Source: an uncultured Acidobacteriota bacterium (GTDB taxonomy: Bacteria; Acidobacteriota; Thermoanaerobaculia; Multivoradales; SZUA-115). Taken from it: a DNA stretch of 64,000 bases. The stretch covers positions 448,001 through 512,000 of the forward strand of contig CAWDVR010000002.1 of the NCBI GenBank assembly GCA_963805975.1, in the 5' to 3' direction. The position numbers and the translations under genes were made by a program. This document shows positions 1 through 64,000 of the stretch, piece by piece. The notes under the pieces were generated by a model, which was not told the origin of the DNA, made no database searches, and was given only the letters and a program-made list of their open reading frames with translations. Each line of letters opens with the position of its first letter. The first letter of the stretch is position 1.

Positions 1-380
1 CTCTCGGCCAGCTCCGGTGGCCGCGGCGCGACCTCGGCCAACCTAGTGCCCGGCACCCAGGTCAGCATCCAGACCCGCCGCTCCTCACCTGCCAGGGTGA
101 CCACGGTCACTTGTTTCCCGGCGCGGCTCGCCACCACGCGCGGCAGGGTGAGCGCCGGGGCCCGTTCGGCCAGATGGGCCAGCGCCGCGGCTTGCACCTC
201 GACCAGGCCGGCCTCGCGATGCGCGGCCATCACCTTCAGCACCCGCTCCTCGCCGGAGGAGGTCCGCAGGTGGAAGTTGTCATCGTGCTCGCCCGGCAGC
301 CGGCGAGCAGTCCCTTCGAGCCCGTAGAGCTCGGCGGCGAGGCGAACGGCGGTGGAGTCGGAGAGGGACGAGTCTGGCAT
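1..380 (-). CDS. Phosphotransferase (APH/hydroxylysine-kinase-like), N-terminal part; runs off window start
   Basis: Not in ORF track; hand translation from ATG at 380: MPDSSLSDSTAVRLAAELYGLEGTARRLPGEHDDNFHLRTSSGEERVLKV...LPRVVASRAG...RVWMLTWVPG, typical APH-family N-lobe. Confidence 0.7.
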   Translation of the reverse strand, partial: MPDSSLSDSTAVRLAAELYGLEGTARRLPGEHDDNFHLRTSSGEERVLKVMAAHREAGLVEVQAAALAHLAERAPALTLPRVVASRAGKQVTVVTLAGEERRVWMLTWVPGTRLAEVAPRPPELAE

Positions 381-409
381 GACCAAAGATCGCACGCACC
401 CAGAGGAAT

Positions 410-499
410 TGTCATCCTGAGCGAAGCGAAGGATCTGGCAGGGGGGAAAGTCTGGCTACCGCGCCCTCCGCCAGATCCCTCGCTGCGCTAGGGATGACA
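410..499. repeat. Palindromic REP-like element, family A (GTCATCCTGAGCGNAGCGAAGGATCT pair)
   Basis: Arms 410-439 and 470-499 are imperfect inverted repeats; same unit recurs at 29388-29448. Confidence 0.85.
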
Positions 500-557
500 C
501 CCCTTGTCTCGTGGGGTCTGGCCTGCCAGTGGCCAGCCCGGACGGCTCTATGCCGCG

Positions 558-1154
558 CTAGCCGGCTGCCTCTCCTAGCGCTTCCACGGTGCGCGTGAGC
601 TGGGCGACGTGCTCGAGGGTGTGGGCACGGAGGGCCTGCGCGAAGGCCTTGGCGTCGAGCTCGGCGAGCCATTCGACGGGAGCGAGCGAGCCGTCAGCCT
701 GCTCGGCCTTGACCACCATGACGATCGGCGCCCGTGGCGGCGACGGCGGCAGCTCGTCCGGCAGCCGGTCGATCAGGCGGAGCAGGTCGGCGTGGATGCC
801 GCGGAGAGCGCCGTAAAGCTCGTCCCAGGCGCGGGTCAGAGGCATGGCGGACTGCAAGCCGGCGGGGATGGCGCCGGTCGTGGGGCGCCTGCCCTCGAGC
901 AGCGCAGCGAGCTGTACCGCCGCCGGCCGGTGGCTCTCCACCAAATGGTCCAGGATCTCCTGCGGCGACCAGCGCTCCGGTGCCGGCGCCTGGCGATGGA
1001 GATCGCCCGGCACGGCGGCGAGCAGATCCTCCATCCGCGCGAAGGTCTCCGCAGCCTGCCGGCGGATCGCCGCCGCCGGGGCCTCGGTGCCCTTGCGGCG
1101 CAGGTAGTCCATCGCCTTCTGCTGTTCGGGGAGAAGGATCGGGCCGTCCATCAT
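558..1154 (-). CDS. DinB-superfamily protein
   Basis: WSPQEILDHL...AHTLEHVAQL (W-S..H..H-xxx-H pattern); ATGA overlap with rlmB stop. Confidence 0.75.
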   Translation of the reverse strand: MMDGPILLPEQQKAMDYLRRKGTEAPAAAIRRQAAETFARMEDLLAAVPGDLHRQAPAPERWSPQEILDHLVESHRPAAVQLAALLEGRRPTTGAIPAGLQSAMPLTRAWDELYGALRGIHADLLRLIDRLPDELPPSPPRAPIVMVVKAEQADGSLAPVEWLAELDAKAFAQALRAHTLEHVAQLTRTVEALGEAAG

Positions 1155-1894
1155 TCCTCCTGGCTCGGGGCTGGAGGCGAAGAGTGCCGCTGCCGCACGG
1201 CCTCGTACAGCACCGCGGCGGCGGCGGTCGCGAGGTTCAGGGACTCGACCCGCCCTCGCATGGGCAGGCCGATCGCGCGGTCCGCGCGCTTGCGGGTGAG
1301 CGAGCGCAGGCCCTTCTCCTCGCCGCCGAAGCAGAGCACCACCTTGCCTCGGAGATCCACCTCCCAGGGGGGATCGCCACCCGCCGCCACGGCATAGACC
1401 CAGTACCCGTCCTCCTGCAGCTCTTCGATGGCGCGGGCGCTGTTGGTGATCCGCTCGCTGGGCAGCCACTCGGCGGCGCCTGCCGAGGTCTTGGCCACGG
1501 TGGGCGAGAGCGGCGCCGAGCCGCGGTCGCGGATCAGCACCCGGCCGACGCCGGCGCCTTCGCAGACGCGCAGCAGGGCGCCCAGGTTGCGGGGGTCCTG
1601 CACGTCCTCGACGAGGACGACGAGGTGGGGGTCGCCGGCGGGTTCTCCAGTCACGTCCCGGGCATCGGGGGCCGCGGCTCGCAGCTCGGCCACGAAGCCG
1701 TTGTGGACGGCGCCGGCCAGCTCCTCGAGCAGCTTGTCCGATGCGGTTTCGAGAGGAACGTGGTGCCGCCGGGAGAGCTCTTCGATCTCGGCGCGGCGGG
1801 CGCCGCTTCTCGAGGCGGCGACGTAGACGCGGCTCAGATCCTGCGGCCGGTGCCGCAGGGCCTCGCGGACGGGATGGAAGCCGAAGACGCGCAA
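1151..1894 (-). CDS. rlmB: 23S rRNA (Gm2251)-methyltransferase, TrmH/SpoU family
   Basis: GFHPVREAL, QDPRNLGALLR, GGEEKGL, ESLNLATA SPOUT motifs. Confidence 0.9.
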   Translation of the reverse strand: MRVFGFHPVREALRHRPQDLSRVYVAASRSGARRAEIEELSRRHHVPLETASDKLLEELAGAVHNGFVAELRAAAPDARDVTGEPAGDPHLVVLVEDVQDPRNLGALLRVCEGAGVGRVLIRDRGSAPLSPTVAKTSAGAAEWLPSERITNSARAIEELQEDGYWVYAVAAGGDPPWEVDLRGKVVLCFGGEEKGLRSLTRKRADRAIGLPMRGRVESLNLATAAAAVLYEAVRQRHSSPPAPSQEE

Positions 1895-1952
1895 GAGACC
1901 TGCTCTCTCGAAGGGCTCGTCGAGGACGCGTCAGCGTGCGACGGCGGCCGGA

Positions 1953-2032
1953 TGGATTCCCGCCTTCGCGGGAATGACTTGCTGGGAGAGGCGCCTTCGC
2001 CGAAACGTCATCCCCGCGCAAGCGAGGATCCA
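1953..2032. repeat. Palindromic REP-like element, family B (GTCATTCCCGCGAAGGCGGGAATCCA pair)
   Basis: 1953-1978 TGGATTCCCGCCTTCGCGGGAATGAC and inverted 2007-2032 GTCATCCCCGCGCAAGCGAGGATCCA. Confidence 0.85.
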
Positions 2033-2039
2033 CTCTGAA

Positions 2040-2594
2040 TCAATGCTCGAGGATCTGGCCTTCCTTGGCCTCGAGCGAGTGGTTGACCTCGCCGATGTAG
2101 TGGTCGTGGAGCTTCTGGATCTCTTCCAGGCCGCGGCGCTCGTCGTCCTGGCCGATCTCCTTGTCCTTTTCCTTCTTCTTGAGCTTCTCGTTGCCTTCGC
2201 GCCGGGCGTGCCGCACCGCGTTGCGCGCGTGCTCGGCCATGTCGTGCGCCCGCTTGACCAGCTCCTTGCGGCGCTCCTCGGTGAGCGGCGGCACCGGGAT
2301 GCGGACGACGCGGCCGTCGTTCGAAGGGTTGAGGCCGAGGTCGGCCTTCATGATGGCGCGTTCGATGGAGGCGATCTGCGACGGGTCCCACGGCTGGGCC
2401 AGGATCATGCCGGCGTCGGCCACCGAGAGGGTGGCGAGCTGGTTGATCGGCGTCGGCGTTCCGTAGTAGTCGACCACGACGCCGTCGAGCAACGAGATCG
2501 ACGCCCGGCCGGTGCGGATCGTTTTCAGCTCGTGGTGGAGGTGCTCCACCGCGTGCTTCATCTGGATCTCGATCTCCCGGAATAGCTCTTTCAC
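2040..2594 (-). CDS. frr: Ribosome recycling factor
   Basis: IRTGRAS, DYYGTPTPINQLA, LGLNPSNDG, PPLTEERRKELVK. Confidence 0.97.
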   Translation of the reverse strand: MKELFREIEIQMKHAVEHLHHELKTIRTGRASISLLDGVVVDYYGTPTPINQLATLSVADAGMILAQPWDPSQIASIERAIMKADLGLNPSNDGRVVRIPVPPLTEERRKELVKRAHDMAEHARNAVRHARREGNEKLKKKEKDKEIGQDDERRGLEEIQKLHDHYIGEVNHSLEAKEGQILEH

Positions 2595-2692
2595 GATTCC
2601 TCCCCCGCCGGCCTCCTCGGCCGCATGGTCCTATGGCGCCAAGGATAGCGAAACCGCGCCCGTGCGGGCCACTCCGAGGCCGATCGGCCTTG

Positions 2693-3415
2693 CTAGCCTT
2701 CGACGACCACGCTGCCCACGGTCTCGCCGCACACCACCCGCCGGATGTTGCCCGGCGTCATGAGGTTGAAGACCGCGATCGGGATGTGGTTCTCCCGGCA
2801 CAGGCTGATCGCCGCCGCGTCCATGACGCGCAGGTTCCTCTCCAGCACCTGCTGGTAGGTCAGCTTCGGCAACAGCTGCGCCTGCGGGTCGAGGTTGGGG
2901 TCCGCGGTGTAGATGCCGTCGACCTGCGTCGCCTTGAGCAGCACCTCGGCGTGGATCTCGTTGGCGCGCAGCGCCGCCGCCGAGTCGGTGGTGAAGAACG
3001 GGTTGCCGGTGCCGGCGCCGAAGATCACCACGCGCCCCTTCTCCAGGTGGCGGATGGCCCGCCGGCGGACGAAGGGCTCGGCCACGGCGCGGATGTCGAT
3101 CGCGGTCTGGACCCGGGTGGTGACGCCCCGCTTCTCGAGCGCGTCCTGGAGGGCCAGGGCGTTGATCACCGTCGCCAGCATCCCCATGTGATCGCCGGTC
3201 ACGCGGTCGATGCCGCGGTGACTGGCGGCGAGGCCACGGATGATGTTGCCGCCGCCGATGACGATTGCGATCTCGACGCCCAGGGCGTGCACCTCGCGCA
3301 CCTCGTCGGCAATCGTCACCACCACCGGCTCGTCGATGCCAAACCTCTGCTCGCCCATCAGGGCTTCGCCCGAGAGCTTCAGCAGCACGCGCCGGTACAC
3401 CGGGGCCTCGCCCAA
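2693..3415 (-). CDS. pyrH: UMP kinase
   Basis: [33 protein letters not shown]. Confidence 0.97.
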
Positions 3416-3419
3416 AGCT

Positions 3420-4070
<651 letters not shown>

Positions 4071-4099
4071 TGCGCTCGATCCTCTCGCTGTTGCTGGAC

Positions 4100-4152
4100 A
4101 AAAGAAAAGGTCAGCTCGGGGGGAGGGACTCGTCCCTCGCTCGACTGACCTT
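4100..4152 (-). terminator. Intrinsic terminator/attenuator-like hairpin between rpsB and tsf
   Basis: Minus strand AAGGTCAG...GAGGGAC-GA-GTCCCTC...CTGACCTT followed by TTCTTTTG; preceded by a perfect 14-bp hairpin at 4160-4192. Confidence 0.6.
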
Positions 4153-4201
4153 CCCGCCGCGGCCTGCCGCACGAGAACCGTGCGGCAGGCCGGGAAATTC
4201 T

Positions 4202-4978
4202 TTAGGCCGGCGCGGCGGCGGCCGCAGCCGGCGGCGGCGCGGCAACCACCGCGGCCGGGGCCGCTCTGCGCTCCCGGCTCTCTGCGACGCCACGCTCGAA
4301 CTCGCGGGTGCCGTCCAAGTAAGCGTCCGCGACCTTGGAGGCGAAGAGGCGGATGGCGCGGATCGCGTCGTCGTTGCCCGGGATCACGTAGTCGATCAGC
4401 TCCGGGTCGCAGTTGGTGTCGACGATGGCGATCACCGGCACGCCGAGCCGGTTGGCCTCGGCGATGGCGATCGACTCCTTCTTGGGGTCGACCACGAACA
4501 GCGCATCCGGCAGCTCCTGCATGTCGCGGATGCCGTCCAGGTTGCGCACCATCTTCTGCTGCTCGCGCTCGAAGCGCAGGCGCTCCTTCTTGGAGAGCGG
4601 CGAGTCGATGTCCGACAGGCGGGCCTCGGTCTCCTTCAAGCGCTGGATCGAGGCGCGCAGGGTGACGAAGTTGGTCAGCGTGCCGCCCAGCCAGCGATGG
4701 GTGACGAAGAAGCCGCCGCAGCGCCGCGCCTCCTCGGCGATCGCTTCCTGGGCCTGGCGCTTGGTGCCCACGAACAGGATGCGCTTGCCCTCGGCGGCGA
4801 GACCGTGGGCGAAATCCAGGGCCTCCTGGGTCAGCTTCAGGGTGCGCTGCAGGTCGATGATGTAGATGCCGTTGCGCTTGCCGAAGATGTAAGGCTTCAT
4901 CTTCGGGTTCCAGCGCCGCGTCTGATGCCCGAAGTGGACGCCCGCCTCGAGCAGCTCCTGCATGGTGATGTCAGCCAA
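4202..4978 (-). CDS. rpsB: 30S ribosomal protein S2
   Basis: [45 protein letters not shown]. Confidence 0.98.
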
Positions 4979-5008
4979 AACGCTCTCCTCTCGACACTTG
5001 CTGCCCGG

Positions 5009-5401
5009 TTACCGCTTACTGAACTGGAAGCGCTTGCGGGCGCCCTTCTGACCGTACTTCTTGCGTTCCTTCTTGCGCGGGTCGCGGGTCAGGAAGCCCG
5101 CGCCCTTGAGGCGCTCGCGCAGCTCGCCGTTGAAGATGCAGAGCGCGCGGGAGATGCCGTGGCGGATGGCGCCGGCCTGGCCGCTCGCGCCGCCCCCCTC
5201 GACCGAGGCCTGGATGTCGAACTTCTCGGCCGTCTCGGTCAGGAGCAACGGCTGCCTGATGATCATCTTCAGCACGTCGTTGGGGAAAAAGACGTCGAAG
5301 CCGCGGCCGTTCACCGTCAGCTCACCGGTTCCAGGCCGCAGGTAGACACGCGCCGACGCGGTCTTGCGGCGCCCGGTGCCGTAGTACTGAACCTCGCTCA
5401 A
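5009..5401 (-). CDS. rpsI: 30S ribosomal protein S9
   Basis: [14 protein letters not shown] ... [19 protein letters not shown]. Confidence 0.98.
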
Positions 5402-5431
5402 GACAATCTCCTCGTGTGCCTCGGCAGAGGC

Positions 5432-5908
5432 TTAGGCCAGGGCGGCCGTGAAGCCGCTCGCGGCCAGGACGGCGCCCTCGAGATGGGCTGGTTTCTGGGC
5501 GGCGTGCGGATGCTCCGGGCCGGCGTAGACCTTGAGCTTCTTCAACTGGTGGCGGCCCAGCTTGTTCTTCGGCAGCATGCCCTTGACGGATTCCTCGACG
5601 ATCTTCACCGGCCGGCGCTGGCGCAGCTTGCCGGCGGTCTCGCGGTGCATCTTGCCGGGCTGGCCGCTGTGGCGGTAGTAGACCTTCTGCTCTTCCTTGC
5701 GGCCGGAGAGCGTGACTTGGTCGGCGTTGACCACGATCACGAAGTCACCGACGTCGAAATGCGGCGCGTAGGTGGGCTTGTGCTTGCCGGTGAGGATCTT
5801 CGCGACCTGCGAGGAGAGGCGGCCGAGAGTCACGCCGGAGGCGTCGACGACGTACCAGCTCCGCTCCGCGCCGGGGTCGGATGGCTTCGGGGTGTAAGTC
5901 TTCTGCAT
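5432..5908 (-). CDS. rplM: 50S ribosomal protein L13
   Basis: [41 protein letters not shown]; start ATG 5908. Confidence 0.97.
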
Positions 5909-5978
5909 TGAGATCGATCTCCGTAGGACATACCAAGGGGGCAAACAGAGTCCGCCCCTCGCGGCGCGAAGAGCCGGG

Positions 5979-6008
5979 ATGTTAGAGCCGGGCCAGGGGG
6001 ATTGTCAA
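5979..6008 (-). promoter_or_regulatory. Putative sigma70 promoter of the rplM operon
   Basis: Minus strand TTGACA (6008-6003), 18 bp spacer, TAACAT (5984-5979). Confidence 0.55.
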
Positions 6009-6079
6009 CCCGAGCTACACCCCAAGGACCAAATTCGGGCTCCTGGCTCCGATCCGGGATCGAAGTACACTCCCCGCCC

Positions 6080-6812
6080 ATGGCGGAGGCGCGGACGCTC
6101 GACAAGAGCGGCAAGACGATCCAGGCGATGTTTGCCGGGGTGGCGCCACGGTACGACTTCCTGAACCGGCTGCTGTCGGCCCGGATGGACGGCTTCTGGC
6201 GACGCGCGGCGGCGCGCGCCGTGGGCGCCGGGCCCGGCCGGGAGATCCTCGATCTCTGCTGCGGCACGGGGGACCAGGCGGTGGCCATGCGCCGCCGGGG
6301 CGCGCGGGTGGTGGCCGCCGACTTCTGCCTGCCGATGCTCGCCATCGCCCAGGGCAAGCTCGCCCATCACGAAACGGCACGGCCCAGGCTCGCCACGGCG
6401 GACGCCCTGTCGCTCCCCTTCGCGAGCGGGCGCTTCTCCGGCGTCACGGTCTCCTTCGGCCTGCGCAACGTGGCCGACCTCGACCGCGCGCTCGTCCGAG
6501 ATCCACCGTGTGCTCGCCCCCGGCGGGCGGCTGGTGGTGCTCGAGCCCGGCGTGCCGCGCAACGCCCTGATCCGCGGCCCCTACATGTTCTATTTCACGC
6601 GCATCCTGCCGCGGATCGGCGCGCTGCTCTCGCCGCGCGGCTCGGCCTATTCCTACCTGCCGAGCTCGGTGCTCGACTTCCCGCTGCGGGACGGGTTCAC
6701 CGCGAGGTTGAAGCGCGTCGGTTTCGCCACGGCCGAGTGGCGGGACCTGACCGCCGGCACGGTCTGTCTTTACGTCGGAAGAAAAGCGGACGTTGGGAGG
6801 AAGGCGACATGA
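6080..6812 (+). CDS. menG: Demethylmenaquinone methyltransferase (UbiE/MenG), split by a one-base insertion near 6494-6497
   Basis: MFAGVAPRYDFLNRLLS, LDLCCGTGD, SFGLRNVAD then, in the next frame, EIHRVLAPGGRLVVLE...AYSYLPSSV; probable sequencing indel. Confidence 0.85.
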
Positions 6813-7747
6813 GCACGAGCCTCGGGAAGATCCTGGACGGGCAGGCGGTGGCCAACGAGATCCGCGCCGAAGTCGCCGTGCAGGTGGCGGAGCTGGTGGC
6901 GGCCGGCCACCGCGCCCCCGGCCTGGCGGTGGTCCTGGCCGGCGACGACCCGGCCTCGCACGTCTACGTGGGCTCGAAGACCAAGGCCTGCGAGGAGGCC
7001 GGCATGGGGGGGCGCACGATCCTGCTGCCGGCGACAGCCACCGAGGCCGAGGTCGCCGCGGCCGTGGACGAGCTCAACGCGGACGACTCGACCGACGGCA
7101 TCCTGGTGCAGCTCCCGTTGCCCGACGGCATCCCGGAGCGCCGCATCCTGGAGCGGGTCGACCCGGCCAAGGACGTGGACGGCTTCCACAGCGCGAACGT
7201 CGGCCGCATGTGGCTGGGCGAGGACGGCTTCACGCCGGCCACACCCTCCGGGATCATGGAGCTGCTGCACCGCTCAGGGGTCCAGGTCGCGGGCAGCGAG
7301 GCGGTGGTGGTAGGCCGCAGCACGATCGTCGGCAAGCCGATGGCGGCGCTGCTCCTCGCCGCCAACGCCACGGTGACCGTCTGCCACTCCAAGACCCGCG
7401 ACCTCGCCGCGGTCTGCCGGCGGGCGGACATCCTGGTCGCCGCCATCGGTCGCGCCGGGATGATCGGCCCGGACCACGTGCGGGAAGGCGCGGTGGTGAT
7501 CGACGTCGGCACCAGTCGCGTGGCCGAGCGCGCCGAGGTCGAGCGCCTGTTCCCCGGCAACGCCTCGCGCCTCGCGGGGCTCGAGAAGCGGGGCTGGACC
7601 CTGGTGGGGGACGTCGATTTCAACCGCGTCGCCCCCCGCACGTCGGCGATCACCCCGGTGCCGGGCGGGGTCGGCCCGCTGACCGTGGCGATGCTGCTCG
7701 TCAACACGCTCAAGGCCTCGCGCCGCCGGCAGGGGATCGCGGCGTGA
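6809..7747 (+). CDS. folD: Bifunctional methylene-THF dehydrogenase/cyclohydrolase
   Basis: GILVQLPLP, KDVDGFH, GRSTIVGKP, ITPVPGGVGPLTVAML; ATGA overlap with menG stop. Confidence 0.96.
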   Translation: MSTSLGKILDGQAVANEIRAEVAVQVAELVAAGHRAPGLAVVLAGDDPASHVYVGSKTKACEEAGMGGRTILLPATATEAEVAAAVDELNADDSTDGILVQLPLPDGIPERRILERVDPAKDVDGFHSANVGRMWLGEDGFTPATPSGIMELLHRSGVQVAGSEAVVVGRSTIVGKPMAALLLAANATVTVCHSKTRDLAAVCRRADILVAAIGRAGMIGPDHVREGAVVIDVGTSRVAERAEVERLFPGNASRLAGLEKRGWTLVGDVDFNRVAPRTSAITPVPGGVGPLTVAMLLVNTLKASRRRQGIAA

Positions 7748-8346
7748 GGCACCCGAGGATCGGCTTGACCGGGGGCATCGCCGCCGGCAAGTCGACGGTG
7801 GCGAAGCTCCTCGCCGACCAGGGCTTCACGGTGGTCGATGCCGACCGGCTGGTGGCGGAGCTCTACCGGCCCGGCGGAGCGGGCGCAGCGGTGGTCGACG
7901 AACTGTTCGGGGCCGATTTCCTCGACGCCTCGGGGGCCGTGGACCGGAAGCGGGTCGCCGAGCGGATCTTCGCCGACCCGGAGGCGCGGCAGCGGCTCGA
8001 AGCCCGGATCCACCCCCTGGTTCGCGAGCGCTTCGCCGAGATCGCCGCCACAGCCCAAGGCTCGGCCGTGCTCGAGGCCACGCTCCTCGTCGAAGCGGGC
8101 TACGCGCCGGACTTCGACCTGGTGGTCACTGTCGAAGCAAGCGACGCCCTGCGCCGCGAGCGCGCCATCGCCCGCGGCCTCTCCCCCACCGACGCGGACG
8201 CGCGCCAGGCCGCCCTAGGCGGCGGCGAGCAGCGCCGAGCCGCCGCCCACCGGGTGATCGAGAACGAGGGCTCGCGGGAAGACTTGGAGCGGCAGGTCGA
8301 GGATCTGGCGCAGGAGATCCGGCGCATCGAGACGCGGACCGTCTAG
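7744..8346 (+). CDS. coaE: Dephospho-CoA kinase
   Basis: IGLTGGIAAGKSTVA, VVDAD, LEARIHPLVR; GTGA overlap with folD. Confidence 0.93.
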   Translation: MRHPRIGLTGGIAAGKSTVAKLLADQGFTVVDADRLVAELYRPGGAGAAVVDELFGADFLDASGAVDRKRVAERIFADPEARQRLEARIHPLVRERFAEIAATAQGSAVLEATLLVEAGYAPDFDLVVTVEASDALRRERAIARGLSPTDADARQAALGGGEQRRAAAHRVIENEGSREDLERQVEDLAQEIRRIETRTV

Positions 8347-8369
8347 GGGCGCACGGCGTACGCCCCTAC
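8344..8369. repeat. GTAG-type REP-like hairpin between convergent coaE and rdgB
   Basis: TAGGGGCG-9 nt-CGCCCCTA(C); minus strand reads GTAGGGGCG...; stem ends are the two stop codons. Confidence 0.6.
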
Positions 8370-8923
8370 GGCTGGAACCGGAGCTTTTCCACCAGCGCCC
8401 GCCATGCCCGGCCGCGGTGGCTGAGGGCGTCTTTCCTCTCGGCGGGTAGCTCGCCGTAGGTGGCGGTCTCGCCGTCCGGCAAGAACACCGGGTCCCAGCC
8501 GAAGCCGCCGTCGCCCCGCGGCGGCAGCACCAGGGTGCCCTCGGTGATGCCTTCGGCGGTCACGGTGCGCTCGGCATCCCGGTAGAGGAGCGCGCAGCGT
8601 GCCGTGGCGCGGGCATCGCCCAGGGCGAGCGCGGTGCGCGCGATGCCCTCCGGGCCCACCGCCTCGAGCATCCAGCGCACCAAGGGCCCCGGAAAGCCAC
8701 CCAGCGCGGCAAGCTCGAGGCCGGTCTCCTCCACCACCAGCGGCCGACCGAGGTGCCGCCAGGCTTCCTCGCCCTTGGCCTCCAGCACCTCGCCGAGGGA
8801 GAGCGACTGGATCTCCGGCAGGTCGATCTCGACACCCTCGAGGTCGGCACCGACCATCCGCCGCGCCTCTGCGAGCTTGCCGCGGTTGCCGGTAACGAGC
8901 GCGAAGCGCAGCGGAATGCTCAC
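8366..8923 (-). CDS. rdgB: Non-canonical purine NTP pyrophosphatase (Ham1/ITPase)
   Basis: VTGNRGKLAE, LPEIQ, GFPGPLVRW, GFGWDPVF, SHRGRA; GTG start overlapping upstream stop. Confidence 0.9.
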   Translation of the reverse strand: MSIPLRFALVTGNRGKLAEARRMVGADLEGVEIDLPEIQSLSLGEVLEAKGEEAWRHLGRPLVVEETGLELAALGGFPGPLVRWMLEAVGPEGIARTALALGDARATARCALLYRDAERTVTAEGITEGTLVLPPRGDGGFGWDPVFLPDGETATYGELPAERKDALSHRGRAWRALVEKLRFQP

Positions 8924-10563
8924 CAGCACGGCTGCACCCGGAACGCGGCGACGCGCTGGGAAAGGCCCTTCAGGGTGAACTCTCCCAAGGGCTCGGTGGC
9001 GACCGTGCCGCCGAGCAGCCGCTCGGTCTCGCTGCCCAGCACCACGTCGCCGGGGGCCGCCACCTGCTCCTCGAGCCGCGACGCCACGTTCACCACGTTG
9101 CCGATCACGGTGTAGTCCACGCGGCGCGAGCTGCCCATCTCGCCGACCACCACCGGCCCGCTGTTGAGCGCCAGCCGCGCCACGAGCGGCAGTGCCGTGC
9201 CGCGCCGCTGGTTCCAGGCCGCGAGGCCGCGCTGGATCTCGATCGCCGCCCGGACCGCCCGCGCCGCGTGGTCCTCCTGCGCCATGGGTGCGCCGAAGAA
9301 GGCCATCACGCAGTCGCCGATGAACTTGTCGAGCGTGCCGCCGGCGGAAAAGATCGCTTCCACCGCGGTGTCGAAGAAAGCCCCGAGCAGCTCCTCCACC
9401 TCGCCCGGCCGTGCCGTCTCGGCGACCGCCGTGAAGCCCACGAGGTCGGCGAAGAGGACCGTCACCTCCGCCGGCTTGAGACGGGTCAGCACTCCGGTGC
9501 CGCGCTCCTGCCGCATCACCTCTTCGATCACCGACGGCGAGTGGTAGCGCTCCAGGCGCCCCCGCAGGCGCTTCTCGAGCTCGGCACGCTCGGCGAAGCG
9601 CAAGCGCTCGACGGCGACCGCCGCGTAGTTGGCGAGCGCGGTCAGAAAATCGAGGTCGCGCTCGGTGAAGGCGCCGGCACGAAACGGCGTGTCCACCTGC
9701 ACGACGCCGATGATGGTCTCGGCCGACCACAGCGGCACGCACATCGCGGCCCGGATCTTGTGCATTTGGATCGAGTGGCCACTCTGCCAGCGCTCGTCGG
9801 TCTGCGCGTCGAAGGTGATCACCGCCACGCGCTCGTTGATCACCGCGTCGAGCATCGAGCGCGACACCGGCACCTCGCCCTGCGGCCGCCGCACCAGCCG
9901 CTCGCCGGAGCGCGCCAGCTCGCACACCGGCTCGCCCCGTTCGTCGAGCAGCAGGATGAAGCCGCGGTCGATCGGCAGCGCCTCGAAGGCGATCTCGGTG
10001 ACCCGCTCGAGGACCTCCTCGACGCTCTCGGCCTTTTGCAGCAAGGTCGCGAGCCGCGTCAGGAAGCCGAAGATGCGGTTGCCGTACGCCTGGTCGAGCG
10101 CTTCGCGCTTTTCCTGCGAGTGGGCCGCGACCGCCGAGGCGGGAGAGAGGCCGTAGGAGGCGGCGAACTGCGCCAGCGGGCGGACCACGGTACCGTGCGT
10201 CATGTCGAGCACCGAGGCCACGCGACGCGGCGGCGGCGCCTCGGGCGCGGTGGTCGCCGGGGCCGCCGCGGCGACGCGCAGCTCGAAGGCGCCGATGCGC
10301 ACCACGTCGCCCGCCGCCAGGCGCGCCTGCGCCCGCGCCTCGCCGTTGACGTAGACGCCGTTGGTGCTGCCCTGGTCCTCGATCTCCCAGGCACCGCGGC
10401 GCCACACGAGCTTGGCGTGACGACGCGAGACCGAGGCATCGGCGAGCACGATCGAGCTGTCCGTGCCGCGGCCGATCGAGACCTCGCTGCCGGCCAGCGG
10501 ATAGACGCGCGGCTGGCCGGCGACCAGGCGCTCAAGGCTCCAGGCGATGGCGTCCGGGGTCAC
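8920..10563 (-). CDS. FHA-GAF-class III adenylate/guanylate cyclase
   Basis: FHA (IGRG, VSRRHA, GSTNG), GAF (AMCVPLW), cyclase (FADLVGFT, DKFIGDCVMAFFG, DYTVIGNVVNVASRLE); K/D residues point to ATP specificity. Confidence 0.9.
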   Translation of the reverse strand: MTPDAIAWSLERLVAGQPRVYPLAGSEVSIGRGTDSSIVLADASVSRRHAKLVWRRGAWEIEDQGSTNGVYVNGEARAQARLAAGDVVRIGAFELRVAAAAPATTAPEAPPPRRVASVLDMTHGTVVRPLAQFAASYGLSPASAVAAHSQEKREALDQAYGNRIFGFLTRLATLLQKAESVEEVLERVTEIAFEALPIDRGFILLLDERGEPVCELARSGERLVRRPQGEVPVSRSMLDAVINERVAVITFDAQTDERWQSGHSIQMHKIRAAMCVPLWSAETIIGVVQVDTPFRAGAFTERDLDFLTALANYAAVAVERLRFAERAELEKRLRGRLERYHSPSVIEEVMRQERGTGVLTRLKPAEVTVLFADLVGFTAVAETARPGEVEELLGAFFDTAVEAIFSAGGTLDKFIGDCVMAFFGAPMAQEDHAARAVRAAIEIQRGLAAWNQRRGTALPLVARLALNSGPVVVGEMGSSRRVDYTVIGNVVNVASRLEEQVAAPGDVVLGSETERLLGGTVATEPLGEFTLKGLSQRVAAFRVQPCW

Positions 10564-10629
10564 GGGTCGAGCATGCTGCCCCGGCCGAGGCCTGTCAAGA
10601 TCGCCACGCTGTTACAATCGGGCTCCGAC

Positions 10630-12054
10630 ATGCCCGCCGCCTTGCCGCAAAATCCGTTGCACGACAGGTATGCCTCGCCGGAGATGGCTCTCCTCTTCTC
10701 GGCGGAGCACCGCTATCGGCAATGGCGGAAGCTGTGGATCACGCTCGCCGACTGCGAGCGCGAGCTGGGCCTGCCGATCACCGGCGAGCAGATCGCCGAG
10801 CTCGAGCGCGCCGCCGACACGATCGACTTCGAGCGCGTGGCGGAGATCGAGCGCCAGACGCGGCACGACGTGGTGGCCCACCTGCGCCACTTCGCGGAGC
10901 TCGCGCCCGGGGCCGGCGGCATCCTCCATCTGGGGGCCACCAGCGCCTTCATCACCGACAACACCGACGTGCTGATCACACGCGACGCGCTGCGGCTCCT
11001 CGAGCGGCGGCTGGTGGCGACGACTGCGGCACTCGGTGACTTCGCGCGGCGGACACGCGACGTCCCCTGCCTTGCCTACACCCATTTTCAACCCGCGCAG
11101 CTCACCACGGTGGGCAAGCGCGCCTGCCTGTGGGCGCAGGACTTCGTGCTCGATCTGGCCGAGCTGCGCCACCGCCTGGCGACGCTGCGCTGCCGCGGCG
11201 TCAAGGGCACCACGGGCACGCAGGCGAGCTTCCTGACGCTCTTTGCCGGCGACCACGGCAAGGTGCGCGAGCTGGACTCGCGCGTGGCGCGGCGGCTGGG
11301 CTTTGCCGAGAGCTTCCCGGTCACCGGGCAGACCTACCCCAGGAAGCAGGACAGCCAGGTGCTGGCCGTCCTCACAGGCGTGGCCGAGAGCTGCCACAAG
11401 CTCGGCACCGACCTGCGTCTGCTGCAGGGCGTGGGCGAGCTCGCCGAGCCCTTCGACTCGACCCAGGTGGGCTCCTCGGCCATGGCCTACAAGCGCAACC
11501 CGGTGCGTACCGAGCGCATGTGCGGCCTCGCCCGGCGGCTGATCACCGACGGCTTGAACGGCCCGCTCAACGCCGCCACGCAGTGGCTCGAGCGCAGCCT
11601 CGACGATTCGGCCAACCGCCGGCTGGTGCTGGCGGACTCGTTCCTCACCGCCGACGCCATTCTCGGCCTGGCCGCGCACGTGGCCTCCGGGCTCACCGTC
11701 CGCGAGGCCACGGTGGCCGCGCGCGTGGCCCGCGAGCTGCCGTTCATGGCCACCGAGACGCTCCTCATGCAGGCGGCGCTCAAGGGCGGCGACCGGCAGG
11801 AGCTGCACGAACGCATCCGCACCTTGAGCCTCGAAGCGCAGCAGGAGGTGGAGAGCGGAGGACCGAACAACCTGGTCGATCGGATCGTCGCCGACGGTGC
11901 GTTCCGGCTGACTCGGAAGGAGGTGGACTCGTGGCTCGACCCGCAAGCCTTCACTGGCCGCTCCGCGGCGCAGGTGGACGAGTTCCTGGCCTCGACCCTG
12001 GAGCCCGCGCTCCACGGCGCGGAGGCCGCCTCCGTCGAGGCGCCGAGGGTCTAG
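10630..12054 (+). CDS. purB: Adenylosuccinate lyase
   Basis: RHDVVAH, HLGATS, THFQPAQ, GSSAMAYKRNP; ATG 10630. Confidence 0.93.
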   Translation: MPAALPQNPLHDRYASPEMALLFSAEHRYRQWRKLWITLADCERELGLPITGEQIAELERAADTIDFERVAEIERQTRHDVVAHLRHFAELAPGAGGILHLGATSAFITDNTDVLITRDALRLLERRLVATTAALGDFARRTRDVPCLAYTHFQPAQLTTVGKRACLWAQDFVLDLAELRHRLATLRCRGVKGTTGTQASFLTLFAGDHGKVRELDSRVARRLGFAESFPVTGQTYPRKQDSQVLAVLTGVAESCHKLGTDLRLLQGVGELAEPFDSTQVGSSAMAYKRNPVRTERMCGLARRLITDGLNGPLNAATQWLERSLDDSANRRLVLADSFLTADAILGLAAHVASGLTVREATVAARVARELPFMATETLLMQAALKGGDRQELHERIRTLSLEAQQEVESGGPNNLVDRIVADGAFRLTRKEVDSWLDPQAFTGRSAAQVDEFLASTLEPALHGAEAASVEAPRV

Positions 12055-12101
12055 GCAGCCTCCCGGCCGGCCGCCGGGCCGCGATCCACCTCCTCGCGCT
12101 G

Positions 12102-12722
12102 GTGATCGCGCTCGCCTCCGGCTTCGCCGCCGGCTGCCGCTCCTCACGCCCCCAGGCGCGCGCGCCGGAGCCCGGCACCCGGAAGCTGATCGAAAAGGGT
12201 GAGGCGTCCTGGTACGGGCCGGGCTTTCACGGCCGCCGCACGGCCAACGGCGAGCGCTTCGACGGCCGCAGCATGACCGCCGCCCATCAGACCCTGCCGT
12301 TCGACACCCTGGTCGAGGTCGTGAACCTCGACAATGGCCGCTCCGCCGTGGTGCGCATCAACGACCGCGGCCCCTTCGCGCGCAAACGCATCATCGACCT
12401 CTCCCGCACCGCGGCCGAGGCGCTCGGCGTCATCGGCCCCGGCATCGCGCGAGTCGAGCTCTACACTGTGGCGGGGGCCGCCGTGCCCGCGCCCCGACCC
12501 TTCACCGTGCAGGTCGGGGCCTTCCACGAGCCGGAGCGCGCGCAGAGCCTCGCCGACGAGCTCGTGCCCCGCTTCTCCGGGGTCGAGGTGCGCTCCGACG
12601 GCACCTGGTACCGCGTACAGGTGGCCCGCTTCGACCGCCGCGACACCGCCGACGACCTCCGTTGCCGCCTGGCCGAGGCCGGGTATCCAGCGGTGGTGGT
12701 CGAGGTGACGGGGGACGAGTGA
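12102..12722 (+). CDS. rlpA: Septal ring lytic transglycosylase RlpA with SPOR domain (start uncertain)
   Basis: Lipobox-like FAAGC, GEASWYG, TAAHQTLPF, VRINDRGPF, IIDLS, C-terminal VQVGAF SPOR domain. Confidence 0.85.
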   Translation: MIALASGFAAGCRSSRPQARAPEPGTRKLIEKGEASWYGPGFHGRRTANGERFDGRSMTAAHQTLPFDTLVEVVNLDNGRSAVVRINDRGPFARKRIIDLSRTAAEALGVIGPGIARVELYTVAGAAVPAPRPFTVQVGAFHEPERAQSLADELVPRFSGVEVRSDGTWYRVQVARFDRRDTADDLRCRLAEAGYPAVVVEVTGDE

Positions 12723-12736
12723 GGAAGGGAACACCC

Positions 12737-13186
12737 ATGAAGAGAACCTCCCTGGCAGTCCTGGCCCTGGCCGCACTGCTGTCGGCAGGCCAGGCCGCGT
12801 CCGAGACCCACGACGAGCTCGCTTCTCAGGTGCGTGCCGCGGAGACCGCCTTCGCCAAGACCATGGCGGCGCGCGACCACGCCGCTTTCGGCTCGCACGT
12901 CGCCGACGACGCGATCTTCTTCGGCCAGAGCGCCCTGCGCGGCAAATCCGCGATCGCCGCGGGCTGGAAGCCGTTCTTCGAGGGCCCCGCGGCCCCCTTC
13001 TCCTGGGAGCCCACGACGGTCGAGGTGCTCGACTCCGGCACCCTGGCGCTCTCGAGCGGCCCGGTGCGCGACCCGGAAGGCAAGCAGGTCGGAACCTTCA
13101 CCTCGATCTGGCGCCGCGAGGCCGACGGCCAGTGGCGCGTGGTATTCGACAAGGGCTGCCCCTGCGACCGGGGCGCGGCGCCGTGA
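12737..13186 (+). CDS. Exported NTF2/SnoaL-like (DUF4440) protein
   Basis: Signal peptide; AAETAFA..., FTSIWRREADGQWRVVFDKG. Confidence 0.8.
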   Translation: MKRTSLAVLALAALLSAGQAASETHDELASQVRAAETAFAKTMAARDHAAFGSHVADDAIFFGQSALRGKSAIAAGWKPFFEGPAAPFSWEPTTVEVLDSGTLALSSGPVRDPEGKQVGTFTSIWRREADGQWRVVFDKGCPCDRGAAP

Positions 13187-13193
13187 CGCGGCG

Positions 13194-13604
13194 ATGAGGA
13201 ACACCCCCGTGGAAACCGCGGTTCAGATCTTGGCGGTGATCCAGCTCGCCACCATCGGCCTGTCCCACGTCCTGGCTCCGCGTGCCTGGGCCGATCTCTT
13301 CATCCTCCTGCGAAGTAAGGGGCACGCCGGGGTCTTCGTCGTGGCCTTCCTGAGCCTCTGGTTCGGCTCCGTCATCGTCGCGTTCCACAACGTGTGGTCC
13401 GGCATCCCGGCCGTGCTCACCCTCCTCGGCTGGGCGCAGGTCTTGAAGGCGCTGATCTACTTCACCTTCCCCGCCTACGGCCTGCGTGCCCTTTCCACGG
13501 TGTCCGTGGAACGGGCGCGAGTCTTCGTCTACGCAGGGCTCTTCCTGCTCGCTCTCGCGAGCCTCGTTGGCTACCACCTGGGGTCGGCGGGCGCAGGCGG
13601 CTGA
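13194..13604 (+). CDS. Small four-TM membrane protein, unknown function
   Basis: Four hydrophobic segments, FHNVWSG..LTLLGW motif. Confidence 0.7.
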   Translation: MRNTPVETAVQILAVIQLATIGLSHVLAPRAWADLFILLRSKGHAGVFVVAFLSLWFGSVIVAFHNVWSGIPAVLTLLGWAQVLKALIYFTFPAYGLRALSTVSVERARVFVYAGLFLLALASLVGYHLGSAGAGG

Positions 13605-13632
13605 GCTGGAGAGCCGAGGCCCGGCAGAACTC

Positions 13633-14712
13633 TCAGCCCCTCCCCACCTCCGCCAAAAAGCTCTTGATCCCCACATCCAGCCGTCGCCGGTCGCGGTGGC
13701 GCTCGAAGGCGATGGCTACCAGGCGGTCGACGAGCTGAGGCAGGGGCACTCCCGAGAGCTCCCAGAGACGCGGGTACATGGAGATCGAGGTGAAGCCGGG
13801 CAGGGTGTTGATCTCGTTCACGTAGAGGTCCCCGGCGTGACCCAGCAGAAAGTCGACGCGGGCCATGCCCCAGCCACCGACGGCGGCGAAGGCCGCGACC
13901 GCCGTCGTCCGCAGACGCTCTTCGATCTCGGGCTCGAGTGGCGCCGGCGCCAGGAGCTGGGCGTCGTCGGTCAGGTATTTTTCCGCGTAGTCGTAGAAGT
14001 CGCCGCCGGGCACGATCTCGCCGACGTGCGATGCCTCTAGGCGGCCGTAACCCAGGACGGCGCACTCGAGCTCGCGGCCGGTGATGCCCTGCTCCACCAG
14101 AGCCACGTCGTCGAACTGCAGGGCAAAGCGAATCGAGGTCTCCAGGCACTGAGGGCTCGAGACCTTCTTGACGCCGACGCTCGAGCCGCCGATGCTCGGC
14201 TTGACGAAGAGCGGCAGCGGCAGGCCCTCCGTCTCCGCGATGCAGGCGGCCGGATCGGCCTCGAAGCGGTCTCGGCGGAAGGCCCGGAATGGCACCACCG
14301 CCACGCCGGCCGCCGCCAGCAAGGTCTTGGCCGCGAGCTTGTCCATGGCGATGGCGCTCGAGGTGACGCCGGTGCCGGCGTAGGGCAGGTCCAGCATTTC
14401 GCAGAGGCCCTGGAGGCAGCCGTCCTCGCCCCAGGTGCCGTGAGCGATCGGGAAGATCGCCTCGACGCGGGACTCGATCAGGTGCACCAGCGTGCTCGCG
14501 ACCGGCAAGCCCGCGGCCGGCAGCGCGTCGACCTCGCCGAGGAGGGCCGAGGTGCCCAGGGCGGGTGCCACCCAGCAGCCGTCCTCGGCGATTCCCAACG
14601 GCACGACCTCGTGCCCGGCCTCGATCAGCGCCCCTGCCACCGTGCGCGCCGAGCGCACCGATACCCGGTGCTCGACGCTCCTGCCGCCGAAGACGACTCC
14701 GACTCGCGCCAT
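13633..14712 (-). CDS. ddl: D-alanine--D-alanine ligase
   Basis: FGGRSVEHRVS, HGTWGEDG, KPSIGGSSVG, YDYAEKY, NEINTLPGFT. Confidence 0.95.
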   Translation of the reverse strand: MARVGVVFGGRSVEHRVSVRSARTVAGALIEAGHEVVPLGIAEDGCWVAPALGTSALLGEVDALPAAGLPVASTLVHLIESRVEAIFPIAHGTWGEDGCLQGLCEMLDLPYAGTGVTSSAIAMDKLAAKTLLAAAGVAVVPFRAFRRDRFEADPAACIAETEGLPLPLFVKPSIGGSSVGVKKVSSPQCLETSIRFALQFDDVALVEQGITGRELECAVLGYGRLEASHVGEIVPGGDFYDYAEKYLTDDAQLLAPAPLEPEIEERLRTTAVAAFAAVGGWGMARVDFLLGHAGDLYVNEINTLPGFTSISMYPRLWELSGVPLPQLVDRLVAIAFERHRDRRRLDVGIKSFLAEVGRG

Positions 14713-14725
14713 CACCAGCCTCCGT

Positions 14726-16324
14726 TCATTCCATGTCCACGAACTTCACCCACTGCGCCTCCTCGAACCCTGCCAGCTCGTCGAGCAGCTCGCGCGGGGG
14801 CTCGTCGTCGAGCACCAGCACCGCGAGCGCCTGCGGGATGGCGCCTCCCGGCGGGCGCGCACCGCGCTCCTGGCGCGCCAGGTGGATGTCCGCGATGTTG
14901 ATGCGCCGGCGGCCGAGGGCCATGCCCAGCTTGCCGACCACGCCCGGCAGGTCCAGGTTGCGCAGCAGCAGGAGCCTGCCCTCCGGCCGGAACTCGAGCC
15001 GGTAGCCGCCGACCGCGACCACGCGCGGCGCGCCGTCGGAGAAAAAGGTCCCCGCCAGATCGACCTCGCCGCCCGAGCCGGAAAGCCGCACGCGCACCAG
15101 GTGCGGATAGTCGGCCGCTTCGCTGTGCGTCGCGCAGTGCACGGCGATGGCACGGTCGCGCGCCAGAAGCTCGGCGTTCACGTAGTTCACCCCCTCGCCG
15201 AGGAACGGCTCGAGCGCCCCCTTGACCACCGCCACCTTGATCGCCGGCTGCAACGGCTCGTCGATCCCCCAGAGATCCACCTGCACGTCTTTGAGGCCGC
15301 CGTCGAGCAGGCGGCTCGCCAGCCGCGACAGCCGCTCGGCGAGCATCAGGAAGGGCTCGCTGCCCTTCGAGGCCGGCCGGAAGGGAAGGTTCACGGCGCC
15401 GGCGGGGAGCGCCCCGTCGAGCGCCGCGAGCACCATGCGCGCGGTCTCCTCGGCGATGCGCTCCTGTGCCTCGAAGGTCTGGGCGCCGATGTGCGGGGTG
15501 GCCACCACCCTGGGGTGGCGGGCGAGGTCGAAGCTCAGCGGCGGCTCCTGGGCGTAGACGTCGAGGCCGGCGCCGCCGAGCCTCCCTTCCTCGAGCGCGG
15601 CGAGGAGCGCCGCTTCGTCCACCAGGCCACCGCGAGCGCAGTTGACGAGCAGGGCCCCGGGCTTCATCTGCGCGAGGCGCGCAGCGGACAGCAGGCCGCG
15701 GGTCTGCTCGGTGAGCGGCGTGTGCAGGGTCACCACGTCGGAGCGCGCAAGGAGCGTGTCGAGGTCCACCAGCTCGACGCCCCGGTTGCGCGCCGCGGCG
15801 GGGTCGAGGAAGGGGTCGTAGGCCAAGAGCTTCATGTCGAAGCTGCGCGCGCGCTCGCCCACTCCCTGGCCGATGCGGCCGTAGCCCACGATGCCGAGCG
15901 TCTTGTTCTGCAGCTCGACGCCCTGGAAGGTCTTCCGGTCCCACTCGCCGCGCTTCATCGAGGCGTCGGCGGCGGGCAGCTTCTTGGCCAGCGCGATGAG
16001 CAGGGCGAAGGAGTGCTCGGTGGCCGAGATCAGGTTGGCGGTGGGCGCGTTGACCACCAGGATGCCCAGCTCGGTGGCGGTGGCGACGTCCACGTTGTCG
16101 ACGCCGATGCCGGCGCGGCCGACCACCCGGAGCCGGCGGCCGGCGCGCAGCAGCTCGGCCGTCACCTTGGTGGCGCTGCGCACCACGACGGCGTCGCAGT
16201 CGGCGATCAGCTCGGCGAGGCGCGGGCGCTCCTCGGCGGAGAGCAGATGGAGGTCCGCGCCGGCCTCGCGCAGCATGTCGAGGCCGACGGTCTCCAGCGA
16301 GTCACAGATCAGGATGCGGGGCAT
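14726..16324 (-). CDS. serA: D-3-phosphoglycerate dehydrogenase (long form with ACT domain)
   Basis: GRAGIGVDNVD, GYGRIG, NCARGG, TPHIGAQT, C-terminal NLDLPGVVG..NIA ACT. Confidence 0.92.
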   Translation of the reverse strand: MPRILICDSLETVGLDMLREAGADLHLLSAEERPRLAELIADCDAVVVRSATKVTAELLRAGRRLRVVGRAGIGVDNVDVATATELGILVVNAPTANLISATEHSFALLIALAKKLPAADASMKRGEWDRKTFQGVELQNKTLGIVGYGRIGQGVGERARSFDMKLLAYDPFLDPAAARNRGVELVDLDTLLARSDVVTLHTPLTEQTRGLLSAARLAQMKPGALLVNCARGGLVDEAALLAALEEGRLGGAGLDVYAQEPPLSFDLARHPRVVATPHIGAQTFEAQERIAEETARMVLAALDGALPAGAVNLPFRPASKGSEPFLMLAERLSRLASRLLDGGLKDVQVDLWGIDEPLQPAIKVAVVKGALEPFLGEGVNYVNAELLARDRAIAVHCATHSEAADYPHLVRVRLSGSGGEVDLAGTFFSDGAPRVVAVGGYRLEFRPEGRLLLLRNLDLPGVVGKLGMALGRRRINIADIHLARQERGARPPGGAIPQALAVLVLDDEPPRELLDELAGFEEAQWVKFVDME

Positions 16325-16344
16325 GGTCAGGTCCTTGCTCATCT

Positions 16345-17466
16345 TCAGGGAGTTGGGGCGAGCGCCGCGTCCAGCGCGGCGAAGAGGTCGGTCAGGTCTG
16401 CGCTCCGCACTTCGCCCATGTGGCCGATGCGGAAGGTGCCTTCTTTCCACTCGCCGTAGCCGCCGCCCAGGGTGAAGCCTCGAGCGGCGAGGGCCTTCAC
16501 CAGCTCCGGCGCCGTGCGTGCGCCGGGGCCACGGAGGCAGGACACGGTCGGCGACCGGGAACCGGCGGCGGAAGCGAAGTCGAGGCCGCGCGTCGCGGCC
16601 CACGCCGCGGTCTGCCTCTGGAGTGCCTCGTGGCGGGCGAAACGGGTCGGGAGGCCCTCGGCCTCGATCACGTCGAGCTGCTTGGCGAGCGCGTAGACCA
16701 GCGGCACGGCCGGCGTGGTGATGGTCGACCCGGTCTCGCGGTGCTGGTCGCGGTAGCGCAGGAGGTCCGTGTAGTAGCCGCGGTTGGGCACCCTGGCGGC
16801 GCGCTCGGCGGCACGCTCGGAAAGGGTGACGAGCACCAGGCCGGGAGGGGCGGCGATGGCCTTCTGCACCCCGGCCACCACCACGTCGAGGCCGCAGGCG
16901 TCGGCCTCGACCGGGACGCCGCCGAGCGAGGAGACGGTGTCCGTGAGCAGCAGCGCGTCGCTCTCCTCCCGCACCGCGCGGGCGATCTCGGCGAGCGGGT
17001 TGAGCACCCCAGTCGAGGTCTCGTTGTGCACCACGGTGACCGCCTCGTAGCGCTTGCGGCGGAGCGCCCGGCGCACGAGATCCGGGTCCACCGCCTCGCC
17101 CCAGGGCACGGCCACGCGGTCCGCCTCCTTCCCCGCCGCGCGGCTGATGGCGTGCCAGCGCTCGGAGAAGGAGCCGCAGGTCAGGTTGAGGACCGCGGTC
17201 GAGACGGTCGACAGCACCGCCGCCTCCATCACCAGCGTGGAGCTGCCGGTCGCGAGGTAGACCTCGCCGCGGGTGGCGAACAGGGCGGGCAGCCGTCCGG
17301 CCAGGCTGGCGTAGAGCGCGCGAAAGGCCGGCGAGCGATGGCCGACGACCGGTGCGGTCATCGCCGCGCGCACCTCTTCGAGCACGTAGCAAGGCCCGGG
17401 GAGGAAGAAGCGGATGGCCTCGCGGCGGGCGGCGGTGGGTGGCGCCACAGGGGCCTCGAGGTTCAT
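16345..17466 (-). CDS. Class V PLP aminotransferase (serine/alanine-glyoxylate type), coupled to serA
   Basis: FLPGP, VHNETSTG, DTVSSLGG, GVQKAIAAPPG, FRIGHMG. Confidence 0.9.
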   Translation of the reverse strand: MNLEAPVAPPTAARREAIRFFLPGPCYVLEEVRAAMTAPVVGHRSPAFRALYASLAGRLPALFATRGEVYLATGSSTLVMEAAVLSTVSTAVLNLTCGSFSERWHAISRAAGKEADRVAVPWGEAVDPDLVRRALRRKRYEAVTVVHNETSTGVLNPLAEIARAVREESDALLLTDTVSSLGGVPVEADACGLDVVVAGVQKAIAAPPGLVLVTLSERAAERAARVPNRGYYTDLLRYRDQHRETGSTITTPAVPLVYALAKQLDVIEAEGLPTRFARHEALQRQTAAWAATRGLDFASAAGSRSPTVSCLRGPGARTAPELVKALAARGFTLGGGYGEWKEGTFRIGHMGEVRSADLTDLFAALDAALAPTP

Positions 17467-17555
17467 GCCGCATTGTGGCATCGGGGCGGGAACCGGGCAA
17501 GGGAGGCGTGGACCGGTACAAGCCCGGCCCGTGCCCGGCGGGAGCTCGCGAAGGA

Positions 17556-18002
17556 TCAATCCTCGGGCAGGAGACGCGCGCGGCGGAGGCGGGCGGCCAG
17601 GGATGGGGCCGTGAGAGCTCGGGAGGTGGTGCTCGGCAGTGGTCCTTCGAGGCGGAAGGCGTCGCCCGTGGGGACGAGGGCCGGGGCTGCGGTGAGGAGA
17701 GGCTCCTGGGAGTCCGGCGCGCCGCGCACCAGCACCAGCGCGCAGCCCAGGAAGTGCTCGCGCAGCAGATCCTTGAGCACCGGCGCTCCAGTCATGGGCT
17801 TGACGGTCACCATGCGCTGCGCACCGACGGCCACGGCGCGCAGGACGCCCAGGTCCGCCGCCGCGGCGAGAGGTGCGGGCGGCTCGACCGCCAGGCCGAG
17901 ATCCAGCCACCCGATGCGCAAGCCCTCGCCCCGCGCCGCGGCGATCAGCGCGGCGAACGCCTCCGGCGGCGCCTCGACCCGCGCCAGGTGCGGGACCTTC
18001 AC
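17556..18002 (-). CDS. Hypothetical protein, MobB-like but lacking the P-loop
   Basis: GTGA overlap with upstream gene and GGAG RBS; sequence parallels MobB core (..GLRIGWL..LGVLRAVAVG..LKDLLREHFLGCALVLVRG). Confidence 0.55.
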   Translation of the reverse strand: MKVPHLARVEAPPEAFAALIAAARGEGLRIGWLDLGLAVEPPAPLAAAADLGVLRAVAVGAQRMVTVKPMTGAPVLKDLLREHFLGCALVLVRGAPDSQEPLLTAAPALVPTGDAFRLEGPLPSTTSRALTAPSLAARLRRARLLPED

Positions 18003-19183
18003 GGCTCCTCCGGATAGAGCAGGATCTCGCGCCGCTCCCGGCGAAAGGCGTCCTCGTCCTCCGGCCAGCCCGCCGCCAGCTCGGCCAGGCTTTCGCCCCC
18101 GCGCTCGATCGCGAGGCGGTAGGTCGCCGAGCCGGTCAGCAGGTCGATCGCCGGCCGGTCGCTCACGAACTCGTAGGGCGCCGCGCGCCACGCGAAGTCC
18201 GCCGTGGAATGGCGCGCGAGCGCCGCCAGCAGCTCGAGCCCGGCGCGGTAGGGCCGGAACGCCACGGCGTCTTCCACCACCATCTCGACACCGCCGCACA
18301 CCTCGCCGCGGTGCTTCTGGAACTGCGGCTTGAAGTAGGTGGGGACGAACGCCACGCCGGGGAGAGCGCGCGCGGTGAGCTCGTCCGCCAGGCGCAGCGG
18401 CTCGACCCAGGGAGCGCCCACGAGCTGGAACGGTCGCGTGGTGCCGCGGCCCTCGGAGACCGCCGTGGCCTCCACCAGGCAGCCGCCGGGGTAGATCAAG
18501 GCCGTCGCCAGAGTCGGCATGTTGGGCGACGGCGCGATCCACGCCAGCCCCGTCTCGCGCCACGGCATCTTCCTCGTCCAGCCGCGCATCTCCCACACGC
18601 GGTGGTGCGCGGGAAAGCCACGCCGCCGGGCTTCGAGCAGGAACAGCTCTCCCATCGTCAGGCCATGCCGCACCGGCAGGCGGAAGGCGCCGACGAAGGA
18701 CTCGAAGCCGGGCTCCAGGAGGTTGCCTTCGATCGCCTCGCCGCCAAGCGGGTTGGGCCGGTCCAGCACCCAGACCTCGCAGCCGGCGGCCAGCGCCACC
18801 TCGGCCGCCCAGATCGCCGTGGCGGCGAAGGTGTAGTAGCGGCTGCCCACGTCCTGGAGATCGACGATCAGGAGATCGAGGCCGGTAAATGCTGCCCGCT
18901 GCGGCACCAGGCTGTGCTCGGCCTCGCCGTAGAGCGACACGACGGGCAGGCCGGTCCACGGGTCGCGGCCGCCGGCGCTCGCCACCATGTCCTGCTCCAC
19001 GGCGTAGAGGCCGTGCTCGGGCCCGAACAGCACCGCCGGCGGATGCGGGCCCCGCGACAGCGCGAGGTGCGAAGGCACGAGATCGCGGGTCACGGCCGCG
19101 GCGTGCGCCAGGAGGCCGTAGCGCCGGCCGGCGAGCGCGCCCGGCTCGGCCAGCAGCCGGTCGAGGCCGGTGGCGACTCTCAC
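17999..19183 (-). CDS. DUF1343 exo-beta-N-acetylmuramidase (NamZ family)
   Basis: LFGPEHG, SLYG, DLQDVGSRYYTF, LDRPNPLGG, RHGLTMGEL, PSPNMP, SEGRGTTRPF. Confidence 0.9.
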   Translation of the reverse strand: MRVATGLDRLLAEPGALAGRRYGLLAHAAAVTRDLVPSHLALSRGPHPPAVLFGPEHGLYAVEQDMVASAGGRDPWTGLPVVSLYGEAEHSLVPQRAAFTGLDLLIVDLQDVGSRYYTFAATAIWAAEVALAAGCEVWVLDRPNPLGGEAIEGNLLEPGFESFVGAFRLPVRHGLTMGELFLLEARRRGFPAHHRVWEMRGWTRKMPWRETGLAWIAPSPNMPTLATALIYPGGCLVEATAVSEGRGTTRPFQLVGAPWVEPLRLADELTARALPGVAFVPTYFKPQFQKHRGEVCGGVEMVVEDAVAFRPYRAGLELLAALARHSTADFAWRAAPYEFVSDRPAIDLLTGSATYRLAIERGGESLAELAAGWPEDEDAFRRERREILLYPEEP

Positions 19184-19677
19184 TCCGGCGCCCGTTCGCG
19201 ACGGTAGTCGCCGGTTGTACCGCCACTCTTGCCCTCGAGCCGCAGGTCTGTCACCACCGCGCCGCGATCCAGCGCCTTGACCATGTCGTAGAGGGCCAGG
19301 GACGCCGCGGCGCACGCCACCAGCGCTTCCATCTCGGCGCCGGTGCGCGCCGTGGCCACGACCCGGCTGCGAATCTCGACGCACCCGGAGCCGGCCTCGA
19401 GGTCGACCTCCACCTGGTCGAGCGGCAGCGGGTGCGCGAGCGGCACCCACTCCGCGGTCTTCTTCGCCGCCTGGATGCCGGCGAGGCGGGCCACGGCGTA
19501 GGCGTCGCCCTTGGGCAGCGCACCGAGCCGGGCCAGGGTCTCCTCGGCCAGCAGCACCTTGCACGAGGCCTCGGCCACGCGCCGCGTGATCGGCTTCGCG
19601 GAGACGTCCACCATGTGGGCGCCGCCCTGCGCGTCGAGGTGGCTGAAAGTGCGAGGGAGTGAGTTGCGATCGCTCAT
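19180..19677 (-). CDS. moaC: Cyclic pyranopterin monophosphate synthase
   Basis: MVDVSAK, KGD..ARLAGIQAAKKT, TGAEMEAL, YDMVKA, KSGG. Confidence 0.95.
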   Translation of the reverse strand: MSDRNSLPRTFSHLDAQGGAHMVDVSAKPITRRVAEASCKVLLAEETLARLGALPKGDAYAVARLAGIQAAKKTAEWVPLAHPLPLDQVEVDLEAGSGCVEIRSRVVATARTGAEMEALVACAAASLALYDMVKALDRGAVVTDLRLEGKSGGTTGDYRRERAPE

Positions 19678-19767
19678 CGAGTCGGGCTTCGCCAGGGAGG
19701 CCGCATGCTAGCATCCAGGCCCTTGAAGGACAGCCTCACCCGACCTTCCTCCAGCCATCCCGGGCGG

Positions 19768-20454
19768 ATGCGCGTGGCGGTGGTGATCCCCACTCTCGAC
19801 GAGGCAGCCAACCTCGAGATCCTGCTCCCCGCGCTGGTCGCGACCGCCGACGAGGTGGTGGTGAGCGACGGCGGCAGCCGGGACCACACGCTCGAGATCG
19901 CGCGGGCGGCCGGGGCCCGCACCGTCATGGGGCCGGCGGGCCGCGGGCCGCAGCTCAACCGCGGCGCCCGCGAGACCCGGGCGGAGATCCTGCTCTTCCT
20001 GCACGCCGATTCCCGGCTGCCGGAAGGCGGCCTCGAACTGCTCCGCGAGGCGGTGGAGGCGGGAGCGGACGGCGGCGGCTTCCTGCTGCGCTTCGACGTC
20101 GAGCGCCCGCTCCTCGAGCTCGGTGCCTGGCTGATCAACCGGCGCACGCGGCTCCTGGGCGTACCGCTCGGCGATCAGGCGCAATTCGTCACCCGCTCGC
20201 GCTTCGAGGAGCTGGGGGGATTTCGCGAGTGGTCGATCCTGGAGGATCTGGACTTCGGCCGGCGGCTGAAGCGCACGGGAAGGCTGGTGGTGCTGGAGAG
20301 GCCGGTGACCACCGCGGCGCGGCGCTTCCTCACCCTCGGCGTGGTGCGCACGGTGGCGACCAACTGGCTGATCTGGGCGCTGTACTTCGCCGGCGTCCCG
20401 CCGCCCCGCCTTGCGCGTCTCTACCGCAACCGGCGGCGCAACGAAAGGCCCTGA
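19768..20454 (+). CDS. GT2 glycosyltransferase (TIGR04283-like)
   Basis: VVIPTLDE, DGGSRD, GRGPQLNRGA, FLHAD, GDQAQF, LED. Confidence 0.85.
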   Translation: MRVAVVIPTLDEAANLEILLPALVATADEVVVSDGGSRDHTLEIARAAGARTVMGPAGRGPQLNRGARETRAEILLFLHADSRLPEGGLELLREAVEAGADGGGFLLRFDVERPLLELGAWLINRRTRLLGVPLGDQAQFVTRSRFEELGGFREWSILEDLDFGRRLKRTGRLVVLERPVTTAARRFLTLGVVRTVATNWLIWALYFAGVPPPRLARLYRNRRRNERP

Positions 20455-20512
20455 AAACGCGACCGGCCCCGCGAGGCGGGGCCGTGCCGGCGGAACGCGT
20501 TGCCGGGCTCGG

Positions 20513-20797
20513 TCAGGAGTTGACGCGGTCCTTGAGGCCCTTGCCCGGGGTGAAGCGGACGTTCTTGCGCGCCGCGATCTCGATCGTCGCGCCGGTCGAG
20601 GGGTTCCGGCCCTGGCGCGCCGGCTTGTTCTTGACGGCCAGCACACCGAAGCCGGGGACGCGCACTTCCTCACCCTTCGCCAGGCAGTCGGCCATGCAGT
20701 TGAAGACGTGATCCACTGCGTCCGCAGCCTGCTTTCTCGAGATCCCTTCGACGCTCTGCGCGAGCGAGTCCTCTATATCCTTCTTGTTAGCCATCAT
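20513..20797 (-). CDS. hup: HU-family DNA-binding protein
   Basis: GEEVRVPGFG, ARQGRNPSTGATIEIAA, FTPGKGLKD; AGGAGG RBS. Confidence 0.92.
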   Translation of the reverse strand: MMANKKDIEDSLAQSVEGISRKQAADAVDHVFNCMADCLAKGEEVRVPGFGVLAVKNKPARQGRNPSTGATIEIAARKNVRFTPGKGLKDRVNS

Positions 20798-20842
20798 CGC
20801 CTCCTTAGCCGGGAAGTTGAACCGCCTGCGAACAGGCTGCAA

Positions 20843-20871
20843 ACGATATGGCAGGGCTCCGGGGCTGTCAA
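20843..20871 (-). promoter_or_regulatory. Putative sigma70 promoter of hup
   Basis: Minus strand TTGACA, 17 bp spacer, TATCGT. Confidence 0.55.
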
Positions 20872-21015
20872 CCGAACCCTGCGCGCGACCGCCACCGGCG
20901 GCGAGCCCCTGGTCCGGTGCTCGACGCCCCCTGCGGGTAACGATCCGCTCCTCCCAGGGGCTCGCCGCCGGTGGTGGAAGGTCGCCGGGCCAACGATCAA
21001 CTTCCGGCCCGCTGA

Positions 21016-22410
21016 CTAGGATCGTTTGCGCAGCACGTGCACGCTGAAGCCGTCGTGGTCGTCGGCCGTCGGCAGGCGCCAGAAGCCCGGGCCGCGCACC
21101 TCGCGGTCGAGCGGTGCCGGCAGCTCTGGGGCGAGATCCAGCGGCTCGAAGTCCGGTGCCGAGGCCAGGAAGCGTGCGATCACCGTCTCGTTCTCCTCGG
21201 CCTCGAGCGAGCAGGTGATCGCGACCAGCAAGCCGCCGCGTGCCACCCGCGGCGCCGAGCCGGCCAGCAAGCGCAGCCCCTGGCCCGCGAGCCGCCCGAT
21301 CTCGTCCTCGGAGAGCCGCCACTTGAGCTCCGGGTGCTTGCGCAGCGTGCCCGTGCCGGCGCACGGCAGGTCGAGCAGCACGCGGTCGAAGCTGCCGGCG
21401 AGCGGCGGCGCGCCGGCATCGCCCACCAGGAGCGGCAGGCGGCGCCCGAGCCGGGAGAGGTTGGCGGACAGCACCCGGAGCCTGCCGAACGAGACGTCGC
21501 CGGCCGCGAGGCGCACCGACGGCTCGCGCGCCAGGAGCGCCAGGCTCTTGCCTCCCGGCGCCGCAGCGGCGTCCCAGATGCGCTCGCCGGGGCGCGGCGC
21601 CGGCAGCCACGCCGCCACCTGGCTCGCCTCGTCCTGCACGTAGAAGTCGCCGCGCGCGAAGGCCGCGCCCGCGAGCGGGTTGCCGGCGCGCACGATCAAC
21701 CCCAGCGGCGACAGGCGGGAAGGCACCACCTCGACGCCCTCGTCGATCAGCCGCTCGGCCAGGAGCTCCCGGCCGCCGCGGTCGCGGAAGGCCAGGAGGT
21801 GCATCGGCTTCGGCCGGTTGTTGGCGGCGAGCAGGCGCTCGGTCTCGCCCTCGCCGAAGCGCTCGCGCCAGCGGCGCACCAGGAAGTCGGGATGCGACAT
21901 CTCGATCCCCAGGCGGCGCACGGGGTCGCTCTCCTCGACCGGCCAGGCCTCGAGCTGCGGATCGCGCGCGATGCGGCGCAGGACCGCGTTGACGAAGCTC
22001 ATGCCGCCGCGGTGGGTGAGGATCCGCGCCTGCTCGACGGCCTCGTTCACGGCCGCGTGCGCCGGCACGCGATCGAGGAACAGCAACTGGTAGACGGCGA
22101 TGCGGAGCGGAGAGCGGAGCGCCGGCTCGACCTCCGTCAGACGGCGGCCGGCGGCGGCCTCGAGCACGTGATCGATCCGCCGCAGCCAACGCAGAGTGCC
22201 GAGCACCAGCTCGCGCACCAGGGCCCCGTCCCGCTCGTCGAAGCGCGCCAGGACGGTCGCCAGGTACGAGTCCACCGGCGCGAAGCTCGCGAGGGTGCGC
22301 TCCACCACCCAGGCCGCGGACACGCGGACGTCGTCCTGCGGCGTGCGCCGCGGCGTCTGCCGCCTGGGCTGGGCCGGCGACGGGGCGAGCTGCGCGGGGC
22401 GTTTCCTCAT
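21016..22410 (-). CDS. rsmB: 16S rRNA m5C967 methyltransferase (NusB-like N-domain)
   Basis: VPAHAAVNEAV, YVQDEASQ, DAAAAPGGKS, LDLPCAGTG, TCSLEAEENE; downstream of fmt. Confidence 0.88.
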   Translation of the reverse strand: MRKRPAQLAPSPAQPRRQTPRRTPQDDVRVSAAWVVERTLASFAPVDSYLATVLARFDERDGALVRELVLGTLRWLRRIDHVLEAAAGRRLTEVEPALRSPLRIAVYQLLFLDRVPAHAAVNEAVEQARILTHRGGMSFVNAVLRRIARDPQLEAWPVEESDPVRRLGIEMSHPDFLVRRWRERFGEGETERLLAANNRPKPMHLLAFRDRGGRELLAERLIDEGVEVVPSRLSPLGLIVRAGNPLAGAAFARGDFYVQDEASQVAAWLPAPRPGERIWDAAAAPGGKSLALLAREPSVRLAAGDVSFGRLRVLSANLSRLGRRLPLLVGDAGAPPLAGSFDRVLLDLPCAGTGTLRKHPELKWRLSEDEIGRLAGQGLRLLAGSAPRVARGGLLVAITCSLEAEENETVIARFLASAPDFEPLDLAPELPAPLDREVRGPGFWRLPTADDHDGFSVHVLRKRS

Positions 22411-22423
22411 GGAACAGCAGTTC

Positions 22424-23373
22424 TCAAGCGAAGCGCGCGCCGGGAGCGAGCCGTTCGCCGTTCGTGAAGTCCACCGCGGACACGGCGCCGCGCCCCGGCC
22501 GCTGCAATCGTTCGAGACCCAGGACCGTACCGCCGCCGCAGGCGACGAGCAGCCGGCCCTGCGCGAGGCCCAGGACCGTGCCCGGCGGCTCTCCGCCCGC
22601 GCTCTCCTCCGGCACCGGCCTTCCCCACACCACCTTCAGCGGCGCTCCGGAGAGCTCCGCGGTCAGGCCCGGCCACGGCGTGAAGGCGCGCAGGCGGTCG
22701 AAGAGCCCGGTGGCGGGCAGCGAGAAGTCGGCGCGGCCGTCCTCCTTGGTGATGCGTGGCGCGAAGGTCGCCTGCGAGGCATCCTGCTCGCGCGGCTCGA
22801 GCGTACCGGCGGCGAGGACTTGGAGCGTCTCGACCATCAGCCCGGCTCCCAGCGCGCGAGGCGCGCGGAGAGCTCCCCCGCCGTCTCCTCGCCGCCGATC
22901 GGTGTCGTCGCCGTGGCGAGCATCGGTCCCGCGTCGAGCGCCAGGTCCATCTGCATGGTGGTGACGCCAGTCTCGCGATCGCCGGCCGCGATCGCCGCCT
23001 GGATCGGCGCCGCGCCGCGGTACTTGGGCAGCAGCGAGGCATGGAGGTTGACGCAGCCCAGGCGCGGCAGGTCGAGCAACCGCCGCGGAAAGATCTGGCC
23101 GAAGGCGACGACCACGCCGACCGCCGGCTGGAGGTCGGCGAGGCGCGCGAGGAACTCCTCTTCCCTCACCTTCACCGGCTGCGCCACGGGGAGCCCGTTC
23201 GCCCGCGCCCAGGCCGCGACCGGGGGCTCGGTGAGCCGGCCGCCGCGACCCACCGGCCGCGAGGGTTGGCTCACCACCAGCGCCGGCGCCAGGCCCGCCG
23301 CGACCAGGGCGGCGAGCGTCGGTACGGCGAAGTCCGGGGTGCCGAAGAAGACCAGGGGGGAGAGCGGCGTCAT
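22424..23373 (-). CDS. fmt: Methionyl-tRNA formyltransferase, split by a one-base deletion near 22853
   Basis: FFGTPDFA, NLHASLLPKYRGAAPIQ, LDAG then, in the other frame, LGAGLMVETL...AFTPWPG...LQRPGR. Confidence 0.88.
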
Positions 23374-23416
23374 CCGCTGGATGGTAGCAAACGCGCTCGG
23401 CAGGACCGGGGAAAGC

Positions 23417-25934
23417 TCAGACCTTGGCCAGGTCCACTTCCTCGAAGTAGTCGCGCGGCACCAGCACCTCGCGCGGCTTCGAGCCCTGCGGCGGCCCCAG
23501 CAGGCCTTCGCGCTCCATCATGTCGATCAGCCGGGAGGCACGCGAGAAACCGATGCGCATGCGGCGCTGGAGGAAGCTCGCCGAGGCCATGCGCTCGGCC
23601 ACCACCAGCCGTGACGCCTCGTCGAAGAGCTCGTCGTCGTTGTCGCCGCCCTCGCCTGCCGCGCGCGAGCCCTCGATCGGATCGAGGAGCGCCAGGTCGT
23701 ACTCGGGCTTGCCCTGCTTCTTGAGCCAGCGCACCAGCCCCGCCGTCTCTTGCTCGCTGACGTAGGCGCCGTGCAGGCGCAGCACCCGCGAGGTTCCCGG
23801 CGCCATGAACAGCATGTCGCCGCGGCCGAGGAGCTTCTCCGAGCCCACCTGGTCGAGGATGGTGCGCGAGTCGTGGCGGCTGGCCGTGGCGTAGGAGAGG
23901 CGGCAGGGAAAGTTGGCCTTGATGGTGCCGGTGAGCACGTCGACGCTCGGCCGCTGCGTGGCGACGATCAGGTGGATGCCCACCGCGCGCGCCATCTGCG
24001 CCAGCCGGGCGATCGCGGTCTCGACGTCGGCCGAGGCCACCATCATCAGGTCCGCGAGCTCGTCGATGATGATCACGAAGTACGGCAACGGCTGGAAGTC
24101 CTCCGAGGACAGCTCGCCCTCGCTCTCGTTCAAGGCCAGGCGCTTCCTCTGCTCGGGGTCGCGGATCGCCTGGTTGTAGTGCGCGATCGAGCGCACGTGG
24201 ACCTTGGCCAGCTTGCGGTAGCGGTTCTCCATCTCCGCCACCATGTGGTTGAGCACGTTGGCGGCCTGCTTGGGCTCGACCACCACCGGCGTGCGCAGGC
24301 AGGGCACGTCGGCGTAGACGCCGAGCTCGATGCGCTTGGGGTCGATGAAGATGAACTGCACGTCCTCGCGCCGCGCTTTGTAGATGATCGAGGTGATCAT
24401 GCTCTGGAGGCCCACGCTCTTGCCGGCGCCGGTGGCGCCGGCCACCAGGAGATGGGGCATGGTGGCGAGGTCGGCGTAGAACGGCTCGCCGTGGATCGTC
24501 ACCCCGAGCGCCATGGTGAGCACCGAGGGCGCGCGGGCGAAGGCTTCCTTGGCGAGCAACGAGCCCAGAGCGGATGGTCTGCCGCTCGCGGTTCGGCACC
24601 TCGATGCCCAGCGTCGAGCGGCCGGGCAGGCGGTCGATGCGCACCGACTCGGCCTTGAGCGCCAGGGCGAGGTCGTCCTGGAGATTGACGATCTGGCTCA
24701 CCTTGACCCCGGGCGCCGGCTGGAACTCGTAGACGGTGATCACCGGCCCGGGGCCGATGCCCTCGATCGTGCCCTCGACGCCGAACTCGGCGCAGCGCTG
24801 GCGGATCACTTCGCCCATGCGCACCAGCTCGTTCTCGTCGATCGAGCGCGTCTCGTCGGAGAGCTGCAGGAGGTTGACCGGCGGCAGGGCGCCCGCGCCC
24901 TCCGGCGGCGGCGTGAACGGCAGGTCGGCCTGCGGGCGCGGAGCTCGCGGGCGCAGGGCCTTCTCGGCGCGGGCGGAGACGCTGATGGACGCGGGCGGAG
25001 CGAAGGCGAGCGGCTCCTCCTCTTCCACCGCCAGCTCGCCGGGGCTCACCCGGCGCAAACCGGCCGCGGCTTCCCCCCGCCGCAGGAAGACGCGCACCGG
25101 CCCGGCCGGCTGGCCCGGCTCGCCGCTCGCGGCGTCCGTCACCGGAACCTCTCGGGGCCGGAGCGGCAAGGAGCCCGAAGGCACGGCGAGCGCCGGCCGC
25201 GCAGCCAGCATCGCCTGGCGCTCCTCCTGGAGCCGTTTCTCCTCCAGGGCACGCTCCACGTGCTTGATCTCGACGCGCTTCTTGGCCTTCTCTTTCTCCC
25301 TCTGCTCGCGCTTCCGGGCGCGGGCGAGAGCCCGCGCCTGCCACCACGCCTTGATGCCGGAGAGCCAGCGGCTCGCGGTCTCGGAGAGGGTCGACTGCAC
25401 GAGGAGCGCCGCCGCGACGGCCACCAGGCCCACCAGCACCAGCAGCGCGCCCATGAAGTTGAGCTGGCCGGAGAGCTCGCCCGCGAGGAGCTTGCCGAGC
25501 GCGCCGCCGGCATCGACCGGCTCGCCGCGCAGCGTGAGGCTGCCGGCGGTGAGCTGCAAGAGACCGGGGAGCGCGAGCAGCAGGATCGCGGCGCCGATGC
25601 CGTGGCTCACGCGGCCGGGAATCTCACGGCGCCGCAGGCGGCGCACGCCGGTCGCGAGCAGGAGGAGCGGCGCCACCAGCGCGGTCAGGCCCAGGAGGCC
25701 CACCGACAGCGCGGCGAGCTGCGCGCCCACCGTGCCGATCCAGTTCCGGGTGCCGGTGGAGCCGTCCGCCACCTGGTGCAGCATGCTCGGGTCGCTCGGC
25801 TGGAAGCTCAAGAGGCTCGCCAGGAGCAGCAGCCCCAGGGTGAGCATGAGCATCCCCTTGAGCTCGTTGCCCTTCTCCGGCGACAGGCGCGCCTTGGCGG
25901 CCTTCGGCTCTGCTTTGCTGGTGGCGACGCTCAC
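23417..25934 (-). CDS. ftsK: DNA translocase FtsK, split by a one-base insertion near 24569
   Basis: N-terminal TM domain, GPVITVYEFQPAPGVKVS, GIEVPN; then MPHLLVAGATGAGKSV, IDELADLMM, ATQRPSVDV, C-terminal gamma domain. Confidence 0.92.
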
Positions 25935-26095
25935 GGCGGTGCGCTTAACGTGTTGCCTTAGAGTTTGCGGCGTAAATAGGCACGAAGTCTAGCAGAGTCT
26001 CCTGGGAAGATAGAGCACGCCGGCGTCGAGAGCGTTTGACGGTCGCCCTGCGGGACGCTACGCTTCCTGCATTCTCGGCTCCGGCAGGGAGGCCC

Positions 26096-27340
26096 ATGCC
26101 GCACACGCTGCCCGATCCACAGTTTTCCGGCCACGGTACCCCGGCTCGGCCGGCCCTCCACGTCCAGAGGGCCACGGCGAGCCCGTTGCTGACCCGTGGC
26201 CCGGTGATCAGAGAAACGGCGCAGCCCCAGAGCGCCAGGGCTGCGAGGCCGACTCCCGCGGCAGCGTCGCTCACCATCCAGGGGTGTTTTCCGGGCGGCC
26301 TGGCGAGCGCGCCGCAGGCTCTACGGCAGACGGGCGCGATCCAGGCGAAGGTCCAGGGCTCGGCGGTCCACCTGCCCGCAGGCTTGAGTGGCCTCGGCGG
26401 GCCGGGCGGTGGGCAGCCCCTTCCCGAGCCGACGCGCCGGCACATGGAGGCGGTCTTCGGCGCCGACCTCTCCCACGTCCGCATCCATGTCGGGGCCGCG
26501 GCTTCCGCGCTCGGCGCCGCCGCCTTCACCCACGGCTCGCACATCCACTTCGCGCCGGGCCGCTATCAGCCGGACACCGTGCAGGGCCGGCAGCTCCTGG
26601 GGCACGAGCTGACCCACGTGCTGCAACAGAAGGCGGGCCGCGTGCGCAACACCTTCGGCAGCGGCGTGGCGGTGGTGCAGGACCCGCGGCTCGAGGCCGA
26701 GGCGGAACGGATGGCGGCGCGGGCCGCGCAGCAGCCGAGGCAGCAGGTGGCTCACAGCGCCGCGGCCCGGCCGGTCCGGCACCCCGGCGTGGGTCAGGCG
26801 CGCATGGCGGTGGGCGGCGGCTCCTGCGTGCAACGGGCCAGCATGGCAACCGAGTCCAGTCAGAGCACCTACCTGACCGCGGTGATGGCCAACGGCACCG
26901 CGCTCTGCGAGGACCTCGCGAGCTCCGCGGCCGGGCACTCCGAGGACCGGTTCATCGACCAGACGCTGCCGGCCGCCGTGGCAGCCGGCTTGCTCGACGC
27001 CAAGGCGGACAACCACATCTTCATCGGCATCAACCGCAGCCCCTGCAGCTCGACCGATCGCGCCGGGGACGGCACCACGACCTGCACCAAGGGCGGGGCC
27101 GCCGCTGGTTGCACCGAGCGGCTGATCACGCTGGTGACCACCGGGTTCACGTCCGGCATGACCAACTACCCGATCAGGCTGACGATCTCCATCCGCAACG
27201 TCTACGACATGTCGCCCAACTCGGTCCTCGCCAACGAGGCGATGATCGCCACGGGGCGTATCGACATCGAGTTCCAGAAGATCGGCGGCTCCAGCACGCG
27301 CTTCATGGGCACCAAGACCGCCATGGAGCTCAGCACGTAG
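26096..27340 (+). CDS. DUF4157 (eCIS-core) domain protein with C-terminal putative zinc-dependent deaminase
   Basis: AGGGAGG RBS; MEAVFGADLSHVRIH..AAAFTHGSHIHFAPGRY..LLGHELTHVLQQ..LEAEAERMA; after VQR: HSE-x32-PC...C. Confidence 0.85.
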   Translation: MPHTLPDPQFSGHGTPARPALHVQRATASPLLTRGPVIRETAQPQSARAARPTPAAASLTIQGCFPGGLASAPQALRQTGAIQAKVQGSAVHLPAGLSGLGGPGGGQPLPEPTRRHMEAVFGADLSHVRIHVGAAASALGAAAFTHGSHIHFAPGRYQPDTVQGRQLLGHELTHVLQQKAGRVRNTFGSGVAVVQDPRLEAEAERMAARAAQQPRQQVAHSAAARPVRHPGVGQARMAVGGGSCVQRASMATESSQSTYLTAVMANGTALCEDLASSAAGHSEDRFIDQTLPAAVAAGLLDAKADNHIFIGINRSPCSSTDRAGDGTTTCTKGGAAAGCTERLITLVTTGFTSGMTNYPIRLTISIRNVYDMSPNSVLANEAMIATGRIDIEFQKIGGSSTRFMGTKTAMELST

Positions 27341-27391
27341 GGCTGGCGGAGCCCTCCCGCCCCGCCGGGACGGCTCTGCTACCGTACCTCC

Positions 27392-28249
27392 GTGCGCCAG
27401 CCGCCGTTCCAGAAACCAGCCCTCGAGACACCTTCGCTCAAGAAGAAGTACGGCCAGCACCACCTCGTGCAGCCCGGGGTGTGCCGCCCGCTCGTCGAGT
27501 TCCTGGCGCCCGCGGGAGAGCGGGTGGTGGAGATCGGCCCCGGCGGCGGGGTGCTGACCGGCGAGCTGCTGGCGGCCGGCGCGCGGGTGATCGGCCTGGA
27601 GCTCGACCCCGAGTGGGCCTTCGAGCTCGGCCGGCGAAGGGCCGGGGCCGAGAATCTCCGGCTGGTGGTGGCCGACGCCCTGGAAACGAGCTGGGACCGC
27701 TTCCCGTGCGGCACGCTCGTCGCCGGCAACCTTCCCTACAACGTGGGCACGGCGATCCTCGAGCGGCTGCTGCCCCACCATGCCGTGGTGCCGCGTGCCG
27801 CGTTTCTCCTGCAAAGGGAAGTGGCGGACCGGCTGGTGGCCAGGCCCGGCGACGAAGCCTACGGCGGGCTCTCCGTGCTGGTTCAGGCGCGGGCCGACGC
27901 GCGCATCCTCGGCCGGGTACGACCCGGGAGCTTCCGGCCGCCGCCCAAGGTGGACAGCGCGTTCGTGGGGCTGACGCTCCACCCGCCGCCGCTTCCCGAG
28001 GCCCAGATGCCGGCGTTCACGGCCCTGGTGCGGCTGGCTTTCGGGCAGCGGAGGAAGAGCTTGCGCAATGCGCTGGGCACCGGCTGGGGCCACGGTCGCG
28101 CCGAGGCCGTGCTCGAAGCCGCCGAGATCTCACCGCGGGCCAGGGCCGAGGAGCTGGGGCTCGGGGAGTTTCTGAGGCTGTATAGGGCCTCTGCTACCAT
28201 TTCCGAGGATCGCCGAGAGGGCCGCAGCAGCGCACCAGGAACGGTATGA
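27392..28249 (+). CDS. rsmA: 16S rRNA m6,6A dimethyltransferase KsgA
   Basis: KKKYGQHHL, VEIGPGGGVLT, GNLPYNV, FRPPPKVDS, AFGQRRKSLRN, RAEEL. Confidence 0.93.
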   Translation: MRQPPFQKPALETPSLKKKYGQHHLVQPGVCRPLVEFLAPAGERVVEIGPGGGVLTGELLAAGARVIGLELDPEWAFELGRRRAGAENLRLVVADALETSWDRFPCGTLVAGNLPYNVGTAILERLLPHHAVVPRAAFLLQREVADRLVARPGDEAYGGLSVLVQARADARILGRVRPGSFRPPPKVDSAFVGLTLHPPPLPEAQMPAFTALVRLAFGQRRKSLRNALGTGWGHGRAEAVLEAAEISPRARAEELGLGEFLRLYRASATISEDRREGRSSAPGTV

Positions 28250-29388
28250 CGACCCCGCTCCAGTTCCATTGCCTCGATGCAGGCCGGCTGGAGCGGTTCC
28301 TCGAACGGCGCCGGGCCGAGCCGCTGTTTCCCCGCGAGTTCAACCTCGCCGAGACCCTGGTCGAGATCCTCCGCAAGGCGAATCAGTTCGTGCCGTCGGC
28401 CGCCGGCTCGATCCTCCTCGACGACCCCCAGCTCAAGACCAGGGACCGCATGGAGCACGAGCTCACCTTCATCGCCGCGTTCGGCGAGAAGGCGGCCGGC
28501 CTGGTGGGCCGGAAGATCGCGAGCGACCAGGGCATCGCCGGCCGCGTCTACACGACCGGGCTCACGCACCTGACGAGCAACGCGCCCGAGGACCGCTTCT
28601 TCTTCTCCGGGGTGGACCAGCAGATCGACTACCGCACGGTGTCCATGGTGGCGATCCCGATCCGCATCGAGCAGCGGGTGTGTGGCGTGCTCGAGCTGAT
28701 CAACCGCCGCCGGGCGCGCGAGTTCTCGCAGCAGGACAGGAACCTGCTCGAGATCTTCGCCGACTACATCTCGATCTCCATCCAGAACGTGCTCGACGGC
28801 CGGCAGGCGCAGGAGATCGCCAAGAAGGACAACCTGACCGGCCTGTTCAACGACCGCTACCTGCACGTCGCCCTGTCCGCGGCGGTCGAGAGCGCCCGCC
28901 AGGGCGGCGAGGACCTGGCCGTGCTGTTTCTCGACCTCGACTTCTTCAAGCGCGTCAACGACACCCATGGGCACCTCGCCGGGAGCCAGGTGCTGCGCGA
29001 GGTGGGGGGCCTCCTGCGGCGCAAGACCCGCGAGACCGCCGCCATCCCCACCCGCTACGGCGGCGACGAGTTCGTGCTGGTGCTCCCCGGCTCCGACCTC
29101 GAGGCGGCGGTCGACCTCGCCGAGGAGATCCGCACCGAGATCCTCACCCGCTCTTTCATCTCGGAGCCCGGTGACGTCTACGCCGAGCCGCTCAACCTCG
29201 CCGGGCAGTCCTGCTCGATCGGGGTCGCGACCCTCGCCCAGCACATCGCCGAGGAGATGAGCCAGGAGCGCATCAAGAGCACGCTGCTGCGGCTCGCCGA
29301 CTCGGCGATGTACGTGGCCAAGGAGACGGGAAGGAACCGCACCGCGGTGGCGGGCTCGCCGATCCGGAGAAGGCGGCCGGCGGACTGA
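28246..29388 (+). CDS. GAF-GGDEF diguanylate cyclase
   Basis: GAF (GIAGRV, GVLELIN), DNLTGLFN, DLDFFKRVNDTHGH, RYGGDEF; no RxxD I-site. Confidence 0.92.
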   Translation: MTTPLQFHCLDAGRLERFLERRRAEPLFPREFNLAETLVEILRKANQFVPSAAGSILLDDPQLKTRDRMEHELTFIAAFGEKAAGLVGRKIASDQGIAGRVYTTGLTHLTSNAPEDRFFFSGVDQQIDYRTVSMVAIPIRIEQRVCGVLELINRRRAREFSQQDRNLLEIFADYISISIQNVLDGRQAQEIAKKDNLTGLFNDRYLHVALSAAVESARQGGEDLAVLFLDLDFFKRVNDTHGHLAGSQVLREVGGLLRRKTRETAAIPTRYGGDEFVLVLPGSDLEAAVDLAEEIRTEILTRSFISEPGDVYAEPLNLAGQSCSIGVATLAQHIAEEMSQERIKSTLLRLADSAMYVAKETGRNRTAVAGSPIRRRRPAD

Positions 29389-29448
29389 GATCCTTCGCTG
29401 CGCTCAGGATGACGTTGAGCATGTCATCCTGAGCGCAGCGAAGGATCT
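29388..29448. repeat. Palindromic REP-like element, family A, perfect 26-bp inverted repeat
   Basis: AGATCCTTCGCTGCGCTCAGGATGAC, 9-nt loop, GTCATCCTGAGCGCAGCGAAGGATCT, between convergent genes. Confidence 0.9.
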
Positions 29449-29490
29449 GGGGGCGGTTCCACCTCGCCGGAATCCCCAAAGGGCTGGCCC

Positions 29491-30384
29491 TCAGCCGCGT
29501 TCTGCCGCGCGCAGCAGCTTCTCCTTCAGCCCCCCGAACCCCAGCCGCTCGCAGAGCGCCTCGATCCGCGCCGGGTCCGGCCCGCGCCAGACGAGGTCGC
29601 CGGGCTCGGCCGAGAGCGGCACGTCGCAGACCACGGTCGCGAGCTGGCGCGAGAGGAAGGCAATCTCGCGCGCCGCCTCGAGCTTGGCGGCCAGCGAGCG
29701 CGCGCCGCGGATGGGCAGCGCGGCCACCTCGCCCAGGCGCTGGTAGAGGTCCGCCAGGCTGTCGAAGTGGGCAAGGAGCGCCGCCGCCGTCTTGAGGCCC
29801 ACGCCCGGCACGCCGGGAATGTTGTCCACTGCGTCGCCGGCGAGGCCGAGGAGGTCCGCGACCTTGGCCGGCGGCACGCCGAGCTTGGCCTCCACCTCCG
29901 CCGGCCCGAGCCGGGCACCGGCCGCGAAATCCAGCAGGCTCACCCGCTCGCTGACGAGCTGCGCGAGATCCTTGTCCGAGGTCACCACCACCGCGCTCCG
30001 GCCGTCGTCCGTGGCCCGCCGGGCGAGCGTGCCGATCAGGTCGTCCGCCTCGTACCGCTCGTCGATCAGGCTGGCGGCGCCGAAGGCCTCGGCCAGCTCG
30101 TAGCAAGCGTCGAGCTGCGCCTCGAGCGCGGCCGGCGGCAGATCGCGCTGCGCCTTGTAGGCCGGATAGAGCTCGTTGCGAAAGCTGGTCGTCAAGCTGC
30201 CATCGAAGGCGATCCCCAAATGGGTCGGCCTCTCGGTCTCGGCCAGGCGCAGCAGAAAGCTGGCGAAGCCGTAGGCGGCCGCCACCGGCTCGCCCGTCGG
30301 GCCCACCAGGGTCGCCGGCAGCGAGAAGTACGCGCGAAAGATGTAGGGGCTGGCGTCGACGAGCCACACGGTCGAGGGCGGCAT
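29491..30384 (-). CDS. Stand-alone 5'-3' exonuclease / flap endonuclease (PolI N-domain-like)
   Basis: LVDAS..FRAYF, FRNELYPAYKAQR, YEADDLIGT, DKDLAQL, GDAVDNIPGVPGVGLKTA. Confidence 0.9.
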   Translation of the reverse strand: MPPSTVWLVDASPYIFRAYFSLPATLVGPTGEPVAAAYGFASFLLRLAETERPTHLGIAFDGSLTTSFRNELYPAYKAQRDLPPAALEAQLDACYELAEAFGAASLIDERYEADDLIGTLARRATDDGRSAVVVTSDKDLAQLVSERVSLLDFAAGARLGPAEVEAKLGVPPAKVADLLGLAGDAVDNIPGVPGVGLKTAAALLAHFDSLADLYQRLGEVAALPIRGARSLAAKLEAAREIAFLSRQLATVVCDVPLSAEPGDLVWRGPDPARIEALCERLGFGGLKEKLLRAAERG

Positions 30385-30522
30385 AGGCGCCGATCCTAAC
30401 CTTCGGTGCATCAGGTACCAACCGGCGCATCCGCTATCATGCGAGGGCGAATGTGCCCGCGGCGAGGAATACTCGCGGGGAGGCCCGCCGTTTCGCCTTT
30501 CAAGTACCCTCGAGGTGACCTC

Positions 30523-33500
30523 ATGCGCCCAGCTTTGACCCGCTTGCCAGCCCTCTGCCGCGCCCTCGTCGCCGTCGCCGCGCTCGCCGGCCTGTCCGCG
30601 CCGCTCTCGGCCACCAGCTACATGATGATCACGGACACCGCGCTCACCGACCAGGCGGCGGCCATCGCCGAGGTCAAGGTACTGTCGAGCGAGGCGTCGC
30701 CGGATGGAGAGCGGGTGGCGACCGACTATCTGGTCGAGGTCGAGCGCGTGGTCAAGGGCTTCGTGGCGGGAAGCAGCCTGATCGTGCGCGTGATCGGCGG
30801 CGAGCGGCCGGACGGCACGTCGCTCCACGTCTGGGGTGCGCCGCGCTTCGCACCCGGGGAAAAAGCCCTCCTCTTTCTGCGGCCGAACGAGGACGGCTCC
30901 TTCGGCATCCTGCACCTGATGCTGGGCGCCTTCCATCGCTTCGAGCTCTCCGGCAAGGCCTACGCGCTGCGCGAGCTCGAGGAGGCGACGGAGATCCTGA
31001 ACCCGTTCACCGGCAAGGCCCTCTCCGACGAGCGGCTGCCGCGTGACTACGAGGCGTTCGTCGACTGGCTGGCGGCCTATGCCGAAGGCAGCAGGCGACC
31101 GGCCGACTACCTGGTGAGCGGCCCGCCCGAGAAGCTGCGCTCGATCGCCGACAAGTTCAGCCTGCTGCGCGACCGGACGGTGGACCGAAACCTCCGCTGG
31201 TTCGAGTTCGACAGCGGCGGCAGCGTCGAGTGGCGGGCCCACCAGAGCGGCCAGGCCGGCGTGCCGGGGGGTGGGTTCGGCGCCTTCCAGGCCGCGCTGG
31301 CGGCGTGGAACGTCGACCCTTCCACTCCGATCAACCTCGTCTACCGTGGCACGACCGCTGCGACCGGGGGCTTCGACGACAACGGCGACGGCCTCAACAC
31401 CATCCTGTTCAACGACCCGAACGCCGAGATCGAGGGCACCTTCGAGTGCGCCTCGGGTGGCGTGCTGGCGATCGGCGGGCCGCGCTACGACTGGGACGCG
31501 CGCGGCACCTTCAACGGCCGCGAGTACCTGCGTATCCTGGAAGCCGAGATCATCTCGAACGACGGCATCTCCTGCTACCTGATCGAGTCCGGCAACCCCG
31601 CCAGGACGGCGGAGGAGATCTTCGGCCACGAGCTCGGCCACACGCTCGGCCTCGGTCACTCCTGCGGCGACGGCTCGACCCCGGGCTGCGCCACTCGGCC
31701 CGAGCTCGACGACGCGCTGATGCGGGCCCGGGCCCACGGCGACGGTCGCGGGGCGCGCCTGGCCCAGGATGACCTCGCCGGGTCGCGCTCGCTCTACCGG
31801 CAGACCAGCGGCGGGGGCGGTGGTGGGGGCGGCGGGCCCGCCGCACCGGCCAACCTGGTCGCCGTGCTCGATGGGCTCGACGCCCAACTGAGCTGGCAGG
31901 ACAGCGCCGCGAATGAGCTCGGCTACCGCGTGTATCGCCGCACCGGCAACGGCGCCTTCACGCGCCTCGCGGAGCTGCCGGCAGGGACCGTGAGCTACCT
32001 GGACCGCGACCTCGCGGCCTCGACCTCCTACGGTTACCAGGTCGGAGCGTTCAACAACCAGGGTGAGAAGAAGAGCGCGGTGGTCGGCGTGACGACCCCC
32101 GCCGTCACCCCGATCACCGTCGCCGTCGACGCTCCCTCGGGCCCGATCACCGCCGGCGAGCCGTTCACGCTCACGGCGACCTTCACCGGGCCCGGCGAGA
32201 GCGCCGACTGGACCTTCGGCGGCAACACCGCCGGCGTGTCGCAGGAACCCTGCGACGCCGGCCGCTTCTGTGCCACCCACATCTTCCGCGCTGCCGGCAC
32301 TTACACGGTCGCGATCGACGTGCTGGGCGACCTGGGCCAGACGGCAGAAGGCAGTCGCACGGTGACCGTCATCGGTTCCCCGGCGGCCTTCACCACCGAG
32401 GAGTCGCTGATCCAGAGCGTGATCTTCGGCCCGCGCGGCGACACCGGCACCTTCAAGAGCAATTGCTGGGTGCACAACGCGGGCGACGAGGCGGCGCTGG
32501 TCGAGATCTCCTACCTGCTGCGCGGCAGCTCCAATCCCGCGCCCGAGACCCGCGAGCTGGTGGTCGACGGCGGCTCTTCCGTGCTGCTAGAGAACCTGGT
32601 CTCGCGGCTCTTCGGCGAGACCAACAGCCAGGGGGCCCTGGCGCTCGCCTACCACGCTCCCGGCGGCGACCCGAGCCCGGACGTGCGCACCGTCTGCCGC
32701 TCGTTCGTCGAGCTGCCCGGCAGCGCCGCGAGCTTCGGCCTCTTCGTTCCCGAGAACGTCGCCTCCACCTGGACCGCCGAGCCGAAGGTGGCGGCCGGGG
32801 TGCTCGAGGGCGGCGGCTTCGCGTCGAACGTCCAGGCCTTCAACGTGGACGCGAGCGGCGGCACGGTCTTCGTCGAGGTGCTCGACGCCAACGGGCTGGC
32901 CCTGGGCCCGCCGGCCGGCCTCGCCTTGGGTGGCCGCAGCATACGCTCCCGCCCGCTCGCCCAGCTCTATCCCGGCGCCGGCAGCCGGCCCGGCCCCTTC
33001 ACCGCCCGCTTCACCTCGACCGGCATCCGCTTCGTCGCCTCGGTGACTCTCCTCGAGCTCGCTTCCGAGGACCAGATCTTCGTCAACGCCGCGCCGGCCG
33101 ACACGGCCAACCCCGTGTTCGTGCCCCGCATCTCGCGTGCGCAGGGCCAGTTCAACGCCTTCCTGGTCAGCCAGCTGATCGCCAAGAACAACTCGGCAGA
33201 GGCGACCACGCTCGAGATCCAGCTCTGGAAGCGCGGTGAGGCGAACCTCGCCCCGCAGACCGTCACCCGGGTGATCCCCGGCAGCGGCGTGTTGGTGGTG
33301 GGGGACGTCATCCAGGACCTCTTCGGCCTCGCGGAAGGGGCCGGCGCCTTGCGCATCTCGTGGTCGAACGCCGACAACCTGGCGCCTCGCATCCAGACCT
33401 ACTCGTTCAACCAGAGCCAGGGCGGGCAGGGCGCCCGTTTCGGCATGCTAGTCGACTCCCGGCCGGCCGCCTCGGCCACGGCGGCGGCGGGCCATGACTT

Positions 33501-33810
33501 CGGCGCCGAGCAGTCCGCGCTCTTCCGCGCCGACTTCGGGCTGCTGAACCTCGGCACCGGCGGCACCCAGGTGAAGGCCGTCCTGCGCGAAGCCGATGGC
33601 GACGTCCGGGCGACGGCCACGCTCATCCTGCAGCCGCAGCAGCACCTGGAGCGCAACGTGGCCGGCATCTTCCAGAACGTGGCGATCGGTGAAGGCAGGA
33701 ACTGGACGGTCGAGACCGAGGTGCTGGCGGGTGGTCCGATCCTCTCCTACCTGGCCAACATCAACGCCAGCGGCGACATCTTCTTCGTCCCCGGACGACC
33801 CAAAGAATAA
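30523..33810 (+). CDS. Secreted metzincin (matrixin-like) metalloprotease with FN3, PKD-like and unknown C-terminal domains
   Basis: Signal peptide; HELGHTLGLGH plus Met-turn ALM; Gly linker; FN3 (PAAPANL..LSWQD..YQVGAFN); PKD-like WTFG..HIF..GTYTV. Confidence 0.85.
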   Translation: MRPALTRLPALCRALVAVAALAGLSAPLSATSYMMITDTALTDQAAAIAEVKVLSSEASPDGERVATDYLVEVERVVKGFVAGSSLIVRVIGGERPDGTSLHVWGAPRFAPGEKALLFLRPNEDGSFGILHLMLGAFHRFELSGKAYALRELEEATEILNPFTGKALSDERLPRDYEAFVDWLAAYAEGSRRPADYLVSGPPEKLRSIADKFSLLRDRTVDRNLRWFEFDSGGSVEWRAHQSGQAGVPGGGFGAFQAALAAWNVDPSTPINLVYRGTTAATGGFDDNGDGLNTILFNDPNAEIEGTFECASGGVLAIGGPRYDWDARGTFNGREYLRILEAEIISNDGISCYLIESGNPARTAEEIFGHELGHTLGLGHSCGDGSTPGCATRPELDDALMRARAHGDGRGARLAQDDLAGSRSLYRQTSGGGGGGGGGPAAPANLVAVLDGLDAQLSWQDSAANELGYRVYRRTGNGAFTRLAELPAGTVSYLDRDLAASTSYGYQVGAFNNQGEKKSAVVGVTTPAVTPITVAVDAPSGPITAGEPFTLTATFTGPGESADWTFGGNTAGVSQEPCDAGRFCATHIFRAAGTYTVAIDVLGDLGQTAEGSRTVTVIGSPAAFTTEESLIQSVIFGPRGDTGTFKSNCWVHNAGDEAALVEISYLLRGSSNPAPETRELVVDGGSSVLLENLVSRLFGETNSQGALALAYHAPGGDPSPDVRTVCRSFVELPGSAASFGLFVPENVASTWTAEPKVAAGVLEGGGFASNVQAFNVDASGGTVFVEVLDANGLALGPPAGLALGGRSIRSRPLAQLYPGAGSRPGPFTARFTSTGIRFVASVTLLELASEDQIFVNAAPADTANPVFVPRISRAQGQFNAFLVSQLIAKNNSAEATTLEIQLWKRGEANLAPQTVTRVIPGSGVLVVGDVIQDLFGLAEGAGALRISWSNADNLAPRIQTYSFNQSQGGQGARFGMLVDSRPAASATAAAGHDFGAEQSALFRADFGLLNLGTGGTQVKAVLREADGDVRATATLILQPQQHLERNVAGIFQNVAIGEGRNWTVETEVLAGGPILSYLANINASGDIFFVPGRPKE

Positions 33811-34081
33811 GTCGGAACGCCGGCTCACAAGCCGGCGCGCAACTACGCTGCCCCGCGGCCAGCCCGCGGCGCGGGCAGCCTTCTTCAACGCTCCGAAGCA
33901 CTGAGTATAACTTCTTTCCTGTCAGCCAGTTGCGAGGTTTGCACAGGAACCTGTTCAAAACGCTGTAACGCCTTGAAATCGGCCTCAAACTCGATCTGGC
34001 GAGGCCTTTTCCGCGGAGTTTTCCGCAGCGGCTGTGGAGATCTCTCGCGGCGCGCCGCGAAACCCCTGCCAGATATTGAGG

Positions 34082-36079
34082 TTAGGGCCCTCGGCCCGGC
34101 CACGGCAGCGGCGGAGCACAGCTCTCTCGGGGAAACGCCGCGGCTTCCGAGCTCCGCAGCACCGCTGCCGCCGGCATCGTGATCTCGCGCAGCCGCGACG
34201 CGGAGACCGGCACCGAGAACCACTCGGTGGTCCAGGGGAGGAGCCGGAAGGCGTAGAGCGAAGCCCCGCCCTGGAGGTCGTCGAAGCCCAACCCCAGGGC
34301 AGCCTCGCCACCGTCCTCGCTCACCGCCTGCACCAGGAGCGCCGCCATGGCTTCCCGCCAGCCGGGGTCGATGCCGGGCCAGGCGAGGAGCGCTCGCCGC
34401 GCCTCGGGCACCAGCTCCGGGCTCTCCTGCCACAGCCTGGCCGCCGCCAGGCGCGGCTCCGCGAGCAACGCCCGCACGCCGCAGAGCGCGGCATCCGAGC
34501 GGCCGGGGTCGATCGCCGCCAGCAGGTACGGGGCCGCAGCGGCGAGAGGGTCGAGAGCGAGGGCGCGCCGCAGCATGCCCTCGGCCTCCTCACTCAGGTC
34601 CGCGGGCTGCCTCTCGGCCAACATCGCCGCCGACACCCACAGCATGCCGAGGCCGCGCGCCTCGAGCGCGGCGCCGTAGGCAAGCTCCGCGTTGCCCTCG
34701 CCGCACCAGGCGAGCCGGGCGCGATAGAGCGGCAGGCGGGGATCGAGGCGCGCGGCCTCCTCGAGGTCGATACAGGCTTCCTCCGGCGTGCTGGCCTGCC
34801 TCGCCTGCTCGTACGCCTGCCGTGCCTGGGAAACACGCCAGGACGCCGGTAGGACCACGAGCAGCAAGCCGGCCGCCAACACCACCGGCAGCCAGCGCAG
34901 CCCGCCCCCCATTCGGCTCTTGAGGGCTCGGCGCTCGGGGGCTCTGCTCTCGCCGGCCGCCAGCACCGCGCCGCAGGCGACGGCCATGGCCAAAGGCACG
35001 GCGGTGACCGCCAGCCACGCCTCCGCCAGACCGCCGGCGGCGCCGCCGGCCAGGGAAGCGACCCCTGCCACGAGCAGAGTCGGGTCTGCCGCCCGACCTC
35101 CCGGACGCAGAGCCCGCCACAGAAAGAACACGAACGCCGTGACGAGGAGCGCCAGGCCCGGCAGACCCAGCTCGTAGGCGAGTTGCAACGGCGAGCTGTG
35201 GAGCGTACCGACCACCTCCGACGGCGGGTTGATCCCCGGCCGCGGCGAGAGATGCTCCGCGATCGTCCACGGCACCGAGCCGCTCCCCCAGCCGAGGAGC
35301 GGACGCTCGAGGATCCCCTCCCAGCCGGCTCGCCAGTAGGTCGCGCGGGCGGCGAGCGAGGGGTCCGCACCGGCGGTGAGAGAGGCCAGCCGCGGCCCCT
35401 GGAAGGCGAGCGCCGCCAGGGCCGCGGCGGCGAGCCACAGCCGGTAGCGCCCGAACCACAGCGCGGCGAACGCCGCCTCGACGGCCAGCGCCAGGGCGCC
35501 GGCAAGCGAGCGGGTGGCAACGAGCGCTGCCAGCCCGGTGAGGCAGGCGAGCCCGGCCAGAGTGCGGTGGAGCCCACGCTCGCGCAGACCGACCGCGGCC
35601 AGCGGCAGCCCGATCACCAGCCAGGCCGCGAGGAGGTTGTGATGCCCGAGGGGAAGCGCCGGCCGGGGATCGCCCGCCAGCAGCCAGCGGCCGAGCGCCC
35701 AGACGGAAAGGACGAAGATCACGGCGGCGACCCCCGCCAGGCCTCGCCGTCGCTCCTCCGGCCCACGCCAGCAAGCCGCGACCAACCAGGGAACGCCGAG
35801 CCAGAGCGTCACGGGCAGGAGAGGGCCGCCCTGGGCCGCGGCGAAGCCCGAAAGGGCCGCGCTCAGCCCGAGCACCGCCGCCGGCACGGCCAGCGGCAGC
35901 CAGCTCCAGAGCGAGAGCCGCGGCAGGCGGTCCAGGGCGTGGAGCAGGAGAACGGCCGCCCCCACCGCGAGCAGGGCGATCTCCGCCGTCAGGCCACCCG
36001 CCGCCGTGCTCCCGCCGCCCAGCGTGCCGCACCAGGCCGCGAAGACGGCGAGCAGCACGGCCGGCAGGAGGGCGCGCAC
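34082..36079 (-). CDS. O-antigen-ligase-family membrane protein with C-terminal TPR-like region
   Basis: Many TM helices, GHHNLLA, ATRSLAG, R..YW..RPLLGWG, LHSSPLQLAYELG. Confidence 0.8.
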   Translation of the reverse strand: MRALLPAVLLAVFAAWCGTLGGGSTAAGGLTAEIALLAVGAAVLLLHALDRLPRLSLWSWLPLAVPAAVLGLSAALSGFAAAQGGPLLPVTLWLGVPWLVAACWRGPEERRRGLAGVAAVIFVLSVWALGRWLLAGDPRPALPLGHHNLLAAWLVIGLPLAAVGLRERGLHRTLAGLACLTGLAALVATRSLAGALALAVEAAFAALWFGRYRLWLAAAALAALAFQGPRLASLTAGADPSLAARATYWRAGWEGILERPLLGWGSGSVPWTIAEHLSPRPGINPPSEVVGTLHSSPLQLAYELGLPGLALLVTAFVFFLWRALRPGGRAADPTLLVAGVASLAGGAAGGLAEAWLAVTAVPLAMAVACGAVLAAGESRAPERRALKSRMGGGLRWLPVVLAAGLLLVVLPASWRVSQARQAYEQARQASTPEEACIDLEEAARLDPRLPLYRARLAWCGEGNAELAYGAALEARGLGMLWVSAAMLAERQPADLSEEAEGMLRRALALDPLAAAAPYLLAAIDPGRSDAALCGVRALLAEPRLAAARLWQESPELVPEARRALLAWPGIDPGWREAMAALLVQAVSEDGGEAALGLGFDDLQGGASLYAFRLLPWTTEWFSVPVSASRLREITMPAAAVLRSSEAAAFPRESCAPPLPWPGRGP

Positions 36080-36221
36080 CGCGGCATTGTACGAGTGTGA
36101 GCTCTCCCCGGAAGGTCGAGCCCGGCCTTTGCGATATCCTCGGCCCTCGCCGCCCGCCGGGCCGGGGGCACCCGAGCCCCGGTGCGCAAGTCAGCGGGCG
36201 GCCAACCCTGGAGACAGATCC

Positions 36222-37757
36222 ATGACTGTAGCGACTGAGTCCCAGGTCGAGCGCCTGCTCGCCGACCTCGAGCTGTCCGACGACAACCCGGGCGCCTTCG
36301 ACGGCGTCTGGATCGACACTCGCGGCGAGCGCGTGGTGTCTTTGAACCCGGCCACGGGCGAGCCGATCGCCTCCGTGCGCCAGGCGACCGCCGCCGACTA
36401 CGAGCGCGTGGCGGCCGCGGCCCACCAGGCGTTCCTCGACTGGCGCACCTGGCCGGCGCCCCGGCGCGGCGAGGTGGTGCGCCTCTTGGGCGAAGAGCTG
36501 CGGCGCCTGAAAGAGCCGCTCGGCCGGCTGGTGTCGCTCGAGGTGGGCAAGATCTCGAGCGAGGGCCAGGGCGAGGTGCAGGAGATGATCGACATGTGCG
36601 ACTTCGCCGTCGGCCTGTCGCGCCAGCTCTACGGCCTCTCCATGCACTCCGAACGGCCCCAGCACCGCATGTTCGAGCAGTGGCACCCGCTGGGCGTGGT
36701 AGGCATCATCTCCGCCTTCAACTTCCCGGTCGCGGTGTGGTCCTGGAACGCGGCGCTCGCCGCCGTCTGCGGCGACTCGATGATCTGGAAGCCGTCGCAC
36801 CAGGCGCCGCTGACCGCGCTCGCCGTCACCAAGATCGCCGAGCGGGTGCTGAAGGCTTCGGGAGCGCCGCCGATCTTCACCCTCGCCATGGGCGACCGCA
36901 AGGAGGTCGGTGAGCGCATGACGGCCGATCCACGGGTGGCCCTGGTGTCGGCCACCGGCTCGACGCGCATGGGCCGCGAGGTGGGCAAGGCGCTCTCCGA
37001 ACGCTTCGGCCGCGCGCTCCTCGAGCTGGGCGGCAACAACGGCATCGTGGTGATGGACGACGCCGATCTCGACCTCGCCCTCCGCGCCGTGCTGTTCGCG
37101 GCCGTGGGCACCGCCGGCCAGCGCTGCACCACCACCCGGCGGCTCTTCCTGCAAAAGGGCATCGCCGCCGAGATGAAGCGCCGGCTGGTCGAGGCCTACG
37201 GCTCGATCCGCATCGGTGATCCGCTGGTCCCGGGAACGCTCATGGGCCCGGTGATCGACGAGACGGCGATCTCCAACATGATGGCGGCGCTCGAGGTGGT
37301 GAAGACCCAGGGCGGGCGCATCCTCTACGGCGGCCGGCGGCTGGACCGGCCCGGCTTCTTCGTCGAGCCGACGCTGGTCGAGGCCGTGCCGCACATGCCG
37401 ATCACCTGCGAGGAGACCTTCGCACCGATCCTCTACCTCTTCGAGTTCGAGGGCCTGGGCGAGGCGATCGAGCTGCACAACAGTGTGCCGCAGGGCCTGT
37501 CGTCGGCGATCTTCACGCTCAACATGCGCTCTGCCGAGCGCTTCCTGGCCGCGACCGGCAGCGACTGCGGCATCGCCAACGTCAACATCGGCACCTCGGG
37601 GGCGGAGATCGGCGGCGCCTTCGGCGGCGAGAAGGAGACCGGTGGCGGGCGCGAGGCGGGCTCGGACTCCTGGAAGCTCTACATGCGCCGGCAGACCTGC
37701 ACGGTGAACTGGGGCGAGGCGCTGCCGCTCGCCCAGGGTGTCGAGTTCGACGTCTAG
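36222..37757 (+). CDS. Aldehyde dehydrogenase, ALDH7/piperideine-6-carboxylate dehydrogenase type
   Basis: GEVQEMIDMCDFAVGLSR, ISAFNFPVAVWSWN, LELGGNN, GTAGQRCT, GAEIGGAFGGEKETGGGRE. Confidence 0.92.
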   Translation: MTVATESQVERLLADLELSDDNPGAFDGVWIDTRGERVVSLNPATGEPIASVRQATAADYERVAAAAHQAFLDWRTWPAPRRGEVVRLLGEELRRLKEPLGRLVSLEVGKISSEGQGEVQEMIDMCDFAVGLSRQLYGLSMHSERPQHRMFEQWHPLGVVGIISAFNFPVAVWSWNAALAAVCGDSMIWKPSHQAPLTALAVTKIAERVLKASGAPPIFTLAMGDRKEVGERMTADPRVALVSATGSTRMGREVGKALSERFGRALLELGGNNGIVVMDDADLDLALRAVLFAAVGTAGQRCTTTRRLFLQKGIAAEMKRRLVEAYGSIRIGDPLVPGTLMGPVIDETAISNMMAALEVVKTQGGRILYGGRRLDRPGFFVEPTLVEAVPHMPITCEETFAPILYLFEFEGLGEAIELHNSVPQGLSSAIFTLNMRSAERFLAATGSDCGIANVNIGTSGAEIGGAFGGEKETGGGREAGSDSWKLYMRRQTCTVNWGEALPLAQGVEFDV

Positions 37758-37769
37758 ACGAGGCCGGCG

Positions 37770-39053
37770 TCAGGCCAGCCGCAGCACGTGGTACGACTTC
37801 TTGCCGCGGCGCAGGATGACGAACTCCCCGGCCAGCACGTCGGCCTCGCCGACCACATGGCCGGGATCGGCGACGCGCCGGTTGTTGAGGTAGACGCCGC
37901 CGGCCGCGATGGCGGTTCGCGCCTGGGCCTTCGACGGGGCGAGCCCGGAGGCCGCCAGGACCGCGGGGAGCGCCGCCTCCGCGGTCCCCAGGGCCGCTCG
38001 CGGCAGCGCGGTCGAAGGCGCCTGCGCGAACGCCTCGCGCACCGCCTGGTCCGAGAGCGACGCCAGATCCTCGCCGCGGAAGAGCACCTGCGCCGTGTGC
38101 TCGGCCCTCTCCACCGCCGCGGCACCGTGCACGGCACGGGTGACCTCTCCGGCGAGCACCCGTTGCGCCTCGCGCTTCTCCGGCTCGGCCTCGGCCACGC
38201 GGGCCAGCTCTTCGATCTCGGCCAGCGGCATGAAGGTGAAGCTCTTCAGGTAGCGGACGACGTCGGAGTCCTCGGTGTTGTACCAGAACTGGTAGAGCTC
38301 GTAGGGCGAGGTCAGCTCGGGATCGAGCCACACGTTGCCCTGCTCGGACTTGCCGAACTTCTTGCCGTCGGCGCGGGTCATCAAGGGCATCGTGAGCCCG
38401 AAGGCGAGGGCGCCCCGCTGGCGGCGGATGAGGTCGGCGCCGGCGACGATGTTCCCCCACTGGTCGCTGCCCCCCATCTGCAGCCGGCAGCCGTAGCGGT
38501 CGTAGAGCTCCTGGAAGTCGTAGGCCTGGAGCAGGGAGTATGAGAACTCGGTGAAGGAGATCCCCTGATCGCGCGACTCCAGGCGCACGCGCACCGAGTC
38601 CTTGGCCACCATCGCGTTGACCGAGAAATGCTTGCCGACGTCGCGCAGGAAGTCGATCAGGTTGAGCGAGCAGAGCCAGTCCGCGTTGTCGACCAGCACC
38701 GCGCCGCGCGGGCCCTCGAAGTCGAGGAACTTCTCGAGCTGCGAGCGCAGGCCGGCGAGGTTCTGCGCCAGCCTCTCGCGGGTCAGCATCGGGCGCTCGG
38801 ACTCTTTGCCGGAAGGGTCGCCGATCAGGCCGGTGCCGCCCCCGACGAGGGCGATCGGGCGATGGCCCGCACGCTGCAGGCGCGCCAGGGCCAGGGCCGG
38901 CAACAGGCTGCCGACGTGCAGGCTGGCGGCCGTGGGGTCGAAGCCGATGTAGGCGGTGAGCGGCTCCGAGCCCATCAACGTTCGGAGCTCCGGCGCCGTG
39001 ACCTGGTGTACCAGGCCGCGCTGCTCGAGATCGGAAACAAAGCTCGCGTTCAT
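37770..39053 (-). CDS. tyrS: Tyrosine--tRNA ligase
   Basis: YIGFDPTAASLHVG (HIGH), QMGGSDQWGNI, KFGKS (KMSKS), C-terminal S4 LRRGKK. Confidence 0.96.
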   Translation of the reverse strand: MNASFVSDLEQRGLVHQVTAPELRTLMGSEPLTAYIGFDPTAASLHVGSLLPALALARLQRAGHRPIALVGGGTGLIGDPSGKESERPMLTRERLAQNLAGLRSQLEKFLDFEGPRGAVLVDNADWLCSLNLIDFLRDVGKHFSVNAMVAKDSVRVRLESRDQGISFTEFSYSLLQAYDFQELYDRYGCRLQMGGSDQWGNIVAGADLIRRQRGALAFGLTMPLMTRADGKKFGKSEQGNVWLDPELTSPYELYQFWYNTEDSDVVRYLKSFTFMPLAEIEELARVAEAEPEKREAQRVLAGEVTRAVHGAAAVERAEHTAQVLFRGEDLASLSDQAVREAFAQAPSTALPRAALGTAEAALPAVLAASGLAPSKAQARTAIAAGGVYLNNRRVADPGHVVGEADVLAGEFVILRRGKKSYHVLRLA

Positions 39054-39105
39054 CTCGGCCGGCCACTCGGTGAGCGATCGATCGTACAGGCCGCTCTCCG
39101 AGAGG

Positions 39106-40005
39106 TCAAACCTTTGGGCCCGGAGCATCTCGGCGATCGGGCCGGACCGCGGCGAGCGCCCCGGGCACCACCTCGAAGCGCATGCCCTCCGGCCCCACCG
39201 GCACCAGGCGCTCGCCGTCGCCGTAGACGTGCATCGGCCGGTCGAGACGGACGTGGGCCCAGGGGGTCTGCACGGTGAAGACCGCCGGATGCCCGAGATG
39301 AGTGCCCTTGTAGACCTTGGGGAAAACGCGGAGGAAGGTGGCCCGCGACACTTTCCTCACCACCACCAGGTCCAGCAGGCCGTCGTCGAGCCGCGCCTCG
39401 GGGGCGACCCGCATGCCGCCGCCGAAACGCGGTGTATTGGCCGCGAGCATCATCATCCCCTCGCCCGCGAAGCGGCCGCCCTCGAAGTCGATCGTGTAGG
39501 CCAGGGGCCTGAAGGTGGCGAGCGTGTGGAGCACGGCGTAGACGTAGATCAGCGGCCCGCGCAGCCGCCGCACGCGGTTCGCAGTCTCGTTGGCCACGCT
39601 GTCGAAGCCGACCCCCGCCACCCCGCCGTAGAGGCGGTCGCCGACGCGCACCAGGTCGATCGGCGACGCGGGCGCGGTGAGACCTGCCTTGACCGCCGCT
39701 TCGAGGTCGAGCGGCATGCCGAGCGAGCAGGCGATGTCGTTGCCGCTGCCGAGCGGCAGGGCCCCGAGGGCACAGGACGAGCCGGCCAGACCCTGGAGGA
39801 CGTAGTGCATCGTGCCGTCACCGCCCGCCGTGAGCAGGCGGGTGGCGCCGTCGGCGACCGCCCGCCGCGCCTCCCGGGTGAGGTCGGCGGCGTCCCGGCT
39901 CGCGACGAGCTCGGCCCCCTCCTCGGCGGCGAGCCGCCCGAGGCGGGCCGCGGAGCGGGCGGCGCGGCCCCGCCCGCCGCCGGGGTTGAGCAGGAACCGG
40001 ATCAC
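39106..40005 (-). CDS. Diacylglycerol/lipid kinase family (YegS-like)
   Basis: NPGGG, AGGDGT, PLGSGND, GVGFDS, DDGLLD, DGE. Confidence 0.9.
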   Translation of the reverse strand: MIRFLLNPGGGRGRAARSAARLGRLAAEEGAELVASRDAADLTREARRAVADGATRLLTAGGDGTMHYVLQGLAGSSCALGALPLGSGNDIACSLGMPLDLEAAVKAGLTAPASPIDLVRVGDRLYGGVAGVGFDSVANETANRVRRLRGPLIYVYAVLHTLATFRPLAYTIDFEGGRFAGEGMMMLAANTPRFGGGMRVAPEARLDDGLLDLVVVRKVSRATFLRVFPKVYKGTHLGHPAVFTVQTPWAHVRLDRPMHVYGDGERLVPVGPEGMRFEVVPGALAAVRPDRRDAPGPKV

Positions 40006-40051
40006 GAGGCCGCGATTCTACGGGATGGGCCTCTGCGGGTAGGATTCGCCT

Positions 40052-40375
40052 ATGCCCAAGCCGCGGTTCCAGATCCTGGTCTGCACCAACGAGCGCGAGC
40101 CCGGCGCCAAGAAGCCGAGCTGCGGCCCGCGCGGCGCTCTGGAGGTCTACCGCCAGCTCAAGGACCGCGTCAAGGAGCGCGGCCTGCGCGGCGAGGTGAT
40201 GGTGGTGCGTACCGGCTGCCTCAAGCACTGCAGCCGCGGCATCACCGTGGCCTGCTGGCCCCAGAACGCCTGGTACGCGCGGGTGGGGACCAAGGACGTG
40301 GACGAGATCCTCGATGCCACGGTGAGCGGGAGAGAGGTGGATCGGCTCAAGATGCCGGACATTCCGTGGGAGTGA
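40052..40375 (+). CDS. Thioredoxin-like [2Fe-2S] ferredoxin
   Basis: VCTNER..SC..RTGCLKHC..P..WY. Confidence 0.85.
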   Translation: MPKPRFQILVCTNEREPGAKKPSCGPRGALEVYRQLKDRVKERGLRGEVMVVRTGCLKHCSRGITVACWPQNAWYARVGTKDVDEILDATVSGREVDRLKMPDIPWE

Positions 40376-40397
40376 GCGGGGGCCTGAGGCCTCGCGC

Positions 40398-40772
40398 TCA
40401 CTTCTTGGCCAGGTAGATCACACCGGGGAGCTCCGCAAAGTCCACGTCGCTGGTGATGAGCTCCGCCGCGTGTACGAGCGCAGTGGCGTAGACCACGGCG
40501 TCGGCCATCGCCAGGCGATGCTCCAGGCCGAGGTCAGCCGCACCGAGCGCCAGGCTTGGGCTCAAGGGGACCAGCTTGCCTTTTTCCATGCTGGCGACGA
40601 CCAAGAGTGCCGAATCTTCTCCACGGACTCGTTTCGTCCAGCGGTAGACCTCGTACATCACGATCGTCGGAATGAGCAGCTCCGAAGGGTCGGCGAGATG
40701 GGCCTGGTACGCATCAGCCAACGGGCCGTCGCTGAGCAGCTCGATCCAGCCGGAGGAATCCACCAGCTTCAA
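40398..40772 (-). CDS. vapC: PIN-domain VapC toxin
   Basis: LVDSSGWIE, YEV, MADAVVYATA, ITSDVDF acidic tetrad; 4-nt overlap with antitoxin. Confidence 0.88.
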   Translation of the reverse strand: MKLVDSSGWIELLSDGPLADAYQAHLADPSELLIPTIVMYEVYRWTKRVRGEDSALLVVASMEKGKLVPLSPSLALGAADLGLEHRLAMADAVVYATALVHAAELITSDVDFAELPGVIYLAKK

Positions 40773-40978
40773 GGGCGATCCCTCTTGTCTCGGTAGTCAG
40801 TCGCCGGTGCGCCTTTCGCGAGCCCTCGAAGCTCCGCTATCGGCCGCTGGGGCACCAGGGTGATCACGCCCCCCTTTGCCACGACGCTGACGGTCTGGCC
40901 AACGGTCAGAGGAACCTCCCTACGAACCTCCTGAGGAATCACAAGTTGGAACTTTGGAGAGATTGTTGCCTGGGCCAT
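40769..40978 (-). CDS. AbrB/MazE/SpoVT-family antitoxin
   Basis: MAQATISPKFQLVIPQEVR..L..GQ; AGGAGGA RBS. Confidence 0.85.
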   Translation of the reverse strand: MAQATISPKFQLVIPQEVRREVPLTVGQTVSVVAKGGVITLVPQRPIAELRGLAKGAPATDYRDKRDRP

Positions 40979-41033
40979 GTCTCCTCCTACATTCGGCCGA
41001 TCGATTGGCTCAGTGTAATACAACGGCGCACGG

Positions 41034-41540
41034 CTAAAGAAAGTACAGCTCCTTGTCCACCTTGGGTCTTCCCCGGCGACCGCGGCCGGCTTTCTTGAGG
41101 CGAAAGAAGTCCTCGAAGCCCTCTTCCTCTCCGGCCGCCCCCTCCCCCATCTCGCTCTCCAGGGCGTCGGGGTCTTCGCCGGCTTCCAGGCGGCGGAGCA
41201 TTTCCTCCATGCGTGGGCCCGCCTCGAGGCCGGCGGCCTCGCCAAAGCGCCGGAGGAGCCGGGCCATCTGCCGGGGGTTCTCCTCGGCGCCCTCGTCGAG
41301 CCCGCCGAAGACCGATTCCATCGCGCCCTCGAGCCGGCTCTCGTCCATGCCGGCCATCGGGTCGTCCTCCCCACCTTCGTCCTCGGCCCTGGGCCTCACC
41401 ATGGCGAAGGAGGAGGGCCTTCGTCCTAGCTGGGGCCGCCCGCAGCGCGGGCAGGCCGGCTGGGCCTCGAGATCGATCCTCGGGGAGAGGAAGCTGAAGA
41501 CGGTATGGCAGTCCGGGCAGTAGAACTCGTAGATCGGCAC
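41034..41540 (-). CDS. FmdB-family zinc-ribbon protein
   Basis: PIYEFYCPDC...ACPRCG, acidic helical C-terminus; GGAGG RBS before GTG 41540. Confidence 0.8.
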   Translation of the reverse strand: MPIYEFYCPDCHTVFSFLSPRIDLEAQPACPRCGRPQLGRRPSSFAMVRPRAEDEGGEDDPMAGMDESRLEGAMESVFGGLDEGAEENPRQMARLLRRFGEAAGLEAGPRMEEMLRRLEAGEDPDALESEMGEGAAGEEEGFEDFFRLKKAGRGRRGRPKVDKELYFL

Positions 41541-41770
41541 CTGGCCCTCCGGCGATGCAAGCTCCTGGATCACGGGCATTTTCAGCGCCCTGGCCAGCCC
41601 GAGTCAATGACTCTCACTTTGGTCAGGCGATAATCTGCCTGCCGTAACTGCAAATCCCAATCGACTTCGGAATAGAACCTCGGGATCTCAGCGTTTAGGA
41701 CTCATGAACCGGGAGGGAGGCGGGCCTGAGCCCGCACCCCGGACCCTGAACTCTGAAGGAGACTCAAAAT

Positions 41771-42241
41771 ATGACCAACAAATCGATGACCCGCCGCACC
41801 GTGACCCACCCGTTCTTCGCCTCCCGTGAGCCCTTCGGGCCGTTCTTCGAACGGTTCCTGAACTTCGATCCCTCCCGCGGCGAGAGCTTCGGTCTTTCCG
41901 AGGACGCGGCACGCGGCACCTGGGTGCCCGCCGTGGACATCAAGGAGACCGAGGACGCGTTCGTGGTCCATGCCGAGCTTCCCGGCCTGACCAAGGAAGA
42001 CATCCAGATCACTCTCGAGAACAACGTCCTGCGCCTGGCCGGCGAGCGGCGCTTCGAGAAGGACGACGAGAAGGACAATTACCGCCGGATCGAGCGCGTC
42101 TACGGCAGCTTCAGCCGCGTCTTCACCCTGGGCGGCGGCGTCGACTCCGAGGGGGTGACCGCCAGCTTCAAGGACGGCATCCTGACGCTGAATGTGCCGA
42201 AGAAGGAAGAGACCAAGCCGCGTAAGATCAGCGTGCAGTAA
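41771..42241 (+). CDS. Small heat-shock protein Hsp20
   Basis: PAVDIKET, AELPG, ERVYGSFSRVF, ASFKDGILTL.VPK. Confidence 0.93.
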   Translation: MTNKSMTRRTVTHPFFASREPFGPFFERFLNFDPSRGESFGLSEDAARGTWVPAVDIKETEDAFVVHAELPGLTKEDIQITLENNVLRLAGERRFEKDDEKDNYRRIERVYGSFSRVFTLGGGVDSEGVTASFKDGILTLNVPKKEETKPRKISVQ

Positions 42242-42271
42242 GCCGACGCCGATCTTCCATGGCTCCACTTT

Positions 42272-42301
42272 CGGCCCGCTCCCGGCGGGCCGTTTTCTTT
42301 T
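42272..42301 (+). terminator. Intrinsic terminator after hsp20
   Basis: CGGCCCGC-TCCCG-GCGGGCCG then TTTTCTTTT. Confidence 0.8.
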
Positions 42302-42374
42302 CCGGCCTGGCTCGGCGTGAGCCGCACGAGCGCACGATGGGAGGCCGGCAGTCGCGGGCTACAAAGCGGGCTCT

Positions 42375-43556
42375 CTACACCACCACCGGCAGCAGGCTAG
42401 CCAGGTCGCGGTTGGCCGGAGTGAGGGCGTGGCGATAGCGGCGCGCGGTGTCGGCGGTCTCTTCGCGGCTCACCAAGCGCTCGTAGAGATTGGTGCGCTG
42501 GCGGGGGAGGTAGCCGGCGCTCTCGATCAGGTGCTCCATCTCGTCCTGGCTCATGCGAAAGGCCGTGCCGGCCGAGGAGACGACGTTCTCCTCGATCATG
42601 ATCGAGCCCATGTCGTCGGCGCCGAAGGCGAGCGCCGCCTGGCCGATCTTCTTGCCCTGCGTCACCCAGCTGGTCTGGAAGTGGACGATGTTGTCGAAGA
42701 AGAGGCGCGTGGCGGCGAGCGTCTTCAGGTACTCGTCGGCATAGGTCTCCGGCACATCCGGCATGTCCGTGTGCTCGTGCTGGAAGGTCCAGGAGATGAA
42801 GGCCGTGAAGCCGCCGGTCTCGTCCTGCAGGTCGCGGACGCGCTGCAGGTGCTCCACGCGCTCCGCGAGCCCCTCCCCCATGCCGTACATCATGGTCGCC
42901 GAGGTGCGCAGGCCGTTCCTGTGCGCCTGGCGCATGATGTCGATCCACTCCTCGGCCGAGGCCTTGGGGTACGCGAGCACCTCCTTGCGCACCGCGTCCG
43001 AGAGGATCTCGGCGCCGCCGCCGGGGATCGACATCAGGCCCGCGTCCTTGAGCCGCGCGATCACGTCGTAGAAGCTCATGCGCTCCTTGCGGGCGATGAA
43101 CTTCACCTCGGGCGGCGAGAAGGCGTGGACGTGGAGCGTCGGATAGTGCTCGCGGATGTAGCGCAGCAGATCCTCGTAGTAGGCGAGCGGCAGGTCCGGG
43201 TGGACGCCGCCCTGCATCAGGATGCCGGTGCCGTTGAGCGCCAGCGTCTCTTCGATCTTGCGTCCGATCTCCTCGAACGGCAGCAGGTAGCCCTCCGGGT
43301 CGCCCGGCGGGCGGTAGAAGGCACAGAACCGGCATTTGTAGACGCAGACGTTGGTGTAGTTGATGTTGCGGTCGATGTTGTAGGTGGCGACCTCGGGGTC
43401 GTTGAAGCGGTCGCGGACCTCGTTCGCGGCCATGCCGAGCTCGAGGAGATCGCCCCTTTCGAGCAACGTGTAGACGTCGCCGGCCGAGATGCGCCGGCCG
43501 CTGGTCGCATCGCCCAGGATCTGTTCCACCAATCGGTTGGAGGGCTCGAAATTCAT
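42375..43556 (-). CDS. mqnC: Cyclic dehypoxanthinyl futalosine synthase (radical SAM)
   Basis: DRNINYTNVCVYKCRFCAF, MQGGVHP, PGGGAEIL, FGADDMGSIMIEENVVSSAG. Confidence 0.88.
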   Translation of the reverse strand: MNFEPSNRLVEQILGDATSGRRISAGDVYTLLERGDLLELGMAANEVRDRFNDPEVATYNIDRNINYTNVCVYKCRFCAFYRPPGDPEGYLLPFEEIGRKIEETLALNGTGILMQGGVHPDLPLAYYEDLLRYIREHYPTLHVHAFSPPEVKFIARKERMSFYDVIARLKDAGLMSIPGGGAEILSDAVRKEVLAYPKASAEEWIDIMRQAHRNGLRTSATMMYGMGEGLAERVEHLQRVRDLQDETGGFTAFISWTFQHEHTDMPDVPETYADEYLKTLAATRLFFDNIVHFQTSWVTQGKKIGQAALAFGADDMGSIMIEENVVSSAGTAFRMSQDEMEHLIESAGYLPRQRTNLYERLVSREETADTARRYRHALTPANRDLASLLPVVV

Positions 43557-43735
43557 GGTTCTGATTTTACCACCCGGTCTCGCCCGGCGCCGTCCGCAAA
43601 TCCAGCCCGGCCCGAGCGTCTCCCTCTGGACCGTGACTTGCACTCCATGAGATGCAGAACTGGAGGCGTGTCGATATTCAGATCCAACGTGGATCCGTGC
43701 GTTGCGCGCTCCCCAACCGCAAAAGGAGACGACAG

Positions 43736-43996
43736 ATGGCCAACCTGACCCGTTCGAAGACGCGCTGGATCCTGCTCGGCGCTCTGCTGGTCGTGATCGC
43801 GACCGTCGCCACGCTGGTACCGCAGAGTGCCGATGCGATCCAGGGAGTGTGCGCCTACTACAGCGACGCCACCTACACCACGGTGGTGGGCGCGCGCGGC
43901 ACCGGCTGCTGCGGCAGCGTGATCAACTGGGGCATCACCACCCCCTATCGCCGCTGCGAGCAGCTCTACTGTCCTGACGTGGTCTGTCCGGACTAG
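43736..43996 (+). CDS. Small secreted cysteine-rich protein (DUF6289-like)
   Basis: AAGGAG RBS; signal peptide ending ADA; YYSDATYTTVVG..CCG...WG.TT.Y; six Cys in about 52 mature residues. Confidence 0.75.
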   Translation: MANLTRSKTRWILLGALLVVIATVATLVPQSADAIQGVCAYYSDATYTTVVGARGTGCCGSVINWGITTPYRRCEQLYCPDVVCPD

Positions 43997-44007
43997 CGCT
44001 TCGATCC

Positions 44008-44037
44008 GAGGGGCGGGCCCACTACGGCCCGCCCCTC
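44008..44037. terminator. GC-rich hairpin between convergent genes
   Basis: GAGGGGCGGGCC-CACTAC-GGCCCGCCCCTC, 12-bp perfect stem. Confidence 0.6.
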
Positions 44038-44056
44038 GTCTTCCCCACCTCCCGGC

Positions 44057-44800
44057 CTAGAAACCGATCCGCCGCATGATGAACCGCGGCAGAGAGCGGA
44101 TCACCAGCATGATCCAGCGCCAGATCGCCGGCGCGTAGACCACCGGCGTGCCGCGGTCGAGGGCCCTGAGCACCCGCCGCGCCACCCCGTCCGGCTCGCC
44201 GGCGAACGGCGGCGGCTTCAAGCCTTCCGTCATGCCGGTCCTGACGAACCCCGGCTTGACGCAGACCACCCTGAGCCCCTGGGCCCGGAACTTGTGGTCC
44301 AGCCCCTCGAGGTAGCGCGTCAGCCCGGCCTTGGCCGCGCCGTAGAGGATCACCGGCTTTCGTCCCCGCTCGCCGGCCACCGAGCTGAAGACGCAGAGGG
44401 TGCCGCCGCCCCGCGCCAGGAGCCGCCGCCGCGCCTCCTCGCAGAATTGCACGGTGCGCGCGAAGTCCACGTCCAACACGCGCGCGGCGAGCTCGGCGTC
44501 GGCCTCCAGCCGCTCCTGCGGCGCGAAGAGGCCCGCCGTCACCACTATGGTATCGAGCCCCGAGAGCGTGTCCTCCGCTGCCGCCAGAGCAGGTGCGAAG
44601 GTCTCTGGGCGCTCCAGATCGCAAAAAGCTGTGCCCACACAAACCCCGGAATGACCTGAACGTACCTCGAGATCGCGCGCCGAGGCCTCGAGATCCGCGC
44701 GGTCGCGGCCCAGAAGGAAAACCTCGTCCCCCCGTTCCGCCAGCCGACGGGCGAGCGCCCGTCCCATTCCTTTCGTGCCTCCAATAAGAGCGACTTTCAT
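44057..44800 (-). CDS. SDR oxidoreductase, DprE2-like
   Basis: GGTKGMG, FSSVAGERGR, YGAAKAG, VKPGFVRTGMT. Confidence 0.8.
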   Translation of the reverse strand: MKVALIGGTKGMGRALARRLAERGDEVFLLGRDRADLEASARDLEVRSGHSGVCVGTAFCDLERPETFAPALAAAEDTLSGLDTIVVTAGLFAPQERLEADAELAARVLDVDFARTVQFCEEARRRLLARGGGTLCVFSSVAGERGRKPVILYGAAKAGLTRYLEGLDHKFRAQGLRVVCVKPGFVRTGMTEGLKPPPFAGEPDGVARRVLRALDRGTPVVYAPAIWRWIMLVIRSLPRFIMRRIGF

Positions 44801-44887
44801 CGTTGCGATATCCCGCTATGATTCTGGCCATCCATTGTTCTACAGCCTCCAAGTCTCGACGGTCCACCGGGAAGGGAGAGCGTACCG

Positions 44888-47800
44888 ATGTCCGCCACCA
44901 CGAGCAAGAAAGCCCTCGTTTCCCCGGCCCTGCTCCTCGCGGCGGGCCTGCTGCCGGCAGGGCAGGCGCCCGGCGACGAGAGCGGTGGTGCCGTGCTGGT
45001 GGCTCCCGCCGCGCCACGCGGGCGCATGATCGCCTCCGGCGAAGCGCATGCCTGGCGCGTCGAGGCGGCCGGCAGCCCGCTCCTGGTCACCGTCGAGCAG
45101 CTCGGCATCGATCTCGTGGTCGAGGTGCGCGGGCCGGACGATCAGAGCGCGCGAACGATCGACGGCCCCACCAGCCGCTGGGGGCCGGAGGTGGTCGTGC
45201 TCACCGCCGGCATCGCGGGCACGTACCGCCTGGAGGTCCGTCCGGGAGGGCAGGACGTTCCTCCGGGCCGCTACGCCATCGCCGTCGAGCCGCTGGAGAC
45301 GGGGGACACCGCGCGCCAGGCCGCGGCCCAGGCCATGAGCCATGCCTCCGAGCTGGTCTCCAGCGCCACGCCCGCGGCATTGAGCCTGGCCGGCACCTCC
45401 TACCGCGAAGCCCTGGAGGCCGGGCAGGCCGCGGGCGAGCCGCGCTGGGAGGCCGAGGCCTGGCACGCCCTCGCCGCCGTGGACCAGATGCGCGGCGACC
45501 TGCGCTCGGCGGCGGCCGGCTACCAGGAGGCGGCCGTGCTCTGGCGGCTCCTGGGAGACGCTCGCCGCGAGGCCGCGGCGCTCAACGGCCTGGGGCGCAC
45601 TCTCCTGGACCGCGGCGAGCTGGATGCGGCCCGCCGCACCTTCACCGAGTCGGTCGGTCTCTGGCAGCGCACGGGAGAGCGCCTCGAGGAGGGCGAGGTC
45701 CGCATCAACCTCTGCCTGGTGGAGCAGACGGCCGGCGCGGCACAGGGCGCCCTCGCCTGCTACGAGGAGGCCCGCGCGCTCTTCCAGGAAACCGGCGACC
45801 CGAGCCAGGAGGCGCGGATCCTCAACAACATGGGAGGCATCCACGACGCCCTGGGCGAGCCCGACAGGGCTCTGCGCTCGTACGAGCAGGCGCTCGCCCT
45901 GCGCCGGCGGCTCGGCGACCGTCTCGGCGAGGCCCAGATCCTCAACAACCTCGGCACCGTCCACCGGGCCCTGGGCGAGTGGCCCGAGGCGCTGCGCCTC
46001 TACGCCGAGGCACGGCAGATGCTCGCCTCTCTGAGCGCCGGTGTGGAGGAGGCCAAGCTGCTGAACAACATCGGCTTCGCCTACACCAGCCTGGGAGAGC
46101 CGCAGCGGGCGCTGGTTTCGCACCAGGAGGCCCTGAGGCTGCGCCGCGAGACCGGCGACCGGCGGGGAGAGGTCGTCTCGCTCAACAACCTGGGCATCGC
46201 CTGGCGCAGCCTCGGCGAGCTGCAGACGTCCCTCGACCACCACCGGCGGGCCTTGGAGATCGCCTCGGCGCTCGGCGACCCTCGCCAGCAGGCGATCAGC
46301 CGTCTGCGTCTCGCCGAGGCCCTGCTCGATCTGGGCGAACCCGAGGCCGCCCTGCGCGAGCTCGGCACCACCTCGACCTATCTGCGCGAGGCGGGGGACC
46401 GCCGCAACGAAGGCCTGATGCTCCACCTGCGCGGCCGGGCCCTCACTCTCGCAGGCCGCCCCCGGGAAGCCTTGCCGCTGCTCGAGGAGGCATTGGAACG
46501 GCGGCGGGCGGTGAGCGACCGCGCGGGCGAGGCGGACACTCTCCATGCTCTGGGCGCCGCGGCTCGCAGACTCGGCCTGACCCGAGAGGCGCGCGCCCAC
46601 GCCGAGGCGGCGGTGTCCCGGGTCGAGGCCATGCGTTCCCGTTTCGTGAGTCCCAACCTCCGCGCCGCCTTCCTCGCGGCGCAGCGGAGCGCCTACTCAC
46701 TGCTCATCGACCTGCTGATGGACCGCCACGCCGCCGAGCCCACGGCCGGCCACGACCGGGCCGCGCTCGAGGTCAGCGAGCGGGCGCGCGCCCGCACGCT
46801 CCTCGACCGCCTGAGCGAGCGGCCCGGTTCGGCTGGCGCAGCCGCCAACTTCGGCACCGAGACCGGTCTGCTCGAGCGCCGGCGGTCGCTCCGCCGCCGG
46901 CTGAGCGCCAAGACGGACCAGCTCCTGAAGCAGGCGGGCGCCAGCGCCGAGGCGCTGGGGCGCGAGATCGAGGTCCTGCTCACCGACCTCGACGGCGTCG
47001 AGGCGGAGATCCGCGGGCAGAGCCCCGGCGCTGCCGGTGCCGGCGACCCGCGGCCGATCTCCCTGCCCGAGATCGCCGGCCTTCTCGACCCCGAAACGCT
47101 GCTCCTCGAGTATTCGCTCGGTGAGGAGCGGAGCTTCCTCTGGGCGGTGGGGGCCGGCACCTTCCGCAGCTTCGTCCTTCCTCCCCAGCGGGAGATCGAG
47201 GCGCTGGCCCGCCAGGTGTACCAGGAAGTCTCGACCGTCGAGGTAGGAGCGGGCCCTCAATCGAGCCCAGCCCAGGAGGCGCTGGCCCAGATCCTCCTCG
47301 CCCCGGTGTGGAGCGAGGCGGAGCGCGGCAAGCGGCTGGTCCTGGTGCCGGACGCGTCGCTGCACCTCGTGCCTTTCGCGGCCCTGCCGGTGCCCGTGCC
47401 AGGGCTGGCCTGGGACGCGGCAGGAGGTCCCCGCCAACCCCTCCTCGAGCGGCAGGAGGTGGTCTACCTCCCTTCTGCCTCGACCCTGGCCCTCGAGCGG
47501 CTGCGGCTCGGCCAGCGGGGCGTGGCTCCGAAGTGGGCGGCAGTCCTGGCCGATCCGGTCTTCGCAGCCGACGATCCCCGCCTGGCGGGTCCGAACCTCG
47601 CCCGCCGTCCGGCGCCGGCCGCGAGCGCCCTGGCCTCGACGGCGTTGGAGCGGGGTGCGGAGGCCGCCGGCGGACCCCCTCTCTTCGAGCGCCTGCCCGG
47701 CAGCCGCCGCGAGGCCGAAGCGATCGCCAGGCTCGCACCCACGGGCCAGGTGTGGACGGCCCTCGACGCCGCGGCCAGCCGGGACGCCGTGCTCTCCGGC

Positions 47801-48262
47801 CAGCTCCGCACGTACCGCGTGGTCCATTTCGCCACCCACGCGATTGCCGACACCCGCAACCCGGAACGATCGGGGCTGGTGCTCTCGCTCGTCGATGCCG
47901 CCGGCCATCCTCTGGAGGGCTTCCTCGGCCTGCCCGAGATCTACGAGCTGAACCTCGACGCCGACCTCGCCGTCCTCTCCGGCTGCCAGACGGCCCTCGG
48001 CCGTGAGATGCGCGGCGAGGGCCTCATGGGGCTCACCCGGGGCTTCCTCTACGCCGGCGTGCCGAGGGTCGTGGCGAGCCTGTGGCGGGTGCAGGATCGG
48101 GCCACGGCGGACCTCATGTCCCACTTCTATCGGGCGCTGTGGCGCGACGGCCTCCCCCCGGCCGCGGCCCTCCACGCCGCCCAGCGCTCCCTGCGCCGCG
48201 ATCCGCGCTATCGCGACCCCTACTCCTGGGCCGGCTTCGTGCTCCAGGGGGAGTGGCGCTGA
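44888..48262 (+). CDS. Exported TPR-CHAT (caspase-like) protease
   Basis: Hydrophobic N-terminus, beta domain (EQLGIDLVV), many TPRs (ILNNLG..H..LGE...AL..Y), CHAT with HFATHA and LSGCQT, ASLWRVQD, WAGFVLQG. Confidence 0.92.
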   Translation: MSATTSKKALVSPALLLAAGLLPAGQAPGDESGGAVLVAPAAPRGRMIASGEAHAWRVEAAGSPLLVTVEQLGIDLVVEVRGPDDQSARTIDGPTSRWGPEVVVLTAGIAGTYRLEVRPGGQDVPPGRYAIAVEPLETGDTARQAAAQAMSHASELVSSATPAALSLAGTSYREALEAGQAAGEPRWEAEAWHALAAVDQMRGDLRSAAAGYQEAAVLWRLLGDARREAAALNGLGRTLLDRGELDAARRTFTESVGLWQRTGERLEEGEVRINLCLVEQTAGAAQGALACYEEARALFQETGDPSQEARILNNMGGIHDALGEPDRALRSYEQALALRRRLGDRLGEAQILNNLGTVHRALGEWPEALRLYAEARQMLASLSAGVEEAKLLNNIGFAYTSLGEPQRALVSHQEALRLRRETGDRRGEVVSLNNLGIAWRSLGELQTSLDHHRRALEIASALGDPRQQAISRLRLAEALLDLGEPEAALRELGTTSTYLREAGDRRNEGLMLHLRGRALTLAGRPREALPLLEEALERRRAVSDRAGEADTLHALGAAARRLGLTREARAHAEAAVSRVEAMRSRFVSPNLRAAFLAAQRSAYSLLIDLLMDRHAAEPTAGHDRAALEVSERARARTLLDRLSERPGSAGAAANFGTETGLLERRRSLRRRLSAKTDQLLKQAGASAEALGREIEVLLTDLDGVEAEIRGQSPGAAGAGDPRPISLPEIAGLLDPETLLLEYSLGEERSFLWAVGAGTFRSFVLPPQREIEALARQVYQEVSTVEVGAGPQSSPAQEALAQILLAPVWSEAERGKRLVLVPDASLHLVPFAALPVPVPGLAWDAAGGPRQPLLERQEVVYLPSASTLALERLRLGQRGVAPKWAAVLADPVFAADDPRLAGPNLARRPAPAASALASTALERGAEAAGGPPLFERLPGSRREAEAIARLAPTGQVWTALDAAASRDAVLSGQLRTYRVVHFATHAIADTRNPERSGLVLSLVDAAGHPLEGFLGLPEIYELNLDADLAVLSGCQTALGREMRGEGLMGLTRGFLYAGVPRVVASLWRVQDRATADLMSHFYRALWRDGLPPAAALHAAQRSLRRDPRYRDPYSWAGFVLQGEWR

Positions 48263-48358
48263 GATTTCTCGCTCCCCGGTGAGATAGCGGCGGCCGCCGC
48301 GACAGCAGAGAGGAAACCACCTCGGCGCCGGGAGCGCCGGAAACCAAGAGGAGGAGCC

Positions 48359-48748
48359 ATGAGCCGCACTCTCATGAAAAGGACCCTGGGCTGGAAAGTC
48401 GACGAGATTCCCTCGACGATGTACGACCTGGGCCTCGCCCCGGTGCCCGTCATGCCCACCCTCAAGTTCCTGGATACCGGCAGCCACCTGAGGATCGACG
48501 ATTCCGGCGCCGGAAGCCGCTGGAACGACGTGCTCTGCGCCCCCGCTGCCGGCTCTCTAGAGAAGGAGTGGACCGGCACGCTGGAGAACCCCTCTCAGGC
48601 CTTCGTCATCACGCTGTCGACGAGCGGCTCGAAGAGCTTGGAGGTGAGCGTCGCCGCCGCTGTGACTCCGGATCCCCGCGGCGGTGGCCGCGACGACAAC
48701 TACGGCCCCCCGGCCGGCGGTTCCTGGACCGCGCAGGAAGGTAGCTGA
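48359..48748 (+). CDS. Hypothetical 129-aa protein in CHAT cassette
   Basis: GAGGAGGAG RBS, GC3-rich codons, no recognisable family; ends GGSWTAQEGS. Confidence 0.75.
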   Translation: MSRTLMKRTLGWKVDEIPSTMYDLGLAPVPVMPTLKFLDTGSHLRIDDSGAGSRWNDVLCAPAAGSLEKEWTGTLENPSQAFVITLSTSGSKSLEVSVAAAVTPDPRGGGRDDNYGPPAGGSWTAQEGS

Positions 48749-48910
48749 GGCCGCCGGCGGCTTCCGGTGAGAGATCGACCGAGAAGGTGATCCATGTGCG
48801 CGGCAGTGACAGTGGCGCTCGGAGAGCGGGGTATGATGTTCCCTCTCCCGGCGAGATCTCCGGCACGCGCGGCAGAGGGCTTGCGCCCACGCCGAGACGC
48901 AGTGGGCGCC

Positions 48911-49519
48911 ATGAGCACCGATGCGGCACCCGAGCTTTCCGAGGCCGAGGTCGCGGCCGACCTCGGCCGGCGGATCGCGGCCGGCGACGCGGCGGCCGAA
49001 GGGCAGCTCGTCGAGCGCTACAGCCGCGGCCTTCTCTACCTCCTGCGGCGCCTGGGCGCTCCGCCGGAAGCCGCGGAGGATCTCCACCAGGAATCCTTCC
49101 GCATCGCCCTCGAGCGGCTGCGGACCAGCGGCCTCGACGACCCGGCGGGCCTCGGCGGTTTCCTGCGCGGTATCGCGCGCAACCTGATGGTGGCCGACCG
49201 GCGCAAGAGCGCCCGCCGCCGCACCGAGGCCGACCCCGAGCGGCTCGAGCAGGCCGCCCATCCCGCGCCGAGCCAGCTCTCCTGCGTGCTCCACGACGAG
49301 GAGGCCGCGATCGTGCGGCGGCTGATCGGCGAGCTGCCGACCGACCGCGACCGGCAGCTCCTGCTGCGCTTCTACGTTGCCGAAGAGGAAAAGGAAAGCA
49401 TCTGTGCCGACCTCGCCCTCGACAGCCTCCACTTCAACCGCGTCCTGTTCCGCGCCCGGCAGCGCTTCAAGGAGCTCCTGGAGCATTCCGCGGGACGGCA
49501 GGCGCAGTGGAGCTCGTGA
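48911..49519 (+). CDS. ECF-type sigma70 factor (start uncertain)
   Basis: Region 2 (GDAAAEGQLVERY, AEDLHQESF, FLRGIARNL), region 4 ([26 protein letters not shown]). Confidence 0.9.
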   Translation: MSTDAAPELSEAEVAADLGRRIAAGDAAAEGQLVERYSRGLLYLLRRLGAPPEAAEDLHQESFRIALERLRTSGLDDPAGLGGFLRGIARNLMVADRRKSARRRTEADPERLEQAAHPAPSQLSCVLHDEEAAIVRRLIGELPTDRDRQLLLRFYVAEEEKESICADLALDSLHFNRVLFRARQRFKELLEHSAGRQAQWSS

Positions 49520-49535
49520 GGTGAAAAGAGAGGCC

Positions 49536-50399
49536 ATGGACCACACCTACATCGAGGAGCACCAGATCGTCGAGCGCTATGCGATGGGCAAGCTCCTGGA
49601 ACCGGAGCTGGGGCCCTTCGAGGAGCATTACCTCTCCTGCCCGCGTTGCCTGGACCGGCTGGCCCTGGCGGAGGCCATGGAGCGGGGCTTCAAGCGCGCC
49701 GCCGGCGAGGACACCCAGCGGCTCGCCACCGCCCGACAGCTCGCCCTGGTGGCCTGGCTCACCCGCCTCGGCCGCTCGCGCCAGCTGGCCCTGGTGGCGA
49801 CAGCGCTCCTCGTCGCCGCGCTGCCTGCGGGCTTGGCCGTGCGCGAGGCGCGGCAACGAAACGAGGAGCTGGCGGAGGTCCGCTCGGCCCTGGTGGAGGC
49901 GCGAGCGCGATCTGCCGCGGGCTCGCGCGAGGCGGTGGCCGAGGCCGAGAGGCTGCGCGGCGAGCTCGACGCGAGCCACCTCGAGCTCGCCCGCGAGCAG
50001 GAGGCCCGTGCCCGGACGGCCGCGGAGCTGGCGGCGGCACGTTCCCCCCAGGCCAACGTCCCGATCCTGTTCCTGAGTGCCGAACGCGGCAGCGGCCCGC
50101 CCGCGGAAGGGCCCACCTACCTCCTCCGCCTGCCCGAGAGCCCGGGATGGATCGTTCTCGCCCTGGAGATCGAGCCGCCGCACCAGCCTTCCTACCGCGC
50201 CGCGCTTCGCGATCCGCGGGGGAAAGAGATCTGGCGTGGCGCGGGCCTCAGGCCGAGTGAGCTCGAGACCCTGAGCCTGAGCCTTCCCACCTCGCTCCTC
50301 GCGCCGGGCGACTATGCCCTCTCCGTGGAAGGCGTCCCCCCGGGCGGCAAGCCCGTGGCCGCCGGGCGCTTCACCTTCCGCGTGCTTCCCGCCGCCTGA
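49536..50399 (+). CDS. Membrane anti-sigma factor: zf-HC2, TM helix, coiled coil, Ig-like C-domain
   Basis: FEEHYLSCPRC (HxxxCxxC), TM LALVATALLVAALPAGLAV, heptad-rich segment, beta-rich tail LAPGDYALSVEG. Confidence 0.85.
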   Translation: MDHTYIEEHQIVERYAMGKLLEPELGPFEEHYLSCPRCLDRLALAEAMERGFKRAAGEDTQRLATARQLALVAWLTRLGRSRQLALVATALLVAALPAGLAVREARQRNEELAEVRSALVEARARSAAGSREAVAEAERLRGELDASHLELAREQEARARTAAELAAARSPQANVPILFLSAERGSGPPAEGPTYLLRLPESPGWIVLALEIEPPHQPSYRAALRDPRGKEIWRGAGLRPSELETLSLSLPTSLLAPGDYALSVEGVPPGGKPVAAGRFTFRVLPAA

Positions 50400-50673
50400 A
50401 GCTTCGCCTCAGAGCGGGTCGCCCAGCAGCCGCACCAGAGCTCGCCGAGCCCACCGGCCGCTACCCGCCGCAGCCAAGCTCTCACCCGCGGAGGCGGCGG
50501 CGGCGCAAGAGCGCGGCACCCCGGATGCCGGCAAGCCCAAGCAGTAATAGCTGAGGACACCGCGCCGAGCTGACCCTGCCCGACAGCTGAGGAAATCCCC
50601 TGTTTGGGAAGGAATGGGTCTCTCGCCAGCAGACCTTGACCGGCGCCGTGTGGGAGGTCGCGGCCGGGGCGCT

Positions 50674-52014
50674 CTATCGGCGGTCGTCCAACAGGCGCGC
50701 CGACTGTGCGCTCGCCAGGCGGTGCTGGGGGTCCCAGCGCCGCCTGGTCTCTTCGAAGCGAGGGAGGCGGTCGGCCTCCATGGCGCGGAAGTGCTCCGGG
50801 CGGGTGAAGGCGTCCTTCGCCAGATAGACCCGGCCGCCTTCCTCGATCACCCGCTCGTTCAAGGCGTCGATCAGCTCCTGCGTGTCGCCGCGCACCGGCA
50901 GGTCGGCGGCGATCGAGATGCCCGGTCGCGGGAAGGAGAGCAATCCTTCGCCTTGCGCGCCGCAGTCCTTGATCACGCAGAGGAAAGAGGCGCCGCCGCG
51001 GCGGGTGAGCTCGCCGAGCACCCTTCGTGCCGCGCCCGGCCGCTCGCCCTCGGGCAGCACGCACTGGTACTGGGTGAAGCCGCGGGGCCCGTAGATCCGG
51101 TTCCAGTGGAGCACGGCGTCGAGCGGGTAGAAGAAGGTCTCGGGATCGACGATCCGGCGCCGCAGCCGGGTGAGCTGGGAGCGGTAGTAGACCTCGTTGA
51201 AGAGACGGACGGTGGCTCGCGACAGCGCCCAGCCGGGAAACACCACCGGCACGCCGCGCCGCCGGCGTGGCTTCGGGAAGCTCTGCGGCGCCTGCCCCGG
51301 CTCCGCCCAGCGCCCGCGGATCAGAAGGCCACGCCCCAGGGCCCGGCCCTTCGCCAGGCAGTCGATCCATCCCACGGTGTAAGGCCAGTCCACGGCCGAC
51401 CGCCGCAACTCGGCGAGGAAGGCGTCGAGGTCCTTTATGCGCTCGCTCTCGCACCAGAGCCAGGGCGAGGGGACGCGTTGCAGGCGGGCTTCGACCTCCA
51501 GGATGTGGCCGGTGAGGCCCATCCCGCCCAGAGTGGCGCGGAAGAGGTCCGGCTCCTCGCTGCGCGAGCAGGTCACCACCCGGCCGTCGGCACAGAGCAT
51601 CTTGAGAGCGGTGACGTGGTTGCCGAAGGTGCCGTCCTTGTGATGGCTCTTGCCATGGACGTCGGCGGCCACCATGCCACCGAGCGTCACGTACTGGGTG
51701 CCGGGCGAGGAGGGTGGCCAGAAGCCGCGCGGCAGGAAGAGGCGGATGACCTCGGCCAGCGAGAGCCCGGCCTCGGCGCGCAGCAACCCGGTTTGGGCAT
51801 CGAAGGAGAGGACGCGGTCCGCGAGCGTCGAGCCGGCGACGTCGAGCGCACCCGGCGGCGGCAGCGAGGAATCGCCATACGAGCGGCCGAGCCCGCGGGT
51901 CAGGGGGAGGCCGCGAGCGATGCGCTCGAGATCCTCGGAGCGGATCTCGCGGCCCGGCACCGGCAAGCGGCCCCAGCCGGAGAGCGTGGGCTCGCTCGGG
52001 AGCGGGCTCGTCAC
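50674..52014 (-). CDS. FAD-binding oxidoreductase, DprE1-like
   Basis: LSGWG, RGLGRSYGDS, PGTQYVTLGG..ADVHGKSHH, FFYPLD..WNRIYG..GFTQYQ, GRVYLAKD; GTGA overlap with mqnA. Confidence 0.88.
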   Translation of the reverse strand: MTSPLPSEPTLSGWGRLPVPGREIRSEDLERIARGLPLTRGLGRSYGDSSLPPPGALDVAGSTLADRVLSFDAQTGLLRAEAGLSLAEVIRLFLPRGFWPPSSPGTQYVTLGGMVAADVHGKSHHKDGTFGNHVTALKMLCADGRVVTCSRSEEPDLFRATLGGMGLTGHILEVEARLQRVPSPWLWCESERIKDLDAFLAELRRSAVDWPYTVGWIDCLAKGRALGRGLLIRGRWAEPGQAPQSFPKPRRRRGVPVVFPGWALSRATVRLFNEVYYRSQLTRLRRRIVDPETFFYPLDAVLHWNRIYGPRGFTQYQCVLPEGERPGAARRVLGELTRRGGASFLCVIKDCGAQGEGLLSFPRPGISIAADLPVRGDTQELIDALNERVIEEGGRVYLAKDAFTRPEHFRAMEADRLPRFEETRRRWDPQHRLASAQSARLLDDRR

Positions 52015-52808
52015 GCCGCCCACAGCTCGAGCTCCCGCGGCGTCTCGATCAGGCCGTGGAGGTGAGCGCGGCGGTAGTACTCCTTGAGCGAGGCGATCTC
52101 CTCGTCGCGCAGGAAGTAGTGCAGGTTCTGCGTCAGGTAGGTCTCGACCTCGGCCGGCGGCAGCCCCAGCTCGGCGGCCGACTCGGCGACCAGCTCGGAC
52201 ATGGACGAGAGCCCGTAGAGCAGGCTGCTCTTCAGGTAGTGGGTCAGGCCGGGCAGGTCGACGTGCGGGCGCACCGCCCAGACGGCGAAGACGGCGGGCC
52301 GGCCGGTCAGAGCCCGCCACTCGGCCGCGAGGTCCAGGATCTGGTAGCGCTCGCGATCCACGGTCAGGGCCGGGTCGCCGATCACCAGCGCGGCATCGGC
52401 GTCCGCGAGCATCGCCTCGAGGTCCGGCTTCGCCGCCACGTACTCGGGCGCCAGGCCGTAGCGGTCGGCGAGCAGGATCTTCACCAGCCCCGCCGAGGTG
52501 CGGCTGTTGACGTCGAGCGCCACGCGGCGCACCTCCTGAACCGGCCGGCCGAGGACGAGGAGGACGCTCCGCACCTCGCGCTCCGCGGCCACGCAGAGGT
52601 CGGGCACCACTTCGAGGCCGGGGATTCGCTGCACCTCGATGGCCGGGATCAGACCGACGTCGAGAGTGCCCGCGGCCAGCATGTCCGCCACCTCGGCCGG
52701 CGGGCGGTAGCTCGCCTCGAAGAGGTCGGCGTGGCGGCCCTTCAAGAAGCCCCACGCCAGCGGCTTGCTGTTGAGGAAGTTGACGATCCCGACCCGAAGT
52801 CGACTCAC
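52011..52808 (-). CDS. mqnA: Chorismate dehydratase (futalosine pathway)
   Basis: VNFLNSKPL, VRSVLL, SRTS, ALVIGDPAL, DLAAEW..TG.P.VFAVW. Confidence 0.9.
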   Translation of the reverse strand: MSRLRVGIVNFLNSKPLAWGFLKGRHADLFEASYRPPAEVADMLAAGTLDVGLIPAIEVQRIPGLEVVPDLCVAAEREVRSVLLVLGRPVQEVRRVALDVNSRTSAGLVKILLADRYGLAPEYVAAKPDLEAMLADADAALVIGDPALTVDRERYQILDLAAEWRALTGRPAVFAVWAVRPHVDLPGLTHYLKSSLLYGLSSMSELVAESAAELGLPPAEVETYLTQNLHYFLRDEEIASLKEYYRRAHLHGLIETPRELELWAA

Positions 52809-52857
52809 GCTTGGCTCACCCCGGACTAGGCTCTGAGTGTAATCGCCATCGCTCGCC

Positions 52858-52930
52858 GGCGTCGCGGGTCTCCTGCGAGGAGCGCAGCGAGCTCCGGCGT
52901 CGAGCACCGCAGCAGGAGACTCGCGACGCC
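52858..52930. repeat. 19-bp inverted repeat (one mismatch) with structured loop downstream of rho
   Basis: GGCGTCGCGGGTCTCCTGC ... GCAGGAGACTCGCGACGCC. Confidence 0.65.
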
Positions 52931-52940
52931 TCCGCTCTCC

Positions 52941-54230
<1,290 letters not shown>

Positions 54231-54261
54231 GTCATTCCTCTAAAAGTGCGATCAGCGCGCG

Positions 54262-54388
54262 TCCGCCGATAGATGTGGGTCGAGCGCCCGCCGCAGCGAT
54301 CACTGCCCGCCCGGCGCGAGATGCTCGTCGAGCGCGCGCCCCTCCGATTCCTACGCACTCGGCGCGAGATGCTTGTCGAGCGCGTGCC
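54262..54388 (-). repeat. Three degenerate direct repeats with 48-nt period; first copy is the engB 3' end
   Basis: Minus strand GCGCTCGACAAGCATCTCGCGCCG / GCGCTCGACGAGCATCTCGCGCCG / GCGCTCGACCCACATCTATCGGCG. Confidence 0.8.
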
Positions 54389-54962
54389 AGAGCGGTTTGA
54401 TGCCCTCCGCCGTGTGCGTCGAAACCGCCACGGCCCCCTCTTCCCCTTCACCAAGGCCGAGCGTGCGCCGGATGTCGGCCAGCGCACGCAGTCTTTCGTT
54501 GCTCTTCAGCCGGTCCACCTTGGTCGCCACCACCCACGTCTCGAGCCCGAAGTCCCGCAGGTACTGGTGCCCCTCCTCGTCGAGCCGCGTGGCGCCCACC
54601 TTCGAGTCCACCAACTGCACGACCAGGACCCGGTCTCGGTGCTCCGGCCGGGCGGCGCCGCAGAAATAGGCGTCGATCAGCTCCGCCCAGCCCTGCCGCT
54701 CCTGCTTCCCCGCCTTGGCGTAGCCGTAGCCCGGCAGGTCGACGAAGTAGAAGCGGCCGTTGACCAGGAAGTAGTTCACCGATCGTGTGCGCCCCGGCGT
54801 GGAGCTCGTCCTGGCCAGGCCCCGTCGCCCCGTGAGCGCGTTCAACAGGCTCGATTTCCCGACGTTGGAACGGCCGATGAAGGCAATCTGCGGCCGGCCG
54901 TCGACGATCAGGTCTTCTTTTCGGTAGGCCGCGCGGGCAAGCTCCGCGGAGTCGATCTTCAA
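54351..54962 (-). CDS. engB: Ribosome biogenesis GTPase EngB/YihA/YsxC
   Basis: GRSNVGKSSLLN, SSTPGRT, DLPGYGYA, TKVD. Confidence 0.95.
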   Translation of the reverse strand: MKIDSAELARAAYRKEDLIVDGRPQIAFIGRSNVGKSSLLNALTGRRGLARTSSTPGRTRSVNYFLVNGRFYFVDLPGYGYAKAGKQERQGWAELIDAYFCGAARPEHRDRVLVVQLVDSKVGATRLDEEGHQYLRDFGLETWVVATKVDRLKSNERLRALADIRRTLGLGEGEEGAVAVSTHTAEGIKPLWHALDKHLAPSA

Positions 54963-54998
54963 AGGTTCGGGAACCCGGTATACCGCCGGGGTCGGATG

Positions 54999-57413
54999 CT
55001 AGTGGGCCAGAGAGTCGGTGCCTATGGGCGGCTTGGCAGCTTCGTCGAACTCGCCCTTCACCTTCGCCAGGGGGCTGAGCTCGCCATCGAGGGCGATCCG
55101 CAGCACTTCGTCCATCGATTCGATGAGGTGGATTTCGAGCCGCTCGGAAACCTCGGCAGGGATGTCCTCGAGGTCTTTCTCGTTTTCTTTGGGCAGGACG
55201 ACTTCCGTGATTCCCGCCCGGAACGCAGCCAGGACTTTATCCTTAATCCCGCCCACGGGCAATACCTTGCCGCGCAACGTGATCTCGCCGGTCATCGCCA
55301 CGTCCTTCCTGACCGGGATGCGGGTCAGGGCTGAAACCAATGCAGTCGCCATGGTGATGCCGGCCGAGGGTCCGTCCTTCGGGATGGCGCCCTCGGGCAC
55401 GTGGATGTGGAGGTCCATCGCGTCGTTGAACTCCGGGTCGATGCCCAGGAGCGGGGCACGGCTGCGCAGGTAGGAGACTGCGGCGCGCGCCGACTCCTGC
55501 ATCACGTCGCCCAGCTTGCCGGTCAGGATCAGCTTGCCCTTGCCCTTCATCGGGCTGACCTCGGTCTCGAGAAGCTCGCCGCCGACCTGGGTCCAGGCCA
55601 TTCCCGATGCGACGCCGATCTCCGAGGTCTCGTTCTTCATCCGCGAGCGGAACCGGATCTTGCCCAGGAGCTCCCCTACCGTGTCCGAGCTCACCGCGAG
55701 CTCGAGCTTCTTGCCTTGCACCACCGTCTTGCGGGCGATCTTGCGGCAGATCGAGCCGATCTCCCGTTCGAGGTTCCTCACTCCGGCCTCGCGGGTATAG
55801 CCGTCGATCAGCTTGCTCAGGGCGTCGTCGCCGAACTGCACGTCGACCGGCTTCAGACCGTGGGCCTCGAGCTGCTTGGGCACCAGGAACTGCCGGGCGA
55901 TGGCGAGCTTCTCGTTGGGCGTGTAGCCGGAGAGCTCGATCACCTCCATGCGGTCCTTGAGCGGCGGCGGGACGGTGTGCACCACGTTGGCGGTGGCGAT
56001 GAACATCACCTTCGACAGGTCGTAGTCCACGTCCAGGTAGTGATCGACGAAGGTGCTGTTCTGCTCCGGGTCGAGCACCTCGAGCAGGGCCGCTGCCGGG
56101 TCGCCCCGGAAGTCCATGGCCATCTTGTCGACCTCGTCGAGCAGGAACACCGGGTTCACCGTGCCCGCCTTCTTCATCATCTGGACGATCTGGCCGGGAA
56201 AGGCGCCGATGTAGGTGCGCCGGTGGCCACGGATCTCGGCCTCGTCGCGCACGCCGCCCAGCGAGAGGCGGACGAACTTGCGGTTGGTGGCGCGGGCGAT
56301 CGACTTGGCGAGCGAGGACTTGCCCACGCCCGGCGGGCCCACGAAGCAGATGATCGAGCTCTTGCTCTGGCCGACGAGCTGGCGCACGGCCAGGAACTCG
56401 AGGATGCGCTCCTTGATGCGCTCGAGGCCGTAGTGGTCGCTGTTCAGGATCTCTTCGGCGCGCTTGAGGTCTTTGCGCTCCTTGCTCGACTTACGCCACG
56501 GCACCGAGACCAGCCAGTCGATGTAGTTGCGGGACACCGTGGCCTCGGCCGAGACCGGGGGCATGGCTTCCAGGCGCTTGAGCTCCTGCTCGGCCTTCTC
56601 CTTGGCTTCCTTGGGCAGGCCGGCCTTCTCGATCTTCTGCCGCAGCTCGGCGACCTCGTCGCTGCGGTCGTCGCTTCTCCCCAGCTCCTGATGGATGGCC
56701 TTGATCTTCTCGTTGAGGTAGTACTCCTTCTGGGCCTTCTCCATCTGCTTCTTGACCTTGACGTTGACGCGCTTGTCGATGTTGACCTTCTCGATCTCGA
56801 TCTCGAGCAGGTCGTGCAGGCGCTGCAGGCGCTCGTACGGGTTCACCAGGTCGAGCAGCGACTGCTTCTCCGCCGTGGTCACCATCAGGTGTGCGGAGAG
56901 GATGTCGGTGAAGCGATCGGCGTCGTCGACCTTGACCGTCGACATCAGGCCTTCGAAGGCCAGGTGGTGCGACATCTTCGCGTACTGCTCGAAGACCTGC
57001 AGCACCTTGGACATGTAGGACTGGAGCTTCTCGTTGAGGGGATAGCGGACCTCGAAGGTCTCGACCTCGACCGACAGCACGCCCTCGCTGTCCAGCACGT
57101 CGAGCACCCGGCCGCGCTGCACGCCCTCGACCATCACCTTGACGTTGCCGTTGGGCAGCTTCAGGTTCTGGATGATCGCCGCCACCACGCCGATGTCGTA
57201 GATGTCGTTGCGCAACGGCTCGTCGACCCGCGGGTCCTTCTGCGCCACCAGGAAAATGCGCTTCTGGGAGGTGTTGAGCGTGGCCTCGAGGGAGCGTACC
57301 GAGCTCTCTCTGCCAACGATGAACGGCGCCATCATGTGCGGGAAGACAACCATGTCCCGGAGCGGGACGAGGGGCAGAGTTTCGCGCTGGGTCTTGACGA
57401 AGGTCGAGTTCAT
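54999..57413 (-). CDS. lon: ATP-dependent Lon protease
   Basis: [43 protein letters not shown]. Confidence 0.98.
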
Positions 57414-57447
57414 AGTCGGGTTTCTGTCGAGTTTCTGGGAGTGCGGC

Positions 57448-58686
<1,239 letters not shown>

Positions 58687-58791
58687 CTTCCCTCCGACGT
58701 CGTCAACTAGAACAGACCACCGTCCTTTGGCTATTCCGCCCGCCCGCCCTGCCAGCTCTCGCGGCCGTCCAGGTTCTGAAATCGTCTGTCG

Positions 58792-59379
58792 TCAAGGGCT
58801 CCGGCGCCGCATCACGCGGTCCGCGAGCCCGTAGGCCACTGCTTCGTCAGCACCGAAGATCTTATCGCGCTCGGTGTCGCGGTGGACTTCTTCCTTGGTG
58901 CGCCCGGTGTGCTCGACCAGGATCTCCTCGATCCGCTCGCGCATCTTGAGCAGCTCCTCGGCGTGGATCTGGATGTCCGTCTGCTGGCCCTGGAGGCCGA
59001 ACATCAGCGGCTGATGGATCAAGACTCGGCTGTTGGGCAGCAGCGTGCGCTTGCCGCGCGCGCCGGAGGTCAGCAGCACGGCCGCCATCGAGGCGGCCTG
59101 CCCCACGCAGTAGGTGGCCACGTCCGGCTTGATGTACTGCATGGTGTCGTAGATCGCCATGCCGGCCGAGATCGAGCCGCCCGGCGAGTTGATGTAGATC
59201 GAGATGTCCTTCTCCGGGTTCTCGGCTTCGAGGAACAGCATCTGGGCGATGACCAGGCTCGCCACATCGTCGTCGATGGGACGGCCCAGGAACACGATGT
59301 TGTCTTTGAGCAGCCGGGAGAAGATGTCCATCCCCCGCTCGCCGCGGTTGGTCTGCTCGATGACGTACGGTAGATACAT
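58792..59379 (-). CDS. clpP: ClpP peptidase
   Basis: [27 protein letters not shown]. Confidence 0.97.
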
Positions 59380-59430
59380 GGCGGGGGGTCTCGTCTCCAG
59401 GTGCGTTGACAGCCGCTCTAACCTCGCGGC

Positions 59431-60789
59431 CTAGCCTGCCGATTCCCCGGCCGCGCTCTCGACAGCCGCGCCACCGAGCAGCGGCGCGTCCGACTCTCCC
59501 AGAAGGGAGCGGATCGTCCGCTCCCGGCGCAGTTGGGCTCGCAGCGGGCCGAGCTTACCAGCTTCGTCGAGCTCGCGTCGCACGACCGGCGCCGAGCGGC
59601 CTTGCATGCGGGCGAGCGCCGCGAGCGTCGCTTCGAGCTCGTCCTCGCCGACCCGGATCGCCTTCGCTTCGGCGACCGCGTCGAGCAGCAGCCGACTGTG
59701 CACCCGCCGCGTCGCCTGCGGCCGCGCCTCCTCGGCGAGCTGGCTCCAGTCGATGGCGGCGCGCTCGACGTCGACACCCTGGCGCGCCAGCTCCTCGGCG
59801 TATTCGGAAAGGAGCAGCTTGATCTCGTTCTCCAGCACCCATTCCGGCAAAGGGATGGGGTGGCGCTCGACGAGCTGGTCGAGGAGGGCACGCTCGCGCC
59901 GGCGCCGGCTGTCCGCCACCTTGGCGCTGCGCAGGCGGCTTTCGATCTCGGCGGTCAGCTTCCCCACCTCGTCGAAGCCCACCGCCTTGGCGAGCTCGTC
60001 GTCCAGCGCCGGCAGCTCCGGCTCCTGCACCGTATCGAGGCGGAAGCGGTAGCGGTGCTCGTGATGTGCGGCTTGGTGGGCGCCTTCGCCGTGCTCGCCA
60101 GCCGCGTCAGCCTCGCCGTGAACGGCTCCCGGATGGGTGCGCGTGAGCTCGACCTCACGGCCGGCGGCGACGCCGGTGACGGCGAGGGACAGCTCCTCCC
60201 ACACCTGAGAGTGCCCTACCTCGAAGCGGGCGGGACGGGGCTCGCTGCCGTTCAGCTCGCCGTCGGCCGAGATCTCGGTGAGCTGGCCCTCGACGAAGTC
60301 TCCCCGCGAAGCGGGCCGGTCGACGGGCACCAGCTTGGCCTGGGCTCGGCGCAGGTCGTCGATCGCCTTGGCCACTTCCTCGCGGCTGGGCTCGCCCTCG
60401 ACAGGAGGCAGCGCAAAGTCCGCGACGTTGCGCAGCTCGATCTCCGGGCGCACCTCGACGGTGGCGACGAAGGTGAGGCCGGAATCGGCGCCGTGCTCGA
60501 CCTGGCCCACCCGCGGCGGCAGCAATGGGTCGAGGCCGGCCTCGGCCTCGGCCTGTCGCCAGTAGCGGGGCACCAGGCGCTCCAGGAGCTCGTGCTCGAG
60601 GTCTTCTCGATACCGCTGCTGCACCAGGTGCTGAGGCACCTTGCCACGGCGGAAGCCGGGGAGCTGCACGCGCTTGGCGATCTCGCCGAGCACCCGCTGG
60701 CTCTCGGCCTCGACCGCCGGCGCCGGCACTTCGATCTTCACCTCGCGCCGGCAGGGACCGACCTCCACGTTCGAGACGATCACGCTCAT
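59431..60789 (-). CDS. tig: Trigger factor
   Basis: LPGFRRGKVP signature, LPALDDELAK, position before clpP. Confidence 0.92.
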   Translation of the reverse strand: MSVIVSNVEVGPCRREVKIEVPAPAVEAESQRVLGEIAKRVQLPGFRRGKVPQHLVQQRYREDLEHELLERLVPRYWRQAEAEAGLDPLLPPRVGQVEHGADSGLTFVATVEVRPEIELRNVADFALPPVEGEPSREEVAKAIDDLRRAQAKLVPVDRPASRGDFVEGQLTEISADGELNGSEPRPARFEVGHSQVWEELSLAVTGVAAGREVELTRTHPGAVHGEADAAGEHGEGAHQAAHHEHRYRFRLDTVQEPELPALDDELAKAVGFDEVGKLTAEIESRLRSAKVADSRRRRERALLDQLVERHPIPLPEWVLENEIKLLLSEYAEELARQGVDVERAAIDWSQLAEEARPQATRRVHSRLLLDAVAEAKAIRVGEDELEATLAALARMQGRSAPVVRRELDEAGKLGPLRAQLRRERTIRSLLGESDAPLLGGAAVESAAGESAG

Positions 60790-60835
60790 AGGAATTGGCT
60801 GTCTTTCTCTTATCTGTCTTCTTGGGGCTGGCCAG

Positions 60836-60920
60836 TGGTGCGAAAGGGGGGACTCGAACCCCCAACCCGTGAGGGACTAGATCCTAAGTCTAGCGCGTCT
60901 ACCAGTTCCGCCACTTTCGC
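60836..60920 (-). tRNA. tRNA-Leu (TAG)
   Basis: GCGAAAGTGGCGGAACTGGTAGACGCG CTAGA-CTTAGGA-TCTAG, long variable arm, GGTTCGAGTCC, encoded CCA. Confidence 0.95.
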
Positions 60921-60972
60921 ATCGGGAGGAAGCCGAGGAGCCGAACGCGACAGGAGACTGCAAAAGGAGAGT

Positions 60973-61048
60973 TGGTGAGCCGCGAAGGAATCGAACCTTC
61001 AACCCGCAGATTAAGAGTCTGCTGCTCTGCCAATTGAGCTAGCGGCCC
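60973..61048 (-). tRNA. tRNA-Lys (CTT)
   Basis: GGGCCGCTAGCTCAATTGGCAGAGCA GCAGA-CTCTTAA-TCTGC GGGTTGAAGGTTCGATTCCTTC GCGGCTCACCA, 76 nt. Confidence 0.95.
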
Positions 61049-61059
61049 AGAGCCTGCGA

Positions 61060-61088
61060 AATATACCGGACGGGCGCGGGCTTGACAA
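61060..61088 (-). promoter_or_regulatory. Putative sigma70 promoter of tRNA-Lys/Leu-tig operon
   Basis: Minus strand TTGTCA, 17 bp spacer, TATATT, 11 nt upstream of tRNA-Lys. Confidence 0.7.
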
Positions 61089-61098
61089 GGCCCACAAG

Positions 61099-61235
61099 CC
61101 CCTCACCCCAACCCTCTCCCCGCTAACGCGGGGCGAGGGCGCCGGAAGGGAGACAGTCGCGGCAGCGCCGCGGGGCGAGGGCGCCACCCTCCGGTTCCCT
61201 CTCCCCGCTCGCGGGGAGAGGGCTAGGGTGAGGGG
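61099..61235. repeat. Palindromic REP-like element, family D (CCCTCACCCCAACCCTCTCCCC...GGGGAGAGGGCTAGGGTGAGGGG)
   Basis: Terminal inverted arms, each with an internal CCCTCTCCCCGC..GCGGGG(A/C)GAGGG hairpin. Confidence 0.8.
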
Positions 61236-61246
61236 TTCCGACAGGC

Positions 61247-62599
61247 TTACGGCACAACCTGCGACCAGGCCGAGAGATTCCCGCTCTCGAAACCATCGTC
61301 GAAGATCGGGATGCCCCCCACCGGGATGTCCGTCCCCTGCACCACGCCGAGCGGCGAGTAGCCGGCGTAGCCGGGGAAGATGGCCGGGATCTGGCTGTTG
61401 CCCAGACGGCGGATCAGGATCTCGGTGAGCACGCGGCGGAAATCGGTGGTCACCGCCACGTCGTCCCCCTCGTAGAGAGCGCCAGGCGCCAGGCCCGGCC
61501 ACTGGCCGTGCAGGCCGCCGATGGCGTTGCCGGAGAGCACCAGCATCTGGTTGGCGTGGCCGTGGTCGGTGCCGTCGTCGCCGTTCTGGTAGGCGCGGCG
61601 GCCGAACTCGCTCATCACCACGATGGTCATGCGGTTGGTGTAGTTGGTGGGGCCGGAGAGATCGGTGTAGAGGGCGGAGAGGCCCTGCGCCAGCTCGCCG
61701 ACCAGGCCGGCGTAGTAGCCGCCGGCGCCGTTGCCCTGGTTCTCGTGCGTGTCCCAGCCGCCGAGATCGACCGTCGCCACCCGCAGGCCCAGCTCCAGCT
61801 TCACCATCTGGGCGACGAGCTGCAGGTTGCCGCCGAAGAAGCTCTCCGGGTAGACCGCTCCGTTGCCGGGCGTGTAGCCCGCGCCGGCGTTGAGCTCGAT
61901 GATGTCGAGAGCGTTCAAGGTCTGGAGCCCGGTCTGGTGCAGCCAGGTGTCGTTGCCCGAGTAGAGGTGCCGCAGGGCCACCCGCTGGGCGTCGAGCCAG
62001 CGCCAGGGACCGATGTTGAGCGAGAAGGTGCTGACGTCCTGGAGGTTGATGGTCTCGTAGCTCCCCAGGAGCGAGGTGGTCTGGGTGGCGCCCACGGCGA
62101 GCGAGGGCATGACGATCTGGGCGGGCAGGTTGGGCGCGGTGAGCAGGTGGCGGGTGAGCCAACCGCTGGTCGCGCTCGAGATTCCCGGGGTGCCGAGCTC
62201 CATCCAGTCCATGGAGTCGAAGTGGCTGCGCTGGTTCTCGTGCATGCCCACGGCTTGGACGATGGCGAGCTTGCCGTCCTGGTAGAGCTCGTGGAGGGGG
62301 GCCGCCGCCGGGTGCAGCCCGAAGCCCGTGCCGCCCAGGGGGAGCGCCGCCCCGGGCCCGGAGACCGGCACCTTGAGGGCCGGGCGCAGGGCCTCGTAGA
62401 AGCCGCGGTCGGCGCCACCGATCGGCGGCACGAGGTTCAGGCCGTCCATGCCGCCGCGCAGGAAGAGGACCACCAGGATGTCCTCGTTCGTGGTGCCCGA
62501 GGTCGAGCCGAAGGCCAGGGAGTTGAAGCGCGAGCCGGCGAGGCCGGCGATCGCGGCCGAGCAGCCGACGAGGAAGCTCCTGCGGGAGGATTCGCACAT
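61247..62599 (-). CDS. DUF1501 protein with Tat signal and C-terminal IFDDGFE tail
   Basis: SRRSFL Tat motif, LFLRGGMDGL, RSHFD, GGWDTH, MSEFGRR, GTDHG. Confidence 0.9.
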   Translation of the reverse strand: MCESSRRSFLVGCSAAIAGLAGSRFNSLAFGSTSGTTNEDILVVLFLRGGMDGLNLVPPIGGADRGFYEALRPALKVPVSGPGAALPLGGTGFGLHPAAAPLHELYQDGKLAIVQAVGMHENQRSHFDSMDWMELGTPGISSATSGWLTRHLLTAPNLPAQIVMPSLAVGATQTTSLLGSYETINLQDVSTFSLNIGPWRWLDAQRVALRHLYSGNDTWLHQTGLQTLNALDIIELNAGAGYTPGNGAVYPESFFGGNLQLVAQMVKLELGLRVATVDLGGWDTHENQGNGAGGYYAGLVGELAQGLSALYTDLSGPTNYTNRMTIVVMSEFGRRAYQNGDDGTDHGHANQMLVLSGNAIGGLHGQWPGLAPGALYEGDDVAVTTDFRRVLTEILIRRLGNSQIPAIFPGYAGYSPLGVVQGTDIPVGGIPIFDDGFESGNLSAWSQVVP

Positions 62600-62623
62600 G
62601 ACGGTATTTCCCCTTCGGTGGCT

Positions 62624-64000
<1,377 letters not shown>

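Follow-up and report, generated by a model that had tools for sequence, protein, structure and literature searches.

A conserved TPR-CHAT protease, ECF sigma factor and anti-sigma cassette in Thermoanaerobaculia as a candidate two-protein form of the DdvA/DdvS switch

Background

What does a caspase-like protease act on when its gene stands beside those of a sigma factor and a membrane anti-sigma? To our knowledge, bacterial TPR-CHAT proteins are widespread, and the substrates of most of them are not known. We analyzed such a locus in the window, a stretch of 64,000 nucleotides of DNA from an uncultured bacterium of the class Thermoanaerobaculia (Acidobacteriota). Four genes, all on the + strand (44888-50399), encode a TPR-CHAT protease, a small protein of 129 aa, an ECF sigma factor, and a membrane anti-sigma. 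The original prediction had described these co-oriented genes and had placed the catalytic His and Cys codons, all of which we confirmed, and had proposed that the protease makes the site-1 cut that releases the sigma factor.

Results

Conservation and setting of the cassette

The cassette was found to be conserved within Thermoanaerobaculia, with a co-oriented CHAT gene directly upstream (at most 2.5 kb) in 27 of 43 anti-sigma relatives. The sigma gene was directly upstream of the anti-sigma gene at 42 of these 43 loci, and 32 had a CHAT gene anywhere in the locus, while 8 loci with at least 5 kb of upstream sequence had none in the retrieved DNA. The source genome multiplies the arrangement: 12 of its 20 CHAT genes had a sigma region-2 gene at most 3 genes away, whereas 10,000 permutations gave 0.99 on average and never more than 7, a baseline in which tandem CHAT genes are non-independent. 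The other 8 had no sigma region-2 match at most 3 genes away. The original prediction had noted that similar neighbourhoods may be common in this lineage. In the soil lineage, genomes can carry at least 20 CHAT genes.

The genes flanking the cassette were housekeeping or unrelated, with no cas7-11, csx30, or csx31 beside it, and the locus was not assigned to the type III-E Craspases. The presumed absence of cas genes agreed with the lack of a cas1 match in the source genome (96% complete). In the 4 cassette proteins PADLOC annotated nothing beyond generic TPR, and in a set of 62 proteins, drawn from the core, the neighbourhood, and the known part of the regulon, only scattered generic domains. 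On these cas1 and PADLOC results, a defence-island setting was set aside as unlikely. A sigma-70 consensus scan inside the cassette detected neither promoter nor terminator.

The TPR-CHAT protease

The first gene (44888..48262, + strand) encodes a protein of 1124 aa with a signal-peptide-like N-terminus, a small N-terminal domain, a TPR array, and a CHAT domain. Pfam placed CHAT (PF12770) at residues 797-1122 with an E-value of 1e-72 and a score of 245.6 bits (cut-off 24), and TPR repeats were also detected. The catalytic dyad, His984 (codon at 47837) and Cys1033 (47984), did not vary among the 24 aligned orthologs, and neither did the acidic residues D889, E942, and D1070. The worry that an Ala in place of the usual Gly after the catalytic His marks a dead enzyme was dropped, since both residues occur among the 24 orthologs (Ala in 10, Gly in 14). 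A hydrophobic stretch lies near residues 9-25, and of the relatives in which the start of the domain could be recognised, all 17 had such a stretch in the preceding 45 residues, which suggests that the protease is likely exported and periplasmic. By sequence, the TPR part was closest in the PDB to LGN/PINS, with kinesin light chain among the next matches, and the sole structure matched by the CHAT domain was separase, weakly (E 0.95).

Sigma factor and anti-sigma

The ECF sigma factor (202 aa; 48911..49519, + strand) matched Sigma70_r2 in Pfam and, just above the cut-off, TIGR02937 in NCBIfam. It directly precedes a single-pass, zinc-binding anti-sigma of 287 aa (49536..50399, + strand), for which an alternative upstream start at 49521 is possible. 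The anti-sigma of the window had no Pfam match at E<=0.1; PF13490 was found in many of its homologs, and H3, H31, C35, and C38 (H-x27-H-x3-C-x2-C, HHCC) were invariant across 45 aligned sequences. Its single hydrophobic stretch at residues 84-102 (KD 2.38) is a predicted transmembrane helix, the AlphaFold model has a long helix (98-169) followed by a beta-sandwich, and Foldseek returned Ig/cupredoxin-like matches for the outer domain. The earlier description as a zf-HC2 anti-sigma with a transmembrane helix and an Ig-like domain is consistent with all of these features. An ECF sigma gene directly before a single-pass anti-sigma gene, as found here, is the order expected of pairs regulated by intramembrane proteolysis. 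Further, a full-length M50 peptidase match in the genome (E 1e-64) is a site-2 protease candidate with a putative action on the anti-sigma.

An invariant arginine as the predicted cut site

The predicted site-1 cut lies between Arg184 and Gly185 (50085..50090, + strand), in the outer domain of the anti-sigma, within a loop spanning residues 182-194 of the model. Arg184 was present in 120 of 120 anti-sigma homologs, the next residue being G, S, or D in every one, and is the only fully invariant residue among the 22 Arg beyond the membrane helix. Ten other CHAT-linked anti-sigmas of the source genome, with unlike outer domains, carried R-G/R-S (9) or R-D (1), the R-G/R-S positioned 18-36 residues past the membrane helix. 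Across five other genomes, R-G/R-S was found in 13 of 14 CHAT-linked single-pass zf-HC2 proteins versus 6 of 16 unlinked ones (Fisher p 0.002), a comparison between related genomes for which the choice of a 20-65 residue window and the removal of 15 control rows came post hoc. R-G/R-S is frequent in these GC-rich proteins, as the 6 of 16 controls illustrate. An aligned Arg occupied the corresponding place in ten members of this class in which anti-sigma, TPR, and CHAT are fused. From these alignments, Arg184 is likely the site at which CHAT would cut the anti-sigma.

Having a CHAT gene nearby is not strictly required for the Arg: of the 8 CHAT-less loci with 5 kb or more of upstream DNA, 7 retain it, and it may have a structural role or be used by a different protease. 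The CHAT protein may bind and shield the outer domain or only sense the signal, with another periplasmic protease cutting the Arg loop, a reading that we consider unlikely. The CHAT-less relatives that keep the Arg speak for it, and so does DdvA of Myxococcus xanthus, whose dyad was captured at rest, whose dyad mutants at rest were like the wild type, and whose self-cleavage was not observed, according to the available text of PMC11506125. Mutants that are silent at rest also fit a cutting model, however, and a pure scaffold would not need a dyad and acidic residues, yet both are invariant. The idea of CHAT as an exported site-1 protease for the anti-sigma is partly supported, with backing from the gene order, the catalytic residues, the signal-peptide-like N-termini, and the invariant Arg loop.

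Promoter and regulon

We identified a putative ECF-type promoter, GTGAGATA-N12-[G/A/C]CGACAG (48279..48306, + strand), past the CHAT stop codon and ahead of the small gene; of 30 upstream regions aligned, 29 contained the motif. A matrix trained without this site gave it 28.8 bits, against a shuffled-genome maximum of 19.0. Five sites of at least 22 bits were found genome-wide, located 80-117 bases ahead of the start codons of the small gene and of four other genes. Related loci held 68 sites (28 of them training sites) compared with 0-1 in 20 shuffles. The cassette sigma is predicted to recognise GTGAGATA-N12-CGACAG. The putative regulon is rich in secreted proteins, including trypsin-like, M36, and FG-GAP proteins; a regulon protein of 136 aa had weak, unnamed matches alone in the ESM Atlas.

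Such a regulon would also suit a CHAT enzyme that works as an independent exported protease, maturing or destroying secreted regulon or foreign proteins, while a general envelope protease switches the sigma/anti-sigma pair. The 8 CHAT genes without a nearby sigma gene are compatible with this role as well. We judge it improbable: at nearly every locus the putative promoter leaves out the CHAT gene, which in this cassette lies upstream of it, ten relatives have CHAT fused to the anti-sigma, and the Arg loop is enriched among CHAT-linked anti-sigmas.

The small barrel protein

The second gene (48359..48748, + strand) encodes a leaderless protein of 129 aa predicted to form an 8-stranded beta-barrel (pLDDT 79.6). 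Its family comprised 407 representatives at E<=1e-3 and was highly variable (median identity 24%), with strong ribosome-binding sites in most relatives. The C-terminal motif W-T-A-x-E-G (48725..48742, + strand) forms the last barrel strand (model residues 121-127). Its W was found in 127 of 137 short representatives; of these 127, 115 had E/D at +4 and 117 had G at +5. Tandem forms keep an internal [F/Y]-T-A-x-E. The motif was rejected as a double-glycine RiPP leader, 32 of the 127 members having at most 2 residues past the E/D position.

No Pfam family was shared among 31 small proteins, no NCBIfam family was found for three representatives, and the ESM Atlas gave weak, unnamed matches alone. 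Fold comparison indicated an avidin/lipocalin-like shape (VIA, Z 8.0-9.3, rmsd 2.9-3.8 over ~100 aligned residues), a likeness in shape only; potempin E (Z 6.4) and Cap15 (Z 7.2) scored in the middle range, and Foldseek was weak (E>=0.18 at best). The small gene is predicted to found an unnamed, leaderless, fast-evolving beta-barrel family that heads the operon. A part in an extracytoplasmic relay was not upheld for the protein, which has no signal peptide and stands behind the putative sigma-dependent promoter. Because it is leaderless and downstream of that promoter, we take it to be produced by the switch, most likely as a cytoplasmic output, and not to act as a relay.

The barrel might still pair with the protease itself, acting as its cognate inhibitor or as an activating ligand and docking by its W-T-A-x-E-G strand in a feedback loop. 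Regions retrieved with the small-protein profile had the gene directly behind a CHAT gene in 14 of 17 cases, the motif is retained although the remainder is only ~24% identical, and the TPR part resembles the peptide-binding TPRs of LGN/PINS and kinesin light chain. Staphostatins are barrel-shaped protease inhibitors whose genes lie next to those of their target proteases, and potempin E is a comparable case of a barrel-shaped inhibitor adjoining a protease gene. A hydrophobic N-terminus occurs in just 1 of 103 family members, though, against an exported-looking CHAT, and much of the motif may be structural because it is the last barrel strand and tandem forms keep [F/Y]-T-A-x-E internally; we regard the partnership as decidedly unlikely. 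The complex prediction of CHAT residues 254-1124 with the small protein scored 0.00 ('no answer') and counts neither way.

More of a long shot is a role for the barrel as the signal itself. Made in bulk after the sigma fires, it would leave lysed cells, and in neighbouring kin its motif strand would enter the TPR groove of the periplasmic CHAT, prompting that enzyme to cut the anti-sigma at Arg184. This would amount to a self-amplifying, caspase-gated cell-to-cell alarm arming the secreted regulon, with about a dozen insulated CHAT/sigma channels per genome.

Discussion

We favour, as the probable reading of this locus, a two-protein switch of the DdvA/DdvS type in which CHAT likely cuts the anti-sigma after Arg184 and releases the sigma. 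The likely periplasmic TPR-CHAT would probably be held off until its TPR groove binds a signal. Once active, we infer, it would cut the adjoining anti-sigma past Arg184 as the site-1 cut, and an RseP-type membrane protease would complete the removal of the anti-sigma. The freed sigma would then read the predicted promoter and activate the operon to which it belongs (barrel, sigma, and anti-sigma genes), along with a small regulon in which secreted proteins abound.

The original prediction knew of no characterised mechanism for such an arrangement. DdvA/DdvS of M. xanthus provides a precedent, though the site-1 cut by CHAT, followed by RseP, is merely proposed there, RseP removing DdvA after loss of its outer part (PMC11506125, available text). 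It is also a closer reference than the Craspase first invoked, with the same parts in one protein: both systems have an ECF sigma, a zinc-binding single-pass anti-sigma, and an extracytoplasmic TPR-CHAT with a His-Cys dyad, and a profile of the ten fused class relatives matched DdvA (8rot_B, E 2.4e-6). In contrast to the single DdvA chain, the cassette protease is a separate upstream gene with a signal-peptide-like start, its anti-sigma ends with a small Ig-like domain, and a variable barrel gene leads the operon. The zinc domain is CHCC in DdvA versus HHCC here, and our searches found no CRISPR/CBASS context around the cassette. The same source, in the part available, reports DdvA-like proteins solely from Myxococcota and one Comamonas.

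In Anabaena, the CHAT protease HetF cuts PatU3 after Arg117 (R117-S118), and, as in our model, cutting a dedicated inhibitor after Arg relieves a regulator, HetZ. HetF differs in being membrane-anchored with periplasmic TPRs and a divisome-linked substrate, and the accessible text does not describe PatU3/HetZ as an ECF anti-sigma/sigma pair (PMC9457339). In the type III-E Csx29-Csx30-CASP-sigma system, a TPR-CHAT likewise cuts an inhibitor and frees a sigma, whereas that enzyme is cytoplasmic, RNA-triggered, and Cas7-11-bound (bioRxiv 2023.06.23.546230, in part). Arg specificity is not to be assumed for CHAT enzymes, because Craspases cut after Met or Leu (PMC11506125). The ECF54 group also has CHAT genes within a conserved ECF neighbourhood; the sources, as far as accessible, describe it as actinobacterial and without an anti-sigma (PMC8999054, PMC7826278), while the class described here always has a membrane anti-sigma, a separation by description rather than by clade placement. 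A literature search, mostly outside subscription papers, found no split CHAT/ECF sigma form in Acidobacteria or Thermoanaerobaculia; supplementary tables (DdvA table S7, the ECF groups of PMC7826278) may list such neighbourhoods.

The cassette thus appears to be a conserved split form of a published Myxococcus switch. The proposed self-cut of DdvA could not be demonstrated for want of a known trigger. In the split form the enzyme would be soluble, the substrate is 120 residues long, one residue is singled out for mutation, and a promoter is at hand for a reporter; for the one-piece DdvA switch, the trigger step would thereby become easy to test. The prediction of Arg184 also indicates where DdvA-like fusions may be cut. 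The locus also adds a barrel family, unnamed and fast-evolving, whose gene comes first in the putative regulon. If the cut is confirmed, caspase-like enzymes would serve as dedicated site-1 proteases beyond phage defence.

A conserved four-gene cassette

Four co-oriented genes had been predicted in this region, and all of them were found as open reading frames on the + strand: the TPR-CHAT protease gene (44888-48262), a 129-aa ORF, here the small gene (48359-48748), the ECF sigma gene (48911-49519), and the anti-sigma gene (49536-50399). Among 43 related loci gathered with the anti-sigma alignment, the sigma gene lay directly upstream of the anti-sigma gene in 42, and a co-oriented CHAT gene ended at most 2.5 kb upstream in 27. 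A CHAT gene was present anywhere within the fetched DNA at 32 of the 43 loci; at the 11 others, the DNA available upstream spans less than 1.4 kb in 3 cases and at least 5 kb in 8. The anti-sigma homologs bearing names belonged to Thermoanaerobaculia and other Acidobacteriota. Of 61 genomes from the class, 46 had CHAT matches; this tally includes 1 unpublished genome (G004), which underlies none of the other results. The window's genome has 20 CHAT genes, and 12 of them lie no more than three genes from a gene with sigma region 2, against a mean of 0.99 and a maximum of 7 in 10,000 permutations, in which tandem CHAT genes are not independent. This uncharacterised four-gene cassette is real and conserved, and a switch of its kind is already known from DdvA, the fused anti-sigma-TPR-CHAT protein of Myxococcus xanthus.

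The genes flanking the cassette vary from locus to locus. Here, it lies between a short-chain dehydrogenase gene (Pfam adh_short; 44057-44800, - strand) and a gene for what appears to be an FAD-linked oxidoreductase (50674-52023, - strand). These resemble a DprE2/DprE1-like pair, whose members are usually adjacent, a hint at insertion of the cassette. Positions 43736-43996, one gene away, encode a small Cys-rich, probably secreted protein with DUF6289.

The CHAT protease

The catalytic His and Cys codons were located at 47837 and 47984, as predicted, and the corresponding residues of the 1124-aa protein, His984 and Cys1033, are conserved without exception in the 24 orthologs aligned, as are the acidic residues D889, E942, and D1070. 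The worry that Ala instead of Gly after the catalytic His might mean an inactive enzyme falls away, because both occur there in the orthologs (Gly in 14, Ala in 10). A signal-peptide-like hydrophobic stretch preceded the first domain in all 17 relatives examined with a hydropathy test (not SignalP). The best solved-structure match of the TPR part was LGN/PINS, with kinesin light chain lower in the list; the TPRs of both bind extended peptides. That the CHAT protein acts only as a shield or sensor appears unlikely beside a fully conserved dyad.

Elsewhere in the same genome, the Pfam match of 2 CHAT genes (contig C3, 12564-13589; contig C6, 55518-56355) is spread across two reading frames, reflecting frameshifts or assembly errors. 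Behind 2 other CHAT paralogs lie leaderless genes of similar style encoding 290-340 aa (contig C2, 359356-360372; contig C1, 227727-228596), whose products are possible substrates or outputs of those paralogs.

The anti-sigma factor and its predicted cut site

The zinc-site residues H3, H31, C35, and C38 of the anti-sigma were invariant across 45 sequences. Beyond its single membrane helix (residues 84-102), the protein continues as a long helix and then an Ig-like sandwich. All 120 homologs have Arg184, which lies in the loop spanning residues 182-194; the next residue is G, S, or D in every case, and of the 22 Arg residues beyond the membrane helix it alone is fully invariant. Among the 10 other CHAT-linked anti-sigmas of the window's genome, whose outer domains are dissimilar, 9 carry R-G or R-S 18-36 residues past the helix and the tenth carries R-D.

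A wider comparison covered 55 zf-HC2 genes from five other genomes (10 CHAT-fused, 14 within 6 kb of a CHAT match, and 31 unlinked, 15 of which were removed as having no membrane helix or no outer part). R-G or R-S occurred 20-65 residues past the helix in 13 of 14 CHAT-linked versus 6 of 16 unlinked proteins (p 0.002, which overstates the difference because the residue range was chosen once the data had been seen and the genomes are related). Judging from these sequence patterns, the Arg184 loop is likely the site at which CHAT would cut the anti-sigma. Arg184 was also kept at 7 of the 8 loci with ample DNA and no local CHAT gene, which counts against that reading. The alternative that CHAT is an unrelated processing enzyme seems quite improbable alongside the association of CHAT linkage with the R-G/R-S pair.

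An anti-sigma paralog on contig C3 (863705-864559; locus L010) has no zinc domain and no adjoining sigma or CHAT gene, retains the R-G loop, and is possibly a remnant.

A promoter motif and its putative regulon

In 29 of 30 aligned regions, the small gene is preceded by a motif in two parts, GTGAGA[T/C]A-N12-[G/A/C]CGACAG. A promoter matrix trained without the window's own site found five sites at or above the 22-bit threshold in the genome (maximum of three shuffles, 19.0), all 80-117 bases upstream of a start codon. The genes behind them encode, besides the 129-aa protein, a 340-aa Gly-rich protein, a 136-aa protein, and two proteins that look secreted by eye, one an FG-GAP protein (438 aa) and the other trypsin-like (369 aa). 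The related loci held 68 sites (28 being training sites) versus 0-1 in 20 shuffles. Many of the sites lie directly after the anti-sigma gene and ahead of variable genes, often with signal-peptide-like starts, and in two loci one site comes directly before the sigma gene. The spacing of the motif and its location are what an autoregulated ECF promoter would show, and we infer that the cassette's sigma recognizes this putative promoter.

The 136-146 aa protein, behind the motif in five genomes (contig C1 of the window's genome, 442480-442890, equivalent to L060:981-1388; L016:2534; L018:185; L023:9459, - strand; L036:6787), is a second conserved member of the putative regulon, and those members that were scanned matched nothing in Pfam or NCBIfam. 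At four loci (L026:8923, L028:8910-9068, L032:1932-2096, L034:8923-9042), the anti-sigma gene is directly followed, behind the promoter, by short peptides in which NHNQTL recurs; they matched no family and give the impression of RiPP precursors. In three loci, a 294-aa gene comes next, encoding a TPR protein where scanned. What looks like a toxin-complex component, a 2562-aa protein combining an SpvB-like N-terminus with an RHS core, is encoded at L040:9083-16768, behind the motif and directly after the anti-sigma gene.

The small barrel protein

The 129-aa protein had three close matches, itself counted; its positional counterparts at other loci are nevertheless members of one family. The small protein reached a median identity of 24% across 20 loci; the corresponding values were 74% (sigma), 61% (anti-sigma), and 59% (CHAT). 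A profile search returned 407 representatives, and among the 137 short ones in the best 149, 127 carry a C-terminal W-x-[A/T], in almost every case W-[T/V]-A; counting from the W, position +4 is E/D in 115 and position +5 is G in 117. The structural model is an eight-stranded barrel with this motif as its last strand, and its shape scores as avidin-like (Z 8-9.3), a likeness that does not indicate a function. Of the 151 genomes searched from the order, 15 had members of the family; its regions lay directly behind a CHAT gene in 14 of 17 cases, with the full gene order in 11 of 17, and some loci carried two copies or tandem fusions.

A hydrophobic N-terminus was present in 1 of 103 aligned members, and a long hydrophobic stretch, preceding the motif in aligned examples, in 35 of the 137 short representatives. 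We regard a cytoplasmic output of the switch as the barrel's most likely role. Its position directly behind CHAT could also suit an inhibitor or ligand of CHAT, which we regard as improbable for a family with almost no hydrophobic N-termini.

Proposed mechanism and related systems

With moderate confidence, we propose that a signal would turn on the likely periplasmic CHAT, and that CHAT would cleave the anti-sigma on the C-terminal side of Arg184. A second cut, within the membrane, would then be made by an RseP-type protease, for which a full-length M50 peptidase encoded in the genome is a candidate. The released sigma would transcribe its own operon, with the barrel as its likely cytoplasmic output, plus a few mostly secreted outputs.

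DdvA and its sigma DdvS have the same parts in one chain, and the authors propose the CHAT cut and demonstrate the RseP step, with self-cleavage not detected (PMC11506125). The system described here would work like DdvA without being one, since its genes are separate, and our literature searches brought up no account of the split CHAT/sigma/anti-sigma form. HetF offers a precedent for cleavage after Arg by a CHAT protease (PMC9457339); Craspase is cytoplasmic and CRISPR-bound (bioRxiv 2023.06.23.546230), and cas1 had no match in the window's genome; CHAT genes also neighbour ECF54 sigmas, for which an anti-sigma is absent (PMC8999054, PMC7826278), whereas one is present here.

Ten genes in three genomes of the class (loci L104, L106, L111, L115, L116, L120, L121, L124, L133, and L146) encode fused zinc anti-sigma/TM/TPR-CHAT proteins. 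An Arg aligns across all ten in the corresponding region past the helix, and their profile matches DdvA (E 2.4e-6). These genes widen the range of DdvA-like proteins beyond that stated in PMC11506125.
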